From an uncultured Planctomycetales bacterium (GTDB lineage: Bacteria; Omnitrophota; Gorgyraeia; Gygaellales; Profunditerraquicolaceae), in the NCBI GenBank assembly GCA_964603585.1, contig CAZRVK010000005.1, positions 18,609 through 71,274 on the forward strand: a stretch of DNA of 52,666 nt, read 5' to 3'. The notes under the pieces are model-generated. The model saw nothing but the letters and a program-made list of their open reading frames with translations. It was not told where the DNA came from and ran no database searches. The position numbers and the translations under genes were made by a program. Below, piece by piece: positions 1 through 52,666 of the stretch (its first letter is position 1; every line of letters begins with the position of its first letter).

Positions 1-711
1 GTTTTTACTGATTCCAAAGAAGTTGTCCCTTTAGCCTCCAGCCAGGATCACAAAAGAGTTTTTGACCATGATCAGGGCCCTAATACCGGAGGCATGGGGG
101 CATATTCTCCGGCGCCGGTCGTAACAGATAAATTATTTAAGGATATCCTGGATAAAATTGTTTATCGGGCGATTGATGGTTTAGCCAGAGAAGGCATAGA
201 ATACAGGGGTGTTTTATATGCCGGGGTGATGCTGACTAAAGATGGGCCTAAGGCTTTGGAATTTAATGTGCGTTTCGGAGATCCGGAAACCGAGGCGGTT
301 TTACCCCGGCTTAAATCGGACTTATTGGAAGTGATGCTGGCGACAGCAGATAGTAAATTAAGCAGGATTGTTAAGTCCGGCGGGTTAGTTTGGGATGACC
401 GCGCCTGTGTCTGTGTAGTTTGTGCTTCAGGAGGTTATCCGGGGGATTATGCAAAAGGCAAAGAGATCCTTGGTTTAGATGCCGCGGCTAAAATAAAAGA
501 TGTGGTAGTATTTCACTCCGGGACAAAATTATCTACTTCCGTTATTTCTCCCGCGTCTTTTAAATACGTAACTAACGGCGGACGGGTATTAGCGGTTACC
601 GGCTTGGGAGATACTATAAAAGAAGCCGTAGATAAAACATATCAGGCGGTAAACAAAATAAGTTTTGACGGGATGCATTATCGTAAAGATATCGGCGGAA
701 GGGCTGTCTGA
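1..711 (+). CDS. purD: Phosphoribosylamine-glycine ligase, 5'-truncated by window edge
   Basis: Frame is open from base 1 (VFTDSKEVVPLASSQDHKRVFDHDQGPNTGGMGAYSP); motifs EFNVRFGDPE, GGYPGDY, TNGGRVL, YRKDIG. Confidence 0.97.
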   Translation, partial: VFTDSKEVVPLASSQDHKRVFDHDQGPNTGGMGAYSPAPVVTDKLFKDILDKIVYRAIDGLAREGIEYRGVLYAGVMLTKDGPKALEFNVRFGDPETEAVLPRLKSDLLEVMLATADSKLSRIVKSGGLVWDDRACVCVVCASGGYPGDYAKGKEILGLDAAAKIKDVVVFHSGTKLSTSVISPASFKYVTNGGRVLAVTGLGDTIKEAVDKTYQAVNKISFDGMHYRKDIGGRAV

Positions 712-725
712 ATTCGGGAGGATGT

Positions 726-911
726 ATGTCAGATAAACGTCGAAATTGGCTTAAACCCAGGTTGATCTTATTGATCAGGAACACGGAGAATTTTACTTTA
801 GTGGCCTGTAAACATGGGGTTGGCCCCAGCGGGCCGGTTACTGTCGATTCTGCTTGTGATAACGGTGACCGGGATTGCATATCTAATTGCGATGCTCTGC
901 TTGTATCCTGA
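726..911 (+). CDS. 61-aa Cys-rich peptide, RiPP precursor-like
   Basis: GGGAGG RBS at 716-721; fills purD-purE gap on same strand; WLKPRL leader-like motif; Cys at 28, 44, 51, 55. Confidence 0.7.
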   Translation: MSDKRRNWLKPRLILLIRNTENFTLVACKHGVGPSGPVTVDSACDNGDRDCISNCDALLVS

Positions 912-950
912 TACACCGGTTTTTGGGTAAAGACGACAGGAGGTTTTATT

Positions 951-1433
951 ATGGGCAAAATAAGTATAATCATGGGAAGTGCAACGGATTTGGATACAGT
1001 GCAGGAAGGGATCAATTTGTTGAAAGAATTTAAGGCTGATTTTGAGGTCAAAGTCCTATCTGCGCACCGCACTCCCAAGGAATTAGCCGCGCATATTGAA
1101 TCATCTGGCCGGCGGGGAGTAAAGGTTTTTATCGCCGCCGCAGGCGGGGCTGCGGCTTTAGCCGGAGTAGTTGCCGCACATACGATTTTACCGGTCGTCG
1201 GTATCCCGATTGAAACCAGTAGTCTAAAAGGATTAGACTCTTTATTATCGACTGTTCAGATGCCAGCAGGGATTCCGGTTGCCTCTATGGCTATCGGTAA
1301 GGCAGGCGCTAAAAACGCCTCGCTTTTTGCCTTGGAGATCCTGGCCTTATCGGACAAATCGATTCAGCTAAAACTTATTGCCTATAAAAAAGCGATGAGA
1401 GAGAAAATTAAACAAACAAAACTCAAAGTTTAG
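951..1433 (+). CDS. purE: N5-carboxyaminoimidazole ribonucleotide mutase
   Basis: IIMGSATD, VLSAHRTP, IAAAGGAAALAGVVAA, QMPAGIPVA; AGGAGG RBS. Confidence 0.96.
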   Translation: MGKISIIMGSATDLDTVQEGINLLKEFKADFEVKVLSAHRTPKELAAHIESSGRRGVKVFIAAAGGAAALAGVVAAHTILPVVGIPIETSSLKGLDSLLSTVQMPAGIPVASMAIGKAGAKNASLFALEILALSDKSIQLKLIAYKKAMREKIKQTKLKV

Positions 1434-1457
1434 CAAGCCGCAGTATTTATATATACG

Positions 1458-1490
1458 TGTGACATTGTGACATTGTGACCTGGAAACCCA
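1458..1490. repeat. Octamer tandem repeat (GTGACATT)2-GTGACCTG
   Basis: tgtgacat tgtgacat tgtgacct read directly in purE-tsaC intergenic region. Confidence 0.8.
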
Positions 1491-1505
1491 TAGCTATTAA
1501 CTTAT

Positions 1506-2588
1506 ATGATTGCTACTAAAATCATTAAATTCGATCCTGCAAATCCCGAAGCTGCATATCTTAAAGAGGCAGCGCAGGTGATTAAAAGCGGGGGGCTGGT
1601 AATTATTCCTACAGAAACAGTTTATGGTATCGCGGCAAATGCCTTGGATAAATCCGCCTCTGCGAAACTTTATGAAATAAAAGGCCGGCCTAAGGAAAAA
1701 CGCTTTTCTTTGCACATTGCCATGAAAAGCCAGGTTAAGGATTTTGCTTATGATATACCTCTTGGCGCATGGAAATTGATGGACAAATTCTGGCCTGGGC
1801 CGATAACCTTGGTTTTAAAGGCGAAAGAATCATGGGTTAATTCCCAGGGGTCCGAGACTATCGGGATACGTATGCCGTCTGATGAAATAGCTTTAAGGGT
1901 GATCGCTCTATCCGGTGTCCCGGTAATTTGCCCTTCGGCTAATCTTTCGGGAAAACCTTCTCCGCTTGATTTTCCGGAGGCAATCAAGGATTTTGATGGC
2001 GTAGTCAACCTTGCCATTGATGCAGGCCGTACCCTCCTGGGGGTTGATTCCTCGGTGGTAGATTTGACCCGAACGCCGCCGAGCATTTTGCGCCGGGGGG
2101 CAATAAAAGAAGATGAGATCATTTCTACGGTTTCACGTAAGACTGTGCTTTTTGTTTGTACCGGGAACTCTTGCCGTTCGGTAATGGCTAAAGCGCTTCT
2201 GCTTGATAAACTTAAAAAAATGAAGCGCCTGGATGTGGAAGTTTTGTCTGCCGGTTTATTGATGTTAGATGGGACGGGGGCGACGAAAGCAACCCGGGAG
2301 GTCCTTGCCCGGGAAGGGATAGATGTTTCAGAACACCGTTCGCAGAAAATAACCGAGGATATGTTGAGGCGAGCGGATATTATCCTTGTGATGGAAAAGA
2401 TGCATGAAGAAAGGATTTTGCAGGCGGCCCCGGAAATAAAGAACCGGGTGTTCCTTTTGAAAGAGTTTGTCAAGTCACGGGATGCCAATTTGAATATTCC
2501 GGACCCGATCGGGCAGCCGGTAGAAGTTTATCGAGAGACTTTAGAGATGATTAAAGAAGCTGTGGAGAGGATGTATCCGATAATTTAA
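1506..2588 (+). CDS. tsaC: TsaC/Sua5 threonylcarbamoyl-AMP synthase fused to low-molecular-weight protein phosphatase domain
   Basis: N-half PTETVYGI, FWPGPITL, GIRMP, PSANLSGKPSP; C-half VLFVCTGNSCRS and IPDPIG. Confidence 0.9.
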   Translation: MIATKIIKFDPANPEAAYLKEAAQVIKSGGLVIIPTETVYGIAANALDKSASAKLYEIKGRPKEKRFSLHIAMKSQVKDFAYDIPLGAWKLMDKFWPGPITLVLKAKESWVNSQGSETIGIRMPSDEIALRVIALSGVPVICPSANLSGKPSPLDFPEAIKDFDGVVNLAIDAGRTLLGVDSSVVDLTRTPPSILRRGAIKEDEIISTVSRKTVLFVCTGNSCRSVMAKALLLDKLKKMKRLDVEVLSAGLLMLDGTGATKATREVLAREGIDVSEHRSQKITEDMLRRADIILVMEKMHEERILQAAPEIKNRVFLLKEFVKSRDANLNIPDPIGQPVEVYRETLEMIKEAVERMYPII

Positions 2589-2618
2589 AACAGTTATTCA
2601 CAAATAAAGGATGGTTTT

Positions 2619-3080
2619 ATGCGGCCGATACTTATTGCTTCTGACCATGCAGGGTTTGTTTTAAAGGAAAAAATCAAGGCTTATATGAAAGAAAACGGGT
2701 TTGCGGTAAAAGACCTGGGGGCTTATTCCAAAGAGCGCTGCGATTATCCCGGGTTTGCCGCTTCATTGGCCAAGGAGATTTCTAAAAGGCACAATGACCG
2801 CGGGGTGCTTGTTTGTAAATCAGGGATCGGCAACTCTATTGTCGCTAATCGTTTTCCGGGGGTGAGGGCCGCATTGGCTTATAACATCAAGGCCGCCCGG
2901 CTTTCCCGGGAGCATAACGATAGTAATGTCCTGGTGATGGGGTCGGCTTTTGTCAAACCGGTTTTAGCAAAGCGGATGTTCAAGATTTGGATGAATACGG
3001 AATTTCAAGGTGGCCGCCATACGAAGCGGCTTAACAGTATAAAAAAGATAGAAAAGGATATCAAGAAATGGAAAGCTTAA
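2619..3080 (+). CDS. rpiB: Ribose-5-phosphate isomerase B
   Basis: [44 protein letters not shown]. Confidence 0.95.
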
Positions 3081-4324
3081 AACATATCAAGAACACTGAT
3101 CCGGAGATTTATGCCGCAATTCATGCCGAATTGAAGCGGCAGGAAGATAATTTAGAGCTTATTGCCTCGGAGAATTTTACCTCCTTAAGCGTATTGGAGG
3201 CACAAGGCTCCATATTTACCAATAAATACGCTGAAGGCTACCCTGGCGCGCGCTGGTATGGCGGATGCCTCAATGTGGATGCCGCAGAAACCCTTGCTAT
3301 TGAACGGGCAAAGAAATTGTTTTTAGCAGAACATGCTAATGTCCAGGCGCATTCCGGGACACAGGCGAATATGGCGGTATATTTTGCAGTTTTAAAACCC
3401 GGAGATACGGTTTTAGCGCTTGACCTTGCCTGTGGCGGGCATCTGTCTCACGGGCATACGCATAATTTTTCCGGGATGTTTTACAATATCGTGACTTATG
3501 GTGTGGATAAGTTGACCGAGATGCTGGATTATGACTATATTATGGCTTTGGCAAAACAGCATAAGCCAAAGCTGATCTTGGCGGGCGCTTCTGCTTATCC
3601 CAGGATCATGGATTTTGAGAAATTCCGCAAGATCGCCGATAGTGTAGGAGCCTATTTATTCGTGGATATGGCTCATATTGCCGGATTGGTGGCTGCCGGG
3701 GTGCATCCATCCCCGGTTCCTTATGCGGAGTTCGTTACTTCTACTACCCATAAGACGTTGCGCGGGCCGCGGGGCGGATTCGTGCTTTGCAAAAAGGAAT
3801 TTGCCAAAAAGATCGATTCGCGTGTTTTTCCTGGGATCCAGGGTGGTCCGCTTATGCATGTGATCGCGGCCAAGGCAGTCGCTTTTCGCGAGGCAATGCA
3901 CGATGATTTCAAGGTTTATCAGCAGCAGATCGTTAAGAATTCTCAAGCGTTAAGTTCTGCATTGGCTAATCATAAATTCCGTATTGTTTCTGGAGGGACC
4001 GATACCCATCTTATGCTGGTTGATCTTAATTCTAAAGGTATTACCGGTAAAGAGGCATCTTTCTGTTTGGAAGAGGCTGGGATTACGGTAAACAAGAACC
4101 TTATCCCTTTTGATCAGAAGAACCCGGCAACTACCAGTGGGATCCGCCTGGGGAGTGCCGCGGTGACTACCAGAAAAATGAAAGAGCATGAGATGAACGA
4201 GATCGCCGGTTTCATTAACCAGGTGATCGAAAGAAGCGGCGATATTTCCGTGATTAAAGAGGTCAAAAGAAAAGTCATGGTTTTGACCAAGAAATTCCCT
4301 CTATACCCGGAGCTTATGGTATGA
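3068..4324 (+). CDS. glyA: Serine hydroxymethyltransferase
   Basis: [41 protein letters not shown]. Confidence 0.98.
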
Positions 4325-4803
4325 AAAATCCAGTAAAGAAAAATGTTAAGAAAAGTACGCGCCCTACCTGGGATGAATATTTCTTAGAAGTAGCCAGCCT
4401 GGTTTCTAAGCGGTCTACCTGCCTTAGGAGGCATGTGGGGGCGGTATTGGTAAAAGACAAGAAGATCCTGGCTACAGGTTATAATGGGGCCCCTTCTGGC
4501 CTTAGGCATTGCCTGGACATTGGCTGTGTACGCCAAAAAATGAATATCCCTTCCGGAGAACGGCATGAACTTTGCCGCGGCCTGCATGCGGAACAGAATG
4601 TTATTTTACAAGCGGCGCTTTCCGGGGTAAGCACCAAGGATAGCGCGCTTTATATCACTAATCAACCTTGTGTGATCTGTGCAAAAATGTTGATTAACGC
4701 CGGCATATCCGAGGTCATTATTTCCGACGGTTATCCGGACATTATGGCACAGGATTTCTTAAAAGCGGCCAAAATAAAGATAAGAAGGATAAACAGGAAA
4801 TGA
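4321..4803 (+). CDS. dCMP deaminase (cytidine/deoxycytidylate deaminase family)
   Basis: [36 protein letters not shown] zinc motifs. Confidence 0.92.
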
Positions 4804-5273
4804 AGTGCCCTTATTGTGCGCATAAAGAAGATAAGGTGGTAGATTCGCGTTCGACGCAAGGGGAGTTTTCTATCCGCCGGAGGCGTGAATGTTTAAGGTG
4901 CAAAAAGCGTTTTACGACCTATGAATATATTGAGAATGTTTCCTTGATGGTGATCAAAAAAGACGGACGGCGCGAAATATTCGACCGAAAAAAGATCCTC
5001 TCCGGCATATTACGGGCATGTGAAAAGCGCCCGATCAGTATTGAAAGGATGGAAGAAGTTGTTTCTCATGTCGAGCATGCGCTGCAAAAGAAGTATGACC
5101 GGGAGGTCCCGGCGTCCAAGATCGGAGAATTAGTCGTAGAGCGGTTAAAGATCTTAGACGATGTCGCTTATGTTAGGTTTGCTTCCGTTTATAAACAGTT
5201 CAAGGATGTTTCCCAGTTCATGATGGAACTCAAAGATATGTTAGGCCAGCAGAAATACAAGATGCGTAAATAG
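4800..5273 (+). CDS. nrdR: Transcriptional repressor NrdR
   Basis: [25 protein letters not shown]-cone, [12 protein letters not shown]. Confidence 0.97.
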
Positions 5274-5289
5274 ATCTATAGGAGCTTTT

Positions 5290-5706
5290 ATGGTTGAAAT
5301 GGAGCTGAATAAAATAGTGATTGATGAAAAACGCCATGATCAGCTGATCGTATTAAAGGAGAAAAACGGCCAGCGGCTTTTACCGATCGTGATCGGGTTG
5401 CCGGAGGCATCAGCGATAAAACTTAAGATCAGCGGGTTCAAAGCTCCTCGGCCGTTGACCCATGACCTGTTACATGCGGCCATTGAGCATTTAGAGGCAA
5501 AGATCGATAAGATCATCATTGATAAATTAGAAGAAAATACTTTCCATGCCAAGATCGTCCTTATTACCGCATCGGGAAAAACCAAGGTTATCGATGCCCG
5601 CCCATCGGATAGTATCGCCTTGGCGGTTAGAGCGCATCTTGCGATACATGTTGAAGATTCGGTAATAAAACAGTCCGCGATGTTCAATCAGGGTAATCCC
5701 GAGTAA
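5290..5706 (+). CDS. Bifunctional nuclease domain protein (DUF151)
   Basis: LPIVIGLPEASAI, RPLTHDL, FHAKI, IDARPSDSIALA. Confidence 0.92.
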   Translation: MVEMELNKIVIDEKRHDQLIVLKEKNGQRLLPIVIGLPEASAIKLKISGFKAPRPLTHDLLHAAIEHLEAKIDKIIIDKLEENTFHAKIVLITASGKTKVIDARPSDSIALAVRAHLAIHVEDSVIKQSAMFNQGNPE

Positions 5707-5760
5707 AAAGCACTTCTTTTTTGTGTGTTTGTCAGGCCATTGCAGGTAGATAAAAATAAA

Positions 5761-7209
5761 ATGCTTAAACTGCTAATTCCTCAAGATAAAATAATCTTAC
5801 GCCAGGTATTTAATTTCGCGCGCCGTAAAAACGTAAAACTTTATATTGTCGGCGGATACCTTAGGGATATTTTCTTAAAAAGAAAAAAAGAAAACCCCGA
5901 TATCGATTTTTGCATTTTAAACGGAGCGATCGCCTTTGGCAGGAAGTTAAGCAAAGAGCTTAAAGCCGGATTCGTAGTTTTAGACCAGGAGCATGGTTGT
6001 TGCCGGATAGTCAAGAAAACAGGCGCAATGGTATATACGTTGGATTTTGCGGATTTTCGCGGGCATGACCTGGCTGATGACCTTTTGCATCGTGATTTTA
6101 CTATAAATTCTCTTGTCCTGGAGCTGGATAAGCTGTTTGTTCCTCCGGCAAAGGACCTGTCCGGATTGATCTCCGACCATTATCATGCCGCAAGCGATAT
6201 TGCCTCAAAGCGGATTTGTGTTATCAACAAAAACACTTTTGATGAAGACCCGTTGCGTATTTTACGGGCTTTTAGCTTATCTGCGATTTTCGGTTTTGCT
6301 ATTGATAAAGATACGATTAAACTGATAAAATCAAAAAGGTCCCTGCTTGCCGGGGTTTCCGCAGAACGCATCCGGGATGAACTATTTAAGATCCTGGATT
6401 GCCCGAACGCCTTTGAATATTTGTTGATGCTGGATAAGTTCAAGATCCTGGGGATGATTTTCCCGGAGATCGAGATAATGCGGGGAGTTTCCCAGGGGCC
6501 TTATCACCACCTGGATGTTTTAAAGCATAGTTTTGAGACAGTCAGGCAATTAGAGCTGGTTTTTTCTCAAATTAAGTCCGACCGCCGGATCAATGATTAT
6601 CTGGATGAATTTATTGCCGGACAAAGGCGCCGCCGGGCTTTGCTTAAGATCGCGGCTCTTTTGCATGATCTGGGAAAGCCCAAGGCCAAGCGCCGTAAAG
6701 CCGGCAAAACCATGTTCCATGGGCATGAGGGATTTGGCGCCAGGTTATCGGTTGATATCGCAAGACGGCTTAAACTTTCTAATGATGAGATTGATGCCTT
6801 GCGAAAGATAATCTTCTGGCATTTGCGGCCAGGATACCTTGCGGATAACCAAACGATTACCCCTCGGGCGAAGTTCAGGTATTTCCGCGATGCTGCCTTA
6901 GAGGGGGTAAGCATACTTTTACTTTCAATTGCCGACCAGCGTTCTACCCGCGGGGTTTTGACCTCTAAAGGGGAGCGTGTGCATCACGAAAAAGTTATGC
7001 GCTGCCTGATCAATGAATATTTCCGCATGAAAAATGCCCCTAAGTTCACCCGCCTGATCAATGGTAACGACCTGATAAAACAATTGAAATTGGCTCCATC
7101 TCCACTCCTTGGTGAAATTCTTTCTGAAATAGAAGAATTGCAGGCTATTGGCCGGATTAAAACAAAAAAAGAAGCGTTAGCCGCCGCAAAAAGATTTATA
7201 AAAAAATAG
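5761..7209 (+). CDS. Class II tRNA nucleotidyltransferase with HD domain (probably CC-adding type)
   Basis: YIVGGYLRD, DIDF, RDFTINS, EDPLRILR, SAERIRDEL, HHLD/LLHDLGK; ATG 5761 preferred over GTG 5725. Confidence 0.88.
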   Translation: MLKLLIPQDKIILRQVFNFARRKNVKLYIVGGYLRDIFLKRKKENPDIDFCILNGAIAFGRKLSKELKAGFVVLDQEHGCCRIVKKTGAMVYTLDFADFRGHDLADDLLHRDFTINSLVLELDKLFVPPAKDLSGLISDHYHAASDIASKRICVINKNTFDEDPLRILRAFSLSAIFGFAIDKDTIKLIKSKRSLLAGVSAERIRDELFKILDCPNAFEYLLMLDKFKILGMIFPEIEIMRGVSQGPYHHLDVLKHSFETVRQLELVFSQIKSDRRINDYLDEFIAGQRRRRALLKIAALLHDLGKPKAKRRKAGKTMFHGHEGFGARLSVDIARRLKLSNDEIDALRKIIFWHLRPGYLADNQTITPRAKFRYFRDAALEGVSILLLSIADQRSTRGVLTSKGERVHHEKVMRCLINEYFRMKNAPKFTRLINGNDLIKQLKLAPSPLLGEILSEIEELQAIGRIKTKKEALAAAKRFIKK

Positions 7210-7217
7210 GAGGATTT

Positions 7218-7730
7218 ATGTCCGCTAAATTATTTTTAGTGATGCTATCCTTTTGTGCATGTTTTTTTGTCCGGGAAACAGCATATGCCCGGATAGATCT
7301 TGTAATCGAAAAATATCCTATAGAGAATTGGCAGATGCATGGGGCGAGGGTCTATTATGATACAGACAATGTGGTTACGATCGATAACTCCGGGCCGATG
7401 CCGGCTTTAACCAGCAGTATGCTGAATTTAGGCAAAGTCAATTTTGCCAAGTATGATTATTCCTTAAACTTGAATGTTTTAAAAGTTCAAGGGGAGTATG
7501 CATTGCGGATATATACAGGTGAAGCAATAAAAGACAAAAGCAGTTATTTAGAGCTTCAAGGCTTGACTGCCAATACTGGATCGGCCGAGTATAATATAGA
7601 TGAAAGCCGGATCGTTCATCCGGGGAATGATCAGGAAGTAGCGATAGAGTTCTTATTGAAGGATCCCGCGAATAGCCCGGGAGATGGGTTGTTAAGGCTG
7701 CAAGCTTTGAGTTTTGGGTCCAAGGAATAA
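7218..7730 (+). CDS. Hypothetical secreted protein, beta-rich
   Basis: AGGAGG RBS; N-terminal signal peptide ending TAYA; no family recognised. Confidence 0.75.
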   Translation: MSAKLFLVMLSFCACFFVRETAYARIDLVIEKYPIENWQMHGARVYYDTDNVVTIDNSGPMPALTSSMLNLGKVNFAKYDYSLNLNVLKVQGEYALRIYTGEAIKDKSSYLELQGLTANTGSAEYNIDESRIVHPGNDQEVAIEFLLKDPANSPGDGLLRLQALSFGSKE

Positions 7731-7745
7731 ACAGCAAAAATAAAT

Positions 7746-7771
7746 TGAAACTTTCTTTCTTCCCATGCGTT
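7746..7771 (+). promoter_or_regulatory. ECF-sigma promoter (TGAAAC-N16-CGTT)
   Basis: Matches SigW-type consensus TGAAAC-N16-CGT directly upstream of ECF sigma gene. Confidence 0.65.
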
Positions 7772-7798
7772 TAACCAGGTGGAGAAAGGAAAGGGTAT

Positions 7799-8386
7799 AT
7801 GCACAGCTTAAGCGATGAAGAGGTAATGCTGGGTTATAAGCGAGGCGAGGTGGAAGCCATGGATGAGCTTTTGAGGCGGTATAAAACTCCGGTATATCGT
7901 TTTGTCTGGCGGATATGCACTAACGCTACCGAGGCAGAGGATATTGCGCAGGAGGTGTTCTTAAAAATCCATGAGTTCAGAGGGGAGTATCAGGTGCGCG
8001 GCAAGTTTTCTACCTGGATATTCAGCATTGCCCATAACTTAAGCATTAGCCGCCTGCGTAGACGGCGACTGTTTGGGCTTTGGCCGCGTAAGCCTGATGA
8101 CCCGGATGCGGAAGTTGAGTTTAGAAGTCCTGATCCTTCTCCAAAGGAAATAGCGGGTTGTAATGAAGTGGCGGTGATTTTAGCCAAACACGTGCAAAGC
8201 CTTCCCTTTCTCCAGAGAGAAGCTTTGATCTTACGGGAGTATCAAGATATGGATTATGCCGAGATTGCGAAGATTTTAAAAAAATCACTGGGCACAGTCA
8301 AAACTCTTATCCGCCGGGCGCGGATGAACTTAAAGAATAAACTTCTTCCCTGTTTAGAAGAGTTAAAGGGAGGCTTACATGAATAA
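7799..8386 (+). CDS. ECF RNA polymerase sigma factor
   Basis: AEDIAQEVFLK, FSTWIFSIAHN (region 2); REALILREYQDMDYAEIA, GTVKTLIRRAR (region 4). Confidence 0.95.
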   Translation: MHSLSDEEVMLGYKRGEVEAMDELLRRYKTPVYRFVWRICTNATEAEDIAQEVFLKIHEFRGEYQVRGKFSTWIFSIAHNLSISRLRRRRLFGLWPRKPDDPDAEVEFRSPDPSPKEIAGCNEVAVILAKHVQSLPFLQREALILREYQDMDYAEIAKILKKSLGTVKTLIRRARMNLKNKLLPCLEELKGGLHE

Positions 8387-9773
8387 ATGCCATGTTTTAA
8401 AAGAGTTAAGCGGTTATTTGGACAATCAGCTGAATAATGCCAAGAAGCAGCATGTTGAGGAACATCTGCGTGATTGCCGACAGTGCCAGGAAGAGCTGGC
8501 CCGGTTAAGGGCGGTTTCAGAGAGCCTTAAGGCATGGCAGGCGCCGGAAGTTAATGCGGATTTTGATGTTCGGGTAAGGAATAAGATTGTGTCCCGGGAA
8601 CTTGAAAGGGGCGCAGTTAAAATGAAAAATAAGACTTGGGCGATTTTAGTGCCATCGAGTGCAATAGCCGGGATTTTACTCTTTGTGTTCTTGGGGGGAT
8701 TTTTACAGACGTATGTAAAGCGTGGTTTTCAGGGTAATTATAAAGTTTATAATGAAAAGCCAGTCAGGGTTAACATTGACAGGGAATATGACAAAATTAC
8801 TTTTTTGGCGATGGATGGAATTAATAATTCCCGAGGGGATGGGAGTTCCTCTTACATGAAAGTTGGGTCTTCATCTCCCCAGTATCAAGTTGGGAAAGGG
8901 GAGTTTCTCAGTAATATTGATAGCGCCAATTCAAGAGTTAGCAACGGTATTTCTTCTTGGGGGAAAAGAGGGGATATTTCTTCTGTGGCTGATGGCAGCA
9001 TAGGTGCTAAACCTGCATCGGAAAGCATTAATTATGAGGTTAATCCTTACGGCCAGGGGCAAGTGATCGTTATTCAGCCGAGCCTGCCTGCAACCGGGGT
9101 AGGAGAAAAGATCATCCGTACCGCCCAGGTGCAATTGGAAGTAACTGACGGCCAGGATGTCTATAAAAAAGCCGCGCAGGTTTGCCAGGAATTAGGCGGT
9201 TATTTATCCGCATCTAATTTCTATAAAGATGCCGAAGGACGTGAAGCGGGCATGATCACAATGCGTATCCCAAAGGATAAATTCCTCACTGCCTTGGATA
9301 AGCTGGGGACTTTAGGAAAAGTCAAGAACATGAATACCGACAGCCAGGATGTGGCGCAGGAGTATTCTAATTTGCAGAGCCGGCTGGATGCGGCAATGGT
9401 GGTTTATAATAAAATGCTGGAAGCTTTGAATAAAAGGCAGGTGAATATCCCTGAAGCAATGAGGCTGGAATCAGAGCTTACTCCGGTATTGCAAAGAGTC
9501 CAGGATCTCAAGAATCAGATCGAAGCATTGAACAACGCTATCTCATTTACTACCATCAGGTTGAGTTTTTATGAGCCGCAGGTATCGGAAAAGGTACTCA
9601 AGGAAAGCACCAGGTTTATTCAGGATGGCTTGATTACTGCCAAGATCAATGCTGTTAAGTTGTTTGCTAAAGCTATACCCGCGGTGATTGTTTTAGGGTT
9701 TTGGCTGGTAGTTGCCGTGGTATTGGCATTTTTACTGAAAGCTGTGATTGTAAAGCTTTTTAAACGGGGGTAG
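8379..9773 (+). CDS. Zinc-finger anti-sigma factor with TM segment and C-terminal DUF4349-like domain
   Basis: LSGYLD..HLRDCRQC (HxxxCxxC); TM at about residues 90-110; KIIRTAQVQLEV..DV..EY coiled coil; C-terminal TM. Confidence 0.85.
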   Translation: MNKCHVLKELSGYLDNQLNNAKKQHVEEHLRDCRQCQEELARLRAVSESLKAWQAPEVNADFDVRVRNKIVSRELERGAVKMKNKTWAILVPSSAIAGILLFVFLGGFLQTYVKRGFQGNYKVYNEKPVRVNIDREYDKITFLAMDGINNSRGDGSSSYMKVGSSSPQYQVGKGEFLSNIDSANSRVSNGISSWGKRGDISSVADGSIGAKPASESINYEVNPYGQGQVIVIQPSLPATGVGEKIIRTAQVQLEVTDGQDVYKKAAQVCQELGGYLSASNFYKDAEGREAGMITMRIPKDKFLTALDKLGTLGKVKNMNTDSQDVAQEYSNLQSRLDAAMVVYNKMLEALNKRQVNIPEAMRLESELTPVLQRVQDLKNQIEALNNAISFTTIRLSFYEPQVSEKVLKESTRFIQDGLITAKINAVKLFAKAIPAVIVLGFWLVVAVVLAFLLKAVIVKLFKRG

Positions 9774-9788
9774 AGTTTATAAAAATAC

Positions 9789-9821
9789 CAGGCCAGAATG
9801 ATCTCTTGTAGTTCTGGCCTG
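9789..9821 (+). terminator. Hairpin after anti-sigma gene
   Basis: 10-bp stem caggccagaa/ttctggcctg, 13-nt loop, short T-rich tail. Confidence 0.45.
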
Positions 9822-9829
9822 ATTTCTTA

Positions 9830-10477
9830 ATGAATAATATAGCCAGGATAATCAAATTGATCGAAAAGCAGAGCCGGGGATTTATTGTTCCTTCGGTGAC
9901 GCAATTTTCCTTTAGAAATGATCCATATTTGGTGTTGATTTCTTGTATTTTAAGTCTAAGGACAAAAGATAAGACTACTATTGAGGCAAGTAACCGACTT
10001 TTTAAGGCCGCGTCTAATCCCAAAAAGATGCTTAAACTTTCTGCGGGGAAGATCGAGAAACTAATTTATCCGGTAGGTTTCTATAGGAACAAAACCAGGG
10101 TTATCCTGGGTATAAGCAGCAAGCTTATTAAAGAACATCGCGGCAAAGTTCCAGGCAATTTGGATGAGCTATTGGAATTCAAAGGAGTGGGAAGAAAAAC
10201 GGCTAATCTGGTTTTAGGGTTAGGTTTTGCTACGCCGGCAATTTGCGTAGATACTCATGTTCACCGGATATCTAACCGTTTAGGCTGGGTTAAGACTAAA
10301 ACCCCGGAAGAAACCGAGTTTGCTCTGCAAAGAATCGTACCGAAAAAATACTGGATTGAGTTAAATACCTGGTTAGTAGCTTTTGGCCAAAATCTTTGCC
10401 TGCCAGTTTCTCCTTATTGCAGCAGATGCAGGGTGAAAAGATTTTGCAAACAGATGCATGTAAAAGTATCGCGCTAA
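9830..10477 (+). CDS. nth: Endonuclease III
   Basis: LISCILSLRTKD, HhH GVGRKTANLV, CVDTHVHRISNR, C-x6-C-x2-C-x5-C Fe-S motif. Confidence 0.96.
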   Translation: MNNIARIIKLIEKQSRGFIVPSVTQFSFRNDPYLVLISCILSLRTKDKTTIEASNRLFKAASNPKKMLKLSAGKIEKLIYPVGFYRNKTRVILGISSKLIKEHRGKVPGNLDELLEFKGVGRKTANLVLGLGFATPAICVDTHVHRISNRLGWVKTKTPEETEFALQRIVPKKYWIELNTWLVAFGQNLCLPVSPYCSRCRVKRFCKQMHVKVSR

Positions 10478-10487
10478 AAAGCGCGCT

Positions 10488-10605
10488 AAAAAGGGGACGT
10501 TTCTATTTTTCCGCTTCCCCTTTTTTCCTTCTTGACCAGCTTAGGTTTCTGGCATAAAATAACTTTCGCCAGGGAAAAGCGGAAAAATAGAAACGTCCCC
10601 TTTTT
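10488..10605. repeat. GGGGACGTTTCTA inverted-repeat element, locus A (29-bp arms, 60-nt loop)
   Basis: 10488-10516 is the exact reverse complement of 10577-10605. Confidence 0.95.
10532..10560 (+). promoter_or_regulatory. Sigma70-like promoter inside loop of locus A
   Basis: TTGACC-17-TAAAAT. Confidence 0.65.
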
Positions 10606-10615
10606 TCCTATAATT

Positions 10616-10640
10616 GTAGGGGGTGGTCGTGACCGCCCCT
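10616..10640 (+). repeat. GTAG-type REP hairpin
   Basis: gtagggggtggtcgtgaccgcccct. Confidence 0.85.
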
Positions 10641-10665
10641 GTATTTCTTAGTGAAGGGATTAAAT

Positions 10666-11325
10666 ATGAATGCAATAAAAACTAAGTCGTTGGAAAATCT
10701 GGAGCACAAAATGGCGGATATGGATGAGAATTCACTTAGGTACCATATCCTTAAGAATGCCAAAGACTTTAAGACTTCATGGATAGAACTTGGCCGCGCA
10801 CTTTATACGGTTTGGAAAGATAAGTTGTATAAAGAATGGGGTTATAGTGAATTCGACATTTATACTGCCAAAGAAATCGGTATCCGCAAACAAACAGCGA
10901 TGAAGCTGTTGAAATCGTATTATTTCCTGGAAAAGGAAGAGCCGACATATTTGGCTCAAGAGCATGTAGAAATCCAGGATACGGCATCTGTCCCTAGTTT
11001 TGAATCCGTGGATGTTTTGCGCCAGGCAAAAAACAAGAAGGATCTGGATAAAGAAGATTATTCAAGGTTAAGGAAGGATGTCCTGGAAAATGGCAAGGAT
11101 GCCAGCGATGTTAAGAAGAATCTGGCGGTGATCATTCGCCAAAGGCAGGAGTTGGATCCGGAAGAAGCCTGGGAAAAGAAGAAAATATCCGTGGTAAAAA
11201 GGATGATTGGCACTTTAAAATCGTTGAAGAATGAAGTGGAGGTGGCAAAGCTTTTGCCGGCAAAGATTATCGATGAAATCGCATCCTTAATCCGTAAATT
11301 AGAAGAGGACGCCGTTAAAGTATAG
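10666..11325 (+). CDS. Conserved-looking hypothetical helical protein (possible DUF3102-like N-terminal domain)
   Basis: Long ORF; WIELGRALY..LYKEWGYSEF..EIGIRKQTAMKL resembles DUF3102-type segments; ATG 10666 with GAAGGG RBS. Confidence 0.75.
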   Translation: MNAIKTKSLENLEHKMADMDENSLRYHILKNAKDFKTSWIELGRALYTVWKDKLYKEWGYSEFDIYTAKEIGIRKQTAMKLLKSYYFLEKEEPTYLAQEHVEIQDTASVPSFESVDVLRQAKNKKDLDKEDYSRLRKDVLENGKDASDVKKNLAVIIRQRQELDPEEAWEKKKISVVKRMIGTLKSLKNEVEVAKLLPAKIIDEIASLIRKLEEDAVKV

Positions 11326-11361
11326 CTGTGTTGGCATAGGGTAGAGCAAGAAATTTAATCC

Positions 11362-11390
11362 TTGCCAAAAATGAGTAAGAATAGTAATAT
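11362..11390 (+). promoter_or_regulatory. Sigma70-like promoter
   Basis: TTGCCA-17-TAATAT upstream of lipoprotein gene. Confidence 0.55.
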
Positions 11391-11430
11391 ATATTAATTA
11401 CAAATTTGCTATATTCGGAGGGTAAGTCAA

Positions 11431-11892
11431 ATGAAAAAGATCATTTTAATGATAGCGGTTTTATCATTTGCCGCGGTTAATGCTGGGTGTCAAAATGCTA
11501 AATCCAGGGCTGCAGAAGGGGCGGTGATCGGCGGGGTGTTGGGAGCCGCAGCAGGCGGGATCATTGGCCATCAGAGCCATAGTGGTGGAGCCGGGGCAGG
11601 GATTGGGGCGGCGGTTGGCGCTTTAAGCGGAGCGGTTATTGGCGCTCAAATCGAGAAAAAACCCGCAGGCGAGAGTGCGCCAAGCCAGCCTGTTACGGTG
11701 GCAAGTACCTCTGAAGCCCAAATGTCTGTTTTACAGGTGATTGAACTGTCAAAAAGCGGGGCCACAGAGAATATTATCATTGATAAGATTAAAAAAAGCA
11801 ATTCAAAGTTTAATTTAACGCCAGAAGATGTTGATTATCTGAAAAAAGAAGGCGTAAGCCAGAATATTATTAATGCGATGCAGGGTGTTTAA
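11431..11892 (+). CDS. Glycine-zipper lipoprotein
   Basis: Lipobox NAGC; GAVIGGVLGAAAGGIIG..GAGIGAAVGALSGAVIG; small helical C-terminal domain. Confidence 0.88.
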   Translation: MKKIILMIAVLSFAAVNAGCQNAKSRAAEGAVIGGVLGAAAGGIIGHQSHSGGAGAGIGAAVGALSGAVIGAQIEKKPAGESAPSQPVTVASTSEAQMSVLQVIELSKSGATENIIIDKIKKSNSKFNLTPEDVDYLKKEGVSQNIINAMQGV

Positions 11893-11903
11893 AGGAGGAT
11901 TAA

Positions 11904-12059
11904 ATGGTTGAAAGAAGCGAGTTTAAAGGTAAGCCGGTACTTATCTTGAAAAGGAATGAAGAGGATAAATACCCCTTCTCCTTCGGTATCTCCAAAGCCC
12001 GTTTGATAATGGAGAACCTTGATGAGATAAAGAAGTTTGTCGACGAGAATAAGGAATAA
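11904..12059 (+). CDS. 51-aa small protein absent from ORF track (possible PC4-like fold)
   Basis: AAGGAGG RBS; MVERSEFKGKPVLILKRNEEDKYPFSFGISKARLIMENLDEIKKFVDENKE. Confidence 0.8.
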   Translation: MVERSEFKGKPVLILKRNEEDKYPFSFGISKARLIMENLDEIKKFVDENKE

Positions 12060-12067
12060 ATATCGCC

Positions 12068-12096
12068 TTGACTGCCGGCGGTAAATATGCTAACTT
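12068..12096 (+). promoter_or_regulatory. Sigma70-like promoter for candidate sRNA
   Basis: TTGACT-17-TAACTT with TG extension. Confidence 0.55.
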
Positions 12097-12102
12097 ATTA
12101 AT

Positions 12103-12182
12103 GAGGCGAGGGGTAAAATTACCATTGGGCAGGCAATGCCCGAGCGCGTAAGCCAAAGAAAAAATTTCCCCTTGCCTTTTTT
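12103..12182 (+). ncRNA. Candidate ~80-nt structured small RNA
   Basis: Closing stem aggcgagggg/ccccttgcct plus aaa/ttt, internal GGGCA-GGCAA-TGCCC hairpin, T-tract end, own promoter. Confidence 0.45.
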
Positions 12183-12197
12183 ATTTTCTCCCCGGAC

Positions 12198-12226
12198 TTG
12201 AAATCCTGCCAAAGCCAAGCTATACT
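12198..12226 (+). promoter_or_regulatory. Sigma70-like promoter for PilZ gene
   Basis: TTGAAA-17-TATACT. Confidence 0.65.
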
Positions 12227-12274
12227 TAATCTGTAAGCTAAGATGATTACTGTCCCTTTTAAAGGGATATACTG

Positions 12275-12317
12275 CCACGGGTGAAAATGACCAGCTCCTT
12301 TTGACCGTGGCTTTTTT
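12275..12317 (+). terminator. Leader terminator/attenuator-like hairpin
   Basis: gccacgg/ccgtggc stem, 23-nt loop, T6; lies between promoter and PilZ start. Confidence 0.55.
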
Positions 12318-12343
12318 GTTGTCCTTCGATGGGAGGTTAGCAT

Positions 12344-12733
12344 ATGAATCTTCGATATTTGGGTAATGACCGGCGCAGGTTTCAGCGGCTAAATGTCAAT
12401 CTTTCGGTTTTTTATAAGGTGGTATCTCCGCTTGCGGCCCGTTTCTTGACTATGGACCGCGAGGTCGAAGCTGTCACTTTGGATATTAGCGGAGGGGGGA
12501 TGGCTTTTTTGAGCCGGTATAATATTCCGGTTAAAGCTATATTGAATATGCGTTTTATTTTATTTAAGATGGATAAGGAAGGTTTAGTCAGTTTCAATGA
12601 TCCTGTCGAAGTAACTGCCGAGGTGCGTTCTAATGTAAGCGCGCAAAACTCCAAAGAATACCGCCTGGGGGTTTATTTTAAGGGGATAAAAGAAGAAACT
12701 AAAGCCGGCCTAACCGATTTCTGCCGGATATAA
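12344..12733 (+). CDS. PilZ-domain protein (c-di-GMP receptor)
   Basis: RRRFQR (RxxxR) and DISGGG (D/NxSxxG); GGGAGG RBS. Confidence 0.9.
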   Translation: MNLRYLGNDRRRFQRLNVNLSVFYKVVSPLAARFLTMDREVEAVTLDISGGGMAFLSRYNIPVKAILNMRFILFKMDKEGLVSFNDPVEVTAEVRSNVSAQNSKEYRLGVYFKGIKEETKAGLTDFCRI

Positions 12734-12771
12734 AAGGTTTTATAAAATAAATGGTATTTGTTTCTTTGGGG

Positions 12772-13230
12772 CTATTTAAACAGGATCTTATCGGCGGCGG
12801 TTATTTCTCCACAAAAGATCCATAATGAGGTTTGCAGGCGCTCATCTTCAAGGCGGATGATTTTGCCGTCTTTTTGGATGTTTTGCCCTTTTTCCAGGTC
12901 TTTTACTTTGTCTTTATCTTTGAAAAGAAAGATTACCTGGTAGGGTGAGTTGTTTTTGGTTTTTAGTTGTTCTGTCGTAACCTGATAGTAAGTTGCGCCA
13001 ACATCGTTTGCAGTATCGAATGAATTATATACCTGGACATTGTTTACCTGGCCGCTTGCAGAGATCTCTTTACCGGTAGAGTCCGCTGATATTTGGGCTT
13101 TTTGTAAGCTGGTCGCTTTCTGGAAATCATCTATAATGTTTTCTACCGCAAGCTGCGCAGCATAAGAGAAGCTGCTTATTAATAATGCGCATAACATAAA
13201 TAAAAACCCGCGTATCAGTTTATTTTTCAT
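12772..13230 (-). CDS. Secreted protein, possible OB-fold
   Basis: GGAGGA RBS; signal peptide ending SYA; ISASGQV..DLEKGQNI pattern reminiscent of extracytoplasmic OB folds. Confidence 0.75.
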   Translation of the reverse strand: MKNKLIRGFLFMLCALLISSFSYAAQLAVENIIDDFQKATSLQKAQISADSTGKEISASGQVNNVQVYNSFDTANDVGATYYQVTTEQLKTKNNSPYQVIFLFKDKDKVKDLEKGQNIQKDGKIIRLEDERLQTSLWIFCGEITAADKILFK

Positions 13231-13263
13231 TTGTTCCTCCTTATTATTTTTCAGTCTAATTGT

Positions 13264-13291
13264 ATTTTATCCTTCAAAAAGCAATTTGCAA
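13264..13291 (-). promoter_or_regulatory. Divergent sigma70-like promoter
   Basis: TTGCAA-16-TAAAAT on minus strand. Confidence 0.4.
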
Positions 13292-13311
13292 GTGTTTTTT
13301 TGGAAAAATGC

Positions 13312-13340
13312 TTGACAATTGTATGCGTTAAGTATATAAA
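13312..13340 (+). promoter_or_regulatory. Sigma70 promoter of efflux operon
   Basis: TTGACA-17-TATAAA. Confidence 0.75.
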
Positions 13341-13381
13341 TATATGTAATAAATATATATCTATATATGAAAAGCATACAA
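13319..13381. promoter_or_regulatory. Candidate operator: inverted half-sites TTGTATGCGTT / AAAGCATACAA
   Basis: 13319-13329 and 13371-13381 are reverse complements at 10/11 positions. Confidence 0.45.
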
Positions 13382-13396
13382 CCCGGCGTGATGCCG

Positions 13397-14986
13397 ATGA
13401 AGTTTTCCCAGAATGCGGTAAAGATACTGGGGCTTTTTTATTCCCACCCAAAAGAGCAATTCTATATTCATCAGTTAGGCCGCCTGCTAAAAAAGAAACC
13501 CGGGGTTTTTCAGCGGGTCCTGTATAATCTTGAGAAGCAAGGGGTTCTAAAAAGCCGGTTTTTAGCCAATGCCCGGTATTTTAGCCTGAATGAGAAGTAT
13601 CCGTTTTATAAGGAGCTTAAGAGTATTATTCAGAAAATGACCCCGGTCATATCCCTGGTTTTTCTTTTGAATACGTTATTAATTTCTCCGAATACCGCCT
13701 TTTGCGATAATGAAATTCTCCAGACTCTTGAACTCTCTTCTTTTTCGGAAGCGGCTAAGATAGCGCTTAAGAATAATAAAGATATCCAGATCCAGGAGCA
13801 GGCGCTGAATATAGCCAGTGCAGATATTTTGAATGCAAAAAGCGAGTTTTTGCCTAAAGTGGATTTTAACTCAAGCTATACACATAATGGCGCGGTGCTT
13901 CATTCTGGAAACTCTACTGCCGCCAAGAAGGACCCCGGGATATTTTCCGGTTTCAAGAACGATAATGCTCTGGGGATAAGCGTCAGCGAAACTGTTTATA
14001 ACGGCGGTGCAAACACTGCTCTCCTTCGCCAGGCACAGCTTGCTTTAAAAGAACAGACACAAACCCTAAGGGCTACCAGGCTCAATGTTGAACTGGAAGC
14101 AAAAAGGCTTTATTATGGCTTGTTGCTTGCTTATGAGACACGGCGTATCGCCGCTAATCTCATTCAGCAGGCCCAGAGCCATTATGAACAGATAAAGCAA
14201 AACCTCTCCCAGGGGACATCTTCGCGGTTTGATCTTCTGCAATCCAAAGTGCAGGTTTCACTTCTTATGCCTCAATTGATCAATGCCGATAATTCCATAG
14301 ATTTGATAGTAGCAGAGTTTAATAAACTTTTAGGCAGGAATGTAATGGCTAAGATTATTGTTGTCGATAAATTGAATTATGAGCCTTTTGAAATTAAAGA
14401 ATCGGATTTCTTGAAAGAGGCTTATTTGAATGAGCCGGAAATGATCTTAAGGTCACTGGGCATAGATATCAGCAAGTGGGCGGTTAAATACGCCCGTGCC
14501 GGATGGCTGCCGCAGGTTGAGGCGGGTGCGGATTATTCATACAGGTCCAATAACCTGGGGAATATGGTTAACAGTAAGCATAATAACTGGAACATTGGTT
14601 TTACTGTGCGTGTACCGATATTCGATGGGTTCTCCACTAAGGCCAAGGTAGATGCTGCCCGGGCAAAATATATGCAGTCAGTGATCGGCAAGGATAATTA
14701 CGCTGATCAGGTGGCAGTGGATGTCAGGCAGGCCTGTCTTGATCTTAAGCAGGCGAGCGCGATCATTGAATCTCAAAGGGATAATTTAGAGGATGCCAGT
14801 GAAGCATTGGAGATCTCCTACGTTCGTTACAATAATGGTGTGGGGATAAACCTGGATGTAATGGATGCCCAGGTTTCTTTGGCGAATGTGGAAAAGAACT
14901 TTGCCGAGGGTGTTTATGACTATATTATGGCAAAGGCAAAACTGGATAGGTTAATGGGCAAGGGCGGGATCGAGGAGGCCAAATGA
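13397..14986 (+). CDS. Winged-HTH::TolC-family outer-membrane efflux protein fusion
   Basis: First ~80 aa wHTH-like (FYIHQLGRLL..PGVFQRVLYNLEKQGVL..NARYFSLN); internal signal-like segment from 13637; two OEP repeats (ALKNNKDI, FLPKVDF, WLPQV, VPIFDG). Confidence 0.85.
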   Translation: MKFSQNAVKILGLFYSHPKEQFYIHQLGRLLKKKPGVFQRVLYNLEKQGVLKSRFLANARYFSLNEKYPFYKELKSIIQKMTPVISLVFLLNTLLISPNTAFCDNEILQTLELSSFSEAAKIALKNNKDIQIQEQALNIASADILNAKSEFLPKVDFNSSYTHNGAVLHSGNSTAAKKDPGIFSGFKNDNALGISVSETVYNGGANTALLRQAQLALKEQTQTLRATRLNVELEAKRLYYGLLLAYETRRIAANLIQQAQSHYEQIKQNLSQGTSSRFDLLQSKVQVSLLMPQLINADNSIDLIVAEFNKLLGRNVMAKIIVVDKLNYEPFEIKESDFLKEAYLNEPEMILRSLGIDISKWAVKYARAGWLPQVEAGADYSYRSNNLGNMVNSKHNNWNIGFTVRVPIFDGFSTKAKVDAARAKYMQSVIGKDNYADQVAVDVRQACLDLKQASAIIESQRDNLEDASEALEISYVRYNNGVGINLDVMDAQVSLANVEKNFAEGVYDYIMAKAKLDRLMGKGGIEEAK

Positions 14987-15816
14987 AAAAAAGATTGAAG
15001 TTTGTGGTTATTGCGATAGTTTTGATCGCGGCAGTTTCTGCAGCCGCTGTTTTCTTTATAAACCAGAGGAACGGCCGTAATAAACTGATCAAGGTCTCCG
15101 GCAACATAGAAGGTGATGATGTGCGTATTTCATTCCGGGTCGCCGGTCAAATCGTAGAACTTCTTACCGATGAGGGGCTGGTAGTAAAAAAAGGCGATAT
15201 TGTCGCCCGCCTGAACAAGGATGAGTTGAGTAAAACCAAGGCGGAGGCGGAGGCATCTTTAAAATACGCCGAGTATCAGTATAAACTCGATCGCGATGAT
15301 TATATTCGGGCGGAAAATCTTTTTAAGGCCGGGGCGATTTCCGAACAAAAACGCGATGCCGCTAAAACCCGCATGGATACCGATTACGCCAATATTAAAC
15401 AGCTGCGTGCTTCTCTGGAACTGGCCAATACTAAATTAGGCTGGACCGATCTTGCCAGCCCGCTTGATGGCTATATCCTGGTAAAGAGTTCTTTGGCTGG
15501 TGAGGTGGTACAGGCGGGGACACCGGTTTTTACCGCCGTTAATCTCGATGAAGTCTGGGTTACCGCTTATATCAGCGAGTCGGATTTAGGTAAGGTCAAG
15601 TTAGGCCAAAAGGCTTATGTCCAGACTGACAGTTATAAGGATAAGCGTTATAACGGCTGGATCTCATTTATCTCGAATCAGGCAGAATTCACTCCTAAAT
15701 ATATCCAGACTTCCGAGGAACGGGTCAAGTATGTTTACCGCATAAAAGTCCGGGTCGATAATTCAAGCCTGGAATTAAAACCCGGAATGCCCGCGGATGC
15801 CTATATTATTGAATAA
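14983..15816 (+). CDS. HlyD/MFP efflux adaptor (YbhG-like)
   Basis: VSGNIE, GQIVELL..EG..VKKG, SPLDG, AEFTPKYIQT, LKPGMPAD. Confidence 0.93.
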   Translation: MKKRLKFVVIAIVLIAAVSAAAVFFINQRNGRNKLIKVSGNIEGDDVRISFRVAGQIVELLTDEGLVVKKGDIVARLNKDELSKTKAEAEASLKYAEYQYKLDRDDYIRAENLFKAGAISEQKRDAAKTRMDTDYANIKQLRASLELANTKLGWTDLASPLDGYILVKSSLAGEVVQAGTPVFTAVNLDEVWVTAYISESDLGKVKLGQKAYVQTDSYKDKRYNGWISFISNQAEFTPKYIQTSEERVKYVYRIKVRVDNSSLELKPGMPADAYIIE

Positions 15817-15819
15817 CGC

Positions 15820-16557
15820 ATGATCACCATTAAGACGGAAAATCTCACCCGCAAGTTCGGGGAATTGACTGCCTTGGACAGCCTGGATCTTGAAGTAAGT
15901 GAAGGCGAGATCTTTGGCCTGGTTGGTCCTGACGGGGCAGGTAAAACTACCACTATGCGCCTTTTAACCGGGATCCTGGATCCGACTGCCGGGCAAGCCT
16001 GGGTTTATGATAAGCATACGTTTAAGGAATCCGAAGCCCTAAAAGAAAATATCGCTTATATGTCCCAGCGATTCGGGCTTTACGAGGAATTAAGCGTTCA
16101 GGAGAATATAAATTTCTACGCCGATATTTACGGCGTAGATAAAAAAAAACGCGTTGAAACGATCGACCGGTTGCTTGAGTTTTCTGGACTCCTGCCTTTT
16201 AAACAGCGTTTTGCCGGTAAGCTTTCCGGAGGGATGAAGCAGAAGTTAGGTTTGGCCTGTGCTTTGATCCATACCCCAAAAGTTTTATTTCTGGATGAAC
16301 CCACTAATGGGGTTGATCCGGTTTCCCGCCGTGATTTCTGGAATATCCTCTATGATTTGCTTAAGGAGAAAGTCACCATCTTCTGCTCTACCTGTTATCT
16401 GGATGAAGCCGAACGCTGCGGCCGGGTGGGGCTTATGCATAAGGGCCGGCTTTTACGTTGTGACCCTCCGGGTAAGATTAAAAAGGAATACAATGCTAAA
16501 ACCCTGGAAGAGGCGTTTGTTATTATTATCAAGGAATATGAAGGAAAACACTCTTAA
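15820..16557 (+). CDS. ABC ATP-binding protein (YbhF N-half-like)
   Basis: GPDGAGKTT, LSGGMKQK, LFLDEP; H-loop reads STCY. Confidence 0.93.
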   Translation: MITIKTENLTRKFGELTALDSLDLEVSEGEIFGLVGPDGAGKTTTMRLLTGILDPTAGQAWVYDKHTFKESEALKENIAYMSQRFGLYEELSVQENINFYADIYGVDKKKRVETIDRLLEFSGLLPFKQRFAGKLSGGMKQKLGLACALIHTPKVLFLDEPTNGVDPVSRRDFWNILYDLLKEKVTIFCSTCYLDEAERCGRVGLMHKGRLLRCDPPGKIKKEYNAKTLEEAFVIIIKEYEGKHS

Positions 16558-17503
16558 CAATATCGCGGTTAGCGTATCTGATTTGGAGAAAAAATTCGGA
16601 GGATTTGTTGCGGTTAACCGGATTAATTTCGCTGTCAACCAAGGAGAGATCTTTGGTTTTTTAGGGCCTAACGGTGCGGGAAAATCTACCACCATCAGGA
16701 TGCTTTGCGGGATACTTAAGCCTACCTCCGGCAGCGGCAAGGTGGGGGGATTCGATATAATCAAGGAACAGGATAAAATAAAGGAAAATATCGGGTATAT
16801 GTCGCAAAAGTTTTCACTCTATAACGATTTGACTATCGAGGAGAATATTAATTTCTACAGCGGTATATACAAAATCCCTAAGAAGGACAAAGAGTCTCGT
16901 TTCAAAGAAACTATTCTTACTGCCGGCCTTGAAGGTATGGAGTCAAACCTGACCGCGACACTTGCCGGTGGATGGAAACAGCGGCTTGCCCTGGGGTGCG
17001 CGCTAATTCATAAGCCAAAGATAATCTTTCTCGATGAGCCTACTTCCGGGGTTGATCCGATAACCCGCGCTAACTTTTGGGGGGTAATTAAGGGCCTGGC
17101 CGCGCAAGGGGTAACGGTTTTTGTCACCACGCATTATATGGATGAAGCGGAAAACTGTAATCGCATGGTGATCATTTATCACGGAACGATTATTGCCAGC
17201 GGTACTCCCCAGGAGATGAAAACCAAATGTATGAAAAATGATGTGCTTGAGATAACCTTAGCTGATGCGCAAAAGTGGCTTGAGAAGATCAGTAAGATCA
17301 AAGGGATCAAAGAAGCGGCGCTTTTCGGGGCCAATATCCATACAGTTGTCGATGACAGCGCTCAAGCTATCCCTGAACTAAAAGAGTTCTTGAAAAAAGA
17401 GAATATAGGGGAGTTCAGTGTGAATAAGATCCTCCCTTCGCTAGAGGATGTGTTTGTTTCATCAATAGAGAATTATGATCGTTCAGAGCTTAAAAAGAAT
17501 TAG
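16538..17503 (+). CDS. ABC ATP-binding protein (YbhF C-half-like)
   Basis: GPNGAGKST, LAGGWKQR, FLDEP, TTHY; ATG 16538 with AAGGA RBS preferred over 16295. Confidence 0.93.
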   Translation: MKENTLNNIAVSVSDLEKKFGGFVAVNRINFAVNQGEIFGFLGPNGAGKSTTIRMLCGILKPTSGSGKVGGFDIIKEQDKIKENIGYMSQKFSLYNDLTIEENINFYSGIYKIPKKDKESRFKETILTAGLEGMESNLTATLAGGWKQRLALGCALIHKPKIIFLDEPTSGVDPITRANFWGVIKGLAAQGVTVFVTTHYMDEAENCNRMVIIYHGTIIASGTPQEMKTKCMKNDVLEITLADAQKWLEKISKIKGIKEAALFGANIHTVVDDSAQAIPELKEFLKKENIGEFSVNKILPSLEDVFVSSIENYDRSELKKN

Positions 17504-18617
17504 AGCTATCGCTTTAAAAGAGTTTATTCAGATCAAACGTGATCCGCGCAGCCTTGGCCTTGCGCTGGGGATCCCGATATTCCTTTTGCTCATTTTTGGC
17601 TATGGACTTTCTTTGGATATTGATCATGTACGCACGGTGATTTGGAACCAGGACGCTTCTTCAAAAGTTACGCGGGATTTCCTGCTCAATTTCAAGAATT
17701 CAAAATATTTCAATATTGTCGGGTATACGGATAATTACCGGGATATCCAGCATATGATAGACAGCGCAGAGGTGATGATGGCGATAGTGGTCCCTAAGGA
17801 TTTCTCACGTTATTTGGAATCCGGCAAGACTGCCCAGTTGCAGCTGATCGTAGATGGCAGTGATGCCAATACTGCGACTATCGCGATGGGGTATGTGCGT
17901 ACAGTGGTTGCCAATTATAACGTTTCGTTATTGAACACTGCCTTTGAATCGCATGGGTTTTTGCCTCCCCGGGCAGTGGATGCTCGATCGAGAGTCTGGT
18001 TCAATATGGGATTGACCAGTACCTGGTTTATCGTCCCTGGGGTAATTGCGATGATCATTATGATCATCGCCGCTCTTTTGACATCTATCTGTATTGCCCG
18101 GGAGTGGGAAAGAGGTACGATGGAACAGTTGATTTCTACTCCGGTAAAAGCGCCGGAACTGGTAATCGGTAAGTTTCTGCCATACTTTGCCATTGGTTTC
18201 TTCGATCTGGCGGTAGGGGTGTTGATGGCCAGGTTTTTATTCCATGTTCCTTTCCGGGGGAGTTATTTTTTACTTATCATCTTAAGCGCGCTTTTTCTTA
18301 CCGGGGCTTTATCGCAGGGGATATTGATCTCGGTAGTTGCCCGGACACAGCTCATGGCCTCTCAAATGGCCAGTTTGACTACGATGATCCCGACAATAAT
18401 CCTTTCCGGGTTTATCTATCCGATATTCAATATGCCCAAGGCGCTTCAGTTGGTCACCTATTTTATCCCTGCACGCTATTATATTATCGTAAACCGGGAG
18501 TTATTCTTAAAAGGAGGAGGGATCTCCACATTGTGGGATGATGCGATATTCCTGCTGTTGTTTGCTTTGATAATGTTTTTTTTGGCGGTAAAGAAATTCA
18601 AGAAGAAAGTAGCCTAA
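17475..18617 (+). CDS. ABC-2 permease (YbhS-like)
   Basis: KEFIQIKRD, VDGSDANTA, REWERGTMEQL, GKFLPY. Confidence 0.93.
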   Translation: MIVQSLKRIRAIALKEFIQIKRDPRSLGLALGIPIFLLLIFGYGLSLDIDHVRTVIWNQDASSKVTRDFLLNFKNSKYFNIVGYTDNYRDIQHMIDSAEVMMAIVVPKDFSRYLESGKTAQLQLIVDGSDANTATIAMGYVRTVVANYNVSLLNTAFESHGFLPPRAVDARSRVWFNMGLTSTWFIVPGVIAMIIMIIAALLTSICIAREWERGTMEQLISTPVKAPELVIGKFLPYFAIGFFDLAVGVLMARFLFHVPFRGSYFLLIILSALFLTGALSQGILISVVARTQLMASQMASLTTMIPTIILSGFIYPIFNMPKALQLVTYFIPARYYIIVNRELFLKGGGISTLWDDAIFLLLFALIMFFLAVKKFKKKVA

Positions 18618-18627
18618 GAGGAGACTG

Positions 18628-19755
18628 ATGTTTGAACGTGCCAGAGCGATATTTATAAAGGAATTCAAACAGATCTTCCGCGACCCGCGGATGAAGACGG
18701 TTATTTTTATCAGTCCTCTTTTTCAGATCATTTTGTTCGGATATGCCGCCAATAAAGATATTAACTATGTTCCTACCGCTATCTTTGACCGTGATAATAC
18801 TGTAGAGAGCCGTGAGCTTTTACGCAGGTTTACCTTTTCCAAGTATTTTGTCCCGAAAAAATATATTTATAATGAGCCCGAACAGGACTATCTTTTAAAC
18901 AGGGGTGAGGTGATCTCGGTCATTCATATTGACCGGGGGTTTGGCCGTGCACTTAACGCCGGTAAGCCTGCGAACATACAATTATCCTTTGACGGATCGG
19001 ATTCAAATACTGCGATGATCGTAATGGGCTATGCCAATACCATTATCAGCCAATACCAGTATGATGTGTTAAGGCAAAAGGCTGCGTTAAAAGGGCTAAT
19101 TGCAAGTGTCGCGAATGTGGAGTTGAGGGACCGGGCCTGGTTTAACGGCAATCTTGTTTCGACTAATTACTATCTGCCGGGGGTGATTGCGACTGTCGTA
19201 ACCATGATGTCTTTATTGTTGAGCGCTATGGCGATCGTCAAAGAAAAAGAGATCGGCACGATGGAACAGCTTATTGTCAGCCCGTTAAAGCCGATCGAAC
19301 TGATTGTAGGCAAACTGCTTCCATTCGGGATCATTGCGCTTATTCAGATCACCCTGGTTACATTACTCGGAGTGCTTTGGTTTCACGTCCCTTTAAGAGG
19401 CAACCTTATATTTCTGTTGTTTTCCACCTGTATATATTTATTCACTACTTTAGGCATAGGCTTGTTTATCTCTACGGTATCTGCGACCCAGCAGGAAGCG
19501 ATGATGTCGGTGTTCCTTTTTTATATGCCAACCGTTCTTTTATCGGGGTTTGCTTATCCGATCAATAATATGCCCAAGTTGATCCAGTGGTTTACTGTTT
19601 TCAATCCCTTACGCTATTTTATGGTGCTTATCCGCAGTATTTTCTTAAAAGGTATCGGGATCGAGATCCTCTGGACCCAACTTTTGCCATTACTGTTGAT
19701 GGGGGTATTAGTGATCACTTTCAGCACAATCCGTTTTAAGCGGAGTATGGGATAA
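18628..19755 (+). CDS. ABC-2 permease (YbhR-like)
   Basis: KEFKQIFRD, DGSDSNTA, KEKEIGTMEQL, NPLRYF. Confidence 0.93.
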   Translation: MFERARAIFIKEFKQIFRDPRMKTVIFISPLFQIILFGYAANKDINYVPTAIFDRDNTVESRELLRRFTFSKYFVPKKYIYNEPEQDYLLNRGEVISVIHIDRGFGRALNAGKPANIQLSFDGSDSNTAMIVMGYANTIISQYQYDVLRQKAALKGLIASVANVELRDRAWFNGNLVSTNYYLPGVIATVVTMMSLLLSAMAIVKEKEIGTMEQLIVSPLKPIELIVGKLLPFGIIALIQITLVTLLGVLWFHVPLRGNLIFLLFSTCIYLFTTLGIGLFISTVSATQQEAMMSVFLFYMPTVLLSGFAYPINNMPKLIQWFTVFNPLRYFMVLIRSIFLKGIGIEILWTQLLPLLLMGVLVITFSTIRFKRSMG

Positions 19756-19796
19756 ATCACCCGGGTTTATCCATTGTCCGGAGGAGACATAAGTAA

Positions 19797-20210
19797 ATGA
19801 AAATATCGAAAGAATCCATTATCAGGATCACATTCACTGTTATATTGCTGTTACTTTTTCTTTTTGCCAACATTTATACCTTCCGGCAGCTTTCCCGTAC
19901 CGGGCTTGAACTGTATTTTTACGATAAATTATTGGTTGCTTACCAAAGTGCCGGCCTGGCAGGTTTCAACAATGAGCTGGAGAGGATGCTTTTAGAGGAT
20001 AAGATGCCCAAGGAAGCGGTTCTTGCCAAGGAATTTCAGGCTAATTTGAATAAAATAGGCCCGGTAGATAAATTCTTAAAAGAAGTGATACAAGACAAGA
20101 AGATGAGGATTAACCATCTCAACCTGATGCGCAGAATCGCGTTTATTCTTATCCTCCTGATCATATCTTTTCGCCTGGCAGTTAATCTTTATTTTAGAAA
20201 GCGTAAATAA
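19797..20210 (+). CDS. Hypothetical membrane protein (2 TM)
   Basis: GGAGGAG RBS; hydrophobic segments at both ends. Confidence 0.75.
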   Translation: MKISKESIIRITFTVILLLLFLFANIYTFRQLSRTGLELYFYDKLLVAYQSAGLAGFNNELERMLLEDKMPKEAVLAKEFQANLNKIGPVDKFLKEVIQDKKMRINHLNLMRRIAFILILLIISFRLAVNLYFRKRK

Positions 20211-20283
20211 AACCGGATTCCGCTGGATTTTCTTATCTATGTGGGTTTTGTGATAATTATAGCCTGCGAGGAATGCTTGTTCT

Positions 20284-20306
20284 GTAGGGGCGGTCGTAAC
20301 CGCCCC
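20284..20306 (+). repeat. GTAG-type REP hairpin
   Basis: gtaggggcggtcgtaaccgcccc. Confidence 0.85.
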
Positions 20307-20375
20307 ATTTTCATAGTAAGAAAACGGTTAATAATCCTGGTGGGGGGATAATATATAGTTTGTTCTACGTGAATC

Positions 20376-20403
20376 GTAGGGGATGGTCGCGACCATCCAC
20401 TAC
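20376..20403 (+). repeat. GTAG-type REP hairpin (compensatory variant)
   Basis: gtaggggatggtcgcgaccatccactac. Confidence 0.85.
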
Positions 20404-20407
20404 AAAT

Positions 20408-20467
20408 AAAGGGGACGTTGCAATAAAGGGGACGCCTGCCTGCCGGCAGGCAGGTTTCTATTTTTCC
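20408..20467 (+). repeat. GGGGACGTTTCTA element locus B: truncated copy plus interrupted solo arm
   Basis: aaaggggacgtt (20408-19), then aaaggggacg[20-bp insert]tttctatttttcc. Confidence 0.9.
20435..20454. mobile_element. 20-bp perfect palindrome CCTGCCTGCCGGCAGGCAGG inserted in locus B
   Basis: Self-complementary; removing it restores the consensus arm exactly. Confidence 0.8.
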
Positions 20468-20526
20468 TATAATTCGCCCGCCGTTGTGTTATAATAACTT
20501 TCCTGATTAAAAGGAGTTTGTATCTT

Positions 20527-22512
20527 ATGTCTGATTTATTTAAAGAGCTTAATCCTGCCCAGCTTGAGGCGGTTCAATCTACTGAAGGACCGCATCTGAT
20601 TATTGCCGGTGCAGGGTCTGGTAAGACCCGGGTTTTGGTTTACCGGGTAGCATATCTTGTGCAAAAGGGGGTACGCCCGGATGAGATCCTCTTGCTTACT
20701 TTTACCCGTAAGGCCTCGGAAGAGATGCTTAAGCGCGCTTCTTTATTGCTGGATGAGCGCTGCCAGAGAGTTGCCGGAGGTACATTCCATTCTTTTGCTA
20801 ATATGCTTCTGCGTAAATATGCCGCTATTTTAGGTTTTTCCAATAATTTCACCATTCTTGATCAGTCTGATGCCGAAGACACCGTAAACCTTGTGCGCAC
20901 ACAGTTAGGGTATCATAAGATGGATAAACGTTTCCCCCGTAAAAAGGTTTTACTTGAAGTGATCTCGAAAAGCCTCAATAAATCACAGGATATCGGCGAT
21001 GTGCTTTATGAAGAGTATCCGCAGTTTATGGAGTGGCTTGAGGATATAAAGAAGATCAGAGATGAATATACAAAATACAAACAGGCTAAATCGCTTCTGG
21101 ATTATGATGACCTGCTGGTTTATTTAAAGAACCTGCTTCATCTGCATGCAGATGTGCGGAATTCTTTGTCACGTAAATACCGTTATATTATGGTGGATGA
21201 GTATCAGGATACGAATAAACTGCAGGCCCAGATCGTTTATCTTTTATCTTCGGCTCATAAGAATATCATGGTGGTTGGCGACGATTCGCAGAGCATTTAT
21301 TCCTTCCGCGGGGCGAATTTCAAGAACATCATTGATTTTCCCAAAATATTTGAGGGCGCCAAGATTATTACTTTAGAGGAAAACTACCGTTCCACTCAGC
21401 CGATCCTGAATTTAACCAATGAAGTGATCCGTTTTTCGGAGGAGAAATTCGAAAAAAACCTTTTTACCCGCAAGGCGGGAAGTAAACTTCCTGTGTTTGT
21501 GGATGCGCAAAATGAAAACGCGCAGTCCAGGTATATTGCGGATAAAATACTCGAATTGCGGGAAGAAGGGGTGGAATTAAAAGACATGGCTGTGCTTTTC
21601 AGGTCCGGATGGCATTCTAACGACCTGGAGATCGAGCTTGCCAGCCGTAATATCCCTTTTGTAAAATATGGTGGGCAAAAGTTCGTTGAGGCCGCGCATA
21701 TCAAGGATGTGATCTCGTATTTGCGTATTGTTTATAACCTGTTTGATGCAGTGAGTTGGCAAAGGGTGCTGTTATTGATGCGCGGAGTAGGGCCAAAGAC
21801 CGCTGAACGCATTATTAGCGAGATCACTTTGAGCAAGAAAACCGATGTTTTAGACAAAAAACTTCTGCAAAAATCCGAGGATATCCCGGCATTGTTCGTT
21901 CTTTTAGATAAGATCGATCCTGCGCATCAAGGCCCGGCAGAAATGATCCGCCTGTTCCTGGAGTATTACCAGCCGTTATTAAAAGACAAATACGATGATT
22001 TTAATAAACGCTTGAATGACCTGGATTCTTTGGAGCGTATTGCTTCGCGGTATAATTCTTTAGAACATTTTCTTACCGATATGGCTTTAGAGCCTCCGGA
22101 AAGAAGTATCTTTGAAGCCGGTAATAATGACCGGGATGACGATCCTCTTACTCTTTCTACCATTCATTCGGCAAAGGGGCTTGAGTGGCATACGGTATTC
22201 TTGATCTATGTAGCAGAGGGTCATTTGCCTTCGTATCTATCAATGGAAAACAAGGATGCGATTGAAGAGGAACGGCGGCTTTTTTATGTGGCAATGACCC
22301 GGGCTAAGGAGAACCTTTTTTTATTAAAGCCGCAGATTGACCGTGCGGCGCGAAGTTATATTAGCGGCCGGGAAAACTTCTCCGTGTTCACCGAAGTCTC
22401 ACGTTTTCTTGCCGCCGGAAGGATCATGCATAAATTCATTGATATCGAAGCCTCTGGGGATGCGCCCCAAAGCGAACTCGATGATATTGACCTGGAAGAT
22501 GTCTTTGATTAG
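20527..22512 (+). CDS. UvrD/PcrA-family (SF1) DNA helicase
   Basis: AGAGSGKT, LLTFTRKA, VDEYQD, VGDDSQSIYSFRGA, NYRS, TIHSAKGLEW, EERRLFYVAMTRA. Confidence 0.95.
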   Translation: MSDLFKELNPAQLEAVQSTEGPHLIIAGAGSGKTRVLVYRVAYLVQKGVRPDEILLLTFTRKASEEMLKRASLLLDERCQRVAGGTFHSFANMLLRKYAAILGFSNNFTILDQSDAEDTVNLVRTQLGYHKMDKRFPRKKVLLEVISKSLNKSQDIGDVLYEEYPQFMEWLEDIKKIRDEYTKYKQAKSLLDYDDLLVYLKNLLHLHADVRNSLSRKYRYIMVDEYQDTNKLQAQIVYLLSSAHKNIMVVGDDSQSIYSFRGANFKNIIDFPKIFEGAKIITLEENYRSTQPILNLTNEVIRFSEEKFEKNLFTRKAGSKLPVFVDAQNENAQSRYIADKILELREEGVELKDMAVLFRSGWHSNDLEIELASRNIPFVKYGGQKFVEAAHIKDVISYLRIVYNLFDAVSWQRVLLLMRGVGPKTAERIISEITLSKKTDVLDKKLLQKSEDIPALFVLLDKIDPAHQGPAEMIRLFLEYYQPLLKDKYDDFNKRLNDLDSLERIASRYNSLEHFLTDMALEPPERSIFEAGNNDRDDDPLTLSTIHSAKGLEWHTVFLIYVAEGHLPSYLSMENKDAIEEERRLFYVAMTRAKENLFLLKPQIDRAARSYISGRENFSVFTEVSRFLAAGRIMHKFIDIEASGDAPQSELDDIDLEDVFD

Positions 22513-22584
22513 CCGAATAATGGTTGCTGGAGGCTTTTAGGCATGGTAATATATGACGAAAGCATGATTTAGAAAGGATCGATA

Positions 22585-23187
22585 ATGAACCGCCTGAAGA
22601 AATATTTGATCACCGGACTTTTAGTGATCGCGCCGATTTTTCTGACGCTCTGGGTGTTATTTATAATCTTTAAATTCGCGGATAGTATTTTAGGACGCTT
22701 CATCAACACATATATTAAAGCCGAGCTGGGGTTTAATATCCCTGGGATAGGGGTCTTACTTTCCCTGGGTATTATCATTTTAGTCGGTTTTTTTGCCAGG
22801 TTCCTGGTTGGCAAGAAGATATTCCCTACTTTTGAAAGATGGTTTTGCGCTTTACCGTTTGTAAAGAATATCTACCCGGCATTTAAACAGCTGGTTTCAT
22901 TTATGTTAGCACAAAAGGAATTCGGCTTTAAACGGGTGGTGCTGGTAGAGTATCCTTCAAAAGGGATTTGGTCTTTGGGTTTCTTGACTAATGATAAGCA
23001 TGAGTTGATCAGTTTGGAATGTGATAAGGAAATGGTCCCTGTTTTTATCCCGACTACTCCGGGCCCGTTCTCCGGATTTGTGGTGTTTGTGCCGCGCCAA
23101 GAGGTCAAATTCATTAAAATGCCGGTTACAGAAGCCCTGAAGATAATTATTTCCGGAGGGGTCTTTCGGGATGAACTTAATAAATAG
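22585..23187 (+). CDS. DUF502 membrane protein
   Basis: YLITGLLVIAPI, VVLVEYP, VFIPTTPGPFSG, ALKIIISGG. Confidence 0.9.
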   Translation: MNRLKKYLITGLLVIAPIFLTLWVLFIIFKFADSILGRFINTYIKAELGFNIPGIGVLLSLGIIILVGFFARFLVGKKIFPTFERWFCALPFVKNIYPAFKQLVSFMLAQKEFGFKRVVLVEYPSKGIWSLGFLTNDKHELISLECDKEMVPVFIPTTPGPFSGFVVFVPRQEVKFIKMPVTEALKIIISGGVFRDELNK

Positions 23188-23225
23188 GTATAGTTTTTGA
23201 TTTATTTTATAAGAGGGGGATAATT

Positions 23226-23702
23226 ATGGATTCCGGAGATGTTTATTTGACGAGATCTGGATATGAAAAACTGGTTCAGGACCTTGAGCATCTTAAGACC
23301 GTAAAAAGGCGGGAAATCTCAAAGGCGATCGGTGAGGCCAGGGCGCATGGCGATATCAGTGAAAATGCCGAATACGATGCCGCTAAAGACGCACAAGGGA
23401 TGAATGAAAAAAAGATCGCCGATCTTGAAACTAAACTTGCGCATGCGCGTATTCTCGATGATACCAATATGTCTACGGATGAGGTTTTGATCGGAGCTAC
23501 GGTTAAACTTCAGGACCTGGATACTTCTGAAGAGATGGAGTACACCTTTGTTTCTGAAATGGAAGCCGATTACACGCAGAACAAGATATCTGTAACGTCT
23601 CCGGTAGGAAAAGGGTTGCTGGGGCATAAACTGGGGGAAGTAGTAGAAATTCCAATCCCTGCAGGAACGTTAAAATACAAGATTTTGAATATTTCACGAT
23701 AA
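23226..23702 (+). CDS. greA: Transcription elongation factor GreA
   Basis: ARAHGDISENAEYDAAK, ISVTSPVGKGL. Confidence 0.97.
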   Translation: MDSGDVYLTRSGYEKLVQDLEHLKTVKRREISKAIGEARAHGDISENAEYDAAKDAQGMNEKKIADLETKLAHARILDDTNMSTDEVLIGATVKLQDLDTSEEMEYTFVSEMEADYTQNKISVTSPVGKGLLGHKLGEVVEIPIPAGTLKYKILNISR

Positions 23703-23731
23703 TCATAAGGCGCGAGGCTTAAAATAAATTA

Positions 23732-24499
23732 ATGCGCATATTAAGGCTGGCGTATAGACATAAAGAATGTTGGGGCCTGTTAGAGGCGGGTTTAGTCAAA
23801 GTACTAAAATACCCGCCTTTTTCGCGTATTGTGTTTAACGGGGATAAAATTCCTTTTGGGAAAATCGAATTATTGCCTCCAGTTTATCCCAGTAAGGTTG
23901 TTTTAGCCGGGCTTAATTACATCGATCATGCTCGGGAAATGAAGATGCATCTACCCGAAGAGCCTCTGATCTTTCTTAAACCCCCTACTTCAGTTATTGC
24001 TTCCGGAGGCGATATAATTTATCCTGATTTCGCGACCCGGGTGGAATACGAAGCAGAATTGGCCGTGGTAATAAAAAAAGAAGCTAAAACCATCAGAGAA
24101 GATGAGGTAAATGAATATATCTTAGGTTATACCTGCCTTAATGATGTAACTGAACGCGATCTGCAGAAAAAAGACGGCCAGTGGACGCGCGCAAAGTCAT
24201 TTGACACTTTTTGTCCCATTGGCCCCTGGGTAGAGACTGAAATTGATCCATCGAACCTGGCGATCAAGGCTTATCTTAATGGCCAACTGCGCCAGGATTC
24301 ATCAACCAGTAATTTTATTTTTCCGGTGAACCGGCTGGTTTCTTTTATTTCGCAGGTTATGACCCTTTTGCCAGGGGATGTAATCTCGACTGGTACCCCT
24401 GCCGGAGTAGGGCAGATGCATCCAGAGGATATCATTGAAGTGGAGATATCCGGGATAGGTAAGCTGACCAATACTGTGAAAAAGGCTTGTTCGGCATAA
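23732..24499 (+). CDS. Fumarylacetoacetate hydrolase family protein
   Basis: GLNYIDH, FLKP, EYEAEL, NDVTERD, AKSFDTFCP, STGTPAGVG. Confidence 0.93.
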   Translation: MRILRLAYRHKECWGLLEAGLVKVLKYPPFSRIVFNGDKIPFGKIELLPPVYPSKVVLAGLNYIDHAREMKMHLPEEPLIFLKPPTSVIASGGDIIYPDFATRVEYEAELAVVIKKEAKTIREDEVNEYILGYTCLNDVTERDLQKKDGQWTRAKSFDTFCPIGPWVETEIDPSNLAIKAYLNGQLRQDSSTSNFIFPVNRLVSFISQVMTLLPGDVISTGTPAGVGQMHPEDIIEVEISGIGKLTNTVKKACSA

Positions 24500-24521
24500 T
24501 CCAGCATGTTATATTGTGTCC

Positions 24522-25298
24522 ATGAAAATGAGATCATCCATTAAATTATTTATTTCATGCTTGGGGAACGCGGTGTTTTTGTCTGTATTTTCCTCCGCGG
24601 GGTTTGCTGATATGCTTTACTTGAAGAATGGGCGCAGCCTGGAGGGGATCATAAAAAAACAAAGCTCCGAACAAATTGAGCTAGACGTTGGTTTTGGTTC
24701 GGTTACTTTCGAAAAAAGCGCCATTGACAGGATCCATATGTCTACGCCTGAAGAATTTGCCAGGATAAAAGAGAAATGGCAGGTTGAAAAAGTTAAATCC
24801 GAACTAATGCGCGAACGTGCCGAGGAAGAAAGGAACCGGCAGATCGCTTTGTGGAAACAGCGGCATGACAAAGAATTAGAAGACGCGCAATTTGACCCCA
24901 AAGAGATAGCCGCTGCCAAAAGCTCTGGGCATATGATGGTAGAGGCACTTTTAAATAAAAAAGTAACCGCGACCCTGATGGTGGATACGGGTGCGTCTTT
25001 AATGGTATTGACCCGAAAGACGGCGCGGAACCTGGGGATTAATCTTGATACCGAAGGCGCAGATGTAATAATGCAGGTGGCGGATGGCCGTAAGATCAAA
25101 GCCAAATATGTGGTTTTAGAGACTGTCAGTATTAAGGATGTGGTAGCGGAAAAAGTAGAGGCAGCAGTTTTATTGGATAAAACAACCGATTATGGCTTTA
25201 AGGATGGCCTGTTGGGGATGTCTTTCTTACGCCGGTTCAATTTTAAATTCGATTACAATAAAGGAAGCCTGGTGCTGGAAAAGCTTCGTTCTTCTTGA
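24522..25298 (+). CDS. Exported retropepsin-like (clan AA) aspartic protease
   Basis: Signal peptide; MVDTGAS catalytic motif; GLLGMSFL. Confidence 0.88.
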   Translation: MKMRSSIKLFISCLGNAVFLSVFSSAGFADMLYLKNGRSLEGIIKKQSSEQIELDVGFGSVTFEKSAIDRIHMSTPEEFARIKEKWQVEKVKSELMRERAEEERNRQIALWKQRHDKELEDAQFDPKEIAAAKSSGHMMVEALLNKKVTATLMVDTGASLMVLTRKTARNLGINLDTEGADVIMQVADGRKIKAKYVVLETVSIKDVVAEKVEAAVLLDKTTDYGFKDGLLGMSFLRRFNFKFDYNKGSLVLEKLRSS

Positions 25299-25329
25299 GT
25301 TGTTTTCTAACCTGCCCGGAATAAACAAG

Positions 25330-25758
25330 ATGCCTGTATTCATATTTGCGGCGATACTGTTTCATATTTGCGGCTCTTTTAGCTATGCGGAGGTTTATCC
25401 TTCCAGAGTCTGTATGCAAAATGTCTGCGTGCAGGTAGAGGTGGCAAAGAATTTCGAGGAAAGATCTGCCGGTCTTATGTCGCGGAAGAGCCTTCCGGAT
25501 GAGTCCGGGATGCTTTTTATTTTTGATCAGGCAGGATTTTATAATTTCTGGATGAAAAACATGCTGATCCCCCTGGATATTATTTGGATCGCAGATGACA
25601 GAACCGTTATTGATATCGCTAAATATGCTTATCCTTGCACAAAAGAATGTTTAAGCTTTAGCCCGAAGGCACCGGCTAAATATGTCTTAGAGGTTAATTC
25701 TGGTTTTTGCGATAAGAACAAGATTCAGACAGGGCAAAAGGTGGCTTTTAAGGATTGA
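25330..25758 (+). CDS. DUF192 protein
   Basis: VEVA..RSAGLM, GMLFIF, FWMKNMLIPLDIIWI, YVLEVNSG. Confidence 0.92.
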   Translation: MPVFIFAAILFHICGSFSYAEVYPSRVCMQNVCVQVEVAKNFEERSAGLMSRKSLPDESGMLFIFDQAGFYNFWMKNMLIPLDIIWIADDRTVIDIAKYAYPCTKECLSFSPKAPAKYVLEVNSGFCDKNKIQTGQKVAFKD

Positions 25759-25788
25759 AACTAGATCTGCCGTATTCTGTGATCTAAA

Positions 25789-27666
25789 TTACCCTTCCCG
25801 CAGTTGTTTTTCTGCATCTACCACATCGCGGTTAATTACCCTGACAGTTTCTTTTATCTTCTGGCGCAAGGTATTGGATGCTACCTGCGAGTCATTTATC
25901 TCTTTGAGGATTTGGATACTCATGCGGAAATAGCGGATCACTTCCCCTTCGTCTGTATCCGTAGATTGCAGGATCTTGGCAAAATTTGTTCCGCGCAGCC
26001 AGGCTTCTATGGTCAGACTTAAATTGAAATAGGGGGGTTTACTGAAAGGATATATCCGGTATTGAGTTTCTTTTTCCTGGATTTGAAGGTAAGTCTCATC
26101 ACATATCTTTTTGATCCTGCGGATATTTTTGGCCAGGTTAGGCATATGCTGGTTCTTGCGCGGCTCAAAAACCACCGCTGTAGTGAGTATCCCCAAACCA
26201 AATTCATCCAGTTCTTCTAAAATGCCTGCCGCAAAAAGCTCCGAGAGTATCAATTCATAGCCATAAACATTCCTGGCGAATTTTCCTTTTTGGGTGAGTC
26301 CTGAATTTTCGATATACCCCAGGTCTTTAAGCAGGTTCAATTTCGCCTCTAAAAGTCTGATCGCCTCATTGCGTTTATTTTTTCGCGACTGAAAATAGTG
26401 TAATGACCTGGGATATATCTCAAACAGGCCTTCTTTATGCTTTTCATAAAGGTTAAGCAGGGTAGCGTAAGATGTGTTTAGCTGGCTGTTTACTTCTTCC
26501 GGAGAAGAATAGACCACCAGTTTTGCTTCCTGTGGGCTGATACGGCGGGGATTGATCCGGCAGTAGATAAACCCCTCGGTATCTATCCCGCGCCTGCCGG
26601 CACGCCCAGCCATCTGGTAAAAATCACGGGTTTTTAAATTCCGCACATAATGGCCGTAAAACTTTCGCAGTTCATCAAAGATCACCGTGCGGCTGGGCAT
26701 GTTTATCCCTAAAGCGAAAGTTTCGGTGGTGAATATCACTTTTAAAAGCCGGCTGGTAAACAGGCGTTCGATCACTTCCTTTAAGGTCGGCAGCATCCCG
26801 GCGTGATGAAAGGCTATCCCTTTTTGCACCAAAGGGTACATCTCTTCTGCAGAGCGTTCATGCTTTAATTCAAATCTGCGGCAGAGGTCGTCATACAAGC
26901 TGGTTATCTGGGATTTTTCTTTAGAGTTAAGGAAATTATAACTGTAGAGCTCCCGTGCCAGGTCTTCGGCGCGCCTTCTGCCAAAAACAAAATAAATACA
27001 GGGCAGGCCTTCTTTCTGGCGTATATAATTGATCAGGGTGTTTAGCCTATTGGGGCGGACATCCTTAGTGGGCCGTAACCGGTTGATATTATCGACAATC
27101 TCGTTCTGGCATTGATAGAAGAAATGCAGTGGTACGGGGCGTTTTGGTTCGATGACGGTTTTAATCGGTTTTTTATGTATAGATTCCAGCCACTGGGCAA
27201 GTTGTTCGATGTTAGGGATAGTGGCAGACAGTGCCAGCATATTCATGTGTGCGGGTAAAAATATCAGGGATTCCTCCCAAACCGTACCTCGTTCCGGGTT
27301 ATCTATGTAATGTATTTCATCAAAGATCACCCACTGGTATTTTGCCAGGCTTTCTGGCTCATCCAGTATTTTGTTGCGGAATATTTCTGTCGTCATAATA
27401 AGTACTGGTGCCCCGGGGTTCAGAGAAACGTCTCCGGTCAAGATGCCAATGTTGTCTTTTAGCTGTAATTGAAAATCACGGAATTTCTGGTTAGAGAGGG
27501 CTTTGATAGGAGCGGTATAGATCACTCCGGTTTTGTCCTGGATACAGGTATTGATCACATGTTCGGCAATGGCGGTTTTTCCTGCCCCGGTAGGTGCGGA
27601 GACGATTACCGAATATTTCTGGTTTATATAATTGATTGCATCTTGCTGAAAAGGGTCGTAGATCAT
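25789..27666 (-). CDS. Ski2/HelY-like DEAD/DEAH RNA helicase
   Basis: APTGAGKT, PIKALSNQK, FDEIHY, LSATIPN, FHHAGMLP, QMAGRAGRRG, DSHCT-like end; ATG 27666 preferred over TTG 27702. Confidence 0.92.
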   Translation of the reverse strand: MIYDPFQQDAINYINQKYSVIVSAPTGAGKTAIAEHVINTCIQDKTGVIYTAPIKALSNQKFRDFQLQLKDNIGILTGDVSLNPGAPVLIMTTEIFRNKILDEPESLAKYQWVIFDEIHYIDNPERGTVWEESLIFLPAHMNMLALSATIPNIEQLAQWLESIHKKPIKTVIEPKRPVPLHFFYQCQNEIVDNINRLRPTKDVRPNRLNTLINYIRQKEGLPCIYFVFGRRRAEDLARELYSYNFLNSKEKSQITSLYDDLCRRFELKHERSAEEMYPLVQKGIAFHHAGMLPTLKEVIERLFTSRLLKVIFTTETFALGINMPSRTVIFDELRKFYGHYVRNLKTRDFYQMAGRAGRRGIDTEGFIYCRINPRRISPQEAKLVVYSSPEEVNSQLNTSYATLLNLYEKHKEGLFEIYPRSLHYFQSRKNKRNEAIRLLEAKLNLLKDLGYIENSGLTQKGKFARNVYGYELILSELFAAGILEELDEFGLGILTTAVVFEPRKNQHMPNLAKNIRRIKKICDETYLQIQEKETQYRIYPFSKPPYFNLSLTIEAWLRGTNFAKILQSTDTDEGEVIRYFRMSIQILKEINDSQVASNTLRQKIKETVRVINRDVVDAEKQLREG

Positions 27667-27701
27667 AAGTTTATTATATTCTAAAACAGTTGATTTAGCC
27701 A

Positions 27702-28277
27702 ATGAAAAAGGGTAAAATACATTTTATGGGTTATGAGGTTGCGGTTAATAAGGCTTGGGATGAACTTGCAGGTTTAGTAACTGAAAAAACGGTTTCAGCC
27801 AGGTTTTTAGCCGATGAATATACCGTGAACCTTTTAGCCCGGACGGTTATTTCTTCCTCCTGTAATGTGCCTGCCAAAGATTTTGTTACGGTGATAATCT
27901 TGCATTATCTTATCCGTAAGGTTTCCGGTTTACCGGATTTGACAGGGGAGTGGATGCCTTTTAGGGAATTGGCGGGGATCGAGGGCTATTACGATGCCTT
28001 TCGCAAAAGAGCGATCGATCCGGTCATCAGGAAGTATGGCAAGAATCCAGATAATATCTTTTCTGTATTAGAGCGGTTTCCTTCCAGAAAAGGCGATCTT
28101 GCGGATGCCAGTGTTGTTATTGATGCTTTGCCTGGGGTGCCGGTAATGGTAGAGTTGTGGCGTTCGGATGAGGATTTTGGCCCGGATGCCAATATTATGT
28201 TCGATAAAAGCGTCAGCGGTATTTTTTGCACGGAAGATATTATTGTCCTGGCAGGCCTTGTTGCCGCGAGCTTATAA
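27702..28277 (+). CDS. DUF3786-like protein
   Basis: GEWMPFREL, ALPGVPV..LW..DEDFGPDANIMFD..TEDI. Confidence 0.8.
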   Translation: MKKGKIHFMGYEVAVNKAWDELAGLVTEKTVSARFLADEYTVNLLARTVISSSCNVPAKDFVTVIILHYLIRKVSGLPDLTGEWMPFRELAGIEGYYDAFRKRAIDPVIRKYGKNPDNIFSVLERFPSRKGDLADASVVIDALPGVPVMVELWRSDEDFGPDANIMFDKSVSGIFCTEDIIVLAGLVAASL

Positions 28278-28311
28278 AATAGCGGCCTGTTTTCAAGAAA
28301 AGTCCTTTATA

Positions 28312-28854
28312 ATGAACTTGAGCAAGCTTTTAAAGAAAGCTGTTTTAGCGGTTTTGCCGGTTTTATTCATTGTTTTTTCTTCCTGGGGGAAAGGCCCTGT
28401 ATCAGGCGGATATGATAAAGGCCATAACGAAGAGAATGTTTATGTCAAGCGGGTAGTGGATGGAGATACGTTTGTATTGGAAAACGGCTTGCGGGTAAGA
28501 ATGATAGGGATAGATACTCCGGAGTTGCACCATTCCCAAAAGCTTTCACGCGATGCTAAGCGTACCCGCCAGGACATTGAGGCTATCCAGAAATTGGGCA
28601 AGCGCGCTTATGAATTCACCAGAAATTTGATTGAGGCTAAACAGGTTAAGCTGGAGTTCGATGTGGAAAGGCGTGATAAATACGGCCGGCTTCTGGCTTA
28701 TGTTTATCTGTCTGACGGGACATTTGTCAATGCCGAGATCGTGCATCAGGGATATGCGTCTTTAATGACTATTCCCCCGAATGTAAAGAATGCGGATTTA
28801 TTCGTAAAGTTATACAAAGAGGCGCGCCAAGAGCGCCGGGGGTTGTGGAAATAG
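28312..28854 (+). CDS. Thermonuclease (SNase) family secreted nuclease
   Basis: RVVDGDT, RMIGIDTPE, RDKYGRLLAYVY, EARQERRGLW. Confidence 0.93.
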   Translation: MNLSKLLKKAVLAVLPVLFIVFSSWGKGPVSGGYDKGHNEENVYVKRVVDGDTFVLENGLRVRMIGIDTPELHHSQKLSRDAKRTRQDIEAIQKLGKRAYEFTRNLIEAKQVKLEFDVERRDKYGRLLAYVYLSDGTFVNAEIVHQGYASLMTIPPNVKNADLFVKLYKEARQERRGLWK

Positions 28855-28871
28855 GATAGGCGGGTTTTGTG

Positions 28872-28898
28872 GTAGTGGGGGCGGTCGTGAACGTCCCT
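28872..28898 (+). repeat. Degenerate GTAG-type REP
   Basis: gtagtgggggcggtcgtgaacgtccct. Confidence 0.6.
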
Positions 28899-28938
28899 CG
28901 TAGGGATTTAATGTTTATAATCTAAAGCGGAGGCAATT

Positions 28939-30000
28939 ATGTTAAGGTATTTAACCGCAGGTGAATCGCATGGGCAGGCATTAATGGCAATTTTAGAAGG
29001 CCTGCCGGCAGGTTTAAAAGTAGATATAAATAAGATCAATTATGAGTTAAGGCGCCGCCAACAGGGATATGGCCGGGGAGCCCGGATGAAAATAGAACAT
29101 GACGCGGTCCAGGTGGTTTCAGGTTTGCGCCGCGGCTTAACTTTAGGAAGTCCGGTAGGTTTATTGATCCAAAACCGTGATTTTAGTATCGAAAAAATGC
29201 CGGATGTTTTTTGTCCCCGCCCCGGGCATGCTGATCTGTCTGGGGTTTTAAAATATGGCTTTCGGGATGTCCGGAATGTTTTAGAGCGTGCTTCTGCCAG
29301 GGAAACTGCCGCGAGGGTGGCGGTAGGCGCGGTTTGCAAGATATTGCTTGAACAGTTTGAGATCGTTTTTTCAAGTAAAGTTCTTATGATCGGCGGAGAA
29401 TGTTCTCCTCAAGCGATGATGAAAAAGGTCCGACAGTCGGCGGAAGCCAAGGATACTATAGGCGGTATTTTCCAAGTCGAGGCAAATGGTGTTCCGCCTG
29501 GACTGGGCAGTTATACCAGTGCGGATAAGCGTTTGGATGCGCAGTTGGCAGCCAATATTGTTTCTATTCCCGGGGTAAAGGCGGTGAGTTTCGGCCTGGG
29601 GTTTGGTTATGCTCACAGGTTTGGCTCTCAATGCCATGATGCGATTTATTATTCAAGATCCAAGGATCTTTCTTCTGGCCGGCAGGGGTATTTTCGTAAG
29701 ACCAATAATGCCGGAGGGATCGAGGGCGGTATTTCTAATGGAGAGGAGATTCTTATCCATGCCTGTATGAAACCGATAGCTACTTTACTTAAGCCTCTTG
29801 ATTCAGTAGATATTCGTACGCGGCAGGCTAAAAAAGCTACGGTAGAGCGTTCAGATATCTGTGCGGTAGAATCTGCCGCGGTTATTGGCGAGGCCGGGAC
29901 AGCTTTTGTTTTGGCAAGCGCTTTGCTGGATAAGTTTGGAGCCGATGTTTTAGGGGATATCCGCGCAAATTATACCAATTACCTTAAACGTATAAAATGA
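28939..30000 (+). CDS. aroC: Chorismate synthase
   Basis: TAGESHG, RRQQGYGRG, PRPGHAD, ERASARETA, GGIEGGISNG, MKPIATL, RSDIC. Confidence 0.97.
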   Translation: MLRYLTAGESHGQALMAILEGLPAGLKVDINKINYELRRRQQGYGRGARMKIEHDAVQVVSGLRRGLTLGSPVGLLIQNRDFSIEKMPDVFCPRPGHADLSGVLKYGFRDVRNVLERASARETAARVAVGAVCKILLEQFEIVFSSKVLMIGGECSPQAMMKKVRQSAEAKDTIGGIFQVEANGVPPGLGSYTSADKRLDAQLAANIVSIPGVKAVSFGLGFGYAHRFGSQCHDAIYYSRSKDLSSGRQGYFRKTNNAGGIEGGISNGEEILIHACMKPIATLLKPLDSVDIRTRQAKKATVERSDICAVESAAVIGEAGTAFVLASALLDKFGADVLGDIRANYTNYLKRIK

Positions 30001-30539
30001 TGAAAAAGAATTTATCAAAGTCCGGGGTTAAAGCCGGTAATATTTATCTGGTAGGTTTTATGGGCACAGGTAAGAGTGCCGTAGGAAGGCTTATAGCTAA
30101 AAAAAATAAATTCCAGTTTATTGATCTGGATGAGTTGATCGAGTTGCGCCAAAAGCGGCTTATCTCGGACATTTTTGCTAAAGACGGGGAAGCATATTTC
30201 CGTAAGGTTGAACGGCAGGCCTTGCGGGATGTTTCATGCGAAAGGCATTTTGTGGTTGCCTGCGGAGGAGGGATTGTCATCGATCCGGACAATATGAATA
30301 CCATGAAGAACACCGGCAGGGTTATTTGTTTAAGTGCTACTGCCGAGGCAATCTTAAAAAGGACATCCGGATGCAGCCACCGGCCATTATTGAATGTTAA
30401 AGACCCAAAGAAGCAGATAGAACTATTGCTTAAGTTGCGTGCTCCATATTATGCTGCAGCGGATAAGGTTATCGATACAACGCGTCTTTCTCTGAAACAA
30501 GTAGCAGACAAGATCACCCGATTGATAGGAGGAAAATGA
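29997..30539 (+). CDS. aroK: Shikimate kinase
   Basis: LVGFMGTGKS, DLDELIE, GEAYFR, CGGGIV, RPLL. Confidence 0.95.
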   Translation: MMKKNLSKSGVKAGNIYLVGFMGTGKSAVGRLIAKKNKFQFIDLDELIELRQKRLISDIFAKDGEAYFRKVERQALRDVSCERHFVVACGGGIVIDPDNMNTMKNTGRVICLSATAEAILKRTSGCSHRPLLNVKDPKKQIELLLKLRAPYYAAADKVIDTTRLSLKQVADKITRLIGGK

Positions 30540-31102
30540 TGACAGGTAATTTATCGGTTTTGGTTCTTTTTCCGATACTGGTTTTTAATACATTCTCTTG
30601 CGTTTTCGGCTTAGATTGCAAGGATGAATACGATTGCCTCAATCAGGCCAGCGATTACTATAAAAAAGGGGATTTAGCTACAGCGATCACCTATTATGAC
30701 CGGGCGATCGATATCGATCATAATTATGCCGAAGCTTTTTTAGCCCGGGGGAAAGCTTATTTTAAAGACAGTAATATTACCGAAGCGATGCGTAATTTCA
30801 ACCGGGCCATACAGATCAATCCCAGATATGTTGATGCTTATTTAGCCCGGGGAGTTGCTTTAGCGGCTACTGCTGATTTTGACGGTGCTCTTACCGAATA
30901 TAATAATGCTATCAGGTTCGATCCGGATAACGCCGCGGCATATTACCACAGGGCCGAAGCTTATTATGGCAAGTATATGTATGATAACAGCCGGCAAAGC
31001 TTGGATAAAGCCATACAGTTAGGTTATAAGCCTGACCCACAGTTCGTTAAGGACCTGGTTAAGATGCAGCGTTCGACCGGAGACGTCATAGGTCTCCAAT
31101 AA
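30536..31102 (+). CDS. Exported TPR-repeat protein
   Basis: Hydrophobic N-terminus; repeated A..YDRAI.I..NYAEAF..RG pattern. Confidence 0.88.
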   Translation: MMTGNLSVLVLFPILVFNTFSCVFGLDCKDEYDCLNQASDYYKKGDLATAITYYDRAIDIDHNYAEAFLARGKAYFKDSNITEAMRNFNRAIQINPRYVDAYLARGVALAATADFDGALTEYNNAIRFDPDNAAAYYHRAEAYYGKYMYDNSRQSLDKAIQLGYKPDPQFVKDLVKMQRSTGDVIGLQ

Positions 31103-31114
31103 CAAAAGTCGCAT

Positions 31115-31209
31115 GCAAAAAAGCAAAAAAGGGGACGTTTCTATTTTTTGAAAAAAATAGAAACGTCCCCTTTTTGCTTTTTGCCCTTTTTGCAAACGTC
31201 CCCTTTTTG
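31115..31209. repeat. GGGGACGTTTCTA element locus D (near-perfect palindrome plus extra partial arm)
   Basis: Arms 31125-31149 / 31151-31175, complementary outer GCAAAAAA/TTTTTGC tandems, third partial arm 31194-31209; lies between convergent genes. Confidence 0.95.
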
Positions 31210-31218
31210 TCCAGAAAC

Positions 31219-31530
31219 TTATTTCGTGCTTTCTATATCACATATCGCAACTTCAGCGAATACCGTATCTGGCTCAACAGGTAAACCGTTTAATGCGGGG
31301 ATGATAACCGTGTTTCCGCCCAATTTGGTAGCTTCCATAGTCAATTCAGTATCTATGAGCCATTGTCTTTTTCCCCGCGTATTTACTGTAATATTACTAA
31401 TGACTCTACATTTATATCCGTCAGGAAGAATGCCTTTAGGGGCGATTATTATTTCTACTTTCGGAGTAGTTTTATTTGCACATCCACTAATTAGCATTAC
31501 CATAAGGAATAGATAAATTAATTCTCTTAT
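31219..31530 (-). CDS. Small lipoprotein (possible YbjQ/DUF4156-like fold); start ATA 31530 or ATG 31503
   Basis: Lipobox ISGC; EATKLGGNTVII; AGGAGG RBS precedes in-frame ATA. Confidence 0.65.
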   Translation of the reverse strand: MRELIYLFLMVMLISGCANKTTPKVEIIIAPKGILPDGYKCRVISNITVNTRGKRQWLIDTELTMEATKLGGNTVIIPALNGLPVEPDTVFAEVAICDIESTK

Positions 31531-31685
31531 TTCTCCTCCTTCAGCGTTCTAACTAACCGGATGTTAAACTAATTACTTGAATTGCTCCTTTACTTTGGGG
31601 CGTGTAAGAAAAAAGGGTATCCCGAATCAGCCACTATTTTTATTCCTATTGATGATTTATCTTCCATCCCCCCGTGTATATTTAA

Positions 31686-31714
31686 ATAATACCGCTATGA
31701 CGCATAAAAGTCAA
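31686..31714 (-). promoter_or_regulatory. Sigma70-like promoter for lipoprotein gene
   Basis: TTGACT-17-TATTAT on minus strand, abutting locus E. Confidence 0.65.
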
Positions 31715-31718
31715 CTTT

Positions 31719-31792
31719 GCAAAAAAGGGGACGTTTCTATTTTTCGGGAAAAAATAGAAACGTCCCCTTTTTTGGAAACGTCCCCTTTTTTG
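31719..31792. repeat. GGGGACGTTTCTA element locus E
   Basis: Arms about 31720-31745 / 31748-31774, extra partial arm 31775-31792. Confidence 0.95.
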
Positions 31793-31946
31793 CTTTTACT
31801 GAAAAATAGGTGTTAGATTTAGCGGGGGTTTGCGTCTGTTATATTAGCGAGCAGGATTAGCTTTAGAGATTATTAGACGGCTTTGTGAAAATTTGCTTTG
31901 CTTTATAGATTAAAGATAGTAAAATAAAACAGTCAATTTAAATGCA

Positions 31947-33050
31947 ATGACGAAATTCGAGCTTTTGGTTGGTTTGAATATGGTTTCGGGGATTGGCAGC
32001 GTCCGGTTAAGGAAGCTGTTGGAATATTTCCCTGAACCCGCAGATGTTTTAAATGCTTCCCAAAAAGAGTTGATGTTTACCTGTGGGTTAAGCCAAAAAG
32101 CTGCCGCGCAGGTTTGTTCTTTAAAGAAAGTTGATTTGGCTGGTGAGTTTGCTTCTGTAAAAAAACACGGCCTGACGATTATTACCCAAGATGATGCGCG
32201 TTATCCTGATAATTTGCGGCAGATCCCAGCGCCGCCAATAGTTTTGTATGTCTTAGGCGAATTAAGGGGATCGGATAAACTTAGTATTGGAGTTGTCGGC
32301 AGCCGCAGAGCATCATATTATGGATTGTCCCTGGCTGAACAGTTTTCTTTGGAGTTGGCCTTATCCGGGCTTACAATCGTTTCCGGCTTGGCTCGGGGAG
32401 TAGATACCGCATCCCATAACGGTGCTTTAAAATCAGGCGGCCGTACTATTGCAGTTATGGGCAGCGGATTTGGGCATATTTACCCGCCGGAAAATAAGAA
32501 GTTAGCGAAAAGGATATCTGAACATGGCGCGGTAATTTCGGAATTTGCCATGGATACTCGGCCGTTTCGGGAGAATTTTCCCAGGCGTAACCGTATCGTT
32601 AGCGGCCTAAGCCTAGGAGTATTAGTTGTAGAAGCGGCCCGCAACAGTGGGGCATTGATTACTGCAGACTTTGCCTTAGAGCAGGGCAGGGAAGTTTTTG
32701 CCTTGCCCGGGGCGGTGAATTCACCGAATGCCTTTGGTACGAATGAGTTGATTAAGCAGGGGGCGAAACTGGTTTCTTCCAAAGAGGATGTTTTGGAAGG
32801 TTTGAATTTATTTCTGGCGACAGGTGTACCGCAAGAAAACAGGGGCCTGGATCCGGCAGATGATTTTTCTGATGAAGAGCGTATTTTATATGATTTGATC
32901 TCTGCTCAACCATTATTTTTAGATGAAATCCTTGGAAAGGTTTCATTGGCCATGCCCTTGGCATACGAATTATTATTAAAGTTGCAAATGAAAAAGCTGA
33001 TCAAACAGCTTCCGGGGAAACGATTTGTCAGGGCAAATCAGGCGCTATAA
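31947..33050 (+). CDS. dprA: DNA-processing protein DprA
   Basis: PPIVLYVLG, VVGSRRAS, VSGLARGVD, FPRRNRIVSG, VEAARNSGALITA, GREVFALPG. Confidence 0.96.
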   Translation: MTKFELLVGLNMVSGIGSVRLRKLLEYFPEPADVLNASQKELMFTCGLSQKAAAQVCSLKKVDLAGEFASVKKHGLTIITQDDARYPDNLRQIPAPPIVLYVLGELRGSDKLSIGVVGSRRASYYGLSLAEQFSLELALSGLTIVSGLARGVDTASHNGALKSGGRTIAVMGSGFGHIYPPENKKLAKRISEHGAVISEFAMDTRPFRENFPRRNRIVSGLSLGVLVVEAARNSGALITADFALEQGREVFALPGAVNSPNAFGTNELIKQGAKLVSSKEDVLEGLNLFLATGVPQENRGLDPADDFSDEERILYDLISAQPLFLDEILGKVSLAMPLAYELLLKLQMKKLIKQLPGKRFVRANQAL

Positions 33051-33123
33051 TTAATCTTGGTATAGGTCACTGTGGTGTCGTTTCCTGAAGCGGAGAAAAT
33101 TACAATTATCATGAAAGGATGCT

Positions 33124-35094
33124 ATGAAAAGTAAGAATCTGGTAATAGTCGAATCTCCTACCAAGGCTAAAACCATCAGCAAGATCCTGGGGGATGAATA
33201 TGATGTTATCTCCTCGATGGGGCATTTGATCGATCTGCCTAAGAAAAGCCTGGGGGTGGATATCGAAGGCGGATTTCAGCCGGAGTATGTAGTGATCATG
33301 GGGAGGAAAAAACTTCTTGCTGATCTCAAAAAAGAAGCTAAGAAAAGCGAGAATGTTTATATCGCTACCGACCCTGACCGGGAAGGGGAAGCTATTGGCT
33401 GGAACATCCGGGAACAGATCGCAAAGAAAGATAAGAAGATCTTGCGTGTGGAATTCCATGAGATCACCTCTAGTGCTATCAAAGAGGCATTCAAGCATGC
33501 CCGTGATTTCGACCCTAACATGATCGAAGCACAGATTGGCCGCCGGGTGCTGGACCGGATCGTGGGTTATTTCTTAAGCCCGTTGCTTTGGAAAAAGCTG
33601 GCCCGCGGTTTAAGTGCTGGTCGGGTGCAGTCTGTGGCGCTTCGCCTGGTAGTAGAAAGGGAAAAGGCGATCCGTGATTTTATCCCGCAGGAATACTGGG
33701 AGGTAGAGGCTGAACTTAGCCGGGGAACAGATCAGTTTACTGCTAAACTGGATAAGATCGATGATAAGAAAGCGGAATTAAAGAGCCAACAGGATGCGGA
33801 TGATCTGGTGGCGCACTTAAAGGATAAACCTTTTACGGTTATTAATATCGAGAAAAAAGAAAAAAACCGGTATCCCAGCCCGCCTTTTATTACCAGCACC
33901 TTACAGCAGGATGCCTTTAATAAGTTGAAGTTCAACGCCGTTAAAACCATGATCATTGCCCAACAGCTTTATGAAGGTATTGATATTGGAGAACAAGGCC
34001 CGGTGGGTTTGATCACTTATATGCGTACAGATTCTCCCCGCTCTGCTCCAGAGGCGATCAAAGAAGTCCGGGGTTTAATTGCCGATAATTTCGGTAAGGA
34101 TTATTTGCCTGCAGAACCTAATGCTTATAAGGTAAAAAAACATGCGCAGGAAGCCCATGAGGCGATCCGGCCTACTTTGATCGGCCGCCCTCCCCAAGCC
34201 TTAAAGGATTTCTTGACCGAAGAGCAGTATGAGTTATACACATTGATCTATAACCGTTTTCTTGCCAGTCAAATGACCCCAGCCCGTTATTTAAACATCG
34301 CGGTAGATATTGTTGCCGGCCATTGTTTGTTCAGGGCATCGGGCTCAACTTTGGTTTTTAACGGGTTCATGGCTGTTTATGATACGGATAAAGAGGAAAA
34401 TAAAAAAAACAATCTCCCAGACCTGGAGAGTAATGATGTTTTAACCCTGGTAAAACTGGTCCCTTCCCAGCATTTTACCAAGCCTCCGGCGCGTTTCTCT
34501 GACAGCTCTCTGGTCAAGGTCCTGGAAGAAGAAGGGATTGGACGTCCTTCTACTTATGCCCCGATCATTCAGACGCTGATCTTACGCGATTACATGCGTC
34601 GGATCAAAGGATATTTTCATGCGACAGAATTAGGGTTTAAGGTTTGTGATATGCTGGTGGAATATTTCCCAAAGATCATGGATATTAAGTTTACCGCTTT
34701 GATGGAAGAAGAACTTGACGAAATTGAAGAAGGCAGGTTCGACCGGAAAAAAGTCCTTACGGATTTCTATGCGCCGTTTAAGGAAAGCCTGGATTATGCC
34801 CAGGCTAATATCAAAAAGGAAGTGGTGACGACAGATGAAGTTTGCGAAAAATGCGGTAAGCCGATGATCGTCAAATGGGGAAGAAAAGGTAAATTCTTGA
34901 GTTGTTCGGCGTATCCGGCATGCACCAACTCTAAATCCATTACTACAAAAGTTAAGTGCCCTCAAGAAGACTGCGGCGGAGAGTTGATCGAGCGCCGTTC
35001 AGCGCGCGGATTCTTTTATGGATGCTCCAATTTTCCTAAATGCCGGTTTACCTCGCGTAATTTACCAGATGATAAACCGCAAAGCGAAGAATAA
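33124..35094 (+). CDS. topA: DNA topoisomerase I
   Basis: VIVESPTKAKTI, ATDPDREGEAI, SAGRVQS, ITYMRTDS, GIGRPSTYA, C4 zinc ribbons. Confidence 0.98.
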   Translation: MKSKNLVIVESPTKAKTISKILGDEYDVISSMGHLIDLPKKSLGVDIEGGFQPEYVVIMGRKKLLADLKKEAKKSENVYIATDPDREGEAIGWNIREQIAKKDKKILRVEFHEITSSAIKEAFKHARDFDPNMIEAQIGRRVLDRIVGYFLSPLLWKKLARGLSAGRVQSVALRLVVEREKAIRDFIPQEYWEVEAELSRGTDQFTAKLDKIDDKKAELKSQQDADDLVAHLKDKPFTVINIEKKEKNRYPSPPFITSTLQQDAFNKLKFNAVKTMIIAQQLYEGIDIGEQGPVGLITYMRTDSPRSAPEAIKEVRGLIADNFGKDYLPAEPNAYKVKKHAQEAHEAIRPTLIGRPPQALKDFLTEEQYELYTLIYNRFLASQMTPARYLNIAVDIVAGHCLFRASGSTLVFNGFMAVYDTDKEENKKNNLPDLESNDVLTLVKLVPSQHFTKPPARFSDSSLVKVLEEEGIGRPSTYAPIIQTLILRDYMRRIKGYFHATELGFKVCDMLVEYFPKIMDIKFTALMEEELDEIEEGRFDRKKVLTDFYAPFKESLDYAQANIKKEVVTTDEVCEKCGKPMIVKWGRKGKFLSCSAYPACTNSKSITTKVKCPQEDCGGELIERRSARGFFYGCSNFPKCRFTSRNLPDDKPQSEE

Positions 35095-35963
35095 TGGAAA
35101 GGTATATTGAAAAATTCATCCGTTACCTTGAAGTAGAAAAGAATTATTCTAAATATACCGTGATCAATTATACCGTAGATCTGGAGGATTTTAGGGTTTT
35201 TTTGGCGGATAAACCGGTTGAAAGCGTGGATTACCTGTTTTTGCGGAAATACCTTGCGCATTTGAAAGAGAAGAACATGCATTCACGGACCTTAGGCCGC
35301 CGGCTTTCTACCCTAAGGTCATTTTTTAAGTTTCTTACCCGAGAAGGGTTCTTAAAAGTTAACCCGATCCTTACTCTTTCCAGCCCAAAATTGGATAAGC
35401 ATCTGCCGCAGTTCTTGACAGAAGAAGAAGTGACAAAGTTAATAGATGCGGTTATCCCCAAAGATGCAAAGGACAATCTCAAATTCCGCGACCGGGCTAT
35501 ATTGGAAACATTTTATAGTACCGGGATAAGGATCTCGGAATTAGTAGGCCTTGATATTACGGATATTGATTTTATCGGTTGTGTTTTAAAGGTCATGGGG
35601 AAAGGCAAGAAGGAACGCCTTGTACCTATCGGTGACCATGCGATCAGGGCGATCCGGGATTATCTGGAGTTACAAAAGAACCAGACGGCTGCAGTGTTTT
35701 TGAATAAATTCGGCCGGCGTATTTCTGACCGCGGGGTACGCATGATCGTGGATAAATATTTGCGCCTGGCGAGTATCCGCCGCGGGGTATCTGTGCATAC
35801 GTTGCGGCATTCCTTTGCGACCCATATGCTGAACCACGGAGCGGATCTAAGAAGCGTGCAGGAGCTATTGGGTCATGTTAACCTTTCGACGACACAGATA
35901 TATACTCATCTTACGACCGAACGATTAAAAATCGTTTACGACAAAGCGCATCCCCGGGCGTAA
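35094..35963 (+). CDS. xerC: Tyrosine recombinase XerC
   Basis: RDRAILETFYSTGIRISEL, VMGKGKKER, HTLRHSFATH, LLGH, TQIYTH; follows topA. Confidence 0.9.
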   Translation: MERYIEKFIRYLEVEKNYSKYTVINYTVDLEDFRVFLADKPVESVDYLFLRKYLAHLKEKNMHSRTLGRRLSTLRSFFKFLTREGFLKVNPILTLSSPKLDKHLPQFLTEEEVTKLIDAVIPKDAKDNLKFRDRAILETFYSTGIRISELVGLDITDIDFIGCVLKVMGKGKKERLVPIGDHAIRAIRDYLELQKNQTAAVFLNKFGRRISDRGVRMIVDKYLRLASIRRGVSVHTLRHSFATHMLNHGADLRSVQELLGHVNLSTTQIYTHLTTERLKIVYDKAHPRA

Positions 35964-35987
35964 TCATCGCCTAAGGGAAAAGGGCTT

Positions 35988-37244
35988 ATGAGCATATTTT
36001 ACGATTTAATATTTCTAATTGTAGTTTTGATCTATCTGCCGATATATTTGTTTCGAGGTAAATTCCATCGAGGATTTTTATCCCGTTTGGGATTTAACAG
36101 GTTTGATTCAAGATCTCGCCTGCCGATATGGATCCATGCGGTAAGTGTCGGAGAGGCAGTTTCAATCAAGAATATCTTAAATCTATTGCATTTGGCTTAT
36201 CCGGACAAAGGATTTGTTATTTCCACAGTTACTTCAACCGGGAACCAGATCGCTCAAGGCCTTGCCAGGAAGAATGACCTGGTTACTTACTTGCCTTTAG
36301 ATTTTAGCTTCACGGTGAATTCGGTTCTGGATAAAATAAAACCTTGTGCCTTCATTATTACCGAGACAGAACTCTGGCCTAATTTGATCGCTTGCCTTTA
36401 TAAACGAAAGATCCCGGTCATCCTTATAAACGGCAGGATCTCCCCGCGTTCTTTTAAAAGGTATTTTATGGTCAGGTTTTTATTGAAAATGTGGCTAAAC
36501 CGGGTAAGCCTGTTTTGTGTTCAAACCCCCCGTGATGCAGAACGATTGCTTCAACTGGGGGTTTTGCCGGATAAAGTTAAGGTGACCGGGAATATGAAAT
36601 TTGATTTCATTCATGACAAGGTGGATACCGATGATTTACGGCACAGGTTAGCCTTGGATTCCAAGGATAAGATATTGGTTGCTGGATCTACTCATCAGGG
36701 TGAAGAAGAGATCATTTTAGGCGTTTACAAAAAGATATTAACTGAATTTCCTGGGTCTAAGCTGATAATTGCCCCCCGCCATCCCGAGCGGGCAAAGGTG
36801 ATCGCCGAGATGGTTTCTGGTTTTGGTTTTCGCCCGGTTTTATTCTCTATCCTTCAGGGTAAATGCAAGACTTGCCTTACCGTTCCGGTAGTGATCGTTG
36901 ATACAATCGGAGAACTGATGAAATTCTACAGTATTGCGGATATTGTTTTTGTAGGAGGCAGTTTGATCAAAAAGGGGGGGCATAATATCTTAGAGCCGGC
37001 TGTGCTGGCAAAACCGGTGATTTTTGGAGCGCATATGTTCAATTTTGCGGATATTGCCGATTTGTTCCTGGAAAACAAGGCCGCGGTCATGGTCAATAAC
37101 CAGGAAGAGTTAAAGTGTGCCATATCTAAGTTGTTACAGGATCCCGGGAGTGCAAAGGTTTTAGGCAACAGGGCAAGAGAATTGATTCTTCAAAATCAAG
37201 GGGCAACGCAAAAAAACCTGGAATTGATCAAGAAATATTTATGA
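35988..37244 (+). CDS. waaA: Kdo transferase
   Basis: WIHAVSVGEA, YLPLD, ETELWPN, INGRIS, AGSTHQGEE, APRHPER, GGHNILEPA. Confidence 0.95.
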   Translation: MSIFYDLIFLIVVLIYLPIYLFRGKFHRGFLSRLGFNRFDSRSRLPIWIHAVSVGEAVSIKNILNLLHLAYPDKGFVISTVTSTGNQIAQGLARKNDLVTYLPLDFSFTVNSVLDKIKPCAFIITETELWPNLIACLYKRKIPVILINGRISPRSFKRYFMVRFLLKMWLNRVSLFCVQTPRDAERLLQLGVLPDKVKVTGNMKFDFIHDKVDTDDLRHRLALDSKDKILVAGSTHQGEEEIILGVYKKILTEFPGSKLIIAPRHPERAKVIAEMVSGFGFRPVLFSILQGKCKTCLTVPVVIVDTIGELMKFYSIADIVFVGGSLIKKGGHNILEPAVLAKPVIFGAHMFNFADIADLFLENKAAVMVNNQEELKCAISKLLQDPGSAKVLGNRARELILQNQGATQKNLELIKKYL

Positions 37245-37291
37245 ACACTTCTGGGTATAAACTGCAATATTCTGAATATCAATGTTGAAGG

Positions 37292-37714
37292 ATGGTTGTT
37301 ATGATCAAAAAGATCAGTCGAAATAATTTTAAGCGTTACGGATGGGTTATTGAATATCCGGATAAGGGTGCCTCAAATAGGAAAGAAAATCTTTTTTGTA
37401 TCATTATCAGGGAGGTGCGAAAAACCGGATGGCGTATCGCTTATCTTGTGGTCAGAGATAAGGTGATTGATAAGTTAGAACAGCATCCTGGATCTTACGA
37501 GAGTTTTGAGCCGGTTAAAGGGTCCAGCCTGCTTTTTGTTTCCGGCTGCCGGAATCCTGCCAGGATCGAAAAATTCATTTTAGACAGGCCGGTGATCTTA
37601 AAGAAAAATGTTTGGCACGGTGTGGTTACCTGTGGAGTTGAGTCTGAAATAAAAATCACTGAAAATGCTAAGGTTAAGTGTATTTATTGGGGCCTTGGTT
37701 TTAAGCTTAAGTAA
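37292..37714 (+). CDS. Ureidoglycolate-lyase-like cupin protein
   Basis: NFKRYG, LEQHPGSYESFEP, LKKNVWH. Confidence 0.65.
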   Translation: MVVMIKKISRNNFKRYGWVIEYPDKGASNRKENLFCIIIREVRKTGWRIAYLVVRDKVIDKLEQHPGSYESFEPVKGSSLLFVSGCRNPARIEKFILDRPVILKKNVWHGVVTCGVESEIKITENAKVKCIYWGLGFKLK

Positions 37715-37810
37715 CCTTTTCCGCGTTGGGATCTTACCTTTGAGTTTCGCTATATAATTTCTGTTAAACAGTATTTTTTTTGCTATAATATATTGTAGAG
37801 AGGGTTAAAT

Positions 37811-38533
37811 ATGGAAATTAGATTGCGCGTAAAGGATAATGTGGTCATTCTTGATCTGTCCGGCAGGATTGATGTCAATTCGGCGAACCTGGTGGAAACC
37901 GTTGGCCAGTGCGTGCATGATGGTTATACCGATATCCTTTGTAATTTAGAGGGGGTGGATTTTATCGATTATTTAGGGGTTTCTGCGGTTGTCCTTGCCT
38001 ATAAAGAAGTGGTTAATAACTCCGGAAGGATGAAAGTCTCGAATTTGGCGGCGCATTTGAGGAACCTTTTCTCTGTGACCGGCTTGGATAAGACGATCGA
38101 GATTTATCCGGATGTTGATTTGGCAGTAAATACCTTTAAAGAAGATAAGGTGATCGAGAATATTAAGAAAATGCAGCTTAGGCGCCGGTTTAAACGCCTG
38201 CCTATTGATATTAAAATGGAGTTAGCCGGTAAATCCGGGGGTGTGTCGGTTTGCCTGAAAGTAGACACGTTGAATATAAGCGCGATCGGAGCATACCTTT
38301 ACGGCTGTGATAAGTTCAAACTTGGCGATGAAGTGATGCTTAAATTTAATTTGCCTCCGGATTATCAAAAAATGCAAATTGCCGGCAAGGTGGTATGGCT
38401 TTCGGATAAACAGGTCCAGCCGCATATCCATCCCGGGATGGCAGTGGAATTCAGCAATATTTCGAACTCTGAACAGGAAAAGATATTTGAGTTTATTCAA
38501 AGGAACCTTTCCCTCATTTCCAATAATGATTAA
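37811..38533 (+). CDS. STAS (anti-anti-sigma)::PilZ fusion
   Basis: ILDLSGRID..LCNLEGVDFID..LFSVTGLD (STAS); RRRFKR and NISAIG (PilZ). Confidence 0.88.
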   Translation: MEIRLRVKDNVVILDLSGRIDVNSANLVETVGQCVHDGYTDILCNLEGVDFIDYLGVSAVVLAYKEVVNNSGRMKVSNLAAHLRNLFSVTGLDKTIEIYPDVDLAVNTFKEDKVIENIKKMQLRRRFKRLPIDIKMELAGKSGGVSVCLKVDTLNISAIGAYLYGCDKFKLGDEVMLKFNLPPDYQKMQIAGKVVWLSDKQVQPHIHPGMAVEFSNISNSEQEKIFEFIQRNLSLISNND

Positions 38534-38536
38534 AAG

Positions 38537-38827
38537 ATGCTGAATTACAAAAAGATCAAGGTTGGTAAGAAGTATGTCCAGGCAATACTCCTGCCGCTTT
38601 TAGAGAAAAACCTGATTGTCTTTAAGGGGGCGAGGGGGTATGTGATGTGTGGTTACCTGAATTTAAGTGTTGCTGAAAGGTTTCATGATGTGGCAATAAA
38701 AATAGTGGGGGTTTCTACGTTGAATTCTGCTTTCAACTCAAAGGTGCATTCCTGCACTTCCGCGGCGAAAAAGATCGGCATATATAAAGGCCAGCCGGTC
38801 AAAGAAGTCCTTAAGATCATTGTTTGA
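38537..38827 (+). CDS. YunC/DUF1805 family protein
   Basis: GYVMCGYLN, AIKIVGV, GIYKGQPVKEVL. Confidence 0.85.
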   Translation: MLNYKKIKVGKKYVQAILLPLLEKNLIVFKGARGYVMCGYLNLSVAERFHDVAIKIVGVSTLNSAFNSKVHSCTSAAKKIGIYKGQPVKEVLKIIV

Positions 38828-38833
38828 GACCTT

Positions 38834-39880
38834 ATGCTAAAATATCTTTATGCGTTGGCTACTGGAGAAAAAAAAGGGATTATTGCTGATCTCTTAAGAG
38901 CGATCCTGTTCTTATTATCACTTGTTTATGGGATAGCGGTGCGCATTTTGATCAAATGCCATTCATTGTTTAGCTGCCGCCTTGATTGTAAGGTGGTCAG
39001 TGTCGGCAATATCACTTTAGGTGGGACAGGAAAGACGTCTTTTGTGGAATATCTTGCAAGGTATTTACTGGAACAAGACCTTCATCCGGCGATCTTGAGC
39101 CGGGGGTATAAAAAGGACGGCGCATATCTTCAGGGTTTGGGGGATGAACCTTATATGTTAAAGGCGCGCCTTAAGGATGTTCCGGTTATTGTAGATACTG
39201 ACCGTATAAATGGGGCAAGGCGGGCGATAGTTGACCATGGGGTGGATACCGTTATTTTAGATGACGGATTCCAGCAATGGAAAATAAGAAAAGATTTAGA
39301 GATCGTAATGATCGATGCGGCATTCTCTTTTGCGGGATCTTATATGCTGCCGCGCGGATTTTTGCGTGAGCCGTTATCGTCTCTTAAACGTGCCGATATT
39401 TTTGTCCTGGCAAAAACCAACCTTTATCCTGACACGGACAATTTAGAAAGATATCTGCGCCTTAATAATCCCCGGGCTCTGATCGTAAAATCAGAGCACC
39501 AGCCGGTGGGTTTGTATGCTTTGGATGACCATAACCGGGTTTTTACAGTTGATCATATAAAGGATAAATCCGTGGTTTTGTTTTCCGGGATTGCCGATCC
39601 TTCTTCATTCGATAATTTAATGCATGAACTAGGGGCGCATATCCTGCACTCGTTTCAATTCCCGGACCATCATTATTATTCGGATGCGGAATTAAATGGG
39701 ATATTCCAGACGGCACGCAAAGCGCATAGTGATATGGTGGTGACTACAGAAAAAGATGCGGCCAGGATCGCAGGGGTCAAGGCGGATGACATGGCAGTAT
39801 TTGTTCTGCGCATTGAATTAAAGGTTACCCATAATGAAAACGAATTACGTTCTCGATTACATAAGCTGTATTTGCCTTAA
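38834..39880 (+). CDS. lpxK: Tetraacyldisaccharide 4'-kinase
   Basis: SVGNITLGGTGKT, LSRGY, GDEP, ILDDGFQ, LPRGFLREP, FPDHH, TTEKD. Confidence 0.95.
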   Translation: MLKYLYALATGEKKGIIADLLRAILFLLSLVYGIAVRILIKCHSLFSCRLDCKVVSVGNITLGGTGKTSFVEYLARYLLEQDLHPAILSRGYKKDGAYLQGLGDEPYMLKARLKDVPVIVDTDRINGARRAIVDHGVDTVILDDGFQQWKIRKDLEIVMIDAAFSFAGSYMLPRGFLREPLSSLKRADIFVLAKTNLYPDTDNLERYLRLNNPRALIVKSEHQPVGLYALDDHNRVFTVDHIKDKSVVLFSGIADPSSFDNLMHELGAHILHSFQFPDHHYYSDAELNGIFQTARKAHSDMVVTTEKDAARIAGVKADDMAVFVLRIELKVTHNENELRSRLHKLYLP

Positions 39881-41792
39881 GCTGTTAGGCCCGGTTTTAC
39901 GCTTCCTTCCGCTTGGCGTCAGCCTTTTTATCGGAAAAAGTATCGGGAATATTTTATATATTCTTGATCGTAAACATCGGGCAATAGTTTATGCAAATGT
40001 AAAACGCGCCCTTTCCAGTGAACTTTCCTGCCAGGAAATATCCAGGATTACCCGTAAATTCTACACAAACATCGGGCAAAGCCTGATTGAGATATTTCTT
40101 TTTCCGTTAATTGACAAGAAGTATATGGATAAATACGTTGAGATCGAAGGGCGCGATAATCCGAAGGAGGCCTTTAGAAAAGGCAAAGGAGTGATTTTGG
40201 TCGCCATGCATACCGGTAATTGGGAGCTTTCCAGTATCGTTTGTGCGAACCTGGGATTTTCTTTTAATCTGCTTGTAGGCGACCAAAGGTTGCCGCGGTT
40301 GAATGATCTTTTGAACTTCTACCGTATAAATAAAGGGTATAAGATCCTTGAGCGGCAGAATCAAACCCGCCAGCTGATCAAGGTTTTGCGGGCCAATGAG
40401 GCGATCGGTATAACCGTGGATCAGGGGGGCAAAGGGGGACAGATCGTGAAGTTTTTTGGCAAAGAAGCCTCGATGTCCACCGGAGCGATCAAGATGGCTT
40501 TAAAATACGGGTCAGTGATCTTGCCGGCTTTTTATACGCGTATCAATGGTCCATATCAGAAGGTGATTATTGGAAAGCCTTTGGAAATAAGCGTTACCGG
40601 GGATTTAGAAACCGATGTCAGGGATAATTTACAGCGCCTGATCAGCCATTATGAAGGGTTGATCAGGAAATACCCTGAGGAGTATCTTTGGACATATAAA
40701 GTCTGGAAATACGGGCGTCAAAAGGATATTTTGATCTTAAGCGACGGCCGGCCCGGGCATTTACGGCAGTCCGAAGCCGTCGGTAATATCGTTTCCGCAA
40801 TTTACTCCGAAAAAGGGATCAAGGCCGATATCAGTATTTTAAAGGTAGAGTTTAAAAGCAGATTAGCCGCTAAATTGCTGGGGATCGGTTGCTGTTTTTC
40901 CGGTAAATATAATTGCCAAGGATGCCTGTGGTGCCTGCGGCATGCCTTGACCGAACCCGGTTATAAAAATCTTATTGCGGCTAAACCGGATATTGTTATT
41001 TCTGCCGGATCTTCGCTTGCTCCGGTAAATTACATTCTTTGCCGGCAAAACCTGGCGAAATCCATTGTCCTGATGCGCCCGGGATATTTAAGTGCCCGCC
41101 GGTTTGATCTGGTGGTTATGCCGTATCACGACCGCAGGATCCTGCATAAGAATGTGGTAACAACTCAAGGTGCATTGAATTTGATCGATACAGAGTATTT
41201 GAAGAAGCAAAGCCAGGAGTTCATGGATGCGTTATCATCTAAGGATGGCCGGGTTTGTTTTCTGCATGAGCCGATAGGATTGCTGGTAGGCGGAAACAGC
41301 AAAGGTTTTGTTCTTAGCCTAAATGCGTTAAAAGAAGTTACAAAACAGTTAAAAACCGCTTTGGATCGCATAAATAACGATATTCTTATAACCACTTCCC
41401 GGCGGACATCAGCCGAGATAGAGGGTTTATTGGAAAAAGAGTTTAGCGGATATCCATTATGCAAGAAATTGATTATCGCCAATAAAGAAAATCCGCCTTT
41501 TGCCGTAGGAGGGATCATGGGATTGGCCTGGCTGCTGGTTGTTTCTCCGGAAAGCATTTCGATGATCTCCGAGGCGGTTACCAGCGGCCGGCAGGTATTA
41601 GTGATTGACTTGCCGGGATTAAGCAAGAAACACCGGAGGTTCCTGGATAATTTTGCCAAAGAAAAATATATCTCTTTAGTAAAACCAGAAGGATTAGCAG
41701 AAGCAGTACAAAATGCACGGCGTATTAAAACCCCCGCGCGTATCTTAAACGATAATGAGATGGTTAAGGAGGCATTAAAGAAGACCTTATGA
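39834..41792 (+). CDS. Lipid A acyltransferase (LpxL/HtrB-like)::ELM1/DUF1022-like fusion
   Basis: HTGNWE, DQG, FFG, PEEYLWTYKVW; then ILSDGRPGHLRQS, PDIVISAG, FDLVVMPYHD, TTSRRT, ESISMISEA. Confidence 0.85.
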   Translation: MKTNYVLDYISCICLKLLGPVLRFLPLGVSLFIGKSIGNILYILDRKHRAIVYANVKRALSSELSCQEISRITRKFYTNIGQSLIEIFLFPLIDKKYMDKYVEIEGRDNPKEAFRKGKGVILVAMHTGNWELSSIVCANLGFSFNLLVGDQRLPRLNDLLNFYRINKGYKILERQNQTRQLIKVLRANEAIGITVDQGGKGGQIVKFFGKEASMSTGAIKMALKYGSVILPAFYTRINGPYQKVIIGKPLEISVTGDLETDVRDNLQRLISHYEGLIRKYPEEYLWTYKVWKYGRQKDILILSDGRPGHLRQSEAVGNIVSAIYSEKGIKADISILKVEFKSRLAAKLLGIGCCFSGKYNCQGCLWCLRHALTEPGYKNLIAAKPDIVISAGSSLAPVNYILCRQNLAKSIVLMRPGYLSARRFDLVVMPYHDRRILHKNVVTTQGALNLIDTEYLKKQSQEFMDALSSKDGRVCFLHEPIGLLVGGNSKGFVLSLNALKEVTKQLKTALDRINNDILITTSRRTSAEIEGLLEKEFSGYPLCKKLIIANKENPPFAVGGIMGLAWLLVVSPESISMISEAVTSGRQVLVIDLPGLSKKHRRFLDNFAKEKYISLVKPEGLAEAVQNARRIKTPARILNDNEMVKEALKKTL

Positions 41793-43879
41793 ATATCTTA
41801 CAAGTTCTACCGGAATTGCGCGTAGGTGGCGTAGAAACCGGCACAGTTGATCTTGCAGGTGAGCTGGTTAAGCTTGGGCACAAGGCTGTAGTAGTATCTT
41901 TTGGCGGACAGTTGGTGAAGGATCTTGAGCCTTTAGGCGCGACGCACTATCAATTACCAGTGCATAAAAAATCTATTTTTACCATGGCTAAGATGGTGCG
42001 GGAATTAGTTAAGATCATCAAAAAGGAGAATATCGATATTGTGCATGCGCGTTCCCGTGTTCCGGCCTGGCCGGCATATTTTGCCTGTTTATTGACTAAA
42101 CGCGTTTTTATTACAACCTGCCATGGGTATTACAGCCGGCATCTTTTCAGTTATGTAATGAGCTGGGGCAAACGGGTGATCGTTTTAAGTAATGTGATCG
42201 CCCGGCATATGATTGATGATTTTGGCACGCCGCACGACCGGATCAGATTGATCCCGCGCAGTGTCGATACCTCTAAATTCAAATATTTGAACCCGGAGTC
42301 TAAACGCCGGGAGGAATTCAATGTGGGGATAATCGGGAGGCTTACTCCTTTAAAAGGGCATATGGATTTTATCAAGGCGATGCATAAGGTGCTTAAAAGA
42401 GTGCCTGGCCTTAAGGTCTGGATCGTAGGGGATGCCCCGGCATCCAAGGAAGATTACAAGGAGCAGTTGGAAGTTCTGGTTAAGCGCCTTGGCCTTGCAG
42501 GGCATACGCAGTTCTTAGGCACACAGCGGGATATTCCCTATATCCTTTCCGGATTAGATGTTTTGGTTTTATCTACAACTACACAGGAGGCTTTTGGCCG
42601 GGTAGTGATCGAAGCCCAGGCCTCCGGGGTACCGGTGGTGGCGACAAAAGTCGGCGGGGTAATCGATATTATCGATGATGGGGCGACCGGGTTACTTGTG
42701 CCGCCTTCTGATCCGGATAGCATCAGTAATGCGGTAGTAAAAATATACAATGATAAAAACCTCGCCCGCCGCATGTCGGAGGCCGCCTTAGCGAAAGTAA
42801 AAGAAAAATATACTTTAGAGATCATGGTAAACAAAACCGTTGAAGTTTATACCGAGGCGCTTTCTACTTTCAAGATCCTGGTAATAAAATTCAGTTCCGT
42901 TGGCGATGTCGTGCTTTCTACTGCGGCTATCCGTGCAATCCGCAACAAATTCCCTCCTAACCATAAAATCACTTTTTTGGTCGGCGAAGAGTCCAAAGAG
43001 GTGCTTTTAAGGTGTCCCTATATCGATGATTTAATGGTTTGTGATCTGAAAAACCGGGATAAAGGGTTTTCCGGGTTAATGAAGTTAGGCGGATTATTAC
43101 GCAAAAAAGGGTTTGATATGGTAATTGATCTGCAGAATAATCGTAAAAGCCATCTTTTATCCGGCTTAACTATGGCAAACGACAGATACGGTTATCAAAA
43201 TAAGAAGTGGTCTTTTTTCCTTAATCATAAGGTTGAGGATGATTTGTCTCCGATTGCTCCGGTAGCGCATCAGTTTAGGATCTTAAAGATGCTGGGAATA
43301 GATTTAAGATCCCCTGATTTAGAGCTTTGGCCTTGCGAAAGCGATGAGCGCTACATCAAGGATTTATTAAGCGCCGAATGGTTAAGCGATAAGCAGAAGA
43401 TCGTCGGCATAAATATTGGAGCATCCCTGCGCTGGAAGGCCAAAAATCTTTCCCTGCCGCATTTAGTTAAACTTTGTGAGGAATTAGGAGCGCATAAGAT
43501 GCGCATAGTCATAACTGGTACGCAGTATGATTATGATCTTGGCATGGCTCTTTCCACGGCGGTTAAGAATACAAAAATTATTAATGCCTGCGGAAAGACC
43601 ACTATGAACCAACTGGCATGTTTAATAAAACAGTGCGGGGTTTTTATTTCCGGGGATTCTGCCCCTCTGCATGTGGCGAGTGCGGTAAAAACGCCTTTTG
43701 TCGCCATCTTTGGGCCAACTGATCCCCGCCGGCATTTGCCTCCGGCTGAAAAATTCGTTTTATTGCAAAGTGACCTGCCTTGCAGCCCCTGTTATAAGGC
43801 TAATTGTAAAAAGGCCCAATGTGTCGCCGGTGTAAGTGTGGCGGAAATAGTAAGCGCGGTGGATAAATTATTGAAATGA
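41789..43879 (+). CDS. GT4::GT9 glycosyltransferase fusion
   Basis: GGVETG, HARSRVPAW, EAFGRVVIEAQASG; then KFSSVGDVVLS, SGDSAPLH, FGPTDP. Confidence 0.9.
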   Translation: MNILQVLPELRVGGVETGTVDLAGELVKLGHKAVVVSFGGQLVKDLEPLGATHYQLPVHKKSIFTMAKMVRELVKIIKKENIDIVHARSRVPAWPAYFACLLTKRVFITTCHGYYSRHLFSYVMSWGKRVIVLSNVIARHMIDDFGTPHDRIRLIPRSVDTSKFKYLNPESKRREEFNVGIIGRLTPLKGHMDFIKAMHKVLKRVPGLKVWIVGDAPASKEDYKEQLEVLVKRLGLAGHTQFLGTQRDIPYILSGLDVLVLSTTTQEAFGRVVIEAQASGVPVVATKVGGVIDIIDDGATGLLVPPSDPDSISNAVVKIYNDKNLARRMSEAALAKVKEKYTLEIMVNKTVEVYTEALSTFKILVIKFSSVGDVVLSTAAIRAIRNKFPPNHKITFLVGEESKEVLLRCPYIDDLMVCDLKNRDKGFSGLMKLGGLLRKKGFDMVIDLQNNRKSHLLSGLTMANDRYGYQNKKWSFFLNHKVEDDLSPIAPVAHQFRILKMLGIDLRSPDLELWPCESDERYIKDLLSAEWLSDKQKIVGINIGASLRWKAKNLSLPHLVKLCEELGAHKMRIVITGTQYDYDLGMALSTAVKNTKIINACGKTTMNQLACLIKQCGVFISGDSAPLHVASAVKTPFVAIFGPTDPRRHLPPAEKFVLLQSDLPCSPCYKANCKKAQCVAGVSVAEIVSAVDKLLK

Positions 43880-44982
43880 AGATATTGTATTTGACCAATC
43901 ATTTAAATGTCGGGGGGATAAGCAGTTACCTTTTTACTCTGGCTAAAGGGATGCAGGAACGCGCTCATCAGGTTTATCTGGCAAGCGGGCCGGGAGAGTT
44001 AGTCGGTAAATTCAGCGAAAGCGGGATAAAACATATCCTTGTCCCGCTTTCAACCAAGGCCGAATTAAGCCCGAAAGTATTGATTTCTTTCTTTAAATTA
44101 CTGCCCTTAATAAAAAAAGAGAATATTCAGGTTATTCACGCCAATACCCGGGTAACACAGGTATTGGCATGCCTGCTTAGCCGTTATACCGGCAGGGCGT
44201 TTATTTCTACCTGCCATGGTTTCTTTAAACCTAAATTATCCAGGAGCCTTTTCCCCTGCTGGGGTGATAAGGTCATTGCGATCAGCGCTCAAGTCCAGGA
44301 GCATTTGATAAAAGACTTTCATTTGGAAGAAGAAAATATACGCTTGATAAATAATGGGGTAGATGTGGAGAGGTTTGTGTTACGAGGATCGAATGATAAA
44401 GATCAAATGATGAGGTCGAGGTTTGGTTTAAAAGAAGGGCCGATAGTAGGGATTATCGCTCGGCTTTCCGAAGTCAAAGGCCATGTTTATTTGATCCAGG
44501 CGATGAAAGAAGTGTTGCGCAGATTCCCCGATACGCAATTACTCATTGTTGGCCAGGGCAAGATTAAGGATGACTTGATCTTTTTAGTAAAAAAACTGGG
44601 GATCGATGATAAAGTATTTTTTGTCCCCAATATTATCGATACTGCCGCAGCACTTTCTATTATGGATCTATTTGTTTTGCCTTCTTTGCATGAAGGTTTG
44701 GGTTTAAGCCTGATGGAAGCGATGGCGGCTGGTTTGCCTTGTATCGCTTCAAATGTCGGGGGGATAAAAAGTTTGATCCAGGATCAAGTAACCGGGCTTT
44801 TAACCGCGCCTAAAAATCCCGGGGAGTTATCGAAGGCGGTCATGACGTTGCTTAGTGACCCGGATAGGGCAAGGGTTTACGGATATAATGCCCGGAAGTT
44901 TATCCTGGATAATTTTTCCAAGGATGGGATGTTAGAAAAAACAGAAAAGGTGTATAAAGAATGCTTAAAAACAAAAGGTTGA
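43876..44982 (+). CDS. GT4 glycosyltransferase
   Basis: GGISSY, IARLSEVKGH, EGLGLSLMEAMAAG. Confidence 0.92.
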   Translation: MKILYLTNHLNVGGISSYLFTLAKGMQERAHQVYLASGPGELVGKFSESGIKHILVPLSTKAELSPKVLISFFKLLPLIKKENIQVIHANTRVTQVLACLLSRYTGRAFISTCHGFFKPKLSRSLFPCWGDKVIAISAQVQEHLIKDFHLEEENIRLINNGVDVERFVLRGSNDKDQMMRSRFGLKEGPIVGIIARLSEVKGHVYLIQAMKEVLRRFPDTQLLIVGQGKIKDDLIFLVKKLGIDDKVFFVPNIIDTAAALSIMDLFVLPSLHEGLGLSLMEAMAAGLPCIASNVGGIKSLIQDQVTGLLTAPKNPGELSKAVMTLLSDPDRARVYGYNARKFILDNFSKDGMLEKTEKVYKECLKTKG

Positions 44983-45761
44983 TTGTTGTCATCGGCGGGA
45001 TAGCGATACTTGTTTCTGCTTTTGTGGTTGTCGTCAGGCCTAAATATGTCGTGCCGATACTTATGTATCATTATTTTCATCCTGATGCTACGGTGCGTGA
45101 TTCTCTGGTAGTCCGGCCCGAGAGTTTCCAGAGTCAGATGGCTTTTTTGAAAAAGCACCGGTACAATGTCATTTCCTTGGAAGCATTGGCGGCTTTGATC
45201 AGGCAAAATAAGCCTATACCCGGCCGTACAATTGTCATTACCTTTGATGATGGGTATAAAAGCATTTTAGAGTATGCTTTTCCTGTATTGGAAAAATACC
45301 ATTTCCCGGCAACGATATTTGTGATCGTTAGTGAAGTAGGCAGAGCTACTCATTTGAGCTGGCAGGATATGCATAAGATGCAAGCCACCGGGCTTATCAC
45401 TATTGGTAGTCATTGCTTGGACCCGGAGCCATTAATTAATATAAAATCCGAGCAGGAGTTAAAAAAAGAGATTTTTGATTCAAAGCGTATTATCGAGGAT
45501 AAGTTGGGAATTAAGGTGAATACCTTTAGTTATCCGGAGGGCAGGTTTGATCCGAGGATCAGGCAGCTGGTGATTGATGCCGGTTACACTGTCGCGGTTG
45601 CGACCAACCCCGGACGTGATTCAGCGGACCGCGATTTGTTCGCTCTAAAAAGGCTTAGGATTTCGGAGAATTGCGCAAATATGCTTTCATTTGCCGGAGT
45701 GACCTCGGGTTTTTATACCTTTATGAAGGAATATAAAAAGCACCGCCATGCAAAAAAATAA
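44961..45761 (+). CDS. Polysaccharide deacetylase (NodB-like)
   Basis: PILMYH, ITFDDGY, GSHC, FSYPEG. Confidence 0.9.
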   Translation: MLKNKRLIVVIGGIAILVSAFVVVVRPKYVVPILMYHYFHPDATVRDSLVVRPESFQSQMAFLKKHRYNVISLEALAALIRQNKPIPGRTIVITFDDGYKSILEYAFPVLEKYHFPATIFVIVSEVGRATHLSWQDMHKMQATGLITIGSHCLDPEPLINIKSEQELKKEIFDSKRIIEDKLGIKVNTFSYPEGRFDPRIRQLVIDAGYTVAVATNPGRDSADRDLFALKRLRISENCANMLSFAGVTSGFYTFMKEYKKHRHAKK

Positions 45762-46773
45762 GCGCATAGTTATTTTTAATGTTAACTGGTTGGGGGATGT
45801 GTTGTTTTCTACTCCGGTGATCCGCGCTTTGCGTCAAAGTTATCCGCAGGCTTATTTGGCCTGCATTATCCCCGCACGCTGCCTGCCGGTTTTAGAGGCA
45901 AATCCTTACTTGGATGAGATCATATTTTTCGATGACAGATCGACACATAAAAGCCTCTTTGCCAAGATCAATTTTATTTTTACCCTGAAAAAAAGGAGAT
46001 TCGATACGGCGATTTTACTGCATGGATCACTTACCCGGGCGTTAATTTCTAAGCTGGCGGGTATCCCCGAGAGGATAGGTTATGATACTAAGCGCCGGGG
46101 TTTTCTCTTGACCCGTAAGATCAATCCTCCCCGCGTGGATAGCCTGCACCGGGTTGATTATTATCTCGGAGTTATTCAGGCCTGGGGAGTAAAGCCTGTT
46201 GGGCAGAGGCTTGATCTTTTCCTGGATCCAAATGACCAAAAGGGTTGCGATGATTTTCTTGGCCGCAGCGGCCTGACCCCGGATGATATTATCGTAGGGA
46301 TAAATCCCGGAGGGAATTGGCTTCCTAAACGCTGGCCAACGGAGTCATGGAAAAAACTTTCTGATAAATTGATCGCGGATTTAGGAGTAAAGGTGGTAGT
46401 TACCGGAGGTTTAGAGGATTTGGCGTTTGCCGAAGAGATCGCGCATGGAGGGGGGGCGGTTATTGCTGCAGGTAAACTCAACTTAAGGCAATCCGCGGCT
46501 TTGTTCAAGAGGCTGAATATCTTTATTTGTGCGGATACCGGGCCGCTGCATATTGCGAATGCAGTAGGTGCAAAGAAAATTATTGCCCTGTTTGGTCCAA
46601 CTGACGCGTGTTTAACCGGGCCGATCCCGGATGAGAATGTATGTATTTTGCAAAAGAATATCGGATGCACTATCCCTTGTTATCAGAAGAATTGTCCGGA
46701 TAACCGGTGCATGAAAGCAATAGGGGTAGATGAGGTTTTTACGCAAGTAAGAAAAATGATTGGAGTTAATTAG
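45748..46773 (+). CDS. waaF: Lipopolysaccharide heptosyltransferase II-like (GT9)
   Basis: NWLGDVLFSTP, INPGGNWLPKRWP, DTGPLHIA, LFGPT. Confidence 0.8.
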   Translation: MQKNKRIVIFNVNWLGDVLFSTPVIRALRQSYPQAYLACIIPARCLPVLEANPYLDEIIFFDDRSTHKSLFAKINFIFTLKKRRFDTAILLHGSLTRALISKLAGIPERIGYDTKRRGFLLTRKINPPRVDSLHRVDYYLGVIQAWGVKPVGQRLDLFLDPNDQKGCDDFLGRSGLTPDDIIVGINPGGNWLPKRWPTESWKKLSDKLIADLGVKVVVTGGLEDLAFAEEIAHGGGAVIAAGKLNLRQSAALFKRLNIFICADTGPLHIANAVGAKKIIALFGPTDACLTGPIPDENVCILQKNIGCTIPCYQKNCPDNRCMKAIGVDEVFTQVRKMIGVN

Positions 46774-46780
46774 CATTGTA

Positions 46781-46836
46781 GCAATAAAGGGCAATAAAGG
46801 CAATAAAGGGCAATAAAGGGGACGTTTCTATTTTTT
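46781..46836 (+). repeat. (GCAATAAAGG)x4 tandem leading into solo GGGGACGTTTCTA arm, locus F
   Basis: gcaataaagg gcaataaag gcaataaagg gcaataaagg ggacgtttctatttttt. Confidence 0.92.
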
Positions 46837-46854
46837 CGAACTAAACTCATTTTC

Positions 46855-46876
46855 GGGGCGGTCGCAACCGCACCCC
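46855..46876 (+). repeat. REP hairpin lacking GTAG foot
   Basis: ggggcggtcgcaaccgcacccc. Confidence 0.7.
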
Positions 46877-46913
46877 ACAGGGTATATCCCTTTATAAGGG
46901 GATAAGGATAAAT

Positions 46914-48956
46914 ATGGTTAGGAAGATCCTTTTTATCACTTTAAGTAATCTCGGGGATATGGTTCTTACTTTTCCGTCACTGGATTATTTGCGGGTGGTA
47001 TTTAGCGAGGCCAGTATAACCGTTATTTCCGGTGAGCGCGGCAAAGAATTATTTGAAAACAATCCGTCGGTTTTTCGTTGGATAGCTTTTGATAAGCATG
47101 CCGCTCTAAGGGAAAAATTTTCTTTACTGCAAACTCTCCAAAAAGAAAGATTTGATTTGATCATAGATTTACGTAACAGTTTTTTTGGGGTATATCTTAA
47201 GGCCCAATATAAAACCAGTCTTTTTTTACTTCCTCCGAAGCAGATCCTGCATATGCGGGACCGGCACCTGTATAAGATCCAAAGTGTTTTATCCAATATA
47301 GGCCTTTCAAAGGTAAGGGATGTTCAGAAAGTAGCATTACATATAACGGAATCCGATAAAGATTATGTGGGGGATTTGCTAAAAAAGAATGGCGTGATCT
47401 GGGAGGATCGTATCATTGCGATCTCCGTTGGCGCGCGCAGCCACATTAAGCGCTGGAAAGAAGAGAAATTTGCGGAATTAGTATTCTCTTTGGCTAAGGA
47501 ACCAAAGGTAAAAATGGTTCTGGTGGGAGACTCCCAGGATGCACCGATTGCTGAACGCATTATTGAACTTAGTAAAGTCCCGGCAATCAATTTTACCGGT
47601 AAAACCACTTTTTTACAGTTGGCAAGTTTATTTCAAATGTCGGCTTGTGTAATTACTAATGACAGCGCGGCTTTGCACCTGGCAAGTTATCTGGACCGTC
47701 CGGTTGTGGCGATCTTCGGGCCGACGGATGAATCGAAATACGGCCCTTGGTCAAGAATCAGCGCAGTGGTAAAAAAAGAAGTCTTCTGCCGTCCGTGTGA
47801 ATTGGCGCAATGCCAGTTTGGCACGTTAAAGTGTATGGAGATCATTAAGACAGAAGATGTGTTAGGGCAAGTAAGGAATATCCTGGATACAGGTATGTTC
47901 CTGGCTGTAAGTAGAAGCGAATTTAAGCGCATACTCATCGTACGCACGGACAGGATCGGAGATGTTGTGCTTTCTACCCCGGTCATTAAAGCATTGAGGG
48001 ATGGGTTTCCCCAGGCATATATTACAATGATGGTTTCTCCTTATGCTGCGGGAGTAGTTGAGGGGAATCCGTATTTGGATGAGGTGATTGTTTATGATAA
48101 AGATAAAGAACACAAAAGCTGGTGGAGTTCTTTTAACTTTTGTCGAGAGCTCTCCAGAAGAAAATTTGACCTGGCGGTCATTTTGCATCCGACGAACCGG
48201 GCACACCTTTTAGCTTTTCTTGCCGGGATTCCCCGGCGGGTTGGGTATGACAAGAAACTGGGGTTTTTGCTCACTGATAAATTATTACATTCCAAGCAGT
48301 TGGGTGAAAAACACGAAATAGGATACAATCTGGATCTGGTACGTGTGCTTGGACTTGATCCTAAAGATTGCCTGCCTTTTGTGCCGATTAAGCCCGAGGC
48401 AGAAGCCTGGGCAAACCAGGAATTGGCTGCTGCCGGGATCAAAAAAACCGAGAAGATATTAGTAATCCACCCCGGGGCAAGCTGTCCTTCGAAGATTTGG
48501 CCTCCGGATCGTTTCGCGGCAAGCGGGGATAGATTGATCGAACGGTACGGTTTTAAAGCCGTGATTATTTCTGGGCCAAAAGATATTGGTTTGGCTGATG
48601 ATCTGGAAAAAATGATGAAACATTCTGCATTGAATCTTGCTGGTAAGACTACAGTGGAACAGATGGCGAGTATTTTAAAAAGAAGCCGGCTTTTTATCTC
48701 CAACGACTCTGGTCCAGTGCATATTGCTTCAGCTTTAGGGGTGCCGGTTGTTTCTATTTTTGGCCGTTCCCAGGCTGGATTAAGCCCTAAACGTTGGGGG
48801 CCGAGCGGTTCAAACAGCCGTATTTTGCATAGAGAAGTGGGTTGTATCGAATGCCTGGCGCACAATTGTGTTAAGGGTTTTGCATGTTTAAAAGCGATTA
48901 CTGTAGAGGATGTAATGATGGCTGTCTCGGAATTATTGGAAGTAAATAAAACTTAA
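46914..48956 (+). CDS. Tandem GT9::GT9 heptosyltransferase-like fusion
   Basis: SNLGDMVL..TNDSAALH..FGPT, then DRIGDVVLSTP..SNDSGPVH..FGRS. Confidence 0.9.
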   Translation: MVRKILFITLSNLGDMVLTFPSLDYLRVVFSEASITVISGERGKELFENNPSVFRWIAFDKHAALREKFSLLQTLQKERFDLIIDLRNSFFGVYLKAQYKTSLFLLPPKQILHMRDRHLYKIQSVLSNIGLSKVRDVQKVALHITESDKDYVGDLLKKNGVIWEDRIIAISVGARSHIKRWKEEKFAELVFSLAKEPKVKMVLVGDSQDAPIAERIIELSKVPAINFTGKTTFLQLASLFQMSACVITNDSAALHLASYLDRPVVAIFGPTDESKYGPWSRISAVVKKEVFCRPCELAQCQFGTLKCMEIIKTEDVLGQVRNILDTGMFLAVSRSEFKRILIVRTDRIGDVVLSTPVIKALRDGFPQAYITMMVSPYAAGVVEGNPYLDEVIVYDKDKEHKSWWSSFNFCRELSRRKFDLAVILHPTNRAHLLAFLAGIPRRVGYDKKLGFLLTDKLLHSKQLGEKHEIGYNLDLVRVLGLDPKDCLPFVPIKPEAEAWANQELAAAGIKKTEKILVIHPGASCPSKIWPPDRFAASGDRLIERYGFKAVIISGPKDIGLADDLEKMMKHSALNLAGKTTVEQMASILKRSRLFISNDSGPVHIASALGVPVVSIFGRSQAGLSPKRWGPSGSNSRILHREVGCIECLAHNCVKGFACLKAITVEDVMMAVSELLEVNKT

Positions 48957-49019
48957 GATTATTGATTAAATGCCGATTTAAAGTATGCTAATACTATTAT
49001 CTTTAGATTAAGTTTCATT

Positions 49020-49047
49020 GCAGGGGTCAGTCGTGACCGCCCATTAC
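49020..49047 (+). repeat. Degenerate GTAG-type REP (GCAG)
   Basis: gcaggggtcagtcgtgaccgcccattac. Confidence 0.7.
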
Positions 49048-49061
49048 AGAAAAAAAAAAGA

Positions 49062-49147
49062 AAAAAAGGGGACGTTTCTATTTTTTATCTATCTTAATTG
49101 CTAAAAAAATAGAAACGTCCCCTTTTTTGGAAACGTCCCCTTTTTTG
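49062..49147. repeat. GGGGACGTTTCTA element locus G
   Basis: Arms 49062-49086 / 49104-49128, 17-nt loop, extra partial arm 49130-49147. Confidence 0.95.
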
Positions 49148-49167
49148 CCCTTTTTTGATAAAAAGTC

Positions 49168-49196
49168 TTGATATTGCTAATTTATTCTAATATACT
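49168..49196 (+). promoter_or_regulatory. Sigma70-like promoter
   Basis: TTGATA-17-TATACT; implies true start at ATG 49234 rather than TTG 49168. Confidence 0.65.
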
Positions 49197-49233
49197 AATA
49201 TTATTATTTTTCAGTCAAAAATCCCGCAGGCTT

Positions 49234-50829
49234 ATGAATAAACTGCTCATTTTGTTTTTAAAGTTTATTTCCATTCCAGTTTTTTTATTTTGTTTTTCCT
49301 CCTTCCAGTATGCTTTCGCTAACAATATGGCGGTAAGTAGTGTGATTTTGACCTCACAAGATACAGGTGCTGATACCGTCAAGGTCCAATTCAATATCTC
49401 TTGGGCTAATTCCTGGCGGGACGCTGCAAATTACGATGCCGCCTGGGTGTTTGCTAAATATTCTACCGATGGAGCGACTTGGAAACACCTGACTTTAAAG
49501 AGTTCAGGGACTAATCCTTCGGGATTTGTTACCGGAAGCGGCACATCGATACAGATCGTGGTGCCAACTGATAAAAAGGGGTGTTTTATCCAGCGTTCCG
49601 GCAATGGCACAGGCACTTTGACCACCACCGGTATAAACCTGGTTTGGGACTATGGCACTGACGGATTAGGAGACAGCGATATCTTTACTGCGAATATGCG
49701 CCTGAAAGTATTTGCGATCGAGATGATATATATCCCAGCCGCAAGTTTTTATATTGGCGATGGCAATGGGACAACCGAGTCGGTTTATGCATTTCATAGC
49801 GGTACCAGTAATTCTGCGGCATTGATCGGTACGTCTTTGACTAGAAATATCCGGACTGATTTTGCTCTAAATAATGATGATACTCAGCTTACTGGTACGG
49901 GAGCAGGTTCAGGCCTGGGTATTGGCGGTTCGGGTGTATGGTCGGGCTTAGATACTAATAATGACGGCACTATTGATAATGCCAGTTTCCCTACTGGATA
50001 TAATCCATTTTACCTGATGAAGTATGAAGTCACCGAAGGCCAATGGGTGGAATTCTTTAATACTTTAACCAGTGCCCAAAAAACCGCAAGAGACCTTACG
50101 GGTGCAGCCGGTAAAAACAGTCAGGCAGTAGAGTCTCGCAACACTATTGCCTGGTCTGGTGGGACAAGTGATGCGACTACTATCCGGGAAAATCGGGCAT
50201 GTAATTATCTTTCCTGGTCAGATTTGATGGCTTATGCGGATTGGGCGGGTTTGCGACCTATGACAGAACTGGAATTCGAAAAAGCCTGCCGTGGCTCTAC
50301 TGCTTCTGTGTATGCAGAATATGCCTGGGGTAATAGCAGTGTAACACAGGCAGCGACTATTTCTGGTAGTGAAGATGGGACAGAAACGGTTACTAATTCC
50401 GGAGCAAATTGTAATTTTAATGCGATAACTTTTACTGGAGGAGATGGAGGGCAAGGCCCATTACGCGCAGGCATTTTTGCTACCAGTGCTTCTACTCGAG
50501 CGGTTGCTGGAGCAGGTTATTATGGGAATATGGAGTTATCTGGCAATAATTGGGAAAGAGCTGTAACTGTAGGTAATAGTACTGGAAGGTCATTTCAAGG
50601 TACGCATGGAGATGGCAGTTTAACCACTGCAGGTTTCGGCACTAATACTGATTGGCCGGGATATATTACCGGTAGTGGTATATCAGATGTTCAAGGTTCT
50701 GGTCTTCGCGGTAGCAGCTGGGCCGATGATTCAGACAAAGCACGTTCATCCAATCGTAGTTATGCTTCTTTCGCGTATGATGGCCGTGAAAATTTTACCG
50801 GAGGCAGGTTGGCCAGAACTTTAAATTAA
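49234..50829 (+). CDS. Secreted FGE-sulfatase/SUMF1-fold (CLec-like) protein
   Basis: Signal peptide ending AFA; FYLMKYEVT, SWSDLMAYADWAGLRPMTELEFEKACRG, MELSGNNWE, RGSSW, GGRLAR. Confidence 0.88.
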   Translation: MNKLLILFLKFISIPVFLFCFSSFQYAFANNMAVSSVILTSQDTGADTVKVQFNISWANSWRDAANYDAAWVFAKYSTDGATWKHLTLKSSGTNPSGFVTGSGTSIQIVVPTDKKGCFIQRSGNGTGTLTTTGINLVWDYGTDGLGDSDIFTANMRLKVFAIEMIYIPAASFYIGDGNGTTESVYAFHSGTSNSAALIGTSLTRNIRTDFALNNDDTQLTGTGAGSGLGIGGSGVWSGLDTNNDGTIDNASFPTGYNPFYLMKYEVTEGQWVEFFNTLTSAQKTARDLTGAAGKNSQAVESRNTIAWSGGTSDATTIRENRACNYLSWSDLMAYADWAGLRPMTELEFEKACRGSTASVYAEYAWGNSSVTQAATISGSEDGTETVTNSGANCNFNAITFTGGDGGQGPLRAGIFATSASTRAVAGAGYYGNMELSGNNWERAVTVGNSTGRSFQGTHGDGSLTTAGFGTNTDWPGYITGSGISDVQGSGLRGSSWADDSDKARSSNRSYASFAYDGRENFTGGRLARTLN

Positions 50830-50837
50830 ATTTCATT

Positions 50838-50865
50838 GTAGGGGGCGGTTATGACCGCCCCCTAC
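50838..50865 (+). repeat. GTAG-type REP hairpin
   Basis: gtagggggcggttatgaccgccccctac. Confidence 0.88.
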
Positions 50866-50883
50866 CTGTTAGAAAAAAAAGGT

Positions 50884-50952
50884 AAAAAAGGGGACGTTTC
50901 TATTTTTTCGCGAATTAAGGAAGGATGAAAAATAGAAACGTCCCCTTTTTTT
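50884..50952. repeat. GGGGACGTTTCTA element locus H
   Basis: Arms about 50884-50909 / 50927-50951, ~17-nt loop. Confidence 0.95.
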
Positions 50953-51004
50953 GAGCCTTTTTTAATTGATTTAATTTGGTTTTGTGATAAAATTAAACGT
51001 TCGA

Positions 51005-51934
51005 ATGATTGATACCACTAAAATAAAGACATACTCCATAAAAAAACGGTATAGCAAGGTAAACCTGGCGGATTTTGCCGGGGCTCCTAAGCTAGGGATT
51101 TCTTTTGCCAAATTCTTAGATTCCTTGCCCAATATTTTAAAGGCAAAAGATATTCTTTCGGCCAGAGATGCGATCGTTAAAGCGCATAAGAAAAACAAGG
51201 CCGTGATTTTTATGGCTGGCGCTCATGTGATCAAATGTGGGCTTAATCCGGTAGTGATTGATTTGATCCGCCGTAAGGTCATCACCTGTATTGTCCTGAA
51301 TGGCGCCTGTGTGATCCATGATTTCGAGCTGGCTTTTCAAGGCAAGACTTCCGAGGATGTTGCGGTTAACCTGGAATGCGGGACATTTGGCATGGGCAAG
51401 GAAACCGCGGATTTTATAAATTATGCGGTTAAAGATGGAGTTTCCCGTGGCCTGGGGTTTGGCGCGTCTGTAGCAAAAGCGCTTGCGAAGGCGAATTTGC
51501 CGCATAAAGATTTAAGCCTGCTTTATAACGCTTATAAATATAAAGTCCCGGTTTGTGTGCAGGTAGCGATCGGAACAGATATTATCCACCAGCATCCTTC
51601 TTTTGATGCCGCATCTGCTGGAGAAGGTTCAGGCAGGGATTTTAAACAACTTGCAGAGAGTATTATCCGCCTTGACAACGGCGGGGTGGTCTTAAATTTC
51701 GGGTCAGCGGTGATCTTGCCGGAAGTATTTCTAAAGGCGTTGAATCTATCGCGCAATCTGGGTTATAAAGTAAAAGATTTCACCACCGCAAACTTCGATA
51801 TGATCTATCAATACCGGCCCAGCCAGAATGTAGTTACCCGGCCGGTGATCGGCGGAGGCAAAGGGTATTATATAATTGGCCACCATGAGATTATGCTGCC
51901 GCTTTTGGCACAGGCGGTAGTGGATAAGTTATAG
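51005..51934 (+). CDS. Conserved hypothetical protein with deoxyhypusine-synthase-like fold
   Basis: FMAGAHVIKCGL, NGACVIHDFE, TSEDV, AIGTDIIH, GSAVILPEVFLKAL, GHHEIMLPLL. Confidence 0.75.
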   Translation: MIDTTKIKTYSIKKRYSKVNLADFAGAPKLGISFAKFLDSLPNILKAKDILSARDAIVKAHKKNKAVIFMAGAHVIKCGLNPVVIDLIRRKVITCIVLNGACVIHDFELAFQGKTSEDVAVNLECGTFGMGKETADFINYAVKDGVSRGLGFGASVAKALAKANLPHKDLSLLYNAYKYKVPVCVQVAIGTDIIHQHPSFDAASAGEGSGRDFKQLAESIIRLDNGGVVLNFGSAVILPEVFLKALNLSRNLGYKVKDFTTANFDMIYQYRPSQNVVTRPVIGGGKGYYIIGHHEIMLPLLAQAVVDKL

Positions 51935-51940
51935 ATAAGT

Positions 51941-51972
51941 GTGGCGTTGTGACCGGGTGACTTTGTGCCCAA
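51941..51972. repeat. Degenerate octamer tandem (GTGnCnnn)4
   Basis: gtggcgtt gtgaccgg gtgacttt gtgcccaa. Confidence 0.55.
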
Positions 51973-51992
51973 TATTACTTTACGTGTAAACT

Positions 51993-52666
51993 ATGGATTT
52001 AAAGAATCTCCCAAAGATCATTTCCAGGTTCCCTAAGGCTAATATTTTAGTCATCGGCGACCTTATCCTTGACCAGTATATCTGGGGCGGGGTGGACAGG
52101 GTTTCTCCAGAAGCTCCTGTGCCGGTAGTTTGGGCGAATAAACGCACCTATGTCCCGGGTGGGGCGGCTAATGTCGCAAATAATATCCGTTCCCTTGACG
52201 GCCGGGTTACTTTATTGGGCGTGACCGGGGATGATGAACATTCCAGGATATTGCTTGCAGGCCTTAAGAAAAGGGATATTGATACCCGGGGGATTTTCCC
52301 TCAACAACGGCGTTATACTACCTTAAAGACCAGGGTGATTGCCGGGCATCAGCAGGTGGTCAGGGTCGATTGGGAAGACCGTGAGGTTTTATCTGAAAAG
52401 TTGAATCAGAGGATCCTCGAATTCATCAAGGATAATTTATCTGATTTTGATGCTGTCGTGATCGAAGATTACGGAAAAGGTGTGGTTAATGCCAACCTGC
52501 TAAAAGAATTAAGTTCGTTGACCAGAAAAAACAAAACGATCGTGACTGTTGACCCCAAAGAGGAAAACTTCCAGTATTATACCGGGGTTACTTCGATCAC
52601 TCCTAACCGCAAGGAATTGGAAAACGCGATCCGGAATTTAAAGATTAAAGACAATACCAACCGGTT
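51993..52666 (+). CDS. rfaE1: Heptose-7-phosphate kinase (HldE/RfaE kinase domain), 3'-truncated by window edge
   Basis: MDLKNLPK..ILVIGDLILDQYIWG.VDRVSPEAPVPV..PGGAANVANN..DYGKG..VDPK..TPN; not in ORF track because incomplete. Confidence 0.92.
   Translation, partial: MDLKNLPKIISRFPKANILVIGDLILDQYIWGGVDRVSPEAPVPVVWANKRTYVPGGAANVANNIRSLDGRVTLLGVTGDDEHSRILLAGLKKRDIDTRGIFPQQRRYTTLKTRVIAGHQQVVRVDWEDREVLSEKLNQRILEFIKDNLSDFDAVVIEDYGKGVVNANLLKELSSLTRKNKTIVTVDPKEENFQYYTGVTSITPNRKELENAIRNLKIKDNTNR

Follow-up and report, generated by a model that had tools for sequence, protein, structure and literature searches.

A native FGE-fold gene inserted into a conserved LPS cluster of an Omnitrophota bacterium, between juxtaposed REP-like repeats and transposase-linked palindromes

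How a gene for a predicted secreted FGE-fold protein came to lie between two similar non-coding repeat units, inside a cluster of LPS/heptose genes, is the question raised by the 52,666-nt stretch of DNA analysed here (the window), from an uncultured Planctomycetales bacterium (GTDB Omnitrophota; Profunditerraquicolaceae; assembly GCA_964603585.1, contig CAZRVK010000005.1, positions 18,609-71,274 of the forward strand). The host assembly is a 2.17-Mb genome that is 96% complete. Upstream of the FGE locus, Pfam matches identify genes for a GT4 protein, a deacetylase, a GT9 protein and the double heptosyltransferase GT9::GT9 (46914..48956, plus strand; PF01075 twice). Downstream lie a DHS-like gene (51005..51934, plus strand), PfkB, and then KDO and Lpt genes (kdsB, kdsA, kdsD, kdsC and lptCAB). 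GT9::GT9 and the DHS-like gene are the conserved left and right neighbours of the insertion site, and both agree with the initial annotation, which had placed the FGE gene in an LPS/heptose cluster and had read the locus as a composite transposon built from non-coding units. The locus is a repeat-rich insertion site rather than a demonstrated new kind of transposon.

Two direct units of about 135 nt (49001-49134 and 50819-50957) enclose the promoter and the entire ORF of the FGE gene, where the initial annotation had seen paired composite units. Each consists of TTTCATTG, a GTAG-type REP, an A-tract and a perfect hairpin of 24-25 bp. The left unit opens with an extension, CTTTAGATTAAG (49001..49012, plus strand), which equals the right copy at 10 of 12 positions. 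This is followed by TTTCATTG (49013-49020), a decayed GTAG-type REP, GCAGGGGTCAGTCGTGACCGCCCATTAC (49020-49047, no strand assigned; nhmmer E = 0.016), an A-tract (49048-49067) and a palindromic mini-element (49062..49140, no strand assigned), the arms of which (49062-49086 and 49104-49128) are 25 nt long and 100% complementary around a 17-nt loop, with A and T tracts on either side and an extra third arm at 49130-49140. In the right unit, the extension CTTTAAATTAAA (50819..50830, plus strand) takes in the final 11 nt of the FGE ORF (..T L N stop) and one further base; TTTCATTG (50831-50838) and an intact GTAG-type REP (50838-50865, no strand assigned) with a 12-bp stem come next, the REP hairpin lying 8 nt past the FGE stop codon. 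An A-tract separates this REP from the right mini-element (50884..50951, no strand assigned), which has arms of 24 nt (50884-50907 and 50928-50951; 100% complementary), a 20-nt loop, and A and T tracts on either side. The stems of the mini-elements fold at -33 to -37 kcal/mol (-32.9 on the left and -37.2 on the right), TTTCATTG with the decayed left REP (49013-49047) at -9.3 kcal/mol (z -1.2) and its right counterpart at -25.5 kcal/mol.

The two units are 77.5% identical over an alignment of about 138 nt, with 38 of 47 positions identical in the portion formed by extension and REP; the REP loops differ (TCGTGA vs TTATGA). The proposal that both units have the same orientation holds for the order of REP and hairpin, but not for the hairpin loops, which are mutually inverted (85% identity over 80 nt, on opposite strands). 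The nearest relatives of each hairpin lie elsewhere (contig C13 for the right, 90%; contig C11 for the left, 86%). The FGE-side hairpins are, then, not mutual closest relatives, and this, like the inversion of their loops, counts against a duplication of one trailer to form the other, a route considered below. The extension together with its adjoining motif, CTTTA[G/A]ATTAA[G/A]TTTCATTG, occurs in the genome at these two places only and is absent from 120 other family genomes. The exact motif TTTCATTGNAGGGG occurs only three times in the genome and in 0/120 other family genomes; when two mismatches are allowed, the bare motif is not above chance in the window. The arm 18-mer, by comparison, has 12 matches in the window vs 0.09 expected, far above chance.

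The FGE-fold gene (49234..50829, plus strand) encodes a predicted secreted, lectin-like protein of 531 aa; the genome has six such paralogs, this one included. To judge from the sequence, the N-terminus is a signal peptide that ends in AFA, the Pfam FGE-sulfatase domain (PF03781) is matched at E 2.9e-16, and FGE chains in the PDB are matched at an E of about 1e-7 over some 65-80 residues. In true FGEs, the catalytic Cys pair follows a GGSW-type motif; here the motif reads RGSSWADDSDK, and no cysteine is found in the protein after about residue 402. The cargo therefore appears to be without the FGE catalytic Cys pair, though the FGE fold is present. A putative sigma-70-like promoter, TTGATA-17-TATACT (49168..49196, plus strand), precedes the gene and is assigned by consensus match only. 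The window copy clusters with the genome's own paralogs on contigs C3 and C9 and with two close outside sequences (support 99/99), and its GC content (45%) equals that of the genome; the cargo is, for these reasons, a native paralog and not foreign DNA. In the right unit, the extension forms the canonical end of the FGE ORF; most members of the FGE family end in R[TS]xx-stop. The paralogs diverge most in their C-terminal segment, and C9 carries tandem copies. A hairpin directly follows the stop codon in both the C3 paralog and its 90%-identical ortholog, which shows that the gene and its trailing palindrome form a stable unit.

In most of the approximately 100 related loci with sufficient upstream sequence, GT9::GT9 precedes the conserved promoter of the DHS-like gene, and many of these gaps hold that promoter and nothing more. 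In the window, the conserved promoter and start (TTGATTTA..TGTGATAAAAT..ATGATTGAT; 50963..51017, plus strand) mark the right edge of the inserted DNA; the promoter was recovered with an nhmmer profile built from the promoters of 54 relatives (E 1.6e-7) and by a promoter scan. None of the roughly 100 loci, all at family or order distance, has an FGE gene between GT9::GT9 and the DHS-like gene. Since every relative examined lacks the gene at this position and the adjacency of its neighbours is conserved, the FGE segment of 1.8-2.0 kb is a lineage-specific insertion. Vertical inheritance of the cargo at this site without repeats, which the initial annotation had named as evidence against its own reading, was seen in none of the relatives examined. 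A search for closer relatives through the DHS-like protein, in metagenome contigs and a set of 5.8 billion proteins, returned nothing between 75% and 100% identity; the next best protein is 74-75% identical, and no relative at genus level turned up in which the site is empty or has a single unit. Looked up by exact match, the FGE protein gave nothing, and the DHS-like protein retrieved only the source sample's own contigs. The GT9::GT9/DHS-like junction carries no hairpins in five hairpin-rich relatives, whereas two tandem arms are present at this junction in locus L091 and a REP in L060, neither with an inserted gene. Two putative remnants in the left flank were rejected: a decayed copy of the DHS-like promoter (48962-48990), plausible by eye, scored E = 27 against the profile of 54 promoters, and an FGE promoter remnant (15/17 match, shuffle p about 0.02) was too weak.

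Rather than forming a dedicated element, the units place members of two dispersed families, one of 49 loci and the other of about 23, side by side. The REP family, GTAGGGG(N)GGTCGCGACC(N)CCCCTAC, accounts for the approximately 23 loci. All six REPs in the window adjoin an arm, vs 0/16 elsewhere, a regional association that trailer duplication leaves unexplained. A REP stands beside an arm in the consecutive intergenic regions at 46.8, 49.0 and 50.8 kb and again at 10.5 and 20.4 kb, with differing spacers and orders; order and spacing are alike only in the pair that flanks the FGE gene (20 vs 24 nt). The strict pattern of REP followed by arm was found in 0/120 other family genomes, even those with up to about 190 arms. 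Upstream of GT9::GT9, a solo left arm (46818-46835) is followed by a decayed GTAG-type REP (46856-46878; together 46818..46878, no strand assigned), and this conserved gene is itself bracketed, by these repeats and the left unit. Neither Y1 gene of the 96%-complete assembly has a flanking GTAG-type REP; other repeats are present there.

The hairpin family is larger. The exact arm has 64 copies at 49 loci of the 2.17-Mb genome, with both arms at 31 loci, and the arm 17-mer is present in 71/121 family genomes, letter-identical across 58 genera of one Omnitrophota family. Almost all full hairpins (24/26) face the 3' end of a gene, and 14 sit no more than 45 nt from a stop codon. The loci are strongly clustered, with 19 neighbour pairs within 2.5 kb vs 2.6 expected. 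Bracketing of genes by hairpins is common in the genome, GT9::GT9 included, and many of the genes enclosed in this way seem to be accessory (CHAT-TPR, TPR, Smr, small peptides, hypotheticals). At a second bracket, C7:39747-42484, relatives show no conserved gene order around the ABC-F gene at its flank. The arms are linked to a candidate transposase gene of the Y1 (RAYT/TIRYT-like) type, C8:25634-26314, which lies between arms at 25624 (+) and 26444 (-). The same arms bracket its orthologs (53-57% aa identity) in five further genera (genomes G008, G054, G088, G053 and G058), six in all; the existence of a candidate transposase for the hairpin arms supports the initial annotation in this respect. 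More distant Y1 paralogs show no such bracketing. The C8 protein scores 50.4 bits with PF01797, over the cut-off, and has a visible HVH motif; its score with NF047646 is 60.9 bits, below the cut-off of 80, and it is RAYT-like but not an equivalog of NF047646. A close ortholog of this Y1 gene occurs in 5/12 arm-rich vs 2/12 arm-free genomes, a difference that is suggestive only, as MAGs are incomplete.

The reading that we favour, with slightly more confidence than doubt, is the relocation of a native FGE paralog with a duplicated 3' trailer, insulated by transposase-derived, terminator-like palindromes. A native secreted FGE-fold lectin-like paralog would have moved into the junction between GT9::GT9 and the DHS-like promoter. 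The two composite units would be the 3' trailers of successive genes, GT9::GT9 and FGE, each made up of a GTAG-type REP beside a palindromic mini-element of about 70 nt, and the mini-element family consists of the terminal inverted repeats of an element with a Y1 (RAYT/TIRYT-like) transposase. To judge from their form (24-25-bp stems, from A-tract to T-tract), the palindromes most likely act as bidirectional terminators, or may be tolerated as such; a simple terminator scan did not call the long-loop hairpins, and a search for RNA runs that contain the stretch found none. The newcomer would have been left as a transcription unit of its own, with its own promoter, and both the FGE and the DHS-like gene have a promoter downstream of a unit. 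The FGE trailer may have been duplicated on arrival or by tandem duplication, with later decay of the left REP. What the data show are the repeat families, the tie between hairpin arms and the Y1 gene, the inserted state of the FGE gene and its origin as a native paralog; the terminator role and the route of duplication are inferred. The sole hint suggesting that one unit was copied from the other is the 12-nt extension, which is the FGE ORF's own 3' end; its 10/12 match lies in AT-rich DNA, has a chance p of about 0.003 by estimate and was noticed post hoc, which counts against it.

Several other explanations have to be weighed against this relocation with trailer duplication. The REPs and mini-elements might have landed independently in both intergenic regions, unrelated to the arrival of the FGE gene. 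Such a coincidence is improbable, although it agrees with the findings that five intergenic regions of the window have a REP beside an arm with varying spacers and orders, that each hairpin is nearer to copies elsewhere than to its partner, that the REP loops are unlike, and that L091 (an arm pair) and L060 (a REP) carry repeats at the same junction without an inserted gene. It does not account for the 12-nt extension plus TTTC that both units have in common, unique in the genome and absent from 120 family genomes, or for the REP-to-arm order and spacing, alike for the FGE pair only. The composite transposon of the initial annotation, in which the units or their outer arms would serve as ends for a Y1 transposase acting in trans and the whole block of unit, promoter, FGE gene and unit would have moved, is unlikely. 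Against the background of all relatives examined, the block is inserted DNA, a REP and a mini-element stand on each side of the gene in the same order, and any arm pair resembles the ends of an autonomous element, since the same arms bracket the Y1 gene in six genera; the bracketing of one to three genes beyond chance and the accessory look of many such genes also fit. However, the module occurs only once in the genome, and nucleotide similarity to the closest paralog is confined to the CDS (49351-50678). The closest paralog, on C3, has a hairpin downstream only; four other paralogs are without paired repeats, and those on C9 and C1 have no hairpin. At 13 homolog loci in 13 other genomes there are no flanking repeats, the nearest outside homolog, L141, is without units and in a different gene context, and equivalent bracketing is seen at the conserved GT9::GT9. 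With the arms as ends, the element would take in the right REP but leave out the left one, and the extension common to both units would go unexplained. The Logan contigs of eight runs show no joint that skips the FGE gene, and the excision junction leaving a single unit, for which the initial annotation had suggested a search, was likewise not among them, a weak result because contigs show presence and not absence. The units are, moreover, only 77% alike, so any composite transposition event would be old. Y1 transposases use single-strand hairpin ends and are not expected to generate target duplications; the outer flanks (48990-49000 and 50956-50966) show none by inspection. The initial annotation is thus supported in part, but its composite transposon is not shown, and movement of the module as one piece, though conceivable, is undemonstrated.

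A broader version, in which pairs of the ~70-nt mini-elements of this Omnitrophota family are portable ends and a Y1 (TIRYT-like) transposase moves the DNA between them as a single-strand, gene-shuffling HUH system, is doubtful, and we give it slightly less credence still. It would make cassettes of the FGE gene, the small-peptide and CHAT-TPR genes and the other bracketed genes on C8 and C11, and it would explain both the eightfold excess of close hairpin loci and the letter-perfect arms across 58 genera. If arm pairs do carry cargo, they would give HUH transposases a new way of moving genes, which the FGE locus alone is insufficient to establish. A misjoining of contigs at the repeated arms by the MAG assembler is very unlikely to have created the locus. 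Logan contigs do break within the hairpins, but a 12.7-kb Logan contig spans from inside the FGE gene across the whole right unit and the DHS-like gene and beyond, contigs of two runs connect the left REP and spacer with GT9::GT9, both arms with the unique loop, and the start of the FGE gene with the third arm, and depth is even across the region. Independent contigs from X1 and X2 cover both junctions in the order seen in the MAG, and runs X4-X9 yielded only fragments of 150-300 nt from the same or related strains, FGE pieces included, none of which bridges a junction. Fragments of 93-100% identity occur in wastewater, manure and landfill samples. FGE-type lectin folds with a variable C-terminal segment ending in GGRxxRTxx are typical of targets of diversity-generating retroelements (DGRs), and the paralogs here do vary most in that segment, so the REP hairpin 8 nt past the stop might be a DGR hairpin and the FGE-fold C-terminus a remote variable region. 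This idea was rejected as barely credible: the 96%-complete genome has no match to the reverse transcriptase profile PF00078 and no second, template-like copy of 50679-50818, and the hairpin belongs with the dispersed REPs.

On the modest reading, relocation of a native paralog, the locus would illustrate cleanly how REP-like and transposase-derived palindromes collect at operon junctions, and how a lineage-specific surface-protein paralog, with a promoter of its own and flanks that resemble terminators, has settled in a conserved LPS cluster. This would be useful for the annotation of Omnitrophota MAGs, because such repeats break assemblies. The wider value of the repeat family lies in a 17-nt arm that is identical across most genera of the family and physically tied to one group of Y1 orthologs.

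Composite transposons built from non-coding miniature elements are known, as in MITE-flanked integron mobilisation units and Tn3-derived TIMEs, and are backed by target-site duplications or by the same module in several contexts. The FGE locus resembles them in that two miniature, non-autonomous copies flank a cargo and a matching candidate transposase lies elsewhere in the genome; in contrast to them, neither a target-site duplication nor the module in several contexts was found here. With IS200/IS605 elements and PATEs the family would share Y1/HUH chemistry, and it has hairpin-forming ends and short non-autonomous derivatives; the ends of IS200/IS605 are, however, two different subterminal hairpins, whereas here there is one perfect palindrome, no tnpB gene, and a transposase nearer to the REP-associated family (NF047646). 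The REPs have the GTAG start, GC-rich stem of 9-12 bp, short loop and intergenic location of REP/BIME and REPIN-RAYT systems, at about 23 copies; they differ in their low copy number, in flanking neither Y1 gene, and in adjoining another repeat family in this window only. TIRtrons (TIRYT) consist of a Y1 transposase gene with a long terminal inverted repeat on either side, and copies of these repeats are dispersed as families (Di Nocera et al., 2013; PMC3733652). In these elements, as here, a RAYT-like Y1 gene stands between long inverted repeats starting with GGGG, and the repeats are dispersed, clustered, often present as dimers or hairpins, and mostly downstream of genes. The Omnitrophota copies are different in being mostly complete palindromes (TIR, short loop, TIR) with perfect 24-25-bp stems, in their letter-identical 17-mer, and in matching the published GGGGWSAS motif in part only (GGGGACGT). 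Finally, the palindromes have longer stems (24-25 bp) than bidirectional intrinsic terminators, with loops of 4-75 nt, and are conserved as a repeat family rather than gene by gene, yet they share with such terminators a GC-rich stem base between an A-tract and a T-tract, a position just past stop codons, and a location between unidirectional and convergent genes.

The double heptosyltransferase gene GT9::GT9 ends at 48956 in this 2.17-Mb, 96%-complete metagenome-assembled genome, of which the window covers C5:18609-71274, and the conserved promoter of its right-hand neighbour in the LPS cluster, the DHS-like gene, starts at 50963. The ~2.0 kb of DNA between the GT9::GT9 stop and that promoter comprises a 44-nt spacer, a left repeat unit (49001-49156), a sigma-70-like promoter (49168-49196), an FGE-fold ORF (49234-50829; 531 aa, with a signal peptide and an FGE-sulfatase domain) and a right unit (50819-50957). 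Contigs of independent Logan assemblies match this order across both units, and REP plus inverted-repeat units are confirmed to enclose the promoter and the whole gene. The "same order and orientation" described in the initial annotation holds for the REP-then-hairpin order only, because the hairpin loops of the two units are related in inverted orientation.

The comparison of the junction covered 24 loci in genomes of the family and order, plus 80 loci in metagenomes. Most of the loci reaching far enough upstream have GT9::GT9 ahead of the DHS-like gene, and many of the gaps are only 33-110 nt long and hold nothing but the conserved promoter, TTGATTTAG..TGTGCTAAAAT..ATGATTAAT, a profile of which matches the window once (50963-51017, E 1.6e-7). 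No FGE homolog was found in the gap at any of the 24 genome and 80 metagenome loci. These comparisons support the view of the FGE gene as an insertion between GT9::GT9 and the DHS-like promoter, in an otherwise continuous LPS/heptose cluster. The junction is a recurrent landing place, since eight lineages (L013, L080, L081, L082, L085, L099, L105 and L115) have 1.3-2.2-kb gaps with unrelated genes. A 667-aa protein is among the unrelated inserts at three of these loci. In L060, the gap contains a GTAG REP without an inserted gene, and in L091 (2170-2270; DHS-like protein 71% identical) two left arms in tandem, both of the variant GGGGACGGTTCTATTTTT, come immediately after the GT9::GT9 stop, again with no inserted gene. 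The DHS-like promoter, located at 50963-51017 in the window and also seen at 54 related loci, shows unusually high conservation across Omnitrophota as TTGATTTAG, about 8 nt, TTGTGCTAAAAT, about 12 nt and ATGATTAAT, and often starts about 10-25 nt past the GT9::GT9 stop codon.

Both units consist of a 12-nt extension, TTTCATTG, a GTAG-type REP, an A-tract and a hairpin with 24-25-bp perfect arms (folding energies of -33 and -37 kcal/mol). The REP is intact in the right unit (-25.5 kcal/mol) and decayed in the left one (-9.3 kcal/mol, z -1.2). The units are two dispersed repeat families side by side, both of known repeat kinds. Their REPs, from a family of about 23 loci in the genome, carry GTAG, the tag by which Di Nocera et al. 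(PMC3733652) define one of their two REP super-families. The hairpin arm, GGGGACGTTTCTATTTTT, has 64 exact copies at 49 loci, with both arms present at 31 of these and loops of 4-75 nt; six loci of this family lie in the window. A 17-mer of the arm is present in 71 of 121 family genomes (reversed control about zero), at 1 to about 190 copies per genome, and is letter-identical in 58 of 98 genera although orthologous proteins are only ~55-78% identical. REPs lie 7-126 nt from an arm in six of six cases in the window, versus none of 16 elsewhere in the genome. Spacers and orders vary among the REP-arm loci of the window, which therefore did not arise by simple copying of one composite; such sites are found at 10487-10642, 20285-20467, 46818-46878, 49013-49140 and 50831-50951.

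Crude ORF calls gave both neighbouring genes for 26 full hairpins. Of these, 24 face the 3' end of a gene and 14 lie no more than 45 nt from a stop codon. The hairpins resemble bidirectional terminators, a putative role, because their long stem lies between an A-tract and a T-tract. Clustering of the loci is strong (19 pairs of neighbours no more than 2.5 kb apart, versus 2.6 expected and a maximum of 9 in 2000 simulations), and the bracketing of one to three genes by hairpins is, therefore, ordinary in this genome. Bracketed genes include a Y1 (RAYT/TIRYT-like) transposase gene itself, several accessory-looking genes and the conserved GT9::GT9, which lies between the locus at 46818-46878 and the left unit.

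The extension, CTTTA[G/A]ATTAA[G/A], followed by TTTCATTG occurs at only these two places in the genome, and TTTCATTGYAGGGG is absent from all 120 other family genomes. The right copy of the extension coincides with the final 11 nt of the FGE ORF, the product of which ends in RTLN-stop and is as long as most members of its family, whose ends read R[TS]xx-stop; the left unit thus appears to start with a copy of an FGE gene's end, suggesting derivation from an FGE 3' trailer. Such a trailer copy could have been left by a tandem FGE duplication followed by loss (tandem FGE copies are present on contig C9), or a second trailer could have arrived through integration of a more-than-unit-length piece. 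The extensions match at 10/12 positions in AT-rich DNA, the REP loops of the units differ and each hairpin is nearer to copies elsewhere than to its partner, as would be the case if the units were not copies of each other. The restriction of the extension and TTTCATTGYAGGGG, and the coincidence of the right extension with an ORF end of canonical length, make this alternative the less likely one, and a duplication origin is weakly favoured. Whatever the event was, it is old, since the units are 77% alike.

The genome has six FGE-fold paralogs; those beyond the window, three of them in tandem, lie at C3:172081-173651, C9:19038-24068 and C1:368049-369554, and the paralogs vary most in the C-terminal segment preceding GGRxxR[TS]xx-stop. 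In the gene trees, the window copy clusters with its C3 counterpart (76% aa identity), the three tandem C9 copies and two close outside sequences (support 99/99), separately from the other homologs in Omnitrophota and Planctomycetota. This grouping and a GC content typical of the genome show the cargo to be a relocated, lineage-specific paralog rather than foreign DNA. At the nucleotide level, its similarity to the C3 paralog (79%) ends inside the CDS. The C3 paralog has a hairpin 20 nt past its stop and none upstream, and an ortholog from another sample (L142, 90% identical) carries one at the same place; the C9 and C1 paralogs have none. The nearest outside homolog (L141; 78.6% nucleotide identity to the window copy) has a small-peptide gene on one side and a gene for a membrane protein on the other; its terminator is ordinary and it lacks the units, and thirteen further homolog loci have no flanking repeats. 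The L141 homolog (761-2231) is split into two overlapping ORF calls, with a stop near position 1046, and is either a pseudogene or an assembly error. Judging from its sequence, the cargo does not have the cysteine pair of true FGEs and is probably a binding protein rather than an enzyme.

The locus had been likened to a composite transposon, with the paired units as mobile ends of the FGE block. The insertion and the bracketing repeats of this reading stand, and it makes mechanistic sense, since any two paired arms resemble the ends of the family's autonomous element. However, the features that would demonstrate it are all missing: there is no second copy of the unit-FGE-unit module in the genome, no relative of the cargo has paired units, and no excision joint skipping the FGE gene was found in the Logan contigs. 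The strict REP-then-arm pattern is missing from all 120 other family genomes, even from those with ~100-190 arms. If arms alone served as ends, only the right REP would fall within the element, and the left REP would be external to it. A role for the REP past the stop codon as the target hairpin of a DGR was rejected, because neither a reverse transcriptase nor a template repeat is present in the genome.

Half-arms of the palindrome also occur 12-52 nt upstream of each of about six tandem genes (C3:256371-259303). The encoded proteins, of 62-78 aa, form a family that shares the motif KKxWKQPxFIVLV..ERVLVxCK, lacks a Pfam match and possibly consists of precursor peptides. Further members are found at C8:23764-23964, C8:42091-42282, C9:4023-4259 and L141:221-420, the last adjoining the FGE homolog. 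The short contigs C15 and C20-C25 (59-68% GC, versus 43-45% for the genome) are probably binning contamination.

The genome has two Y1 transposase genes. The one on C6 (108374-109066; NF047646, 86 bits, over the cut-off) is flanked by another short repeat, GTAAAGAGACGTTTTCCA, present twice, which may represent a second repeat system. The other (C8:25634-26314; 226 aa) is flanked on both sides by family arms: a solo arm (25624) together with a hairpin (25454-25497) at one end, and a second hairpin (26418-26461) at the opposite end. The hairpin family's autonomous element is apparently this segment, C8:25454-26461. Orthologs of the transposase in five other genera (53-57% identical) have the same arms on both sides; such bracketing is not seen for more distant Y1 paralogs. 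This arrangement is the same as that of the TIRtron (Di Nocera et al., PMC3733652), and the best reading of the ~70-nt hairpins is as miniature derivatives, in which a short loop separates two inverted repeats.
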